Source: Eledone cirrhosa
Lineage: Eukaryota
Direction: 5' to 3'
Assembly (NCBI GenBank): GCA_964016885.1
Contig: OZ024762.1
Location: 23,374,001 to 23,438,000, forward strand
DNA length: 64,000 nucleotides
Part shown: positions 1 through 64,000 of the stretch, piece by piece
Layout: the number at the start of each line of letters is the position of its first letter
Numbering within the stretch: the stretch's first letter is position 1
Notes under the pieces: generated by a model
The model's database searches: none
What the model saw: the letters and a program-made list of their open reading frames with translations, nothing else
Told to the model about the DNA's origin: nothing
Position numbers and translations under genes: made by a program

Positions 1-10
1 GAAATCGATT

Positions 11-50
<40 letters not shown>

Positions 51-65
51 TATATGTATATATAT

Positions 66-251
66 AATATTAATTCAAAATATTAACAAAATAGATATTC
101 TTGTGATCAAGTATATTTTATATATATCTATTTTGTTAATATTTTGAATTAATATTAGTAACTCTGGAAAACCTTTTTTCCTGTTGAGTGCTTCCATCTG
201 TTGTAAAACTCATTCTTTGATGTATTCATTGAACCTTGTTTAACTTTTAAA
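66..251. mobile_element. Short two-armed (foldback) insertion in (TA)n, probable PLE pseudo-LTR terminus
   Basis: Inverted arms atattaattcaaaatattaacaaaatagatat / atatctattttgttaatattttgaattaatat; right arm continues ~95 nt with a tail (gttgagtgct...aacttttaaa) resembling the tail at 17740-17812; (TA)n on both sides. Confidence 0.55.
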
Positions 252-315
252 TATATATATATATATTATAAAATAGCAGGAGGCTGGACTGGTGTAATTC
301 CTTAAAAGGTTTATT

Positions 316-373
316 ATACTATGATCATTTCAATGACCGCGTTCAGTATGAATCCGGTGACATCATCAGGTAT
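316..373 (-). ncRNA. Type I hammerhead ribozyme motif
   Basis: Minus strand reads atac-CTGATGA-[stem II accg/cggt with inner ttca/tgaa]-GAAA-tgatca(palindrome)-TA-gtat, followed directly by AATAAA. Lies in a non-repetitive island (~270-625), probably a PLE 3' UTR fragment. Confidence 0.75.
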
Positions 374-639
374 TCGAAATATAACAAAGGAATATAATAG
401 ACAAAATCCATGGGGCTGAAAATCAGAGACATGATCGTAACCGAACATTTAGTAGCTTCTAACTCGGTCAGCCGCCCAAGCAAACAATTGGGATGTAAGA
501 AATAGATTTATATTCCCACCTGAGATCAAGCCAAAAGCGTTAGAAACCCACTACAAAAGAATTCCTATAGATTTATAACAATTTAGAAATGATTATTATA
601 AATATGTTATCTATTCCAAATTTTAATTGGCACATTTAT

Positions 640-781
640 TATATGTGTGTGGGGGGGGGAGTTATGTGTGTGTGGTGGTGGCGGGGTGGGGGTGGGGTAC
701 ATTCATATATATAAACATGTATATATATATATATATATATGTGTGTATATATATTTGTATTTATAGTTATATTTATATATG

Positions 782-816
<35 letters not shown>

Positions 817-925
817 GTGTGTGTGTATATATGTGTGTGTGTATATATGTGTGTGTGTATATATGTATACATATGTATGTGTGTATATATATATGTGTAT
901 TTGTATATATGTGTATGTGCATATA

Positions 926-968
<43 letters not shown>

Positions 969-1047
969 TTGTGTATACATGTATATATGTATATGTGTAT
1001 ATATATATATGTATTTATATTTGTGTATACATATATATATATTTGTT

Positions 1048-1094
<47 letters not shown>

Positions 1095-1180
1095 ATATGC
1101 GTATATATATATATATGTATATATGTTATGTATATATGTATATGGGTATGTGTATATATATATGTATGTCTGTATATGTA

Positions 1181-1237
<57 letters not shown>

Positions 1238-1700
1238 GTATGTGTGTGTGTTTGTGTGTGTATATGTATGTATATCAAAGGGTGCATATATATATATATA
1301 TATTATTTATATTTTGATATTTACATAATTATGTTACATTCCATTTCATTTATATCCTCTTTTCCCACCTACCCCATCTACAAATGCACATCCACACCAA
1401 ACAACCCAACATCTCTCTCTCTCTCTCTCTCTAGCTCTCTCTCTCTCTCTAGCTCTCTCTCTCTCTCACTCTCTCTCTCTCACTCTCTCTCTCTCTCTTG
1501 CACTCTCTCTAGCTCTCTCTTGCACTCTCTCTAGCTCTCTCTCTTGCCCTCTCTCTCTCTAGCTCTCTCTCTCCCGCACCCTCCCCCTCTCTCTCCCGCA
1601 CCCTCTCTCTCTCCACCCTCTCTCTCTCTCGTTCACCCTCTCTCTCTCTCGTTCACCCTCTCTCTATCTCGTTCACCCTCTCTCTCTCACTCTCACCCCA
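640..1700. repeat. (TA)/(TG) then (CT)n microsatellite block
   Basis: Visible dinucleotide repeats; source of spurious Y/I/C/V and L/S ORFs. Confidence 0.95.
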
Positions 1701-1889
1701 TCTCACTCTCATCCCCTCTTATCCTAAGAAAGGAGGTTACAGACAGACAGAAAGACGGGGACTGGCTGGGAATTTCATGGAATTTTATAGAATTTAATTG
1801 GAACTTCCTCGGTTTTGGTGACCGAAGAAACAATGGAACTAATTTTGTAAATGAAAATTGAATTGAATAGGAAGATATAGTAAGACTGG

Positions 1890-3680
1890 GAGAGGTGAGA
1901 GGGATGCTGAAGGGGAGGAATGTGAGAGGAGGAGAGTGATAGAGAGAGGGAGTGATCAAGAGGAGGAATGTGAGGAGGAAAGGGATAGAGGGGGAGAGAG
2001 AAAGAGGAGTGTATGAGAATGAGAGGGAGTGATGAAGGGGAGGAATGTGAGAGGAGGAAAGGGATAGAGGGGGAGAGAGAAAGAGGAGTGTATGAGAATG
2101 AGAGGGAGTGATGAAGGGGAGGAATGTGAGAGGAGGAAAGTGATAGAGGTGGAGTGATGAGAATGAGAGGAGGAAAGTGATAGAGGGGGAGAGATAAAGA
2201 GGAGAGTGTATGAGAATGAGAGGGAGTGATCAAGGGGAGGAATGTGAGAGGAAAGAGGAGTGTATGAGAATGAGAGGGAGAAATGTTAGAGGGAGGGTTG
2301 AAGGAGAATGTTAGAGAAGGTTGAGGATGCGAGAAAGGTGACGAAGAAAGCGAAGAATTTGAGGAAGGGGAGAAGGTGAAAGAGGGGAAGGTGAAGGAAG
2401 AGGAGAATGAAAGAGAGGAAGAGGAGAGATGAACGAGGGAAAGGAGAGAAAACTGAAGAAGGTGAAGAAGAATGTGAGAAAGATGAAAGAGAGGAGAGGA
2501 AGAAGAGGAGATTGAAAGAGAGGGTGAAGAAGGCGAAAGAGAGGAAGGCGAAAGAGAAAACGGTTAAGGAGGAGAATGAGACGTGAAGTGGAAGGAAATT
2601 GGTGATAGTGAGGAAGAGGGAGATAAAGAAATGAGGAGGAAGAAGTGGAGGAAGTGAAGAAATGAGGAAGAGGAAGATAAAGAAATGAGGAGGAAGAAGT
2701 GGAGGAAGTGAAGAAATGAGGAAGAGGAAGATAAAGAAATGAGGAGGAAGAAGTGGAGGAAGTGAAGAAATGAGGAAGAGGAAGAAGCGGAGGAAATGAG
2801 GAAGAGGTAAAGAGGAAGAAGCGGAGGAAGTGAAGAAATGAGGAAGAGGTAAAGAGGAGGAAGAAGCGGAGGAAGTGAAGAAATGAGGAAGAGGTAAAGA
2901 GGAGGAAGTGAAGAAATGAGGAAGAGGTAAAGAGGAGGAAGTGAAGAAATGAGGAAGAGGTAAAGGGGAGGCAGAAGCGGAGGAAGTGAAGAAAAGAGGA
3001 AGAGGTAAAGGGGAGGAAGAAGCGGCGGAAGTGAAGAAATGAGGAGGAGAGGTAAAGAGGAGGAAGAAGCGGAGGAAGTGAAGAAATGAGGAAGAGGTAA
3101 AGAGGAGGAAGAAGCGGAGGAGTCTGAAGTGGAAGTGAAGGAAGTTGAAGTGGAATAAAATAATTGAAAGTGATTAAGTTGAGATGATGAGGAAGGAAAT
3201 AGTGTGATGACGATGGTGATGACGATGATGGTGATGATGATGATGATGGTGATGAAGAAATGAACGAGGATAAGAAAATGGAAGACGTATAGGTGGCGAG
3301 GATGGAGGAAATGGTGTGAATAAGGTGATGGTGTTGATGGTGTTGATGGTGTTGGTGTTGATGGTGGTGATAGTGTTGGTGATGGTGTTGATGATGGTGG
3401 TGATGGTGATGGTGGTGATGGTGTTGATGATGGTGGTGATGGTGATGTTGATGATGATGATGATAGTGTTGATAAAGATGAAAAGGTGAAGAAAGTTATC
3501 GTGATGATATAGAATATGATGAAGAAGTGAAAGAGATGATGAAGTATATTGGAGATAACAATGATGATGATGATGATTATGGTAATGGCGGTGGTGGTGG
3601 TGGTAGTGAAAGTGTAATTGGTTTCAACTATGTGATGATTATGATGGTGATGTTAATGGTGGTGGTGGTGGTGGTGGTGA
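1890..3680. repeat. Purine-rich low-complexity tract with 30-50 bp minisatellite units, grading into (GAT/GGT)n
   Basis: Recurrent gaggaagaagcggaggaagtgaagaaatgaggaagaggtaaa units at ~2620-3120; trinucleotide repeats at 3200-3680. Confidence 0.85.
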
Positions 3681-4023
3681 AAGTCTCGTCGGTTCCAAAT
3701 ATAGTTTAATAGGAAGAATTCTTGCTATCCGCCCCCATAACACCATCCACCACCACTCACCATTTTCTACAAGCTGTAATTAACTATTTTAGATTCTAGG
3801 AAATGATACGATTAGGGTTCCTCTTTAATACATAGTGTAAGGTAGAAAGATGGCGGTGTTGCGAGGCAGAAATGGCGGTGTTGTGTAAGGGTGATGGCGG
3901 AGTTGTGGTGGAATATATTTTCACAAATTTTGAACTAATTCGTGATGACACTCAAAAATATTTAAACACGGAAATGGAATATCTTTCTGCCATTCCGTTT
4001 CGGTCTGTCTTCCTGTCTGTCTG

Positions 4024-4111
<88 letters not shown>

Positions 4112-4288
4112 CTGTCTCCTGCTATCTCTATCGCTGTATCTGCATCTCTCTTTTTCTCTTTCTTTCGCTGTATATGTATTTCGCTCCGTTTTGTGCTCTC
4201 TTATCCAGAACCTCTCTCTTTCTACATTTTGAACGTGTAAATATATATATATATATAAGGGTTAAAATACTGGAGCGTGTTGGAGTTA

Positions 4289-4333
4289 ATTGCCCTGATG
4301 AGTCCTTAATAGGACGAAACATTGTTGGCTAAT
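4289..4333 (+). ncRNA. Type I hammerhead ribozyme motif
   Basis: attgcc-CTGATGA-gtcct/taat/aggac-GAAA-c att g-TT-ggctaat, overlapping AATAAA at 4331; identical copy on - at 57591-57635. Confidence 0.85.
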
Positions 4334-4377
4334 AAAGACTTTTGATGTATTGAAGGCTTCTTTGTTTTACTTTCTTA

Positions 4378-4449
<72 letters not shown>

Positions 4450-4459
4450 CTTCAACACT

Positions 4460-5016
4460 GGCTTAAGATATTTGTAAGTTGCAAAGCTTTTGTGCATGCA
4501 AGTCGGGCATTGTTCAGTGTCGGGCCCTTGGCAAATAGTATTTCGTAGCTCTATGAAATACAAAGGTCACAACACTTGTACTCTCCCATGTACGAGCGCT
4601 TTCTGGAGTAATTTCCATTTGAGCGTGAAAGGGGTGGAGTTCCTCTTGAGGTACCAGACATAGGATGCGAGTGTTGTCTGATTGGATTTGTCCGGTTTTC
4701 TGGATGAGTTTGTATGGGGATACCACCGTGCCTTAAAAGTGTTGGAAGACATTCCGATATAAGTATTTTTGTTGTTAACACCAATATCCGAGATGACATC
4801 ACATTTATATACGTCATTCGTCAGGCATTTGTTTTCGAGTGGGCAGGCTTCCTTATTTTGGCAGTTGCACAAATCTCCCGTCTGGGGATGGGTTTCTGAG
4901 GTAGTAGGCTTCTTTAATTTAGTAGTGTTGAGATTGGCTATATTCCTAGCTAGGTTAGGTGTAGTGGAGTAGGAGACCCTTATTGTATTCTTATTAAAGA
5001 TAGTGTAGTATCTATG
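4460..5016 (-). pseudogene. PLE C-terminal fragment (linker + GIY-YIG endonuclease), frameshifted
   Basis: Translates to RYYTIFNKNTIRVSYSTTPN...CNCQNKEACPLENKCL..VYKCDV...TYIGMSSNTFKAR...TLASYVWYLK...CDLCIS*...TCMHK; motifs typical of PLE GIY-YIG domains with CNC..CPL and C-terminal CxH (Naiad-like by recall). Confidence 0.85.
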
Positions 5017-5052
5017 TTACTCTAAGTCTCAGAGGAACTTCAGAGAAGGTGT

Positions 5053-5100
5053 CTTCTCTGATGATGCCGTGAGTACACAGGTTAAACACTGGTGTAGCAA
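5053..5100 (+). ncRNA. Decayed hammerhead motif forming the + arm of the 4450-5120 PLE insertion
   Basis: CTGATGA-stem II (gtg/cac)-TAAA (GAAA mutated)-cac tg gtg-TA; weak stem I. Confidence 0.45.
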
Positions 5101-5128
5101 AACTGGTCACTTAACCATAAACACACAC

Positions 5129-5219
<91 letters not shown>

Positions 5220-5344
5220 CTTCGTTTTTTAATTAGTTTTGCAAGATTTCTTATCTGAAAACGTGTGTTGAGACAGATATTGTTATAATTTGGGAGGGTC
5301 ATGCTGCCAATAATAATGGCAGCATGACCCTACCAAAATATAAC
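5220..5344. mobile_element. Two-armed short insertion; family also at 23160-23310, 55340-55455, 55830-55875
   Basis: Inverted repeat ttataatttgggagggtcatgctgcca / tggcagcatgaccctaccaaaatataa; shared atctgaaaacgtgtgttga segment in all copies; microsatellite flanks. Confidence 0.65.
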
Positions 5345-5365
5345 TATATATATATATATATATAT

Positions 5366-9413
<4,048 letters not shown>

Positions 9414-9436
9414 AAAAGGTAAACAGAAATAACAAC

Positions 9437-9467
<31 letters not shown>

Positions 9468-9597
9468 GGAAAGTTATATTTAAAATGTTGGGTTACAACG
9501 AGTAAATATTTATAACTGATATAAAAGCACTCAACAAGTATTTGGAGTATATTTACGATATTAAATAAATGGAAATTATATTTATAAAACCATATTT

Positions 9598-9661
9598 ATT
9601 TCATTATATATATTTCAGGGATATCATATTAACAATATGTTATGCCTTCTTCAGACAAAAT
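9598..9661 (-). ncRNA. Type I hammerhead ribozyme motif (family A)
   Basis: Reverse complement of 9819-9882. Confidence 0.8.
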
Positions 9662-9818
9662 ACAATATAAACAGTCTTATAAATAAATAGATATGACATA
9701 CCTTTTCAAATATCAACTTGCATTTGTGAAGTTGATCTGCCAAATCAACTTCACAAATGCAAGTTGATATTTGAAAAGGTATGTCATATCTATTTATTTA
9801 TAAGACTGTTTATATTGT

Positions 9819-9882
9819 ATTTTGTCTGAAGAAGGCATAACATATTGTTAATATGATATCCCTGAAATATATATAATGAAAT
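9819..9882 (+). ncRNA. Type I hammerhead ribozyme motif (family A)
   Basis: attttgt-CTGAAGA-long stem II (agg..catatt/aatatg..cct)-GAAA-tatata-TA-atgaaat (7-bp stem I with two G-U), overlapping AATAAA. Confidence 0.8.
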
Positions 9883-9924
9883 AAATATGGTTTTATAAAT
9901 ATAATTTCCATTTATTTAATATCG

Positions 9925-9958
<34 letters not shown>

Positions 9959-9959
<1 letters not shown>

Positions 9960-10211
9960 AAGGGATATTTAATTTGTTGGAAATTCAACAAATATAAATG
10001 TTTATAACTGATTCAGAGCACTCGTCAGGTTTCTGATTACCCAAGGAATATTCAACTGATAAGGAATGTTTTCCTTGGCTATGTCAAAATTTATAAAACA
10101 CTCTTTGTATTTTATCTCATCAAAGCGTACCAAAGCTTTTGGTACCCTTGAAATATATATAATAGAATAAATATGGCTTTATAAACATAGTTTCCATTTG
10201 TTTAATATCAT
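9959..10211. mobile_element. Older family A-related two-armed insertion with decayed hammerhead (10109-10168, core CTCATCA)
   Basis: Left arm resembles the family A tail in - orientation (ttataactgat..agcactc); right arm ends at tttaatatca like the short family A terminus. Confidence 0.65.
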
Positions 10212-10244
10212 TGTGTGTGTATATATATCTATATATATATATAT

Positions 10245-10453
10245 ATTTGCAAAAAAGGAAAAGAATTACCTCACTTGTAGTTCTAAATAATTTTATTTTA
10301 TTTTATATTATATTGATATAAGTTGGTAGATCTACCAACTGATATTATTATAATATTATAAAATTAAATAAAATTATTTAGAACTACAAGTGAAGTAATT
10401 CTTTTCCTTTTTTTTCAAATATGCCTAACTGTACCAAGGACCTCACACATTTT

Positions 10454-10458
<5 letters not shown>
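10245..10458. mobile_element. Foldback insertion in (TA)n
   Basis: ~70-bp inverted arms (aaaggaaaagaattacctcacttgtagttctaaataatttt / reverse complement) plus a ~40-nt tail on the right arm. Confidence 0.7.
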
Positions 10459-10490
<32 letters not shown>

Positions 10491-10493
<3 letters not shown>

Positions 10494-10788
10494 TTATGTA
10501 ATAAACAACAAAATATAATTATTCCATTACCTAAGATTTAATGAGATTAGCCAATTCTTACAGAAGAGTCCAGTTCGTTCATTAGATGAAATATTTATTT
10601 TATCTTATATCCATAACAAAAATATTTCATTTGATGAACGAACTGGAAGTTTCAGTTAGAATTGTCTAATTTCATGAAACCTTGGGTAATGGAATAATTA
10701 TATTGCGTTGTTTATTATATAATTAAGTAGCTCTGTACTATACATAGAGCACTCTTCTTTCCTTTACTTTGCTACGGAAATACATTAT
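10491..10788. mobile_element. Foldback insertion with two decayed hammerheads (family B; relatives at 30945-31021 and 37020-37115)
   Basis: Inverted arms; + arm 10625-10694 reads tttcat-TTGATGA-branched stem II-GAAA-cc ttg gg-TA-atggaa; right arm has a ~65-nt tail also seen at 37050-37115. Confidence 0.7.
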
Positions 10789-10863
10789 ATATGTATATAT
10801 ATATATACACACACACAAGGTAACATACTGCCACAAACACAAAATATGATCACAACCATATGT

Positions 10864-10903
<40 letters not shown>

Positions 10904-11944
10904 ATTTACATACATACAATCGCAAACCTAACATCATTACACACACAAATATTAACACACAATCACAACCTCATGTCAGTATAGATAACACACACACACG
11001 AATATACACACACAAACACAAACACACACAACCTCACACCAGTACAGACAAGATAACACACACACACACACACAATCTCACCTCAGTATATACAAGATAA
11101 CGCATACCACACACACACACAAAATAACACACACACACACTGCCACATACATAAATGAATACAAACACAATCACAATCTCATGCCAGTACAAATAAGATA
11201 ACGCATACTGCTACGCACAAACAACACACACACTCATAAGCTCACGCTAATACAGATAATATAACACACACACACACACAGACCACACACACACACACAG
11301 ACCACACACACACATAGACCACACACACACACACAGACCCCACACACACACAGACCACACACACACACACACCATAAACAAACGCACAATTACAACGTTA
11401 CATACAGCCACACACACACATAATCACACATCTATACTAACAATCTGACACATATTCAGAAAGACATTCATTAATCGAGGACGGCCTAATAAACGTTAGT
11501 GAAACCGCCGCCATTTTCTTTTACTTTAGACACTATCAATCAGAATTTTAAATATGTATGTCACATTACCGATTTAAACCCTGTATTTCTCCAGCACCCT
11601 CTGTGCTTTTCAAACCATTCCGCTAGATTTGCTTAGACTTCAAACCCTATTTGTCAATTTCCATGGCTTTCCAAAACACTTCACTTGTTAGTAACATTCT
11701 CTTATCTCCTCCGCCTCCTCTTGTCAATTTAGAAGTATTCTATTCTTCTTCCTTTTCTCGTCTCTAATATATAAGGAAGAAGACATCGAACTGACACTGT
11801 CATCAGAACGTCTGATAGAATTCTTTGCAGTATTCGTTCCGGTTATCTGCGCTCTAAGTTCAAATCTCGCCCAGGTTAAATATATATATATGTATATATA
11901 TATATATACAAAATATAATACAAAATATAATAATACAAAATATA

Positions 11945-12250
11945 ATAATTATCAGATGTATTACAGAGCCAAGATACAAAATATAATACAATCAAATTTT
12001 AGCTTAATACATTCGTTACTTCCAGACAACTGTCTGGAATCATCGGAACATACAAAATGTTTAAACAAGTAATTATAATCCTACATTAAACATTGTCTAT
12101 GCTCCGATAATACCACACAGTTTTCTGGAAGAAACGATCGTCAACAATTAAATGTATCAGGCTAAAATTTGATTGTTTTATACATCTGATAATTTATATT
12201 GACCTTTTTCTCTTACTGGTAATTCGGCAGTGCTTAACTCGTATATAAGT
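11945..12250. mobile_element. Two-armed insertion with CCGA-core hammerhead-like motifs (12010-12052 on -, 12100-12146 on +)
   Basis: Minus: tgtt-CCGATGA-ttccagac/agtt/gtctggaa-GTAA-cg; plus: tgct-CCGATAA-cca..tgg-GAAA-cgatcg-TC-aaca; inverted downstream arms (ttatcagatgta, caatcaaattttagc). Confidence 0.6.
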
Positions 12251-12264
12251 ATAAATATTATTAT

Positions 12265-12303
<39 letters not shown>

Positions 12304-12654
12304 AAAACAAATAACGAAACGAAATTAAATTTCGTTTCGTTTGTAACTCACTTTTGTATGACTGACGCTTAAACAATTAAGTTAAAAATGTACATCTACA
12401 TATGCATACTGAAATACTAGTGTGTATATGAATACACACACGTATACATATGTAGGTGTACCAAGTCTTTCACTGGTCGCTTTACAGTGAGCGGCCCAGC
12501 TATTCTGTATGTAAACACACAGACAAACCGGTTTTTAGAGTCATACTGGTTTTTGGTCAGTCATACAAAAGTGAGTTACAAACGAAACGAAATTTAATTT
12601 CGTCTCGTTATTTGTTTTTATCGTCTCCGCTGAACCGGTGCGTACTCACACTCT

Positions 12655-12662
12655 ATGCAAAT
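12655..12662 (+). promoter_or_regulatory. Octamer motif ATGCAAAT (candidate internal promoter element)
   Basis: Conserved as tatgcaaattag at the equivalent position in three insertions (also 56667, 63225), 88-100 nt upstream of the HHR core; function inferred. Confidence 0.45.
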
Positions 12663-12747
12663 TAGTCTGCCCACTACTAATTTTCATAGAAAAAGCATAT
12701 AACGATATGTGCTTTTACAATTCTCCAGAAAGGCCGGTAGATAGGTA

Positions 12748-12792
12748 AATATTGCTGATGAGTTGTAACAACAACGAAACTAGTTCAATATT
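12748..12792 (+). ncRNA. Type I hammerhead ribozyme motif, canonical core
   Basis: aatattg-CTGATGA-gttgt/aaca/acaac-GAAA-ctag-TT-caatatt; perfect 7-bp stem I and 5-bp stem II; stem I extends via ttctccagaaag/ctttctggagaa (12721-12814). Confidence 0.92.
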
Positions 12793-13310
12793 CCTTGTCT
12801 GGCTTTCTGGAGAATAGGGGGAAGGTGTTCCCCCAAAAACCAGTATGACTCTAAAAACCGGTTTGTCTGTGTGTTTACATACAGAATAGCTGGGCCGCTC
12901 ACTGTAAAGCGACCAGTGAAAGACTTGGTACACCTACATATGTATACGTGTGTGTATTCATATACACACTAGTATTTCAGTATGCATATGTAGATGTAGA
13001 TTTTTAACTTTTTAACTTATATATATTTATATATATGTATATTAAAATCTCGTCTAGGTTATATTTCCATGGTTTCCAAAACACTCCACTTGTTAGTCAA
13101 ATCTTGAAACTTATATTTAAAGAATGAAACTTATATTTAAGTATCAGCCGTACTAAGAGTAAGAAATGAAATTTCATTTTTTCCATATATATATATATTC
13201 ATACTTACCGATATCTTCTGTATATATATTCATATATATATACACAGAAGATAAATATATATATATATATATAAATATGTATTATATTCATATATATATA
13301 TATATATTAT

Positions 13311-13496
13311 TGGTGGATTGGCAGTATCGGTAGAGGGTCGGACGCCGTGCTTTACAGCACAGTTACGTCCCTTTACGGACTGAGTTCAAATTCCGCCGAG
13401 GTTAACTTTGCTTTCATCCTTACGGGGTCGATAAAATAAAGTACCAGTAAAATACTGCGATAATTGCTGGCCTTGTACCAAAAGTAGAAACAATTA
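13311..13496 (+). mobile_element. tRNA-derived SINE, family 1 (~185 bp)
   Basis: A-box-like tggcagtatcgg, B-box-like gttcaaattcc, body ctttcatccttacggggtcgataaaataaagtaccagt, 3' end agtagaaacaatta; more than 15 copies in the window. Confidence 0.85.
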
Positions 13497-13610
13497 TTAT
13501 ATATCATCTTTATTCATATATATATATTATTATATTCATATATAATATATATATTTATATATTCATATATATATATATATTTATATATTCATATATATAT
13601 TATTATATTC

Positions 13611-13642
<32 letters not shown>

Positions 13643-13782
13643 ATATTATTATATTCATATATATATATTATTATATATATATATATTTATATAAATATTC
13701 ATATATATATATATATATAAATATTCATATATATATATATATATTTATATGAATATTTATATATTTATATAAATATATATAT

Positions 13783-13813
<31 letters not shown>

Positions 13814-13905
13814 AATATTCATATATATATATATATATTTATATGAATATTTATATATTTATATAAATATATATATTTATATATATATATATATATATAT
13901 AAATA

Positions 13906-13944
<39 letters not shown>

Positions 13945-14317
13945 GAATATTTATATATTTATGTAAATATATATATTTATATGTATATATATATACATAC
14001 ATACATACATACATACATACATACATACATACATACATACATGCATATACATACATGCACAATGGCACTGATCACGGAACCTGCCCCATTAGCTATACAT
14101 ATATGCATATGCCAGCGCGAATGAACTCGAGGGAAATAACGGGTATATTTCTATAGGAGTGAAATATTTCTAAATATGAATTAAATGGAAATGCAACCTG
14201 CAGTGAATCTTCCGTAGATTTTCTCATGACTAATTCAGTTAGAGGCCTTCCATACTTCTCCAAATAACGACTTTTCTAACACGTTTTGAAACATCTATTG
14301 TTCATATACATGCATTC

Positions 14318-14369
<52 letters not shown>

Positions 14370-14415
14370 TCATGCGTGTGTTAGTATGATATGTATATGT
14401 GTGTGTGAGTATATG

Positions 14416-14494
<79 letters not shown>

Positions 14495-14569
14495 ATGTGT
14501 GTGAGTATATGTATATATATATATATATATATATGCATGTGTGTGTGTGTGTATATGATTATATATATG

Positions 14570-16250
14570 TATATATGTATGTATATGATTATATATATGT
14601 ATATATGTATATGAATATATATATGTATATATGTATGTATATGATTATATATATGTATATATGTATGTATATGATTATATATATGTATATATGTATGTAT
14701 ATGAATATATATATGTATATATGTATGTATATGATTATATATATGTATATATGTATGTATATGATTATATATATGTATATATGTATGTATATGATTATAT
14801 ATATGTATATATGTATGTATATGATTATATATATGTGTATGTATATGATTATATATATGTATATATGTATGTATATGATTATATATATGTATATATGTAT
14901 GTATATGATTATATATATGTATATATGTATGTATATGATTATATATATGTATATATGTATGTATATGATTATATATATGTATATATGTATGTATATGATT
15001 ATATATATGTATATATGTATGTATATGATTATATATATGTATATATGTATGTATATGATTATATATATGTATATATGTATGTATATGATTATATATATGT
15101 ATATATGTATGTATATGATTATATATATGTATATATGTATGTATATGATTATATATATGTATATATGTATGTATATGAATATATATATGTATATATGTAT
15201 GTATATGAATATATATATGTATATATGTATGTATATGAATATATATATGTATATATGTATGTATATGAATATATATATGTATATATGTATGTATATGAAT
15301 ATATATATGTATATATGTATGTATATGATTATATATATGTATATATGTATATATGTATGTATATGAATATATATATGTATATATGTATGTATATGAATAT
15401 ATGTATGTATATATGTATGTATATGAATATATATATATGTATATATGTATGTATATGAATATATGTGTATATATGTATGTATATGAATATATATATGTGT
15501 ATATGTATGTGAATATATATATGTGAATATATATATGTATATGAATATATATATGTATATATATATATGAATATATATACGTATATATGTATATGTAAAT
15601 GAATATATATGTGTACATATGTATGTATATGAATATATATTTGTACATATGTATGTATATGAATATATGTGTACATATGTATGTATATGAATATATGTGT
15701 ACATATGTATGTATATGAATATATATTTGTACATATGTATGTATATGAATATACGTGTACATATGTATGTATATGAATATGTGTACATATGTATGTATAT
15801 GAATGTGTACATATGTATGTATATGAATATATGTGTACATATGTATGTATATGAATATATATTTGTACATATGTATGTATATGAATATATATTTGTACAT
15901 ATGTATGTATATGAATATGTGTACATATGTATGTATACGAATATGTGTACATATGTATGTATATGAATATGTGTACATATGTATGTATATGAATATATGT
16001 GTACATATATATGTATATGAATATATGTGTACATATGTATGTATATGAATAGGTGTGATGATATATATGCATATATGTATGTATATGAATATGTATATAT
16101 GTATGTATATGAATATATATATGTATATGAATATATATATGTATATGAATATATATATGTATATGAATATATATGTGTACATATGTATGTATATGAATAT
16201 ATATGTATGTATCTATATGTATGTATATGAATATATATGTATATGAATAT
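14570..16250. repeat. 30-bp minisatellite (atatatatgtatatatgtatgtatatgatt) grading into a ~24-30 bp gtacatatgtatgtatatgaat variant
   Basis: Exact 30-bp periodicity at ~14840-15330 with a gatt-to-gaat variant switch. Confidence 0.92.
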
Positions 16251-16278
16251 ATATATGTTTGTGTATATAGATATATGC

Positions 16279-16315
<37 letters not shown>

Positions 16316-16373
16316 TGGATATATACATATTTATGAATATATATATATATATATATATAATGTGTCATATATA

Positions 16374-16472
<99 letters not shown>

Positions 16473-16824
16473 TATACATAAAGGTTGTTTATTTTCTCAT
16501 AATATAAAATAACATATACATTCATTTTCGCAGCTAATAGAAAAGGATGTCAGTTTAATATGATCGAGTCACATACATTGAAATATTTATTAAACCATAT
16601 AGAAAATGTTTTATATGTAATAAAAGTCTATGAATATTTATATGGTGGCAACTTAGCTTTTTATATCTATATACTGAAAGTGTATTATATTATTATGATT
16701 ATATATATATGGTTTGTTTTATTGTTGGCGTGTGTGTGGAATTGTATGTGTATGAATATGATTTATTGTATTTTTGTATAAGTATATACATGTATTTGCT
16801 TTTGTGTGTCTGTCTATATCTCAT

Positions 16825-16859
<35 letters not shown>

Positions 16860-16860
16860 A

Positions 16861-16924
<64 letters not shown>

Positions 16925-16926
<2 letters not shown>

Positions 16927-17808
16927 CGATATTAAACAAATGGAAACTATATTTATAAAACCATATTTATTTCATTATACATATTTCAGGGATACCATAT
17001 TAAAAATATGGCATGCCTTCGTCAGATAATTCAAATTTATATGACATGACGTAAAGATGTAACTGTATCCTTCTCTCTATATATATAGCTCTTTCTCCTC
17101 TCTCTTTATATATGATGAAGTATTATGTATCTGTCGCTTTGGTTTTGCCTCTCTTATTTCTCTCTTGTTTTTTCACTTCCCCCTATCTAGTTATATTTTT
17201 TCTCTTTCTTTTCCTGCCCCCTCTTTCTCTCCGTTTTCTCTTTATCTCCATTTTTTCTTTCTCTCCGTCTTTTCTCTAACTATGCTTAACACTATAACTA
17301 AATAATTGCTGTACTCTCTCTCTATATAGTACTCCCTCTCCCTTGAATCTCTCTATTTGTATGGTGGATTATTATTATGTATCTGTTGCTTTCGGTTGCC
17401 TCTCTTTTTTCACCTCCTCCCTATTTCTCTCTCCCCTCTCTGTCTCTCTGTTTTTCTTTACCTCCGTTTCTTCTTTTTCTCCGTCTTTTTTCTAACTGTG
17501 CTTAACACTATAACTAAATAATTATAAAAACATCACTACCGAGGTAGCCTCCTAATTTAATGGTCGCTTAAATTATGGTACGTCAAAATTATTTATAAAA
17601 CTGTTTATATATTGTATTTTATCTCACGAAGGCATGCCATATTTTTAATATGGTATCCCTGAAATATGTATAATGGAATAAATATGGTTTTATAAATATA
17701 GTTTCCATTTGTTTAATATCGTATATCTACTCCAAAAACTTGTCGAGTGCTTTATATCAGTTATAAAATATTTACTTGTTGTAACCCAACAATTTTAAAT
17801 AAAACTTT

Positions 17809-17812
<4 letters not shown>
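16925..17812. mobile_element. Two-armed family A insertion (short - arm, ~780-bp + arm with full tail)
   Basis: 16925-17028 is inverted relative to ~17620-17723; + arm has an internal ~230-250 bp duplication; HHR on - has core CTGACGA, HHR on + (17616-17679) has mutated CTCACGA. Confidence 0.85.
16969..17030 (-). ncRNA. Type I hammerhead ribozyme motif (family A variant)
   Basis: at-CTGACGA-agg..ccatatt/aatatgg..cct-GAAA-tatgta-TA-atgaaat; stem I truncated at the arm junction. Confidence 0.65.
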
Positions 17813-17879
<67 letters not shown>

Positions 17880-17933
17880 TTATATATATATATTTATATT
17901 TATATATTTATATATATATATATATATTTATAT

Positions 17934-20900
17934 ATATTAGAAAGATCGAGTATCGAAAAATCGGCGCACGAGTTCACGAAAAACGAAATTCGATATGAGC
18001 GGCAGAGGGCTCAATAATTCAGATGAATCAGAGCTATAACTATCGTTAAAATACCGTCACATATAGAACAAGTCTACAATCAACCATACGATTTAAAATC
18101 GATAAAGGAAGATTCGGGCCAAACAGATAAAAAATATCAATAAAACAATACGTCAAAAATTTAAATGAATGTAAAATCATACCCGGACCCACTAGAAAGG
18201 TGTTAAATCTAGCTTCATGGGTTTCTGTAAATCCTTAGACAGTACTCTATCAGCTCACATATAAATATAAAAGCCTGCTAGAATAAGTGGAACGGAGTTT
18301 ACGTTGTCAACGAGTTTTATCCTGGCGGCAAAGGAGTCAACTAGCGGTGAAAAACGCACATGGCATTAGACAAGGGAGATGACCCCTATATCCGCGAAAA
18401 CAATTCGAGTGAATGTGGAAATACACATATCGAATTAGAGTGCTCAATAGACATGTTAAAATAAAACAAAAGCTATTCATCACTCAATAGAATCGACAAA
18501 AAATGAGCAATAAAATTAACTGGTGGATAGCTATGTCCAGAGCTAAATATATTAGAAAGATCGAGTATCGAAAAATCGGCGCACGAGTTCACGAAAAACG
18601 AAATTCGATATGAGCGGCAGAGGGCTCAATAATTCAGATGAATCAGAGCTATAACTATCGTTAAAATACCGTCACATATAGAACAAGTCTACAATCAACC
18701 ATACGATTTAAAATCGATAAAGGAAGATTCGGGCCAAACAGATAAAAAATATCAATAAAACAATACGTCAAAAATTTAAATGAATGTAAAATCATACCCG
18801 GACCCACTAGAAAGGTGTTAAATCTAGCTTCATGGGTTTCTGTAAATCCTTAGACAGTACTCTATCAGCTCACATATAAATATAAAAGCCTGCTAGAATA
18901 AGTGGAACGGAGTTTACGTTGTCAACGAGTTTTATCCTGGCGGCAAAGGAGTCAACTAGCGGTGAAAAACGCACATGGCATTAGACAAGGGAGATGACCC
19001 CTATATCCGCGAAAACAATTCGAGTGAATGTGGAAATACACATATCGAATTAGAGTGCTCAATAGACATGTTAAAATAAAACAAAAGCTATTCATCACTC
19101 AATAGAATCGACAAAAAATGAGCAATAAAATTAACTGGTGGATAGCTATGTCCAGAGCTAAATATATTAGAAAGATCGAGTATCGAAAAATCGGCGCACG
19201 AGTTCACGAAAAACGAAATTCGATATGAGCGGCAGAGGGCTCAATAATTCAGATGAATCAGAGCTATAACTATCGTTAAAATACCGTCACATATAGAACA
19301 AGTCTACAATCAACCATACGATTTAAAATCGATAAAGGAAGATTCGGGCCAAACAGATAAAAAATATCAATAAAACAATACGTCAAAAATTTAAATGAAT
19401 GTAAAATCATACCCGGACCCACTAGAAAGGTGTTAAATCTAGCTTCATGGGTTTCTGTAAATCCTTAGACAGTACTCTATCAGCTCACATATAAATATAA
19501 AAGCCTGCTAGAATAAGTGGAACGGAGTTTACGTTGTCAACGAGTTTTATCCTGGCGGCAAAGGAGTCAACTAGCGGTGAAAAACGCACATGGCATTAGA
19601 CAAGGGAGATGACCCCTATATCCGCGAAAACAATTCGAGTGAATGTGGAAATACACATATCGAATTAGAGTGCTCAATAGACATGTTAAAATAAAACAAA
19701 AGCTATTCATCACTCAATAGAATCGACAAAAAATGAGCAATAAAATTAACTGGTGGATAGCTATGTCCAGAGCTAAATATATTAGAAAGATCGAGTATCG
19801 AAAAATCGGCGCACGAGTTCACGAAAAACGAAATTCGATATGAGCGGCAGAGGGCTCAATAATTCAGATGAATCAGAGCTATAACTATCGTTAAAATACC
19901 GTCACATATAGAACAAGTCTACAATCAACCATACGATTTAAAATCGATAAAGGAAGATTCGGGCCAAACAGATAAAAAATATCAATAAAACAATACGTCA
20001 AAAATTTAAATGAATGTAAAATCATACCCGGACCCACTAGAAAGGTGTTAAATCTAGCTTCATGGGTTTCTGTAAATCCTTAGACAGTACTCTATCAGCT
20101 CACATATAAATATAAAAGCCTGCTAGAATAAGTGGAACGGAGTTTACGTTGTCAACGAGTTTTATCCTGGCGGCAAAGGAGTCAACTAGCGGTGAAAAAC
20201 GCACATGGCATTAGACAAGGGAGATGACCCCTATATCCGCGAAAACAATTCGAGTGAATGTGGAAATACACATATCGAATTAGAGTGCTCAATAGACATG
20301 TTAAAATAAAACAAAAGCTATTCATCACTCAATAGAATCGACAAAAAATGAGCAATAAAATTAACTGGTGGATAGCTATGTCCAGAGCTAAATATATTAG
20401 AAAGATCGAGTATCGAAAAATCGGCGCACGAGTTCACGAAAAACGAAATTCGATATGAGCGGCAGAGGGCTCAATAATTCAGATGAATCAGAGCTATAAC
20501 TATCGTTAAAATACCGTCACATATAGAACAAGTCTACAATCAACCATACGATTTAAAATCGATAAAGGAAGATTCGGGCCAAACAGATAAAAAATATCAA
20601 TAAAACAATACGTCAAAAATTTAAATGAATGTAAAATCATACCCGGACCCACTAGAAAGGTGTTAAATCTAGCTTCATGGGTTTCTGTAAATCCTTAGAC
20701 AGTACTCTATCAGCTCACATATAAATATAAAAGCCTGCTAGAATAAGTGGAACGGAGTTTACGTTGTCAACGAGTTTTATCCTGGCGGCAAAGGAGTCAA
20801 CTAGCGGTGAAAAACGCACATGGCATTAGACAAGGGAGATGACCCCTATATCCGCGAAAACAATTCGAGTGAATGTGGAAATACACATATCGAATTAGAG

Positions 20901-22885
20901 TGCTCAATAGACATGTTAAAATAAAACAAAAGCTATTCATCACTCAATAGAATCGACAAAAAATGAGCAATAAAATTAACTGGTGGATAGCTATGTCCAG
21001 AGCTAAATATATTAGAAAGATCGAGTATCGAAAAATCGGCGCACGAGTTCACGAAAAACGAAATTCGATATGAGCGGCAGAGGGCTCAATAATTCAGATG
21101 AATCAGAGCTATAACTATCGTTAAAATACCGTCACATATAGAACAAGTCTACAATCAACCATACGATTTAAAATCGATAAAGGAAGATTCGGGCCAAACA
21201 GATAAAAAATATCAATAAAACAATACGTCAAAAATTTAAATGAATGTAAAATCATACCCGGACCCACTAGAAAGGTGTTAAATCTAGCTTCATGGGTTTC
21301 TGTAAATCCTTAGACAGTACTCTATCAGCTCACATATAAATATAAAAGCCTGCTAGAATAAGTGGAACGGAGTTTACGTTGTCAACGAGTTTTATCCTGG
21401 CGGCAAAGGAGTCAACTAGCGGTGAAAAACGCACATGGCATTAGACAAGGGAGATGACCCCTATATCCGCGAAAACAATTCGAGTGAATGTGGAAATACA
21501 CATATCGAATTAGAGTGCTCAATAGACATGTTAAAATAAAACAAAAGCTATTCATCACTCAATAGAATCGACAAAAAATGAGCAATAAAATTAACTGGTG
21601 GATAGCTATGTCCAGAGCTAAATATATTAGAAAGATCGAGTATCGAAAAATCGGCGCACGAGTTCACGAAAAACGAAATTCGATATGAGCGGCAGAGGGC
21701 TCAATAATTCAGATGAATCAGAGCTATAACTATCGTTAAAATACCGTCACATATAGAACAAGTCTACAATCAACCATACGATTTAAAATCGATAAAGGAA
21801 GATTCGGGCCAAACAGATAAAAAATATCAATAAAACAATACGTCAAAAATTTAAATGAATGTAAAATCATACCCGGACCCACTAGAAAGGTGTTAAATCT
21901 AGCTTCATGGGTTTCTGTAAATCCTTAGACAGTACTCTATCAGCTCACATATAAATATAAAAGCCTGCTAGAATAAGTGGAACGGAGTTTACGTTGTCAA
22001 CGAGTTTTATCCTGGCGGCAAAGGAGTCAACTAGCGGTGAAAAACGCACATGGCATTAGACAAGGGAGATGACCCCTATATCCGCGAAAACAATTCGAGT
22101 GAATGTGGAAATACACATATCGAATTAGAGTGCTCAATAGACATGTTAAAATAAAACAAAAGCTATTCATCACTCAATAGAATCGACAAAAAATGAGCAA
22201 TAAAATTAACTGGTGGATAGCTATGTCCAGAGCTAAATATATTAGAAAGATCGAGTATCGAAAAATCGGCGCACGAGTTCACGAAAAACGAAATTCGATA
22301 TGAGCGGCAGAGGGCTCAATAATTCAGATGAATCAGAGCTATAACTATCGTTAAAATACCGTCACATATAGAACAAGTCTACAATCAACCATACGATTTA
22401 AAATCGATAAAGGAAGATTCGGGCCAAACAGATAAAAAATATCAATAAAACAATACGTCAAAAATTTAAATGAATGTAAAATCATACCCGGACCCACTAG
22501 AAAGGTGTTAAATCTAGCTTCATGGGTTTCTGTAAATCCTTAGACAGTACTCTATCAGCTCACATATAAATATAAAAGCCTGCTAGAATAAGTGGAACGG
22601 AGTTTACGTTGTCAACGAGTTTTATCCTGGCGGCAAAGGAGTCAACTAGCGGTGAAAAACGCACATGGCATTAGACAAGGGAGATGACCCCTATATCCGC
22701 GAAAACAATTCGAGTGAATGTGGAAATACACATATCGAATTAGAGTGCTCAATAGACATGTTAAAATAAAACAAAAGCTATTCATCACTCAATAGAATCG
22801 ACAAAAAATGAGCAATAAAATTAACTGGTGGATAGCTATGTCCAGAGCTAAATATATTAGAAAGATCGAGTATCGAAAAATCGGC
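17934..22885. repeat. Tandem array of 8 apparently identical 615-bp units plus ~30 bp of a ninth
   Basis: aaagatcgagtatcg recurs at 17941, 18556, 19171, 19786, 20401, 21016, 21631, 22246, 22861; no differences seen between units; (TA)n both sides; no ORF of 60 aa or more within the unit. Confidence 0.97.
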
Positions 22886-22933
22886 TATTTATATATATAT
22901 ATTTATATTTATATATATATATATATATTTATT

Positions 22934-22965
<32 letters not shown>

Positions 22966-22975
22966 TATATATATA

Positions 22976-23040
<65 letters not shown>

Positions 23041-23061
23041 TTATATATATATAAATATATT

Positions 23062-23120
<59 letters not shown>

Positions 23121-23319
23121 ATATTTATATTTATATATATATATTTATATATATATATTTCGTTTCTGAATTTGTTTAGCAAGATTCTTTATCTGAAATC
23201 GTGTGTTGAAACCGATATTGTTATACTTTGGGAGGGGCATACTTTGGGAGTGAAAGCAACTGGTGCGTGTGTTTCTTATTGGCAACATGACCCTCCCAAA
23301 GTATAACAATATATATATA

Positions 23320-23434
<115 letters not shown>

Positions 23435-23524
23435 ATTTATATATATATATAAATATATATATATATATTTATATATATTTATATATATATATATTTATAT
23501 ATATATATATATATTTATATATAT

Positions 23525-23909
23525 GCAAAGTTTTATTTAAATTGTTGGGTTACAACGAGTAAATATTTATAACTGATATAAAAGCACTCAACAAGTATTT
23601 GGAGTATATTTACGATATTAATTAAATGGAAACTATATTTATAAAACCATATTTATTTCATTATATATATTTCAGGGATATCATATTAAAAATATGTTAT
23701 GCCTTCTTCAGACAAAATACAATATAAACAGTCTTATAAATAGATAGATTTGACATACCTTTCATGTCAAATCTATCTATTTATAAGACTGTTTATATTG
23801 TATTTTGTCTGAAGAAGGCATAACATATTTTTAATATGATATCCCTGAAATATATATAATGAAATAAATATGGTTTTATAAATATAGTTTCCATTTATTT
23901 AATATCGTA
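23525..23909. mobile_element. Foldback family A insertion with opposed hammerheads (23655-23718 on -, 23802-23865 on +)
   Basis: Same outer termini as 9468-9926 but a different central junction (~23760); both HHRs have CTGAAGA/GAAA/TA intact. Confidence 0.9.
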
Positions 23910-24093
23910 TTTATATATATATATTTATATATATATATTTATATATATATATTTATATTTATATATTTATATATATATATTTATATATATATATTTATAT
24001 ATATATATTTATATATATATATTTATATATATATATTTATATATATATATTTATATATTTATATTTATATATATATATTTATATATATATATT

Positions 24094-24169
<76 letters not shown>

Positions 24170-24173
24170 TATA

Positions 24174-24221
<48 letters not shown>

Positions 24222-24435
24222 TATATATATTTATATATATATATTTATATTTATATTTATATATATATATATATTTATATATTTATATATATTTATATAT
24301 ATATATATATATATATATTTATTTATATATATATATATATATTTATTTACATATATATATATATATTTATTTATATATATATATATATATTTATTTATAT
24401 ATATATATATATATTTATTTATATATATATATATT

Positions 24436-24472
<37 letters not shown>

Positions 24473-24509
24473 ATATATATTTATTTATATATGTATATAT
24501 ATATATATT

Positions 24510-24580
<71 letters not shown>

Positions 24581-24635
24581 CGTAAAATAATAAAAAAATT
24601 TTAAAAAGTTTTTAAAAAATTTACTTAAATTTTCA

Positions 24636-24715
24636 CTCCAACTAATTAGTTTCTGCAATGGGATAAAGACAGTTACGTAATGAACTGTTGAGAATTTCAT
24701 TGCGTCATCAGGGAG
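24636..24715 (-). ncRNA. Type I hammerhead with extended stem II
   Basis: ctcc-CTGATGA-c gcaatg...acagtt/aactgt...cattgc a-GAAA-ctaattag(palindrome)-TT-ggag. Confidence 0.85.
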
Positions 24716-25184
24716 GTCTATTCTCAGCCAAGTTTCCAGGCAATGCGCGGACACTGGCGACTCATATAAAAATAATAATAATTCGGTAAATGGAACAACT
24801 ATCGCGGACTGGATTCCAGGCACTGAAAATTCTCACTGCCACTGGTCAAATGGCCGATTCTAAAGAATCAATCACGTGACACAGAGGCTAGTCAGTAGGA
24901 ATGGGGTGGTAAGATGACAGACGCCTACTAACACCCCCAAAAAAATTTAGAAGTGGTTTTGGCAGGTTTGCTCGACAAATCAGTGATTTGGAGATAAATA
25001 TAAATAATTTAATATATCAACTAACATAAGCGCACAGATGTACGCTAATGCCAGCAAATACACAGGTTATGTCATAGTACCTAGGTGGTTCAATGCAGGA
25101 GGATGCAGAACAATAATATAAAAGACGTAAAATAAGAAAATTTTTTTAAAAAAATTTTTTAAAATTTACTTACTTAAATTTTTA

Positions 25185-25264
25185 CTCCAACTAATTAGTT
25201 TCTGCAATGGGATAAAGACAGTTACGTAATGAACTGTTGAGAATTTCATTGCGTCATCAGGGAG
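25185..25264 (-). ncRNA. Type I hammerhead with extended stem II (second copy)
   Basis: Identical to 24636-24715, 549 bp away. Confidence 0.85.
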
Positions 25265-25618
25265 GTCTATTCTCAGCCAAGTCTACAGGCAATGCGCGGA
25301 CACTGGGGACTCATATAAAAATAATAATAATTCGGTAAATGGACTCCAAGGAAGTGGTTAAAGGGGGTTATCTGCCGGGAGGCCCTATAATCAATATCTG
25401 GAAAAGAAAAGTTCCCATGACCATCCGGAGTACATAAGTAACCTATGTCTTAAGTTTGGTGAAAATACTGTAGAAATGCATAAGGTTTACACACGCGCGC
25501 ACGTGTGTGTGTATGTGTGTGTGTATTTGTGTGTGCGTATGTATATGTATGTTCGTCGGCGCATACGTATGTACTGGCCTAAATCTTCACTATTTACTTT
25601 TACTATGTTAAGGCAAAG

Positions 25619-26296
25619 TTAAAATCCCGTCGAGGTTAACTTTGCCTTTCATCCTTACGGAGTCGATAAAATAAAGTACCAGTAATGTACCGGGTAATTG
25701 CTGGCCTTGTGCCAAAAGTAGAAACAACTATTTTAATAACCTGTCATTTTCGTTTACAATTTTAAACTCCGAGGATGGAAATCATTCGGTTATTTTAAAT
25801 AGAATATTAGTCTAACGACTCCATTTCCACCATAAACTTGGTCTTGTCTTTGCATGAAATTGTTCTTCTCGGTCCACCGCGTCGTTTATACATAACATAA
25901 ATAGATAAGCAAATGACGCCATAAAAGGGAAAGAACTCGTCTCTCATCTCTATTTATACATTTGAACTGAAAATTCAAATATAATTATGGGCCTTTACGT
26001 TCTGAGTTAAAATCCCGCCGAGGTTAGCTTTGCCTTCTGTACTTACAGGGTCGATCAAATAAAGTGCCAGTAATGTACTGAGGTAATGTTGGTGGTATTT
26101 TGCCAAAAGTAGAAAGAATTATCTTCAAGGACTGTGGATTAGCAGTATTGGTAGAGCGTTAGATGATATGCTTTGCAGCATAGTTACGGCACATAACGTT
26201 CTGAGTTCGAATCTTGCCGTGGTTAACCTTGGCTTTTATACTTACGGGGTTGATAAAACAAAGTACCAGTAACGCACTGGGGTCGATTTAATCGAC
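25619..26296 (+). mobile_element. Three partial/diverged SINE family 1 copies (~25619-25729, ~25990-26121, ~26133-26296)
   Basis: gaggttaactttgcctt...gataaaataaagtaccagt motifs. Confidence 0.8.
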
Positions 26297-26319
26297 TTTC
26301 TCTTTTATAAGTTAAAAAC

Positions 26320-27360
26320 TGTTCTAAGCTGAAAGCTCATCAGGCCGATGCTTATCACCGATTAATTTGGCATTAAGCAGCTGAGACTACAAGACTACAC
26401 CCTAGATAAAACGCCAGTCTATCGCAGATTTAAGTCGCCAGCTACTGCTGCTACTCATTCTCAGCTGAGTGTAGTGGAGCAACGTGAAATAAAGTGTTTT
26501 GTTCTAAAACACAGTACAACAAACTACACACACTAACAGAAAAACGTTTGCCCCAAGCCCGGGATTCCATCAGTTCGCTGGTCCTCCTAGTTTCTTCGGC
26601 CTTAAACGACTAAGGAAACAGGACTCCCTCCTGGACAGGACACCAGTCTATCACATGATTCACTTCTGGTATTTATAATTGCTGGTATTTATTTTCATCA
26701 ACTCATACCAACAGAAAAGATTTGCCTGAAGCCCAAGTGCCCACCATGCTGGTGATTAATTTGGGTTTCTCCGGTGTTAAGCAACTAAGAAAACATGACA
26801 TTCCCTTGGACAGGACACCAGTCCATCACAGGGTTAACCTTTTGCTATTGCTGGTATTTATTTTCAGTTTAGTATACGGAAGCAAAGTAAAAAAAAATGT
26901 CTTGCTCAAGAACACTACACAACACACACTAACAGCAAAATGTCTTCCCCAAGCCAAGGTGCTCATCAGGTACGAGGACATCTTGGATTTTCGGCGTTAA
27001 GCGTCTAAGAAGACACGAAACCCCTCCTCACTGGACAGGACACTAGTCCTTCATAGAGTTGACTCCCACTTATTGATGGTAGTTCATTTCATCAATCCAT
27101 ACCAACAGAAAAAAGGGTGCCTCAAACCAAGGTGGCAACCAGGTGGGTGATTGTCTTGGTTTCTTCGACGTTAAGCAACTAAGAAAACATGTCACTCCCC
27201 TGGACAGGACACCAGTCCATCACAGGGTTGACTCACAATAACAGCTGGTGTTTAGTTTCAGCTGAGTTTTACTCTAGAACACACAACACACAACCCAGTA
27301 CAGGAATCGAACTAACGACATTAAGTTCGTACGTCAAACATACTAAGCATTAGGCCCTTC
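26320..27360 (-). mobile_element. Cluster of about 5 degenerate tandem copies of SINE family 2
   Basis: Recurrent ctggacaggacaccagtccatcacagggtt, the reverse complement of the body of the SINE at 53690-53972. Confidence 0.7.
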
Positions 27361-27554
27361 TCTGCTGGTCACATAAATATAATTTGTATGGAACATGGTG
27401 TGAAACCTACAGCCATCACTCGCAATTGAGTATGACTTGGTAGTGATCACCATTATTTCAGAGAGAGAAGGAGATGGAAAGACAAAGGATAGGATATACG
27501 TAGTTGGAGAGAGAGAAAGGGAAGGAGATACATAGACGGGGAGAGAGAGATTGT

Positions 27555-27593
<39 letters not shown>

Positions 27594-27715
27594 TGTGTGT
27601 GTGTTCTTGTGAGAGAGGGGGAGAGGAGAGATAGAGATTGCATATATAGTTATATTCTCAGCACAGAGAGAGAGAGAGAGAATGATATATATATATATAT
27701 ATATATATTGTTATA

Positions 27716-27860
27716 TTCTGGACAGAATTAGCCATCGAAACGGCTTGAGCTCAGCCGTCGGAGTACTACTCGTTCCTATTACCCACTCTACTACCCTAAG
27801 TATTGAGTACTTTGGTGCGTTATGGTCCACCTGGTTCCTTACCACATTTCCTTCATTTTA
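27716..27860 (+). mobile_element. PLE 3' terminal fragment (family of 39346-41975 and 62392-62596)
   Basis: Matches 41838-41975 (agccgtcgaaac...gagtactttggtgcgttatgg...accacatttccttc). Confidence 0.75.
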
Positions 27861-28199
27861 TATATATATGTTCTCGAGACAGAGAGGGAGGTGATATATA
27901 TATATTTGTACATATATAGATATGTTCTCGGCAGAGAGAGGGAGAGAAGGAGCTATATATATATATATAGATAGATATATGGATAGAATTAAAGAGGGAG
28001 ATATTGTACATATAGATATTTTCTCAGCATAGAGAGGGAGGGCGCGGAGAAGATATATGAATAGAGAGAGAGAAAGAGATATTGTTTATATATAGATATG
28101 TGCTCGGGACAGGAAATTCGATAAATTTGTGAATATCGACATATATGTCAATACCTACACACGCGCACACACACACACACCACACACAACACACAGATA

Positions 28200-28219
28200 T
28201 ATATACACATATTTATATA

Positions 28220-28255
<36 letters not shown>

Positions 28256-28288
28256 AATATGTATTTATGTATAAATATATATGTATAT

Positions 28289-28320
<32 letters not shown>

Positions 28321-28537
28321 ACACAAATATGTATTTATGTATATATATATATGTATATATACATGTATACATATATATATACAAATATGTATTTATATAT
28401 ATATATGCATATACATACATATATATTTAAGTGTATATATATATATGTATGTATGTATATATATTTATGTATGTATCTTTATATATATATATATATGTAT
28501 GTATATATATATGTATATATATATATATGTATGTATA

Positions 28538-28597
<60 letters not shown>

Positions 28598-28601
28598 TAT
28601 G

Positions 28602-28651
<50 letters not shown>

Positions 28652-28655
28652 TATG

Positions 28656-28705
<50 letters not shown>

Positions 28706-29021
28706 TATGTATGTATATGTATGTATGTATATATATGTATGTATGTATATATATATGTATGTATATATATGTATATATATATATATATGTATGTATATAT
28801 ATGTATATATATATATATATATGTATGTATATATATGTATATATATATATATATGTATGTATATATATGTGTATATATATATATATATGTATGTATATAT
28901 ATGTGTATATATATATGTATGTATATATGTGTATATATATATGTATGTATATATATGTGTATATATATATATATGTATGTATATATGTGTATATATATAT
29001 ATATGTATGTATATATATGTG

Positions 29022-29056
<35 letters not shown>

Positions 29057-29312
29057 GTATGTATATATATGTATATATATATATATATGTATGTATATAT
29101 ATGTATATATATATATATGTATGTATATATATGTATATATATATATATGTATGTATATATATATATATATGTATGTATATATATGTATATATATATATAT
29201 ATGTATGTATATATATGTATATATATATGTATGTATATATATATATATATGTATGTATATGTATGTATGTATGTATATATATATATATATGTATGTATAT
29301 GTATGTATGTAT

Positions 29313-29346
<34 letters not shown>

Positions 29347-29365
29347 GTATATATATGTATGTATG

Positions 29366-29404
<39 letters not shown>

Positions 29405-29423
29405 GTATATATATATATGTATG

Positions 29424-29456
<33 letters not shown>

Positions 29457-29487
29457 GTATATATGTATGTATGTATATATATGTATG

Positions 29488-29544
<57 letters not shown>

Positions 29545-29865
29545 GTATATATATGTATGTATGTATATATATGTATGTATGTATATATATGTATGTATCT
29601 TTATATATATATTTATATATATATATGTATGTATCTTTATATATATATATATGTATCTTTATATATATATGTATCTTTATATATATATATGTATCTTTAT
29701 ATATATATATATATATATATCTTTGTATGCTTATATATATCTGTGTATGCATGTATGTGTATATATATATATGCATATATATATATATGCTTATATGTAT
29801 ATATGCATATATATATATGCATATATATATATGCATATATATATATTTATCTATGTATATATACA
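28200..29865. repeat. Compound (TA)/(TATG) microsatellite
   Basis: Visible; gives spurious 470-600 aa Y/I/M/C ORFs. Confidence 0.95.
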
Positions 29866-30047
29866 GTTCAACAATTTAAAACTTTCAGATAAATATCTAT
29901 ATGCCTCTTTAATTCGTTATCTAAATATTTATCAAACTGTCAAATATATTCTATTATAAACTTATAGATATATGCAGAGATAGAAATCTATCTGAATATA
30001 TTGCTATACATATATGTGCATAAATTATATATTTATATATGTATATA

Positions 30048-30125
30048 TTGGGTCGTCAATTATGAAATTTGTAGAAATTCATTTTTTTCTACACAATTCT
30101 ACAAATTTCATACTTGATGACCCAA
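30048..30125. mobile_element. 78-bp Tc1/mariner-type MITE
   Basis: ~29-bp imperfect TIRs ttgggtcgtcaattatgaaatttgtagaa / ttctacaaatttcatacttgatgacccaa, flanked by TA on both sides. Confidence 0.6.
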
Positions 30126-30433
30126 TATTTGTTTTTGTTTATATCGAGTTTTTCTTGTAATGGTCGGGATGAATGCGTTCATTGAATTCTAGACCCGTGT
30201 TTGGTCATTTTATATGCTTCTTTGTGTCTGGCTTGTTCGTCGACAGATTTGATGTGATTTTTGTTGTGTTAACATTGGTCTGAGGATGAGGCAGGCTTCG
30301 AGCCTGGTCTGGGGGGGAGGGGGCAACCCAGATCACGAGCCAGCTATTTGAGAAACATATGTAACCAGGATTGAGCAATAAACCTCCTATGTAACTTCTC
30401 CACTTTGTTCTTATTTTAGACACTCTAACAAAA

Positions 30434-30935
30434 TAATTGTTTCTACTTTAGGCACAAGGCCAGCAAAATAACCAGTACATTACTGGTACTTTATTTTATC
30501 GACCCCGTAACGATGAAAGGCAAAGTTATAAAAATATTATATTATAAGAGGGTCGGACGCCATGCTTTGACGCATAGAGTTACGGCCCTTTCCATTCTGA
30601 GTTCAAATCCCGCCGAGGTCAAATTTGCCTTTCATCCTTGCGGGGTCGATAAAATAATGTACCAGTAATGTACTGGGTGATTGCTGGCCTTGTGCCAAAA
30701 GTAGAAATAATTATATTATATTATAATATTATACACACTCTAATAGGTCGGTGTATTGGAGTATCAGTAGAGTGTCGGACACCATGCTTTGCAGCATAGA
30801 GTTACGGCCCTTGCCATTCTGAGTTTAAATCCTGCCGAGGTTAACTTTGCCTTTCATCCTTACGGGGTCGATAAAATAAAGTACCAGTAATGTACTGAGT
30901 AATTTCTGGCCTTGTGCCAAATGTAGAAACAATTA
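30434..30935. mobile_element. SINE family 1 cluster: - copy 30434-30528, + copies 30547-30713 and 30745-30935
   Basis: Clear match to 13311-13496. Confidence 0.85.
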
Positions 30936-31126
30936 TATATACTCTAATAAACAACACAATATAATTATTCCATTACCCAAGGTTTTCTAACAGAGGTGTC
31001 TGAATCCGTTCATCAGGTAGACATCTTTAATTTTGATATAAGATATGAAATTAAAATCTATTATAAATGAAAGGCCGAAATAAAATAACTGGAAAAAAAA
31101 TCATTTACACACAGAATTAGGGATAA

Positions 31127-31157
<31 letters not shown>

Positions 31158-31182
<25 letters not shown>

Positions 31183-31415
31183 AAAGAAGATGAAATCGAA
31201 AATGCAACTGGAGTCTTTTTAAGGATATTCATTTGTTTCCTTTACCGATTTTACAGTTCTTATGCTTTTCAAAAGTAGAATTGAGATGGAGGGTTTGTGG
31301 TTCCATCACAATTCTACTTTTGAAAAGCATAAGGACTGTAAAACCGGTAAAGGAAACAAATGAATATTCTTAAAAAGACTCCAGTTGCATTTTCGATTTC
31401 ATCTTCATTCCTTAT
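31158..31415. mobile_element. Symmetric foldback insertion (~125-bp arms) in (TA)n
   Basis: aaggaaagaagatgaaatcgaaaatgcaactggagtc...gatgga / tccatc...gactccagttgcattttcgatttcatcttcattcctt with few mismatches and an ~11-nt loop. Confidence 0.75.
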
Positions 31416-31450
31416 ATATATGTATATATATATATATATATATGTATATG

Positions 31451-31579
<129 letters not shown>

Positions 31580-31724
31580 GTGTGTATATATATATATATA
31601 TATGTGTGTATATATATATATGTGTGTATATATGTGTGTATATATATATATGTGTATATATATATATATATATGTGTATATATATATATATATATGTGTA
31701 TATATATATGTGTATATATATATA

Positions 31725-31755
<31 letters not shown>

Positions 31756-31802
31756 GTGTATATATATATATATATATGTGTATATATATATATATATATG
31801 TG

Positions 31803-31879
<77 letters not shown>

Positions 31880-31904
31880 ATATATATATGTATATGTATA
31901 TATG

Positions 31905-31943
<39 letters not shown>

Positions 31944-31944
31944 T

Positions 31945-33025
31945 GTGAATTTCAATACTATAATCAGGCATTAGCTAGATCAGGCCATAATAATGAGATT
32001 GAGTTCCTACCTATAAAAACACATAGTTACAACATTATTTCTCACAATATGTCCATGCGGAAAAATAGTAATAAAAGTATTAACCACACACACACTAATA
32101 CGAAGGGTAGCAACAACCGTAACTCGCTCCAGAGAAGACACCTAAATACCATAAACGGAAACACCTCAACAGATATAAAAAACAAAAATAGAAGAAGAAC
32201 TAATACATTTTTCGCCACCCCCACCCCGTCAATCTAAACGTCTCTACCAACCTACCTAAGGCTTTCTTCTCAATCCTGGATAAAAACTTCCCATCTGGCC
32301 ACAAGTACCATTGTCTTCTTAATAAAAATACCATTAAAATCTCCTACTCTACCACGCCTAACATAGCATACCACATAGCTAGTAGCAATAAAAGAAAGAT
32401 TAATACTTACTTTCAACAAACTAAAACAGAGCAGGGGGTAAACTTTCAAAACAACGTAATAACTACAAACCCTGATATCAATAGTAATAAGATTAATGAA
32501 ATCAATAGCATTAGGAACAACAACCTTCATAGCCTTAATGCAATACCTACCAACTAGACTTCTACACAACATAATAACCGACAGGTTAACATCCAAAATA
32601 AATGTAACTGTAGATCTAATAAAACCTGCCCTTTAGGTAAAAACTGCTTAATCAAGGACATCATCTACTCATGCACGGTCAGAACTAACAACTCTTCTGA
32701 AACCTATATAGGCCCTACTTCGAACTGCTTCAAAACGAGATACAACTCGCATCTCCAATCTTTCAAAAAAACACAGTCTAGCCAACTCCACTTCACTATC
32801 TAGCTACATATACTATCTGAAAACTAGAAATAGATCATATATACTTCAATGGGAAGTGATAGGTAAGGCGTCATCGTACAAACCACCTAATAAATTCTGT
32901 AACCTCTGTCTACTAGAGACCCGTACTATAATATTTTCGAACCTTAACCTCCTTAATAAAAAATCGGAAGTGATTGCGTCGTGCCAGCACCGCTTCCGAC
33001 ACTCCTTCCAAAGCTTTAAACCTAA
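31945..33025 (+). pseudogene. 5'-truncated PLE coding fragment (RT C-terminus/linker + GIY-YIG)
   Basis: [10 protein letters not shown]...ILDKNFPSGHKYH..NKNTIKISYSTTPN...CNCRSNKTCPLGKNCL..IIYSCTV...TYIGPTSNCFKTRYNSH...CNLCLLE...LLNKKSEVIASCQH, with frameshifts; long 3' UTR to ~34612. Confidence 0.88.
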
Positions 33026-34388
33026 TATATAACAATGTCAGACTTGAACCCATCACCGCTTCTAACACCACACCTCAAGGGCATGCCTTACACCACTACA
33101 CCACACTCTCTGATCCACCCTTTCCTCGACACAAATCATTCTATCTAACTATAACTTTATACCCTAGAAATATCCCCATAAACACCAACTTTTAATATAA
33201 TTACTTTTAATTACTTATAATTATATAGGGATTGAAATATAATACAATCTATATAAACTTTAAATACTAGATACAACAATGAATTATATATGCATCTGTA
33301 GTTAAATGTATGGAGTAATTTATTAACATAAAGGATCTGTCTAACTTATATGTTGGGTGGTGCAATGTATTATATATGCATGTATAACTTAATGGATAGA
33401 TTAATGACATTGTAAATGAGGGATGTATTTGTTTACCCAAGAGATGTATTTGATTTTATCATGCAAACAGCCATACGTTGCTCCATAGCTTACCAAGGGT
33501 TATGTAGACAAAATTCTAATTGGTCCTTTGATATCTTTTGAGAGTAGACTGTATCCACAGTGAATGTTGATATAAAGATATAGCATTTTGTGTGGGAAAT
33601 TCAATTATAGCGCTATATAATGAGTAATCAACTTCCTATAGACACCTTTAATACATCATGATAGAGTAGAGTGTATTTAAAATTAAATATAAATAAATAT
33701 ATAACCTTTTATATAAGGGACTCAATTGAGGCACCATATAAGGTATGTTAGAACAATGAATTCAGTTATGGGAATCAGTTAGTTACCTCCCTTACGCATT
33801 AACTCTCCTTAATTATACACCTACTTCCGGATAATAAACCACTGTAAATTCTCGCAGCAGAAAGAACCTATTCTATAAATATGGATTAAATAACACTGAG
33901 CCTCAATACGTTACAATCATTTACTACATCAAACATTCAATACGAATTCATCGTAACATACGTGATGGATGTGAAAACTATAACTTTCTTTTTTTTTTCT
34001 TTTTCTCTTTCTGCACACATACTTTGTTGATCTATACAAAAAACACCCTCCCACTACAACCACCATAATACTCTTGCTTACCCGCTTAAAGTGCTTGTAT
34101 TACATGTAATACCTTGCCACACAATACTCGTATATAAATGAGACACACTTGCATGCTCCATGTATGACTAACGCATACACTATCTACTAGATCTGATTAT
34201 CGAACTATCCTCTTGCATTATCTGTGTTATCTGCGCATGTATTTTAATTTTGATCTGGTACACAAATATAGTATAGTATATTATATGTCACTCCACTGTA
34301 CATCAATATATATATATATATATATATATGTATCTGTATGTCTCTTGCGTGTGATAGGAGGTCAATTATATGTACAAGCATTGAAACA

Positions 34389-34435
34389 TGCTCCGAAGAC
34401 TTCAAGCCTCAGTTTGGATGAAACGATTGTAAGTG
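34389..34435 (+). ncRNA. Hammerhead-like motif with CCGAAGA core at the PLE 3' end
   Basis: tgct-CCGAAGA-c ttcaagc/ctca/gtttgga t-GAAA-cgattg-TA-agtg then AATAAA. Confidence 0.6.
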
Positions 34436-34626
34436 AATAAATGCTTTGAACATAGCTTTGATTCTTGTGAATTCTATATAACTGCTCTATAGAACTGATG
34501 TTATTACATTGAGCTATTTATCTTACTGGTAATAAGGTAGTAATACATTACTGACCTTTCCTGTTTATAGTTTATAATATACATAACTATAAATAGTATC
34601 CTTAATATTTCTATATATATATATAT

Positions 34627-34765
<139 letters not shown>

Positions 34766-35196
34766 CACATATATATATATATACACACACACAGATATAT
34801 ATATGGATATGGTGGCTGCCAACTCGTTTTCGAGTACGGCCACTACTTTATATCCATGTAGGAGAACCCCTACCAATGCGCTGAATGAGTGTGACTTTTT
34901 AGACCAGCCAGCGACTTGAAAACTCTGGTACAAACACTACACCTGTGACAATTATTGACACACAGTGCTGGGCCCATGGTACCATGTGACGACAAGTGCA
35001 GAGAGATCTCCAGATATAAAGCAATGCCTGTGCCGTGAAGCTTTTATAGTGAGCAAAGGCACTGCACAAAGCCAGTCCCACTCTCTTAACCAAGATGATA
35101 TTTACCAAAAAGAAGTGTGTGTGTGCGTGTGTGTTTGTATATACATATATACATATTTATATATATATATATACACACACATATATATATATACAC

Positions 35197-35243
<47 letters not shown>

Positions 35244-35247
35244 CACA

Positions 35248-35301
<54 letters not shown>

Positions 35302-35305
35302 CACA

Positions 35306-35469
<164 letters not shown>

Positions 35470-35760
35470 CACACACACACACACACACACACATATTTTT
35501 CCTCTCACTTTGATTTTGTACCTAATTATATATCGTTAACTTCTACAGGCTATTAGAAATACTAGGTAAATTTTCTGTGGCTGTGAATCGCAGATAAAAA
35601 GCTATCATTTATTTATCTATTATTTCTTCATATATATTTTATATCATAGCCTCGTTTAAATGATTTTTTGTATGGTTGATTATGCTGATTGGGAGAAGAA
35701 ATACTGTATATATTTTATCTAATGATTCTATGGACCTACTTATACACACACACATACACA

Positions 35761-35796
<36 letters not shown>

Positions 35797-35870
35797 GAAT
35801 GTATATATAGTGTATTGCAAAATACACTATATATATACATTCATATAGATTCGGTATTTCAGAGCACCAA

Positions 35871-35917
<47 letters not shown>

Positions 35918-35984
35918 CCAGATAGGCATAAGTTAAAAAAGTAAAATATAAAACATCTTCGTATATATATATATATATATATTA

Positions 35985-36802
35985 ATATGAAAACATGGCG
36001 TGCTGCGTGGTTGCAAATGGGTTACATATGAATAAAATTAGTCCTTCATCAGTGATCTTCCAACCTTCATTAGTATTTCATCGCTTTAAAGACCATATAC
36101 CTCCGGTTGGTGCGAGCAACGGCTGAAGAAAGTCGTTGGGACACGTAAATAAGGGGAATGAGCGAGACTAAACAATTAAAGATGGTAATGCAACGAATAG
36201 TGAGGAAGAATGAGTCGAGTCCCTGAAATCGTTGAACATAAGTTCTGTGAAAACGTGGACGAGAGAGAATAAAGACCATCAAACCTGATCGAAATGTGAG
36301 CAAGGATAGAATTTCGCACAGGTCAAACGGGAAGAAGAAGGAGTCAAGTCCCTGAAATCGGTGAACATAAGTTCTGTGAAATCGTAGACGAGAGAGAATA
36401 AAGACCATCAAACCTGATCGAAATGTGAGCAAGGATAGAATTTTGCACAGGTCAAACGGGAAGAAGAAGGAGTCAAGTCCCTGAAATCGGTGAACATAAG
36501 TTCTGTGAAATCGTAGACGAGAGAGAATAAAAAACACCCGACCTGGTGAAAGTGTGCGTGAGGAAAGAATTTCGCACAGGTCCTACTTCCTCCCGTTTGA
36601 CCTGTGCGTTGACTCCTTCTTCCTCACTTTTCGTTGCATTACCATCTTTGATTGTTTACAGTCTCGCTCGTTCCCCTTATTTACGTGTCCCAACGACTTT
36701 TTTTAGCCGCTGCTCGCACCAACCGGAGGTATATGGTTTTTAAAGCAATGAAATACCAATGAAAGTTGGAAGATCACTGATGAAGGACTAATTTTATTCA
36801 TA
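35985..36802. mobile_element. Two-armed insertion with internal 129-bp tandem repeat (about 3 copies)
   Basis: 36027-36210 is inverted relative to ~36615-36802; ccctgaaatc recurs at 36221, 36350, 36479; left arm has a ~45-nt tail; (TA)n flanks. Confidence 0.75.
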
Positions 36803-36875
36803 TATATATATATATATATATATTCGTGTATATATAAAAGTGTATATTGAGAAATAGAAATATACTCATAAATAT

Positions 36876-36918
<43 letters not shown>

Positions 36919-37179
36919 TATATACGTACAAATAAATGCATACACTTCCATACACGCATACAATTGTCTGGATGTTTTCCTGCAAGAATCATCTAGTTTC
37001 TTGAAACGTTCGCTAAAGAAATGATTATATTGTGTTGTTTATTATGTAATTAAATAGCTCTGTACAATACATAGAGCACTCTTCGTTCTTTTACCTTTTC
37101 TACAGAAATTCCTAATATATATATATATATATATGTAGTAAAAGATTGAATAATAACATGGTCGGCCGTATATATATAT

Positions 37180-37386
37180 ATAAGTAAAGAGGCAGGCTGT
37201 GTGGTTACTGTAAGCAAAGAATTAGATGGTAATAGGGACGTAAACAAGAGAAGAAATGTAGCCCTTCATCAGCTGCTTACTGCCGAACGATGTTCTGTGT
37301 TAAGTGCCGAAGCATCCTTGATCCACTGTAAACAGCTGATGAAGGTCTACTTTTCTTCTCTTGTTTACGTCCCTATTACCATCTTA

Positions 37387-37390
<4 letters not shown>
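37180..37390. mobile_element. Short two-armed insertion in (TA)n
   Basis: agatggtaatagggacgtaaacaagagaagaaa..cttcatcagctg / cagctgatgaagg..ttcttctcttgtttacgtccctattaccatct; left arm has a ~40-nt tail. Confidence 0.7.
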
Positions 37391-37421
<31 letters not shown>

Positions 37422-37738
37422 CCAGTAGTATCAATCTTAGCGCACCGAAACAACGAACGTCCAGGTATCGGCTGATGAGAGACGACTGTCTATGTTTTGT
37501 TGTTTTTTATTTTCCTAACGTTCGCACATTTTGTTTTTATTTTGTTCAATGTTAGCTACATGTATCTTCTTCCAATATATATATGGTAATAATATATATA
37601 TAAATGTATGTATATAATATATATTATATATATAAATGTATGTATATAATATATATTATATATATAAATGTATATATGTAATATATATTATATATATAAA
37701 TGTATATATGTAATATATATTATATATATAAATGCATG

Positions 37739-37769
<31 letters not shown>

Positions 37770-38314
37770 AATGTATATATAAAAAGAATAGTGTTCGACA
37801 ACCTGCCAGTATCGTTCGTACGTTAGATATAATACTGTACATATTTGTTCTGTCGCTTTGTTCAAATCCCACTGGAGTCCATTTTGCTTTTCATCCTTTC
37901 AAGGTCGATAGAAACAACACCAATCGTACACTGGGGTGTGTGGGGGGGGGGTCGACTTTCTCTCTTCTACCCTTTCTTTCTCTCTATGTATATCTCTCTA
38001 TCTCTCTCTACTTACGTTCTCTCTCTCTACTTACGTTCTCTCTTTCTACTTACGTTCTCCCTCTCTACTTACGTTCTCTCTCTCCCCTTACTTCTCTCTC
38101 TCTCTTTCTCTTCCTCCGTTCCTCTTTCTCGCTTTCTCTTTACTCTCTATTTACTTTCTCTCTCTACTTTCAGTCTCTCCCTCTCTATTTACTTTCTCTC
38201 TCTCTCTCTACTTTCTCTCTCTCTCTCTACTTACTTTCTATCTCTCTGTTCTCTACTTACGTCTTCTCTCTCTACTTACTTTCTATATCTCTGCCCTCTA
38301 TATCTCTCTACTTA

Positions 38315-38352
<38 letters not shown>

Positions 38353-38391
38353 ACTTTCTATCTCTCTGCCCTCTATCTCTCTCTACTTACG

Positions 38392-38426
<35 letters not shown>

Positions 38427-39064
38427 GCTACTTAAGTTCTCTCTCCCTCTCTGCCTGTCTCTCTCTCGCTACTTAAGTTCTCTCTCTCTCTCTCTACTTA
38501 CGTTCTCTCTCCCGCGCGCTCTCTCTCTACGTTCTCTATCCCTGTATTTCCTTCATGCTATCTCTTTCTTTCTTGCTATCTCTTTCTCTCCCTCTCTCAT
38601 GATGTCTATACTTCTCTGCTCCTTTACTTACACTCTCTCTCTCTCATTCCCTCTCTATTTTCTTCCAACTCATTACATATAATGTATATTTCCTACTTCT
38701 ACCAGTTACAAGAGTTGTCTCCTCTTCATCCCCGTCTTCCCTATCCTTTTCTAGATATTATCACTTCCGCCAAGATATAATCTAGTTAATATTTCGATAT
38801 TAATAGGGCATTTTTTTAAATATCACATTTACAACCCGTCTGTATATTTTTTCATACATACATATATGCATACGTACATACATACATGCATATATAGACA
38901 CCTATACATACATATGTGCATACGTATATACATACATGCATATATACACACGTATACATACATATGTGCATACGTATATACATACATGCATATATATACA
39001 TACGTATACATATACACATACATACATACAAACATACGCATATATATATGTATAAACATATACA

Positions 39065-39168
39065 CAGAGGGTATTTCAAAAAATATATACACACTTCAAC
39101 AGCATTCTAATGAATTTTCAATATAAAGCTAATAAAAGTGTGTATACATATTTTGTTGAGACCCTCTC
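39065..39168. mobile_element. ~105-bp Tc1/mariner-type MITE
   Basis: Imperfect TIRs agagggtatttcaaaaaatatatacacactt / aagtgtgtatacatattttgttgagaccctct. Confidence 0.5.
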
Positions 39169-39345
39169 TATATATGTGTGTATATATGTGTATATATGTG
39201 TATGCATGTATGTATATATATATGTGTGTGTATATATATGTGTGTGTGTGTGTATGTATATATATATGTGTGTGTGTGTATATAGATATATATGTGTGTG
39301 TGTATATAGATATATGTGTGTATGTATATAGATATATATGTGTGT

Positions 39346-41975
39346 ATAGGAGAAAGTATGACATCGAAGCTCAAGCAGTTTCGACGGCTATTTCTGGACT
39401 AAAGTAAGTTTTTTTTTAGTCTGGTAAATAAATAGCCGAACTTTTCAAGGGGTTCTTCCTTATATGGAAAGATTGTAGTTGTCAAGAGGATTGGTCAAAA
39501 TTTGTAGCAGACACAGAAAAGTCTATCATGGCAGTGGGTGCGGGGTGGGGGTGGCTGAACTTGCCTGTAGAACGATAGGAGATAGGGTAGAGCCGGTCAA
39601 GCGCAGAAGGTGAAATCTACACTGCAAATTCTAAGGAATGTGTATGAAAGTAGGCCAGAAGAGGTTGGCGAAAAAAGGTTTCTTTAGAAAGTGGAGAAGA
39701 CGTTATAGAAATAGTAAATCAAATGGGATTAGGGGACAATGAAAAAATATATAAAAAAGAATATAATAAAAAATGAGAGAAAGATATATCAGAATGTAAG
39801 ATTGGAAAGTGAGAAGTGAAATAAAACAAAGACTAAGGAGTCTAACACAGCTGCTATATTTAGTTGGTGCTGCTATTTCGGCCAATGCTATAGAATGAGT
39901 TTTTAGATGAGAATTATTGAAAATTTAGAATTGGGTATTAAAAATTAATATATCACATATCTGGGGTCTAACACGGCTGCTATGAATAGTTAGCATTCGC
40001 CGTTTACGCTATACTATCCGTAAGTTACTGGGGTGGGGTTACTGAGGCTAAAGAGGCCCGATGGGCTGCCTCGAGGTAGGCGAAAGGGGAAAAAACAAAG
40101 AAACGAACGAGGAAGAAGTTCGGTGGTGGAACGAAGTGATAGGAGAAGACAAAGGGAAGAAGAAAACATAGAGGAAAAGAAAAGAGGTACATCTACCTAT
40201 ATAAGTTGGGGTTTTCCCTATCTTATTCGGCAAGTGGGGTGTTTCAGCCCTTGCCTACCCACCCAGATTGTTAGGGGGTTTGAGGGCGAGGTAAATCTTC
40301 CACAATCTGTGTTTGCATGCAGTTACCAGTTCGTCTTTTTTTGTTTAGGAGTTGATCCTTCGTAAACATCATTTGTAATGTTTCCCTCGAGCATAAGTTA
40401 CACGGACGGCGTCCTCCCGTATAAGAGTTAGCTCTGGAAGAGTAAGCTCCAAGTAAGATGGTAAGTTATATTATTATCTTGAAGGTCTCAGATATGGCCC
40501 GAAAGTGTGGTGGAATGTCGCCGGACCGGGTTTCGGTACGTGTGTTGGTAGAGCCGGGTCTTAATGTCACAAGCGGTTAATCCTATATAAGCTTTGTTCG
40601 AGGTGTCCGTCCTCACGTTGCACTGGTAGATCACGTTACGTTCTCGGCATCTGTTGTTGAGGGGCACGTAGATCTATCAGGGCAGTTACACCTCCTGGTC
40701 GGCTCTCCACTAATTTGTAGGTTGTTTCTTCCATAGGGGTTGATTTTTGTTGTTGTTTGAGGAGACGATGTTTTGTGCGAAGGCAGGTGTGGTGCTGTAG
40801 GATAGCTTGATAATGTTTTTGTTGATTATGTTGTGGTAGCGGTTTTGTGGTGGAAAGTGTTTTTCGAGGAGCCTAAATAAGATATTCCCGATAGGTGTTG
40901 CCACCTCGGCATTGTGGGGAGGATTGAACCACGTTACGTGGCGTGAGCGGCGGTGTCGCCTGCTGGTTCCGCTAAGGGAAGATGGATAAAAGGATATTTC
41001 CTCCCGGAAGCCACTCCGGTTGAGGGCCTGGTTGTAATGAGGCATGTTCGTCGAATATCTGCCCATTAGCGAACAAACGAGATATGTGGAGGGAGATGTT
41101 TTTAACCAGATTATTGGTGATGTTTCTAGGATGGTTAGAGCGGCGGTGGATGTAGTGCAGGTTGTCGTTTGGTTTCCTGTATGGGTAGAACAGATAATTT
41201 TCGAGGTTGACTGCAACGTCCAGGAAATTTACTCGGGTTAGGGACGTTTGTAGGGTGTTTGTATTAGACCCCAGAGATGTGGTATTGATTTTTAATACTC
41301 AATTCTAAATTTTCAATAATTCTCATCTAGCAACTCATTCTATAGCATTGGCCGAAATAGCAGCACCAACTAAATATAGCAGCTGTGTTAGACTCCTTAG
41401 TTTTTTGTTTTATTTCACTTCTCACTTTCCAATCTTACATTCTGATACATCTTTCTCTCATTTTTTATTATATTCTTTTTTATATATGTTTTCATTGTCC
41501 CCTAATCCCATTTGATTTACTATTTCTATAACGTTCCACCTCCATTTTCTAAAGAAACCTTTTTTCTCCAACCTCCTCTGGCCTACTTTCATACACATTC
41601 CTTAGAATTTGCCGTGTAGATTTCACCTTCTACGCTTGACCGGCTCTAACCACTCCCTTATCGTTCTACAGGCAAGTTCAGCCACCCCCACCCCGTACCC
41701 ACTCCCATGATAGACTTTTCTGTGTCTGTTACAAATTTTGACCAATCCTCTTGACAACTACAATCTTCCCATATAAGGAAGTACTCCTTAAAATGTTCGG
41801 CTATTTATTTACCAGACAAAAAAAAAATTTACTTTAGTCCAGAAATAGCCGTCGAAACCGCTTGAGCTCTGCTGTCGGGATTATACTTTCTTTTATTACC
41901 CACTCTACTACCCTTAGTATTGAGTACTCTGGTGCGTTATGGTACATCTGGTTCCTCACCACAACTAATTCGTTA
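39346..41975 (-). mobile_element. 5'-truncated PLE with ~600-bp inverted pseudo-LTR arm
   Basis: ~39370-39971 is inverted relative to ~41265-41868; coding remnant between; right arm extends ~80-85 nt beyond the left arm terminus. Confidence 0.9.
40300..41260 (-). pseudogene. PLE RT C-terminus + GIY-YIG fragment
   Basis: YNQALNRSGF...WFNPPH...LLEKHFP...KLSYSTTP...CNCPDRSTCP...VIYQCNV...AYIGLT...CNLCSRE...LLNKKDELVTACKH, with stops and frameshifts. Confidence 0.88.
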
Positions 41976-41999
41976 TGTGTGTGTGTATGTATGTATGTA

Positions 42000-42043
<44 letters not shown>

Positions 42044-42131
42044 ACTAGTTAAACTCAGTTAGGCCAATTACTCCATTTAGCTGTCTATACTTCAGAAAAC
42101 GACAAAGTTGATACTATTATTTATATTATGA

Positions 42132-42323
42132 GGGCGGTAGATTGACAGTATCGGTAGAGGGTCGGACGCCATGTTTTCCAGTATAGAGTTATGCCCCTTT
42201 ATGGTCTGAGTTCAAATCCCGCCGAGGTTAACTTTGCCTTTCATCCTTACCGGGTCGATAAAATAAATGACCAGTCATTCGCTGGAATAATTGGTGGCCT
42301 TGTGCCTATAGTAGAAACAATTA
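42132..42323 (+). mobile_element. SINE family 1, full length
   Basis: ggcggtagattgacagtatcggtagag...gttcaaatccc...agtagaaacaatta. Confidence 0.85.
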
Positions 42324-42511
42324 TTTATATTATGAGGTTTCTATGCACTACGGTTAAGCTTTCACCGTTTCGATGGGTAAAGAGAAAGTCCATTAATCGT
42401 ACCATTAATTTTCTAGGGTCGCACAGGCTTTTGTACTATGTGAGAAACCTTAAAAGATCAGTGATACCCTAGAAAAATTCTGGTACGAATAAACAAAAAC
42501 ACTCATATATG

Positions 42512-42563
<52 letters not shown>

Positions 42564-42912
42564 CACATATATTCTCTCACACACACCCGCACACACAAGT
42601 GTGTGCATGTGTGTGCATAAAATTAATTGATTTTATACACACACACACATACACACATACACACACACGTGTGTGTATCTGTGTGTGTGTATAAAATCAA
42701 TTGATTTTTTGATATATTTTTATACTTATATATTTTTCTCATTCCCACTCATTCTCTTCCACACACACATATATATATTATTGATTTCGAGTATACACGT
42801 CCACGCATATACATAAATGCACACACATACACAGACACACACACACATTACATATTTATACATACATACATATGTGTGTGAGTGTACACACACATATATA
42901 TATATATATATC

Positions 42913-42954
<42 letters not shown>

Positions 42955-42967
42955 AGTCTGTGTATTC

Positions 42968-42998
<31 letters not shown>

Positions 42999-43178
42999 CA
43001 TGAACACACACACACTCACACAGACACACATATAGAATATACACACATAGACACACACACACGTATAAATATGTTACAAAATACAATATATTATTATTGT
43101 TGTCATTATATATATGGTTGTATGTATATATATATGTGTGTGTGTCTGTATCTATATATATGTGTGTGTGTGTGTGTG

Positions 43179-43227
<49 letters not shown>

Positions 43228-43243
43228 AAAAAAAAAAAAAAAA

Positions 43244-43296
43244 GGGATTCCTGATGATTTCTAATGAATGAAACAGTTCTAGTCCTGTAGAATCTC
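43244..43296 (+). ncRNA. Type I hammerhead ribozyme motif
   Basis: gggattc-CTGATGA-t ttc/taat/gaa t-GAAA-cag/ttctagtc/ctg-TA-gaatctc; 7-bp stem I, true hairpin stem III; decayed relative at 55012-55060 (-). Confidence 0.85.
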
Positions 43297-43310
43297 ATCT
43301 ATATTAAAAC

Positions 43311-43343
<33 letters not shown>

Positions 43344-43354
43344 ATATATATATA

Positions 43355-43539
43355 ATGATTGTTTCTGCTTTTGGCACAAGGCCAGCAATTATCCAGTACA
43401 TTACTGGTACTTTATTTTATCGACACCGTATGGATGAAAGGCAAAGTTAACCTCGGCGGGATTTGAACTCAGATTATAAAGGGACGTAACTATGCTGGAA
43501 AGCATGTCCGACCCTCTACCGATACTGCCAATCCACCAC
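43355..43539 (-). mobile_element. SINE family 1
   Basis: Reverse complement of the SINE consensus. Confidence 0.85.
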
Positions 43540-44038
43540 CCTGCCAATTTATAATAATAACAATAAAAAATATATTACATACTGTACCATAAATATACAC
43601 ACAGTCTGGAATGAAAGTAATTTAGGGATTTGCCTCACTTTGAGAGAAGTTGGTGTGATATCTGTAGAAAAGCAATTTTGTTATTTATGTTTAGGCTTAT
43701 ATGGTTACGTGGCTGGAAGTGAATATTGAATTCATTCTGATTGGTTATATCAGTTTTGGAAACCAAGAATTCAACTTGCTTTCATTCTCGTATGTTACAC
43801 GGCGTTGTTAGATGTAAGAATAATTGACTATATATAATGTGTGTGTGTGCGCGTTTATATATTTGTGTATATGTATATATATATATATATGTATATGTGT
43901 GTGTATATGTATATATGTATATGTGTGTGTATGTATATGTATATATATATATTTGTGTATGTGTTTAGATATATGTGTATGTGTTTATATATATATGTGT
44001 GTGTATATGTTGATATATATATTTGTGTGTGTATGCCT

Positions 44039-44078
<40 letters not shown>

Positions 44079-44122
44079 CTGTTTATATATATATATATAT
44101 ATGTGAGTGTGTGTCTGTCTGT

Positions 44123-44171
<49 letters not shown>

Positions 44172-44288
44172 TGTATAAGTATATATATATATATTGAGAT
44201 AGATTGATAAATTTAGTCATATATGGAATAACCATATTCTCATAAGTGTATCATCTAGATATTACCTTTCAGACACACAAATATAAAT

Positions 44289-44337
<49 letters not shown>

Positions 44338-44414
44338 TCTATATAAACAAATAATATATTTTGAAAGATATGTCGGTCTTTGTCTGAATATTAAATTTGT
44401 GTACAAATATATAT

Positions 44415-44485
<71 letters not shown>

Positions 44486-44693
44486 TATATGTATGTGTAT
44501 ATATATATATATATATCGACTAATACTGTTATATATACAATATCATAGATAGTTTTAATGCTGATACCTACGTAGATATTTCTGGCTAAACTGCAATTTT
44601 GTACTTTGATGTCTGATGTAAAAGATATTTAAAATGACCTCTTCATATAATGTCAGTAAAGGGAAATATATCATGTGTGTATATGTATGATTG

Positions 44694-44731
<38 letters not shown>

Positions 44732-44883
44732 TATGTGTGTGTGTGTATATATATATATCTATGTATGTATGTATATATATGTGTGTATATGTATGTATAT
44801 GTGTGTATGTATATATATAACTATATGTATGTATATATATATATATATGTATACATATATATGTATGTATATATATATGTATG

Positions 44884-44918
<35 letters not shown>

Positions 44919-45300
44919 GTATATATATGTATATATATATATGTGTGTATGTATATGTAAATGTGTATGTATATATATATATGTGTATGTATATGTAAAT
45001 GTGTATGTATATATATATATATATGTGTATGTATATGTAAATGTGTATGTATATATGTATGTATATATGTATGTGTATATATGTATGTGTGTGTATGTAT
45101 ATATGTATCTATGTATATATATATATATATATATGTATCTATGTCTATATATATATGTATATATGTCTATATATATATGTTTATATACTTTATTCGTGTT
45201 ACATAAAGGAATATCAATGTAGAGATATAGATATATACATGAATATGTGTTTCTGTGTGCATATATATGTTTATTTGCAGACGGATATATACCTATGCGA

Positions 45301-45413
<113 letters not shown>

Positions 45414-45977
45414 TCATCGACCACGTGATATAGTGAAGATATCATCAATGTGTTAGTTGTGACGTATTCCTTTAATAATCTTTATTTAAAAATAGCACCG
45501 CTTTATATATATATATATATATATATATAGACATATATAGATATATATATATATTGTATATATTGTATGGCTTGCGACCGACATATTCAAAACTATCCTC
45601 CCATCAAACAACTCGCCATGTTTGAAACGGAAATACGTCTGCATTCATTCTAATGTCAATGAACAAATGCTTCATATAACAGCATATCACATCTCATATT
45701 TTGACAGCAGCCTATTTCTTCTTCTTTCTGTCTTTCGTTTTGTCCCGTAACTCCCGAGGTAGTCGTATGGACGTCGTACTGAAATACGGTGTTTCTACGA
45801 CATTTTGTTTCTAAACTGGGAGAGCCCCTCTTTTGTCCAGCCCCGAATACAGCAGATTTCTTCCATAGAAGGAGAGCCAGAATGAGAGAATGGAAGCGAG
45901 ATGGTGTGTGTGTGTGTAAATTGACCTGTATTCCTGATAGATTTGCAGGGCGCTCTTATGTCTTGGGCATTTTAAAC

Positions 45978-46270
45978 TTCTTCTTGTTGTTGTGACGTTA
46001 AACTCTGCCAGTTGCAGACTGAGCATTAACATGTCATATCTCTCTCCACAAAGTTCGATCACCAGCAGCAGATTTCAAAGAGCAAAGATCTAGTCCATTC
46101 CATAAGTTGACATTATCAAGCCATCGTTTTGGCTGCCGGCCTCTGCTTCTCTCTACCAGCCAACCTTCCTTCCAGGCATAACCTACTCACACCACCATTT
46201 GATCTCTTTATATGGCCGTATAGTTTGAGTACTCTTGACTTTGTAGAGCTCATCTCCTCGCCACGTCTAA
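45978..46270 (-). mobile_element. RTE-clade LINE 3' fragment
   Basis: Translates to LKLYGHIKRS...LCLEGRLAG / RGRQPKRWLDNVNLWNGL...AAGDRTLWRE, the typical RTE ORF C-terminus, followed by a (caa/gaa) tail. Confidence 0.75.
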
Positions 46271-46574
46271 ACAAAACCGATTTCTTCCAGAGAGAGAGGA
46301 AATGAGAAAGGGATGTAGAGGAAGAATCGAACCCCAGTAGTAGACTGGTACTTTTTTTTATCAACCTCGGAAAGATGAAAGGCTAAGTTGACCTCGGTGG
46401 GATTCGAATTCAGAGAGCAGAGAGTCGAAACAAGTACCACAAAATATTCTCTAATCAATGTTCCCCTACCTCTTCCCTACCTCTTCCCCTACCTCTTCCC
46501 CTACCTCTTCCCCTACATTTGCTGGACTTGTGCCAATGTTAGTAAGAATTATAATTATTTTGATTATTATTTGA

Positions 46575-47298
46575 TGGTGGAGGATTGGGTGAATCCGTAG
46601 AGCGTGGAACGATATTCTTTGCGGCATCAAGTTACACCTCTCTACGTTTTGAGTTGAAATCCCGCCGAGGTTAGTTTTGCTTCTCGTCATTACGGAGTTG
46701 ATAAAATAAAGTACTAGACACACGCTGGGGTTGATTTAATCGACCTTTCCCACCCAACCCCAAATTGCTGGTCCTGTGCCTATAGTAGAAATCATCATTA
46801 TTATCTCTGAATTCAAATCCCATCGAGGTTATCTTTGCCTTTCATCCTTACGGGATCAATAAAATAAAGTACCAGTAATGCTCTGGAGTCGATTTAATCG
46901 ACTTTCTCCTCCCTTAACATTGCCGGCTATGTACCTATAGTAAAAATCATTTCTACCATTCATCCTTATGGAGTTTATAAGATAAAGTACCAGTAATGCT
47001 CTGGGGTCGATTTAATCGACTTTCTCCTCCATTAAAATTTCCGGCTATGTGCCTATAGTAGAAATCATTTCTACCATTCATCCTTACGGAGTTGATAAAA
47101 TAAAGTACCAGTAACGCTCTGGGGTCGATTGAATTAAGGTACCTCCTTCACTTACAAATTGCCGACTTTGTGCCTATAGTAGAAAACATGTTTTGCCATT
47201 CATCCTTACGGGGTTAAAAAATTAAAGTACCAGTCACGCAATGGCGTCGATTTAATATACATACCTCCTTCATTTACAAATTGCTGGCCTTGTACCAA
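46575..47298 (+). mobile_element. SINE family 1 variant followed by about 4 tandem copies of its 3' half
   Basis: ttcatccttacgg...gtaccagt...gtcgattt...tgcctatagtagaaa repeated with a ~116-122 bp period from ~46840. Confidence 0.8.
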
Positions 47299-47606
47299 TT
47301 TGTGCATAGAAACAGTCTTTTACTTCTTTGTCTTTTACTTCTCACATTTCAATCATCTGACAATTCTTGTAATTTTTGTCAATACATGAACCAGGAAAAT
47401 AAAGAAGATCATTTTAATAAACGTTAAACAGATTATCGATCTAAGTCAGTTTAAAGGCAAAAGATTATCTTGATTGGGTTGAAGTAAATGTTGTGTAATA
47501 CAAAACAAAAAAAGCCCTTACTATTCTGCTGCGTCATCACATTTCTAGATAATATATACTGTGCATTGACAATCAAGTAAACATAGTTATGTATATAAAC
47601 GTGTGT

Positions 47607-47651
<45 letters not shown>

Positions 47652-47714
47652 TATAAATGTGTGTGTGTATATATATATATATATATAGGTATGCATATTT
47701 TTATATATATATAT

Positions 47715-48188
47715 AATTGTTTCTACTTTTGGCAAAAGGCCAGCAATTATCAAAGTACATTACTGGTACTTTATTTTATCGACCCCGTAAGGATGAAAGG
47801 CAAAGTTAACCTCGGCGGGATATGAATTCAGATCATAAAGGGAGGTAACTCTATGCTTCAAAGGCATGGCGCCCGACCCTCTACCGATACTGCCAATATA
47901 TATAATAATCGTTATACTTATATATATATTTATAAATAAGATAAAGGTAATATCATGTATTACCCGATTATATATATATATATACACATATATATATATA
48001 TAATTGTTTCTACTTTAGGCACAAGGCCAGCAATTACCCAGTACATTACTGGTACTTTATTTTATCGACCCCGTAAGGATGAAAGACAAAGTTAACCTTG
48101 GCGGGATTTGAACTCAGATCGCAAAGGGACGTAACTATGCTGGAAAGCATGGCGTCCGACCCTCTACCGATACTGCCAATCCACCGCC
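47715..48188 (-). mobile_element. Two SINE family 1 copies (47715-47897, 48001-48188)
   Basis: Reverse complement of the SINE consensus, 3' ends in (TA)n. Confidence 0.85.
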
Positions 48189-48419
48189 TTATATATGTGT
48201 ATATATAATGGCTATATAAATATATGTGTGCGTTATATTTCTATCAACAATTAACTGTACCCCCACGTATATATAGACAGAGATATTGAAGATGCTTTGT
48301 AATTTGCATACAATAAAATTATGAATATTTAAGCTGGATATAATCTACATGGCAATGTAGATGTTCGAAAGATTACCTATACTGATAAAATATATTACAT
48401 TGTTACTGATATATATTTT

Positions 48420-52361
<3,942 letters not shown>

Positions 52362-52461
52362 AGACAGAGAGAGAGAGATAAACAAATAACTCATCTTCAT
52401 ATTAAAACAAATACTTCTCCCACACCGCCATCTCTACTACCACCTGTATATCTTAAGGAAA

Positions 52462-52515
<54 letters not shown>

Positions 52516-53283
52516 TAAAATATTCTGAAATTTGTCATCACCTCTTAAATAAAATATCAAATATATTAAAAGATATACAAAAACACAAGCTTATAAAATG
52601 TTTTATCGCTTCTTTTTTCAAATTACCTCCCTTGGGATATACTCTCCAGTTTTAAAGTTTCATCCTATTTGACTAATCGTTTCTAGAATCTGTCAACTTA
52701 GTTATACATCAAAGATTTCTTTTACTGTTTATTTTTCCTCTATTTTTTTTTTGTTTGTTGCTGTATTTTGTTTGTTGTTGTATTTTCTTCTTATTTTTTT
52801 TGAATTGAGGAGACTGTTTTTTTCGTTATTTTTCTATTATTAACTACTTTTATTTTCTATTTTCTTTTGTATTGCGTGTGTGTGTCTGTGTATATATGTG
52901 TATATATATATATATGTGTGGGGGGGGGGTGATATATGTGTGTCTCCTTCCTTTTATTTCAACATCGTAACAATATAAACATTTTAGATGAAAAGTATTT
53001 ATCTAATACATATAATATATATATTATTTATGTGTATTTATATATTATATATATATATATAGATAGATAGATATAATGTATGTGTGTGTATATATATATA
53101 TAGAAAGAGAGACAGGGTAGATATGTATGTATATATATGTATGTATGTATATATGTAGATATGTATGTATGTATGTAGATAAATATGTATGTAGATATAT
53201 ATCTATTTAGATATATATGTAGGTAGCTATATATATATGTATGTAGGTGTGTATATACATATATATTTATATATATATATATG

Positions 53284-53329
<46 letters not shown>

Positions 53330-53345
53330 GATATATATAATGTAG

Positions 53346-53396
<51 letters not shown>

Positions 53397-53689
53397 AATG
53401 TAGATATATATGTATGTAGGTGTGTATATATTTATATATATATATGCAGATATATAATGTAGGTGTATGTGTATATATATATATATATATATGCAGATAT
53501 ATATAATGTAGGTGTGTATATATATATATATATGTATATATATATAAATGTATATATATATGTATGTAGATATATAATGTAGGTGTGTATATATTTATAT
53601 ATATATATGCAGATATATAATGTAGGTGTATGTGTATATATATATATATATGTATGCAGATATATAATGTAGGTGTATATTTATATATA

Positions 53690-53972
53690 TGGAGGCACGT
53701 GACCTAGAGGTAAGTGTGTTTAACTTGCGATCATAATGTCGTGGGTTTGATTGCAGGTGTGCGTGTTGTGTTGTTGAGCAAGACACTTCATTTCACGTTG
53801 CTCCAGTATACTTTGCTGAAAATGAGTACCAGTAATAGCTGGAGGTTTAACCCTTCGATGGACTGGCGTCCTGTCCAGGGGGGGGGGAGTCTTGTACTCT
53901 CAGTTGCTTCACGCCGTGAAACCGGGATAAGCACCGGCCACCATATGAGCCTTCTGGCTTAAGACAGACCTT
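53690..53972 (+). mobile_element. tRNA-derived SINE, family 2
   Basis: tRNA-like head (ggaggcacgtgacctagagg...gggtttgatt), ttgagcaagacactt and gatggactggcgtcctgtccaggg blocks; related copies at 26320-27360. Confidence 0.7.
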
Positions 53973-53975
53973 AGA

Positions 53976-54029
<54 letters not shown>

Positions 54030-54087
54030 TGTGTGTATGTGTGTGTTTGTATGGGAAATTATGTAATGAATGTGTGTATATACATAC

Positions 54088-54159
<72 letters not shown>

Positions 54160-54244
54160 AAGTAGGTATGTGAATATATATAATGTATGTATATATAAAT
54201 ATGTATGTAGATACACATATAATGTAGGTGTTTAAATATATATG

Positions 54245-54294
<50 letters not shown>

Positions 54295-54804
54295 GTACTT
54301 GTGTGTATACATATAACTTATGTATGTGGGTTTTGTTGTGTGTGATAATGTGTGTATATGTATGTATGCATAAAACATGTCTCAATCTTTGTGTCTATAT
54401 ATCAATACGTTGGTGCTTGTATAACATTCGACATGTATACACCTGCATGTATATATACGTTCATACAGATACACACTTATACGGAGTTATACACACACAT
54501 ATACATACATATATATATATATATATACACGCGCACATGTATGACAGTACGTAACATGGTAACATTGGAAAGAGAAAGAATTTAAAGAGACCCAAACATA
54601 ATTGAAGATATCATTGAGTGACCTCAATCATGTAATCAATATATCGATTTATATATATATATAGATAGATAGATATGACATGAAACAACAGTGCATATGT
54701 CACATTTACTCGTCTCCTACGCCTCTCATTTTCTACATCTCTTTCACTAGGTAGATATATATATATAGAGAGAGAGATTGATAGATAGATTTAGAGAGAG
54801 ACAC

Positions 54805-54841
<37 letters not shown>

Positions 54842-55099
54842 TGTCTCTCTCTCTATATATATATATATATGTGTAGATAGATAGATACATTTAGAGAGAG
54901 AGAGAGAAATTCATAGATAAATTTAGAGAGAGACATTGATAGATAAATTTAGAGAGAGACACATATATATATATATATATCTTTATAGATAGATAGATAT
55001 CATATAAAATCATCTTTTACAAGACTGCAATTGTTCCATTCTTTTGATATCATCAGGAATATAAGTCTTCCGTTTAAAGACATTCTTAACATAACTATT

Positions 55100-55153
<54 letters not shown>

Positions 55154-55468
55154 GTGTGTGTGCGTGTGTATCTCAAATTCGTTGGATTTTGAAATTGGAT
55201 TTTCACTCTGGAACTGGAGATACACCCGGAGTTATCTGGACTTCCAACAGGAAATCATTTCGTACCACTGATATTTTCATTGCTTCTTATATATATGTAT
55301 GCGTGTGTGTGTTTGTGGAAATAATTTACTGGCAATAAATTGGAGTGAAATCCAACAGGTGCGTGTGTTTTTATTGGCAGCATGACTCAAATTATAACAA
55401 TATATGATTCAACACACGTTTTCAGATAAGATAACTTGCAGAACAAATTCAAGAACATGGAAGATTAT

Positions 55469-55654
55469 ATGGATTGGCAGTATCGGTAGAGGATCGGACG
55501 CCATGCTTTGACTCAAAGAGTTACGGCCCTTTCCATTCTGAGTTCAAATCCCGCCAAGGTTAACTTTGTCTTTCATCCTTATGGGGTCGATACAATAAAG
55601 TACCAGTAATGTACTGGGTAATTACTAGCCTTGTGCCTAAAGTAGAAACAATTA
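55469..55654 (+). mobile_element. SINE family 1
   Basis: Clear match to the consensus. Confidence 0.85.
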
Positions 55655-55781
55655 TATATATATATATATATATAGTTATGTAATAAAGAACATAAGATAA
55701 TTATTTCATTTACCAGTGGTTTCTTGAAAGCAAACAATTTGCTTTCAGTCATCAGAATGAAAAAATCGTGGTGCATTTATT

Positions 55782-55835
<54 letters not shown>

Positions 55836-56289
55836 GCAAGGTTTTTGATGATATGAAATCGTGTGTCGAAACAAATATATATATATAAAAATTAATTTAT
55901 ATATATATATAAATTTATATATATATATAAATTATATATATATATATATATATAAAAATTAATTTATATATATATATATATATAAAAATTAAATTGAAAC
56001 AAAATGAAAACGAAATTTCATTTCTCACTCTTAGTATGGCACTTACTTAAATGTAAGTATGCATGTATACGTACATACATATATGTATACAGACGTACAG
56101 TAGCATGCACATATATATATATACATATATATATACATATGTATACAGGTACACATACATATATGCACGTATCAGTTTAGCGGCGCTAACGTCGCTTTGT
56201 TCGTTTGTAAACAAACTGAACAGCCTGAATTTATGCCATACGGTGTTAAGGCAACCACGTCACCTTTTTGTTCAACACTGACACAGGAA

Positions 56290-56330
56290 CGATGTACTAG
56301 TTTCAAGCTTGTTAGCTATCATCAGCACCG
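56290..56330 (-). ncRNA. Type I hammerhead ribozyme motif
   Basis: Reverse complement of 56750-56790. Confidence 0.85.
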
Positions 56331-56472
56331 TTTACCCATCTGCCAGATAGTTGAACGTTCGAAAGTATATACTTTCCTTATGAAAATTAACGGCTGAGCA
56401 GCCTAATTAGCGCCGCTAAACTGATACGTGCATATATGTATGTGTACCTGTATACATATGTATATATATATG

Positions 56473-56507
<35 letters not shown>

Positions 56508-56749
56508 GTGCATGCTACTGTACGTCTGTATACATATATGTATGTACGTATACATGCATACTTACATTTAAGTAAGTGCCATACTAAGAGTGAGAAATGA
56601 AATTTCGTTTTCATTTTGTTTCAATTTATCGTTTTCGGTATGCCTGACCGATTTAACTCACTCAATATGCAAATTAGGCTGCTCAGCCGTTAATTTTCAT
56701 AAGGAAAGTATATACTTTCGAACGTTCAACTATCTGGCAGATGGGTAAA

Positions 56750-56790
56750 CGGTGCTGATGATAGCTAACAAGCTTGAAACTAGTACATCG
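56750..56790 (+). ncRNA. Type I hammerhead ribozyme motif
   Basis: cggtg-CTGATGA-t agct/aaca/agct t-GAAA-ctag-TA-catcg; stem I extends via ctggca/tgtcag and gttcaac/gttgaac. Confidence 0.87.
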
Positions 56791-57351
56791 TTCCTGTGTC
56801 AGTGTTGAACAAAAAGGTGACGTGGTTGCCTTAACACCGTATGGCATAAATTCAGGCTGTTCAGTTTGTTTACAAACGAACAAAGCGACGTTAGCGCCGC
56901 TAAACTGATACGTGCATATATGTATGTGTACCTGTATACATATGTATATATATATGTATATATATATATATATGTGCATGCTACTGTACGTCTGTATACA
57001 TATATGTATGTACGTATACATGCATACTTACATTTATATAAAAATTAATTTATATATATATATATATATATAAAAATTAATTTATATATATATATATATA
57101 TAAAAATTAATTTATATATATATATATATATAATATAATATTTATATATATATATAATATTATATTTATATATATATATATATATAATATTATATATATA
57201 TATAAATTATTATATATATATATATATATATATAAATTATTATATATATATATATATATATAAATTATTATATATATATATATATATAAATTATTATATA
57301 TATATATATATATATATATAAATTATTATATATATATATATATATATAAAT

Positions 57352-57425
<74 letters not shown>

Positions 57426-57442
57426 TATTATATATATATATA

Positions 57443-58312
57443 TAAGGATTAAAATACTGGAGCGTGTTGGAGTTAAACACCCTCTTCGTATTATAGAAAT
57501 GACAGTAAAAGGTATAGCTCAATGTAGTTAAACAGAGCCGAAGAATTATGAAAGTAAAACAAAGAAACCTTCAATACATCAAAAGTCTTTATTAGCCAAC
57601 AATGTTTCGTCCTATTAAGGACTCATCAGGGCAATTAAAACAACAAGAAGTATTATCGGCCTAAACAAGCCGAAAACTCCGAAGAATATGGAGTGTACAT
57701 ACACTAAAGTATTGCAAGATTATGGGTAAAAATATATAATAAAAATCACTAAGGAGGTATATAACATTTAGAACCATATTACAAATATAGTCCAAAACAA
57801 AACAAAAAAAAACAAAAAAACTAGAGCTAAACAAAAGTGGTTATATAGAGCGGGAATTATATATAATACTATATAATATAATATAATATACTTGTAACAA
57901 TATTAAAATTACAATAAAAATTAAAAGGTACAATATATATATGTATATATGTACGCACACGTACGCACACATACACATACATCAATACACATATCCATCT
58001 TTAACAGCACAAATTAAACCTTATTAAGAGTTTAAATATAAGTAAGCATGATAGGAATAAAAATAATAATAATAGTAATAATACCTATATCTAATATACA
58101 TGAGGTAATATTATATGATTATAAGTAGCTCATATAATATATAACAAACTATACAATTATATACCATATAATATAATATAATAATAGATAATCTCCGGTT
58201 AATTTACACAAACAATATAGATGTCACAATAGTACTATAATAACAATATAATAACATATATAATATATAATGGCATGCAAATTAACAAATCAATTCATAC
58301 AGAGTTACATAG
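57443..58312 (-). mobile_element. Probable PLE 3' UTR/pseudo-LTR fragment with hammerhead at 57591-57635
   Basis: HHR and terminal ~34 bp match the two pieces of the mini-insertion at 4257-4378; (TA)n flanks. Confidence 0.75.
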
Positions 58313-58872
58313 TATATATATATAAATTATTATATATATATATATATAAATTATTATATATATATATATATATATATAAATTATTATATATATATATATA
58401 TATATATAAATTATTATATATATATATATATATATATAAATTATTATATATATATATATATATATATAAATTATTATATATATATATATATATATAAATT
58501 ATTATATATATATATATATATATATAAATTATTATATATATATATATATATATAAATTATTATATATATATATATATATATAATTATTATATATATATAT
58601 ATATATATATAAATTATTATATATATATATATATAAATTATTATATATATATATATATATAATAAATTATTATATATATATATATATATATATAAATTAT
58701 TATATATATATATATATATATATAAATTATTATATATATATATATATATATATAAATTATTATATATATATATATATATATAAATTATTATATATATATA
58801 TATATATATATATAAATTATTATATATATATATATATATAAATTATTATATATATAATATATATATATAAAT

Positions 58873-58966
<94 letters not shown>

Positions 58967-59115
58967 TGTTATATATATATATATATAATTGTATATATAT
59001 ATATATATAAATTGTTATATATATATATATATATAAATTGTTATATATATATATATATATAAATTGTTATATATATATATATATATAAATTGTTATATAT
59101 ATATATATATATAAA

Positions 59116-59161
<46 letters not shown>

Positions 59162-59213
59162 TATTATATATATATATATATATATAATTAATATATATAT
59201 ATATATATATAAA

Positions 59214-59260
<47 letters not shown>

Positions 59261-59285
59261 TTATTATATATATATATATATATAA

Positions 59286-59324
<39 letters not shown>

Positions 59325-59349
59325 TATTATATATATATATATATATAAA

Positions 59350-59456
<107 letters not shown>

Positions 59457-59572
59457 TATTATATATATATATATATATATAAATTATTATATATATTATA
59501 TATATATAAATTATTATATATATATATATATATAATTATATATATATATTATATATAATATAATATAATTAT

Positions 59573-59603
<31 letters not shown>

Positions 59604-59666
59604 ATATATATATATATATATATATATAAATTATTATATATATATATATATATATATATAAATTAT

Positions 59667-59701
<35 letters not shown>

Positions 59702-59703
59702 AT

Positions 59704-59748
<45 letters not shown>

Positions 59749-59753
59749 TTATA

Positions 59754-59800
<47 letters not shown>

Positions 59801-59811
59801 TATTATATATA

Positions 59812-60011
59812 NNNNNNNNNNNNNNNNNNNNNNNNNNNNNNNNNNNNNNNNNNNNNNNNNNNNNNNNNNNNNNNNNNNNNNNNNNNNNNNNNNNNNNNNN
59901 NNNNNNNNNNNNNNNNNNNNNNNNNNNNNNNNNNNNNNNNNNNNNNNNNNNNNNNNNNNNNNNNNNNNNNNNNNNNNNNNNNNNNNNNNNNNNNNNNNNN
60001 NNNNNNNNNNN
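59812..60011. other. Assembly gap (200 N)
   Basis: Run of N between a (TA)n array and a C-rich minisatellite. Confidence 1.
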
Positions 60012-60500
60012 CCTCTTGCCTGCCCACCTACCCTCCCCTATCGTCTGCCCACCTACCTCCCCTATCGTCTGCCCACCTACCTCCCCTCTCGTCTGCCCAC
60101 CTACCCTCCCCTCTCGTCTGCCCACCTACCTTCCCTATCGTCTGCCCACCTACCCTCCCATCTCGCCTGCCCACCTACCTCCCCTCTCGTCTGCCCACCT
60201 ACCTTCCCTATCGTCTGCCCACCTACCCTCCCCTCTCGCCTGCCCACCTACCCTCCCCTATCGTCTGCCCACCTACCTCCCCTATCGTCTGCCCACCTAC
60301 CTTCCCTATCGTCTGCCCACCTACCCTCCCTCTCGCCTGCCCACCTACCCTCCCCTATCGTCTGCCCACCTACCTCCCCTATCGTCTGCCCACCTACCTT
60401 CCCTATCGTCTGCCCACCTCCCCTCCCCTCTCGCCTGCCCACCTCCCCTCCCTTATCGTCTGCCCACCTACCTGCCCTATCATCTGCACCCCCCTAACCT
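60012..60500. repeat. 24-25 bp C-rich minisatellite (cgtctgcccacctacc(c)tccccta t)
   Basis: About 19-20 visible copies. Confidence 0.92.
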
Positions 60501-60825
60501 ACCCCCCCCCCCATCTTCTATTTAGCTCTCATACAATTAACACTGAAAACAATCAAATTCGTTAGCCAAATACTCCAATAACAACAACAACAACCAGTGG
60601 TATTAACATACGATAAAACAATGGCATGAAAATCAATTAGACAATCATCTATATATGTATATATATATATGTATATATATATATATGTATATATATATAT
60701 GTATGTGTGTGTCTGTGTGTGTGTGTCTGTACGTGTATATAAACATGTAATTGTATTTATATCCATGTATATGCATATCTATCTGTGTATGTATGTATAT
60801 GTATATGTATATGTATATATATATA

Positions 60826-60863
<38 letters not shown>

Positions 60864-61081
60864 CGTGTATATGAATATGTAATTGTATTTATATTCATGT
60901 ATATGCATATCTATCTATGTATGTGTATTTGTCCCCTTCTTTTGTGCCCCTGTGGCTAATAAAGAAATATATCTATGTATGTATATGTATATGTATATCT
61001 ATATATATGTGTGTATGTGTACGTGTATATGAATATGTAATTGTATTTATATTCATGTATATGCATATCTATCTATGTATG

Positions 61082-61115
<34 letters not shown>

Positions 61116-62333
61116 TGTATATGTATATATATGTGTGTGTGTGTATGTGTACGTGTATATGAATATGTAATTGTATTTATATTCATGTATATGCATATCT
61201 GTCTTTGTATGTATATATGTATATGTATATATATATATGTGTGTGTGTGTACGTGTATATGTATATGTAATTGTATTTAAATTCATGTATATGCATATCT
61301 ATCTATGTATGTGTATTTGTCCCCTTCTTTTGTGCCCCTGTGGCTAATAAAGAAATATATCTATGTATGTATATATATATGTATATGTATATGTGTATGT
61401 GTACGTGTATATGAATATGTAATTGTATTTATATTCATGTATATGCATATCTATCTATGTATGTATATATATATATGTATATATATATATATGTATATGT
61501 ATATATATGTGTGTGTGTGTATGTGTACGTGTATATGAATATGTAGTTGTATTTATATTCATGTATATGCATATCTATCTATATATATATATATGTATAT
61601 GTATATATATATATGTGTGTGTGTGTGTACGTGTATATGTATATGTAATTGTATTTATATTCATGTATATGCATATCTGTCTTTGTATGTATATATGTAT
61701 ATGTATATATATATGTATATGTATATATATATATATGTGTGTGTGTACGTGTATATGTATATGTAATTGTATTTAAATTCATGTATATGCATATCTATCT
61801 TTGTATGTATATATGTATGTATCTGTGGGTGGGTGTATGTGTATATGTGCATATGCATATGTTAATGTATATATGTTCATATATATGCATTATCTATGTA
61901 TGTATGTATCTGTGGGTGGGTGCATGTGTATACGTGTACATGAATATGTAAGTGTATATATATATTCATATATATGTATATCTATCTATGTATGTATGTG
62001 TGTGTCTGTGTGTGGATCGGTGTAAGTGTATATGTGTACATGTATATATGCATATGGATCTGTATATATATTCATATATATGCATATCTATGTATGTATG
62101 TATCTGTGAGTGGGTGCATGTGTATAAGTGTACATGCATATGTAAGTGTATATATATATTCATATGTATGCATACATAATATGTATATATATATACATAA
62201 TATGTATATATATATATACATAATATGTATATATATATATATCACAGAAAAAAAGACAATCAGTGTTGCGACGAATGGAATTTATTTGACATATTACAAT
62301 CGTTTCTCTGGCGACCAGCTCGAGGCACGATCG

Positions 62334-62391
<58 letters not shown>

Positions 62392-62394
<3 letters not shown>

Positions 62395-62596
62395 CGAAGG
62401 AAATGTGGTAAGGAACCAGGTGGATCATAACGCACCAAAGTACTCAATACTTAGGGTAGTAGAGTGGGTAATAGGAACGAGTAGGACCCCGACGGCTGAG
62501 CTCAAACCGTTTCAACGGCTAATTCTGGACTAAAAAGTTCAGAATTAGCCGTCGAAACGGCTTGAGCTCAGCCGTCGGGCTCCTACTCGTTCCTAT
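62392..62596. mobile_element. Short two-armed insertion of the 39346-41975 PLE family terminus
   Basis: - arm carries the full tail (ataacgaaggaaatgtggtaagg...); + arm ends at ctactcgttccta; (TA)n flanks. Confidence 0.8.
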
Positions 62597-62597
62597 A

Positions 62598-62661
<64 letters not shown>

Positions 62662-62666
<5 letters not shown>

Positions 62667-63533
62667 GGAAAAAATGAAATTTTAATTCTCACACTTAGTA
62701 CGGCTGATACTTAAATATAAGTATGTATACGTACATACATATATGTATACAGACGTACACTAGTATGTATATACATGCATACATGCACACATATATATAT
62801 GTACGTATGGGTTTACCGAACATATATTATAATGCTCGGTTTGTTTGTAAACAAACAGCCCAAATTATTAGCCGTACAGTGTTCGGGAACCATCGTTCAA
62901 CCTTTTGTGCAACACTGACAAAGAAACGATGAACTAGTTTCTAGCTTATTAGCTGTCATCAGCACCGTATACCTTCCTGTCAGTCGAGTGAACGTTTGAA
63001 AGTATATACTTTCCTTATAATAAATGTTCGGTAAACCCATACGTACATATATACATATGTGTGTGCATGTATGTATATACATACTACTGTACGTCTGTAT
63101 ACATATATATATATGTACGTATACATACTTATATTTAAGTATCAGCCGTACTAAGAGTGAAAAATGAAATTTCGTTTTTTCCATTTATCGTTTTCGGTAC
63201 ACCAGGCCGACTAAATCACTCGATATGCAAATTAGGCTGCTCAGCCGTTAATAGGCGTAAGGAAAGTATATACTTTCAAACGTTCAATCAACTGAGAGGA
63301 AGGTATACGGTGATGATGACAGCTAATAAGCTAGAAACTAGTTCATCGTTCCTTTGTCAAGTGTTCATCAAAAGGCCAACGATGGTTGCCGAACACTGTT
63401 TACAAACAAACCGAATATTATAATATATGTTCAATAAACACATACGTACATATATATATATATGTGTGCATGTGTAAATATACATACTACTGTACGTCTG
63501 TATACATATATGTATGTACGTATACATACTTAT
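62662..63533. mobile_element. Retrozyme-like element (octamer + HHR family): - arm 62662-63020, + arm longer than one monomer
   Basis: Homologous to 55990-57036; catacgtacatat recurs 403 bp apart; octamer 63225-63232; HHR on - intact, HHR on + (63308-63348) has ATGATGA. Confidence 0.85.
62927..62967 (-). ncRNA. Type I hammerhead ribozyme motif
   Basis: cggtg-CTGATGA-c agct/aata/agct a-GAAA-ctag-TT-catcg. Confidence 0.85.
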
Positions 63534-63536
63534 ATA

Positions 63537-63593
<57 letters not shown>

Positions 63594-63892
63594 ATAATAA
63601 TAAATTTGAAGACTAAAATCCAAAGAGGGATCGATAAGGATAAATATATATCAAATATATAAGGAAACCCTATACATATATATATATATATGCGTATATT
63701 TGTAAATATATGTATGCAAATATATGTATACACACGCATATATGTTTGAGTGATATGTCTTTATCTGTATATGTATGTGTGTGAGTGTGTGTATATATAT
63801 ATGTGAATGTGTGTGTGTGATGTCTTACCCGGCATGTTTCATTATTTGCGTGTATATATATATAGACATATATATATATATACACATATATA

Positions 63893-63989
<97 letters not shown>

Positions 63990-64000
63990 GTATATATATA

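What the first reader, a model, noticed from the sequence alone, without database searches (positions are those of the whole stretch)
12721..12814. Covariation of an extended rod around the hammerhead between subfamilies
Seen: at 12.7 kb the pairings are stem I aatattg/caatatt, stem II gttgt/acaac and distal ttctccagaaag/ctttctggagaa. At 56.7 kb they are aacggtg/catcgtt, agct/agct, ctggca/tgtcag and gttcaac/gttgaac. Sequences differ while pairing, the 4-nt AA(C/T)A loop II, the GGTA-containing bulge upstream of stem I and the CTAG stem III are kept. Inference: selection on RNA structure, possibly a loop II-stem I bulge tertiary contact as in fast natural HHRs.
Basis: partly seen in the sequence, partly recalled or inferred. 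Interest (0 to 1): 0.7.

Follow-up and report, generated by a model that had tools for sequence, protein, structure and literature searches.

The report
Conserved RNA rod clamps jumping ribozyme
Tens of thousands of short, protein-free repeats in this animal genome carry a predicted self-cutting (hammerhead) RNA whose long flanking stem keeps its base pairing while its letters change, and this stem likely holds the two ends of the cut RNA together so that it can close into a circle and be copied elsewhere, probably by a Penelope-type jumping gene.

Summary
The pairings are real and extend beyond two copies. The 12.7-kb motif is a canonical type I hammerhead in a 467-bp tandem unit of an animal non-LTR retrozyme; 56.7 kb is a sister family (484 bp). 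One tight core pattern gives 23,323 genomic hits against 0 in the control. Across seven diverged lineages the stem I arms pair with their own partner better than with any swapped one (1 of 5040 permutations). Inherited changes in the distal rod favour G·U over A·C (42:15; private changes 92:76), which points to selection on the RNA strand; that contrast weakens with an independent tree. Loop II is better read as a six-base loop ending in A. U1.7 is kept (155 of 162) while its 2D partner varies, as in the Schistosoma loop-bulge contact, so this part is known architecture. Less ordinary: the predicted start of an internal snRNA-type promoter falls inside the rod's 5' arm, so the full rod would form only in read-through, cut or circular RNA. 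Cleavage, transcription and circles are untested (no RNA runs). This scan already reported the promoter and these retrozymes elsewhere in this genome. New member of a known kind.

The parts
12556..13010 (+). Family A retrozyme unit, forward arm of the insertion (455 of 467 bp), ending at one of the two fixed 3' ends and followed by (AT)n
12302..12556 (-). Inverted, 5'-truncated arm of the same insertion, ending at the other fixed 3' end (unit position 65), followed by (AT)n
12655..12665 (+). Octamer plus NAG, as found at -76/-77 of two host U6 genes
12670..12701 (+). PSE-like word and TATA-like box by alignment to family B; the U1/U2 matrix match is weak in family A (rank 40 of 400)
12727..12727 (+). 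Predicted transcription start (octamer +72, U1/U2 geometry), inside the 5' arm of the outer helix; inferred only
12721..12743 (+). 5' arm of the distal rod (outer 12-bp helix 12721-12732 and middle helix)
12744..12754 (+). GG closing pairs, UA bulge and 5' strand of stem I
12755..12785 (+). Hammerhead core, stem II with six-base loop (12766-12771), GAAA, 2-bp palindromic stem III; predicted cut after 12785 (GUU)
12786..12814 (+). 3' strand of stem I (U1.7 = 12792) and 3' arm of the distal rod
12817..12834 (+). Hairpin just beyond the rod, with two G-C to A-U double changes between family A subfamilies
56407..57036 (+). Family B retrozyme, forward arm (about 1.3 units of 484 bp); octamer 56667, TATA-like 56709, predicted start 56739, core 56755, predicted cut after 56785 (GUA)
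56724..56810 (+). Family B rod: outer helix, middle helix, stem I and hammerhead
55990..56411 (-). Inverted arm of the family B insertion with a second, identical hammerhead (core starts at 56325)
62900..63000 (-). Subfamily C hammerhead (core starts at 62962), decayed rod
63278..63370 (+). Subfamily C hammerhead on the opposite arm; first core base changed (C3 to A at 63313), predicted inactive
   Evidence: read directly

Best explanation
The rod is the extended stem I of a canonical type I hammerhead in a protein-free tandem retroelement (an animal non-LTR retrozyme), and its pairing is likely kept by selection on the RNA: the inner part likely docks loop II onto the stem I bulge, and the outer part likely clamps the two ends of the cut unit-length RNA. 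Shown: the helices, the tandem 467/484-bp units, the conservation pattern, and the insertion anatomy (inverted arms, two fixed 3' ends, scattered 5' ends, (AT)n targets). Inferred steps: (1) an internal snRNA-type promoter (octamer, PSE-like word, TATA-like box) starts transcription 16-28 nt before the core, inside the rod's 5' arm, probably with Pol II because units hold runs of 5-7 T; (2) read-through into the next unit and cutting at successive hammerheads, possibly as dimers through the palindromic stem III, releases a monomer that carries its promoter; (3) in that monomer the rod pairs the first ~30 nt with the last ~60 nt and favours ligation to a circle; (4) a Penelope-type RT/endonuclease copies circles or uncut multimers from two internal start points about 74 nt apart into (AT)n DNA.
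For: Rfam HH9 match 38.6 bits, E 1e-8. Tandem and inverted arrays. 23,323 core hits vs 0 control. Seven lineages share the architecture. In-register pairs 63 of 63 cognate vs mean 4.9 of 9 swapped; distal-arm duplex -25.1 vs -12.1 kcal/mol; both best of 5040 permutations. Sequence-only alignment of 17 copies: 85.7% of cells paired vs 67.5% shuffled and at most 41.6% slid; 18 of 29 pairs changed on both sides; RNAalifold recovers the outer helix unaided. Distal rod, Watson-Crick to G·U vs to A·C: internal branches 42:15 (p 0.0005), terminal 92:76 (p 0.25); with a tree built outside the rod 42:14 internal, in the same direction in all six groups and on both arms. Pairs upstream of the predicted start: 26:5 internal vs 58:59 terminal. 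Octamer 72-100 nt before a core with a different stem III: 4,431 vs 7 control. Host U6 has an octamer-like word at -76 to -78 and TATA near -30; U1/U2 have TCAGT at -56 to -58. The U1/U2 matrix ranks octamer +16 first of 400 offsets in 4 of 6 groups. Family A 3' ends: 18 of 41 at unit 65-67 and 20 of 41 at 455-465, one of each on opposite arms in 9 loci; 58 5' ends spread over 52 positions, matching the two RT start sites and tail of Penelope elements (PMC11167929, PMC8557442 passages). The folded monomers are closed by the rod.
Against: The Rfam score is below the gathering cut-off of 52. In the tree-aware test only 5 of 15 proposed pairs pass, only 1 at the all-pairs level, and one non-proposed neighbour pair scores as high. 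With the independent tree the internal-vs-terminal G·U/A·C contrast drops to p 0.057 (0.077 upstream of the start), and terminal branches also show an excess (113:75). Stem I proper shows no G·U excess. True double changes inside families are few (about 3 on internal distal branches). The family B distal duplex is only marginal against shuffles (34 of 500). Forbidding the distal arms lowers stem I probability in A (0.93 to 0.65) but not in B (0.92). The promoter matrix fails for family A itself (rank 40) and for lineage I (rank 393), and absolute scores are low. Cut sites and the stem Ib register of lineages E and I were chosen using pairing, so 63 of 63 is partly built in. No tandem units were seen for lineages H and I, and few for D and E. 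Only 1 of 9 predicted Xenopus retrozymes cleaved in vitro (bioRxiv 2026.07.22.740005).
Confidence: 0.72

Rival explanations
1. The distal rod is selected only as a folding aid for the ribozyme: it nucleates stem I in the second and later hammerheads of a read-through transcript, and has no role in joining ends or circularisation.
For: [quoted passage not shown] From the predicted start, stem I probability in family B is only 0.52, against 0.92 in the monomer. Removing the distal arms does not open stem I in the B monomer.
Against: The two roles are not exclusive. In folded monomers of both families the rod joins the two ends. Insertions run across several cut sites and never end at the cut site, which fits circular or uncut templates.
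Confidence: 0.15
2. The distal complementarity is made and repaired at the DNA level, by template switching or quasi-palindrome correction in a palindrome-rich repeat, without selection on RNA.
For: The units are full of hairpins (66-69% paired). The outer helix differs wholesale between A and B/C/G, a single contrast. Stepwise double changes within families are rare.
Against: A DNA mechanism is strand-symmetric and gives Watson-Crick pairs. Inherited changes favour G·U over A·C about 3:1, lineage majorities show 21 G·U vs 6 A·C (p 0.006), and the ribozyme strand folds better in 6 of 7 lineages.
Confidence: 0.07
3. These are pseudo-LTR fragments of autonomous Penelope elements, copied passively, or transcribed only by read-through from host promoters; the octamer region is not a working promoter.
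For: Retrozymes are related to Penelope pLTRs (bioRxiv 2026.07.22.740005). The PSE-like match is weak in family A. Penelope-type ORFs lie in the window.
Against: Arrays consist of many head-to-tail units with no ORF between them. The octamer keeps a narrow spacing to the core across lineages that differ elsewhere.
Confidence: 0.06

Closest known systems
Animal non-LTR retrozymes (coral, mussel, axolotl; Cervera and de la Pena 2020, PMC7229834, passages and sections 14 and 17 read; Li, Clavereau and Pollet 2026, bioRxiv 10.64898/2026.07.22.740005, parts 1-3 of 5 read)
   Same: Protein-free tandem units with one type I hammerhead each, low GC, highly self-paired predicted monomer, thousands of copies, co-occurrence with Penelope elements. 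Axolotl HHR_Amex2 has the same U·U at the base of helix II as family B.
   Different: Units of 467-484 bp are longer than the 170-400 nt of the 2020 paper but inside the 51-972 bp of the 2026 preprint. The parts read describe neither an internal promoter, inverted arms with two fixed 3' ends, nor selection on the distal rod. Expression and circles are shown there, not here.
Schistosoma mansoni full-length type I hammerhead and Rfam Hammerhead_HH9 (RF02275); PMC2632901 and PMC11875169, passages
   Same: Six-base loop II ending in A, internal loop or bulge in stem I about 7 bp from the core, U at 1.7; internal-loop strands UCCU:GUAA/GUAU here against UCCA:GUAC there.
   Different: Score below the HH9 cut-off; 2-bp palindromic stem III; GUU or GUA triplet; position 10.1-11.1 often unpaired (U·U, C·A, A·A); rod continues for 20 or more further pairs.
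Newt satellite 2 (extended hammerhead, snRNA-type promoter); known here from passages in PMC6155905 and PMC2220036; the primary promoter paper PMC308520 was not held
   Same: Tandem hammerhead repeat with an internally looped helix I extension that must match loop II, and an internal snRNA-type Pol II promoter.
   Different: Invertebrate-type genome; octamer sits directly before the PSE-like word, as in this host's U6 genes. Whether the newt start site lies inside its rod could not be read.
Cave cricket pDo500 satellite hammerhead (PMC2837043, abstract only)
   Same: About 500-bp tandem unit; stems more conserved than loops, with compensatory changes.
   Different: That study covers the hammerhead region across species; here several diverged lineages coexist in one genome and the test reaches the distal rod.
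Penelope-like elements, EN+ clades (PMC8557442, PMC11167929, PMC4209133; passages)
   Same: Partial tandems, inverted 5'-truncated arm, optional tail between two RT start sites, AT-rich targets.
   Different: No ORF; tail about 74 nt rather than 30-40; canonical rather than minimal hammerhead; the partner element was not identified.

Membership tests
Type I hammerhead ribozyme | CUGANGA / GAAA / NUH core with three helices, helix I open | tested here: met
Type I hammerhead ribozyme | Self-cleavage at NUH | not testable with these tools
   no bench or RNA data
Canonical metazoan (Schistosoma-like) type I hammerhead | Conserved U1.7 and final A of loop II, bulge or internal loop in stem I | tested here: met
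   U1.7 in 155 of 162 rows; final loop A in all 7 lineage majorities by eye (the L6 column is mis-anchored for lineages H and I)
Canonical metazoan (Schistosoma-like) type I hammerhead | Physical loop II to stem I contact that speeds cleavage at low Mg2+ | not testable with these tools
   needs kinetics or probing
Rfam Hammerhead_HH9 (RF02275) | Score at or above gathering threshold 52 bits | tested here: not met
   38.6 bits; best genome-wide scored candidate 35.8 bits of 58 scored
Animal non-LTR retrozyme | Head-to-tail short repeats with an intact type I hammerhead in consecutive units | tested here: met
   families A and B: 47 of 80 and 25 of 85 locus-strands with 2 or more cores (loci overlap); not seen for H and I
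Animal non-LTR retrozyme | No protein-coding capacity, no LTRs | tested here: met
   no ORF of 120 aa or more in 12302-13022 or 55990-57036; unit structure
Animal non-LTR retrozyme | Expressed as linear and circular unit-length RNA | not testable with these tools
   no RNA holder listed
Penelope-mobilised non-autonomous element | Inverted truncated arm, two fixed 3' ends (tail), microsatellite target | tested here: met
   family A
Penelope-mobilised non-autonomous element | 3' end shared with an identified autonomous partner | not tested
   no partner search was run
snRNA-type internal promoter | Host PSE-like word and TATA-like box at host spacing, with octamer | tested here: inconclusive
   first of 400 offsets in 4 of 6 groups, rank 40 in family A, rank 393 in lineage I; octamer as in U6

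The most novel reading that the evidence does not exclude
The retrozyme's own promoter doubles as half of its ribozyme's closing stem. Transcription starts inside the 5' arm of the rod, so the first hammerhead of a transcript has a short stem I while every later one, and the released monomer, has the full rod. The rod is then a processing-dependent end clamp, and the G·U bias upstream of the start is a genomic record that unit-length or circular RNA, not the primary transcript, is what gets copied.
Probability: 0.4. Interest if true: 0.62.

Novelty: new member of a known kind. Interest (0 to 1): 0.4.

Why it matters
How animal retrozymes are transcribed, closed into circles and copied is still largely inferred. 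These families give exact, testable positions for each step: a predicted start, a cut site, a clamp and two reverse-transcription start points. They also give seven natural sequence solutions of one ribozyme fold, including non-canonical base-of-stem-II pairs, for arm-swap and loop-swap kinetics. The G·U versus A·C test on inherited versus private changes is a simple way to show RNA-level selection in any repeat family.

Tried and rejected
Rfam at gathering threshold found nothing in the window; the E-value scan was swamped by microsatellite miRNA hits. A DNA search of the genome with family B returned nothing although the family is abundant, probably because very common words are skipped. The RF02275 genome search scored only 58 candidates and gave one weak hit. 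Relaxed pattern had a high chance background (368 vs 224). No RNA holder listed among sequencing runs; this is no evidence either way, and the runs laid were contigs only, so no start, cut or circle could be read. End mapping for family B was swamped by AT-repeat matches and was not used. A 23-copy alignment that included lineages D, H and I misaligned the 3' strand and was dropped; the 17-copy alignment leaves those lineages out, and lineage E is out of register in its distal columns. The stem II probability of 0.0 printed for family B is an indexing error of my script; the printed structures show the stem. A Pol III (U6-type) reading was considered: the octamer matches U6, but octamer-to-TATA spacing is about 4 nt shorter and units hold T5-T7 runs. 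A genome-wide count of U1.7 was not obtained. The primary newt promoter paper was not held. Look-ups of earlier findings by sequence gave nothing. Searches listed no paper on a rod overlapping a retrozyme start site or on cephalopod retrozymes; only listings were seen, subscription papers are mostly missing, and the closed supplements of the 2026 preprint may list related families.

Full report
Observation. The 12.7-kb and 56.7-kb regions fold at z = -4.2 and -3.8 against 200 shuffles; the identical inverted copy at 56.3 kb gives the same result, and the decayed 62.9-kb copy does not beat shuffles. Rfam finds nothing at gathering threshold but aligns 12737-12808 to Hammerhead_HH9 at 38.6 bits, E 1.1e-8, with a 4-bp stem II and a six-base loop. 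The core, the NUH triplet (GUU at 12783-12785, GUA at 56783-56785) and a 2-bp palindromic stem III make these canonical metazoan type I hammerheads in the sense of PMC4209133 (passages).

What the element is. The window lies in a 3.0-Gb animal genome rich in (AT)n; the organism was not established. The 12.7-kb motif sits in a 467-bp unit that forms head-to-tail arrays and inverted arms, with 45 matches listed, most near-identical over the full 221 bases, from 40 scored of 934 candidates. Family B has units of mostly 428-502 bp, 484 in the window. The two families are alignable from the hairpin near the insertion end through the promoter-like region and the ribozyme. A tight core pattern gives 23,323 hits against 0 for the reversed control. 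Neither insertion holds an ORF of 120 aa or more. This is the definition of an animal non-LTR retrozyme (PMC7229834, passages and sections 14, 17; bioRxiv 2026.07.22.740005, parts 1-3 of 5). In family A, 38 of 41 mapped 3' ends fall at two points (unit 65-67 and 455-465), nearly all followed by (AT)n, with one of each on opposite arms in 9 loci; 58 5' ends scatter over 52 positions with no pile-up at the cut site or the predicted start. Penelope elements show the same inverted arm and optional tail, which marks two internal RT start sites (PMC8557442, PMC11167929 passages). The partner was not searched for.

Sampling for covariation. Pattern searches and targeted fetches gave 245 distinct octamer-plus-core sequences. 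Of these, 235 fall into seven lineages (A 52, B/C 79, G 9, D 32, E 30, H 22, I 11); two of an eighth group and eight singletons were left out. The sample comes mostly from the first contig, includes tandem neighbours, and for D, E, H and I was found largely with octamer-containing patterns.

Inner rod and tertiary contact. All seven lineage majorities show a 7-position stem I, a 2-3 nt bulge on the 5' strand and a further helix. Pairs 1-5 vary through several canonical types. U1.7 is kept in 155 of 162 distinct rows while the base opposite is U (73), A (63), G (23) or C (3); 19 of 235 copies were dropped for lacking U-H at the expected place. Loop II starts with a pyrimidine and ends in A in the lineage majorities (by eye). 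In the Schistosoma structure the 3' A of the CAAAUA loop makes a reverse Hoogsteen pair with the 5' U of internal loop UCCA:GUAC (PMC2632901 passages; PMC11875169 passages); families A and B/C read UCCU:GUAA or GUAU. In-register pairing is 63 of 63 for cognate strands against 4.9 of 9 for swapped ones, best of 5040 permutations, though cut sites and two registers were set using pairing. My tree-aware G-test with a substitution-shuffling null (an imitation of R-scape, not R-scape) passes 5 of 15 proposed pairs at E<0.05, only one at the all-pairs level, and one non-proposed neighbour pair scores equally high. Power is limited by seven lineages.

Distal rod. Cognate distal arms form duplexes of -25.1 kcal/mol on average against -12.1 swapped, best of 5040; five lineages beat all 500 shuffles, H is matched by 3 and B by 34. 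In a sequence-only alignment of 17 real copies (A, B/C, G, E), 85.7% of cells pair against 67.5% shuffled and at most 41.6% slid, and 18 of 29 pairs change on both sides; RNAalifold finds the outer helix in the same columns for A and B/C/G. That outer-helix difference is one lineage contrast and could be a wholesale replacement. To separate RNA selection from DNA palindrome repair I counted, at majority Watson-Crick pairs, changes to G·U and to A·C, which mutation alone should give equally. Distal rod: internal (inherited) branches 42:15, terminal (private) 92:76, Fisher p 0.013. With trees built from sequence outside the rod: 42:14 internal (p 0.0002), 113:75 terminal (p 0.007), contrast p 0.057; pair kept versus lost p 0.004; the internal excess holds in all six groups and on both arms. 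Lineage majorities carry 21 G·U against 6 A·C. Stem I proper shows no such excess, and true double changes within families are few. Branch events are not fully independent, so the p-values are optimistic. Overall the distal rod is under RNA-strand selection, expressed mainly as wobble tolerance within families and as replaced helices between them.

Promoter and geometry. An octamer lies 72-100 nt before the core in 4,431 further places whose stem III differs from A and B, against 7 in the control. Two host U6 genes have the same octamer plus NAG at -76/-77 with TATA near -30, and the tandem U6 cluster has a one-base variant at -77/-78; U1 and U2 genes have TCAGT at -56 to -58 and a TATA-like run, with no octamer within 300 nt. 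A matrix from eight U1/U2 upstream regions ranks octamer +16 first of 400 offsets in B/C/G, D, E and H, but 40th in A and 393rd in I, with low absolute scores. U1/U2 geometry puts the start at octamer +72: window 12727 and 56739. Both lie inside the 5' arm of the rod: 6 of the 12 outer pairs in A, and all 7 outer plus 5 middle pairs in B, would use bases upstream of the start. Those upstream pairs also show the G·U excess (26:5 internal vs 58:59 terminal; 26:9 vs 69:53). Runs of 5-7 T in the units argue for Pol II. Newt satellite 2 is reported to use an snRNA-type Pol II promoter (PMC2220036 passage; primary paper not held) and to need a looped helix I extension (PMC6155905 passage). That vertebrate snRNA promoters use octamer and PSE elements, and that T runs stop Pol III, is recalled knowledge.

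Mechanism. In folded cut-to-cut monomers the rod pairs the 5' end with the 3' end in both families. I therefore read the inner rod as the docking platform for loop II and the outer rod as an end clamp that exists only after read-through or processing. The clamp role is the weakest step: forbidding the distal arms lowers stem I probability from 0.93 to 0.65 in A but leaves it at 0.92 in B, while a B transcript from the predicted start forms stem I at only 0.52, which fits a folding-aid role equally well. Retrozyme monomers are circularised mainly by RtcB in vitro (PMC7229834 passages). No RNA run was available.

Novelty. The ribozyme fold, its tertiary motif, compensatory changes in a hammerhead satellite (PMC2837043 abstract) and the retrozyme class are all described. 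I had noted the octamer lead and the U6/U2 comparison before the look-up; earlier notes of this scan report the promoter and such retrozymes in this genome and others, which is not independent support. Verdict: real, new member of a known kind, interest 0.4.

Noticed in passing
G000 U6 genes L192, L193, L194, L207 (about -78 to -30): Host U6 promoters carry an octamer or a one-base variant directly at -76 to -78, where a PSE is expected, with TATA near -30; U1/U2 lack the octamer but have a TATA-like run at -30 to -35.
   Followed up: partly
Lineage D, e.g. L123, L125, L126, 150 nt upstream of the octamer: Three to four tandem octamer-like copies about 33 nt apart precede the promoter-like region.
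   Followed up: no
Lineage I, e.g. L253, L282, L285: Octamer-to-TATA spacing is U6-like (about +46) and a T-rich run follows the ribozyme; may be a Pol III variant.
   Followed up: no
window 12695-12720 and 56703-56718; lineages B, D, E, G: The TATA-like box sits in a palindromic hairpin; family A's is about 12 nt longer, which shifts the promoter relative to the rod.
   Followed up: partly
window 12817-12834: Hairpin beyond the rod with two G-C to A-U double changes between A subfamilies, also seen in contigs of runs X1, X2 and X5.
   Followed up: partly
window 6548-8527 (+), 4567-5016 (-), 40710-41228 (-): Penelope-type coding remnants: RVT_1 (E 8e-11) and a weak GIY-YIG match; not linked to the retrozymes.
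   Followed up: partly
window 4286-4379 (+) and 57545-57638 (-); 43251; 24695-24711 and 25244-25260 (-): Other hammerhead-core motifs without the octamer, probably minimal Penelope ribozymes of other families.
   Followed up: no
L037, L042, L065, L073, L074, L077, L100, L168: A further hammerhead repeat family with a long stem I rod, an unpaired base of stem II and no octamer upstream.
   Followed up: no
window 17929-22885: Near-perfect tandem array with a 615-bp period (about 8 copies).
   Followed up: no
window 9548-9932, 23309-24202, 31129-31463: Long inverted repeats of other families; two carry a core-like motif with a long insert between the two core halves.
   Followed up: no
G000:C1:5738327-5752443 and C1:376448680-376455818: Long family A arrays (about 31 units, and 12 plus at least 4 inverted units), each ending in a head-to-head inversion.
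   Followed up: no

Follow-up and report, generated by a model that had tools for sequence, protein, structure and literature searches.

The window (the whole 64,000-nucleotide stretch of Eledone cirrhosa contig OZ024762.1 that was analysed) contains an array of eight 615-bp units arranged head to tail (17934-22853), which is read here, at about even confidence, as a young, non-coding, non-autonomous and hammerhead-less retroelement inserted recently, in one event, by the machinery of Penelope-like elements (PLEs) acting in trans. This reading builds on the layout of the array, the identity of its copies, the lack of an open reading frame or known ribozyme, the PLE-type neighbours in the same tracts and the family members found in other sequencing runs. 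The array is a real feature of the assembly, its copy number and flanks being given as assembled, from the assembly sequence alone.

The eight units start at positions 17934, 18549, 19164, 19779, 20394, 21009, 21624 and 22239 and were compared directly with unit 1, yielding 0 differences; the identity noted in the first-pass annotation thus holds over all 4952 bp. The 615-nt periodicity spans 17932-22885, so that eight units are followed by 32 nt if the count begins at 17934 and by 34 nt if it begins at 17932. The terminal redundancy, previously put at about 30 bp, was accordingly measured as 32-34 nt, or 28-34 nt when microhomology is allowed for, and consists of the first 32 nt of a ninth unit (22854-22885), as delimited by periodicity and motif count. 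The left boundary of the array is imprecise and the overhang is given as 28-34 nt because the unit's own ATATAT (17932-17937) belongs to the left (TA)n tract as well as to the unit junction and merges into the repeat; the right boundary is sharp and lacks homology to the flank. The same sequence opens and closes the array, as originally described: the terminal motif occurs nine times in the window, every time within the array (0 expected from 100 shuffles), and no further copy of the unit was detected elsewhere in the window by blastn or motif count. The reported (TA)n context was likewise recovered, with tracts at 17812-17937 on the left and 22886-23159 on the right. A 13-bp target duplication is formally possible, yet 630 of 1027 random starts in the local tracts match equally well, so that a target-site duplication is indistinguishable from background.

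The unit comprises 250 A, 142 T, 115 G and 108 C (36% GC) and is A-rich on the plus strand. Its CpG observed/expected ratio of 1.34 exceeds that of all 25 low-microsatellite 615-bp bins compared elsewhere in the window (median 0.86). The longest stop-free frame covers 62 codons, all six frames contain the three types of stop codon, and no endless reading frame was found, despite a unit length that is a multiple of three; the earlier description of a non-coding, CpG-containing and strand-asymmetric unit is therefore accurate.

The proposed kinship with neighbouring tandem hammerhead families was not upheld. No canonical hammerhead core was found in the array (20 core motifs lie elsewhere in the window), and a relaxed hammerhead scan of both strands of the unit returned a best score of 7, which was equalled by 16 of 200 shuffles, and no three-stem match. 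In control scans, four of seven window regions scored 11-16 and three gave nothing. A candidate variant hammerhead near 18186-18253 (minus strand) was rejected, as stem I is absent and the score lies at shuffle level. The Rfam scan suggested in the first-pass annotation gave no match for the unit, only two chance hits (E 1.7 and 5), and none at gathering level for the whole window, a threshold that is insensitive here because the window's real minimal hammerheads also escaped it. Searches of the unit for tRNAs found none, and those for the HDV loop motif and pseudoknots yielded nothing above shuffles. Folding is modest, with z-scores of -1.56 and -2.20 for the linear unit and -1.28 (plus strand) and -2.23 (minus strand) for the circular form, in which 52-59% of the positions are paired in a fold that is not rod-like. 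Each unit carries a weak stem-loop at phase 13-38 (17946-17971, plus strand; -5.8 kcal/mol on plus, -3.6 on minus), and the right end of the array comes directly after its inner 4-bp stem; the best 25-nt hairpin of the unit was equalled by 27 of 60 shuffles and is not significant. One 11-bp inverted pair was found (phases 54 and 493), no more than expected by chance, and it shows non-compensatory changes in one of the sequencing runs described below (X8).

The neighbourhood holds PLE-type sequences. An open reading frame at 6548-8527 matches reverse transcriptase (RVT_1, E 8e-11), and its atlas neighbours combine RVT_1 with HTH_animal, some of them also with GIY-YIG; the frame, on the plus strand, is PLE-like, stop-free over 659 codons, 53% GC and bordered by inverted segments on either side. 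A GIY-YIG fragment in the window is weak (E 0.003, below cutoff). Left of the array lies a decayed hammerhead-bearing element end of inferred PLE origin (17589-17812, plus strand, damaged core), with an extension of roughly 90 nt into the left tract, and this family has an unextended end at 16926-17029 on the minus strand (three stems, score 12). On the other side, an inverted pair of hammerhead-bearing ends (23524-23905, score 14 at 23809), one with and one without the extension, terminates in (TA)n at both ends. The family occurs three times as inverted pairs (9440-9932, 16926-17812 and 23524-23905), each pairing a short 3' end with one about 90 nt longer and both running into (TA)n; where present, the extension has two to three times the length of the PLE tail given in the literature (30-40 bp). 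Since these ends show the described PLE layout, the flanking (TA)n tracts are probably PLE landing sites. Such tracts abound in the microsatellite-rich window, so the (TA)n target taken alone is weak evidence.

The hammerheads near the array belong to these dispersed inverted element ends. The neighbouring 129-bp tandem family at 36205-36582 contains none by the relaxed scan; its second half is hammerhead-like with an altered core start. It has 2.9 copies, adjacent ones differing at 20 of 249 positions, and an inverted partial copy comes after it. Copies at 24571-24794 and 25116-25343 on the minus strand, 93% identical, about 549 bp apart and possibly a pseudo-LTR pair, each contain a hammerhead core whose stem II is very short. 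Long inverted arrangements of other hammerhead-bearing families lie at 12300-13010 (with a hammerhead of three full stems at 12755), 55900-56960 and 62590-63200. The window also includes a scaffold gap of 200 N (59812-60011) and a dispersed repeat of about 200 bp, which we take to be an octopus SINE.

Published work on PLEs describes an extension of 30-40 bp at one end, a bias for (TA)n targets and undiscernible target duplications (PMC8557442). In vitro, the PLE tail is the stretch between two start sites of reverse transcription, priming occurs without homology to the target, AT-rich DNA is cut, and hammerhead cleavage is dispensable (PMC11167929). The array displays an extension of this type at one end (32-34 nt, or 28-34 nt with microhomology, at one locus), (TA)n on both sides and a tandem organisation, also seen in the runs X1, X2 and X8. 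Its 32-nt ninth-unit start is therefore a candidate PLE tail, its size matching the 30-40 bp given in both papers, and the overhang in (TA)n, whose likeness to the described tail the first-pass annotation had missed, would supply a known mechanism. If the minus strand is the sense strand, the ninth-unit start may instead be a 5'-truncated upstream copy.

Under the favoured reading, a helper PLE enzyme, combining a GIY-YIG endonuclease with a reverse transcriptase, would have nicked a (TA)n tract and then reverse-transcribed a template bearing the repeated 615-nt unit, presumably RNA. An older array transcribed as a multimer may have supplied this template, or a monomeric circle may have been traversed about eight times. 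At one end the junction would have formed sharply without homology, and at the other by annealing of the ATATAT within the unit, leaving eight units and the overhang of 28-34 nt. As cephalopod Naiads are reported to be long inactive (PMC8557442), the helper would belong to a non-Naiad clade; 31 recently active Penelope-like families are described from Octopus vulgaris (PMC13282606). The absence of changes over 4952 bp corresponds to an age of less than about 170,000 years, provided that the copies were not smoothed and that the O. vulgaris clock (Jukes-Cantor distance 0.09 = 25 My; PMC13282606) applies. The sense strand of the unit may be plus or minus. The plus strand is favoured by an AT skew of 0.28, similar to the 0.21-0.27 of the coding strands of PLEs in the window, by the non-homologous right end and by a slightly better junction hairpin, the minus strand by a T-richness like that of the Naiad 3' ends in the supplement of PMC8557442, by the TA-microhomology end, as in the neighbouring elements, and by the better overall fold. 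Neither an A/G editing bias (11 of 17 transitions, p 0.43) nor CpG decay (1 of 27 changes, p 0.30) was significant. Membership in the PLEs is not established because no homology to an autonomous PLE was found in the window or with motifs from the unit in a published supplement, a single locus was available for judging whether the end phase is constant across dispersed copies, (TA)n is found everywhere in the window and the junctions are known from the assembly. Compared with the PLEs in the window, the unit gave a best other blastn match of E 0.12 and an empty six-frame tblastn; six short unit motifs, counted on both strands, are absent from the PLE supplement sequence shown in PMC8557442.

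Among the closest likenesses are non-autonomous Chlamys PLEs such as MRC1 of Chlamydomonas reinhardtii (PMC8557442, PMC9940879), which are short, non-coding and often multicopy in head-to-tail order, like the array. Multicopy head-to-tail insertions are described for non-autonomous families in PMC8557442, which also reports that Naiad and most Chlamys elements lack canonical hammerheads; Chlamys elements favour microsatellite targets as well. In contrast to these elements, the array lies in an animal host and in a (TA)n target, and no 3' similarity to an autonomous partner was found in the window or with the supplement motifs, whereas a 3' end like that of autonomous elements is usual in the non-autonomous members of Chlamys (PMC8557442). 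The array is known from its sequence, and activity is not part of the likeness. With Naiad and canonical EN+ PLE insertions (PMC8557442; PAc of Anolis, PMC11167929) it shares the (TA)n or AT-rich target, the tandem layout, the one-end extension of 30-40 bp and the lack of a discernible target duplication; it differs in having neither a reverse transcriptase or GIY-YIG reading frame nor an inverted copy, and in consisting of eight complete identical units rather than a partial tandem. Animal non-LTR retrozymes, for which PLE dependence and rolling-circle spread have been proposed (PMC7229834; bioRxiv 10.64898/2026.07.22.740005), are also non-coding, low-GC tandem units. Described retrozymes carry a type I hammerhead per unit, are expressed as monomeric circular RNA and have monomers of 150-450 bp, whereas the unit here measures 615 bp and no hammerhead was found in it; the array is not a retrozyme.

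The unit recurs in public sequencing data. Words of the 615-bp unit are contained in 17 of 24 listed runs, all 17 dating from 2022-2025 and none with a library on record; at least half of the unit words are present in nine runs (7 organism codes, 6 studies), and 13 (10 organism codes, 9 studies) reach a share of at least 0.25. A share of 0.00 was recorded for one run of organism O and for the second samples of organisms B, D and G, which is no proof of absence, and the 1,938 million letters of the Hi-C run X18 contained 0 reads of the unit, a zero that is not a test of absence; these zeros hint at patchiness and were not counted as evidence. Contigs were built for three of the 17 runs (X1, X2 and X8) and for X18, with the small-share runs X14-X17 left out. 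The head-to-tail join was present in all three, each with a contig crossing the unit junction unbroken and identities of about 92-99.7%. X1 yielded a main contig with two differences, accompanied by short variants with up to eight differences in 61 nt near the junction, X8 a main contig with 11 other letters and one gap in about 470 nt plus further variants down to about 92%, and X2 a single unbranched contig of 645 nt (615 + 30) that is joined back at 615, carries four other letters and has a depth of 12.8 and no loose ends. Reading this contig as a closed cycle presumes 31-letter words; such a cycle in a de Bruijn contig graph arises equally from a circle or a tandem array and carries no strand or RNA information. 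Main-contig depths of 12.8-52 in these runs are not copy numbers. In the contigs examined, none extended into flanking DNA in X1 or X2, and no flank junctions at the array ends were seen. Each of the three runs has its own fixed letters, and the letters at 18277 and 18772, carried by all eight copies in the window, differ from the main contigs of all three. The 615-bp unit is a natural family whose members were tandem or circular in every case observed, and its occurrence in independent studies, with natural variants and the same join, means that it was not invented by this assembly. A synthetic control or spike-in was rejected because the runs differ from one another. The single recent event proposed in the first-pass annotation is supported by the two window-private letters in all copies and by 0 differences within the array, while the family varies from run to run by 2, 4 and about 11 or more letters; identity of the copies, set beside a divergence of 0.3% to about 8% between runs, fits passage through one template. 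The data favour such a single-template bottleneck; a circle would provide it, but so would the copying of a uniform multimer or assembler smoothing. The near-identity of the unit across many organism labels is a surprise for which the PLE-passenger reading does not account.

Several other explanations were weighed. A young low-copy satellite that arose without reverse transcription, through DNA-level amplification (unequal exchange, or re-insertion of extrachromosomal DNA copied by rolling circle) and homogenisation by concerted evolution, is unlikely but carries more weight than the readings that follow. It agrees with the non-coding head-to-tail units of X1, X2 and X8, the several diverged variants in X8 and the lack of a ribozyme, tRNA or strong fold, and leaves unaccounted for the tail-sized overhang and the clean insertion in (TA)n (a random phase would fall within 30-40 nt in an estimated ~2% of cases, 10/615); the neighbouring 129-bp tandem differs at 20 of 249 adjacent positions and the array at none. 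A conventional large satellite would form long, high-copy arrays; the locus in the window has eight copies. We regard as slightly less probable that a free 615-nt circle of RNA or DNA replicates and spreads from host to host, now and then being trapped in (TA)n, and that the array is one of its integrated concatemers. The 645-nt closed cycle of X2 (31-letter words presumed), the spread over 13 runs, 10 organism codes and 9 studies (share at least 0.25) with run-specific fixed letters, and the CpG ratio above all 25 local bins speak for it. A tandem array at low host coverage would, however, give an identical cycle, and the organism codes may all denote close kin of the host; a ribozyme was found on neither strand of the unit, its fold (52-59% paired) is not rod-like, none of its frames is endless, and exact-motif scans of viral contigs gave 0 matches. 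It thus shows neither the compact ribozyme-bearing fold nor the endless frame of viroid-like or zeta-like circles. The more specific version, in which Penelope-like reverse transcriptases sometimes copy a ribozyme-free circular replicon, itself transmitted between hosts or species, into (TA)n as a concatemer, appears doubtful; it would make the array a genomic trace of rolling-circle reverse transcription from a non-viroid circle.

An assembly or sample artefact, in which a real unit from a co-sampled organism or another locus was joined through (TA)n, or in which the assembler set the copy number or identity, is more doubtful still. Both junctions are of low complexity, the identity is perfect and the window has no other copy; against this, the unit and its join occur in independent studies with natural variants, a mis-join is not expected to produce a tail-sized overhang, and other repeats in the window keep their divergence. 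Very improbable is a tandem non-autonomous rolling-circle element (Helitron, Helentron or Replitron) or a tyrosine-recombinase DNA element. Helitrons and Helentrons are marked by a 5' TC and a 3' hairpin followed by CTRR, or by subterminal inverted repeats. The minus-strand end of the array, a hairpin, CTAA and then a target T, resembles a Helitron 3' end, but this CTAA-T is confined to the minus strand, no TC start occurs at the unit junctions or the other end, and the lone inverted pair at phases 54 and 493 is at chance level with non-compensatory changes in X8. Recent Helitron activity is reported in O. vulgaris (PMC13282606), and direct terminal repeats are known in Replitrons, which are described from plants, algae and protists (PMC10288648). 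For a recombinase element, a duplicated core would place ATATAT at both ends, which is not observed.

Wider searches gave no blastn match for the unit in plasmids and phages and no exact unit motif in viral contigs or prokaryote genomes; a 22-nt exact-motif match in a metagenome, in DNA of 67% GC, was dismissed as chance. No description of the 615-bp unit was found in the papers searched; the repeat supplement for O. vulgaris may contain this family. Should the unit-bearing runs come from distantly related species, or should the unit exist as a free circle, a new type of mobile circle would be at hand. If the PLE-passenger reading is true, hammerhead-less multicopy non-autonomous PLE passengers, known from Chlamydomonas, would extend to an animal, and arrays of this kind would be overlooked by hammerhead-based retrozyme pipelines. 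The array would then provide a very young, mutation-free substrate for tests of how PLE tails and tandems are formed, a question left open by PMC8557442 and PMC11167929.
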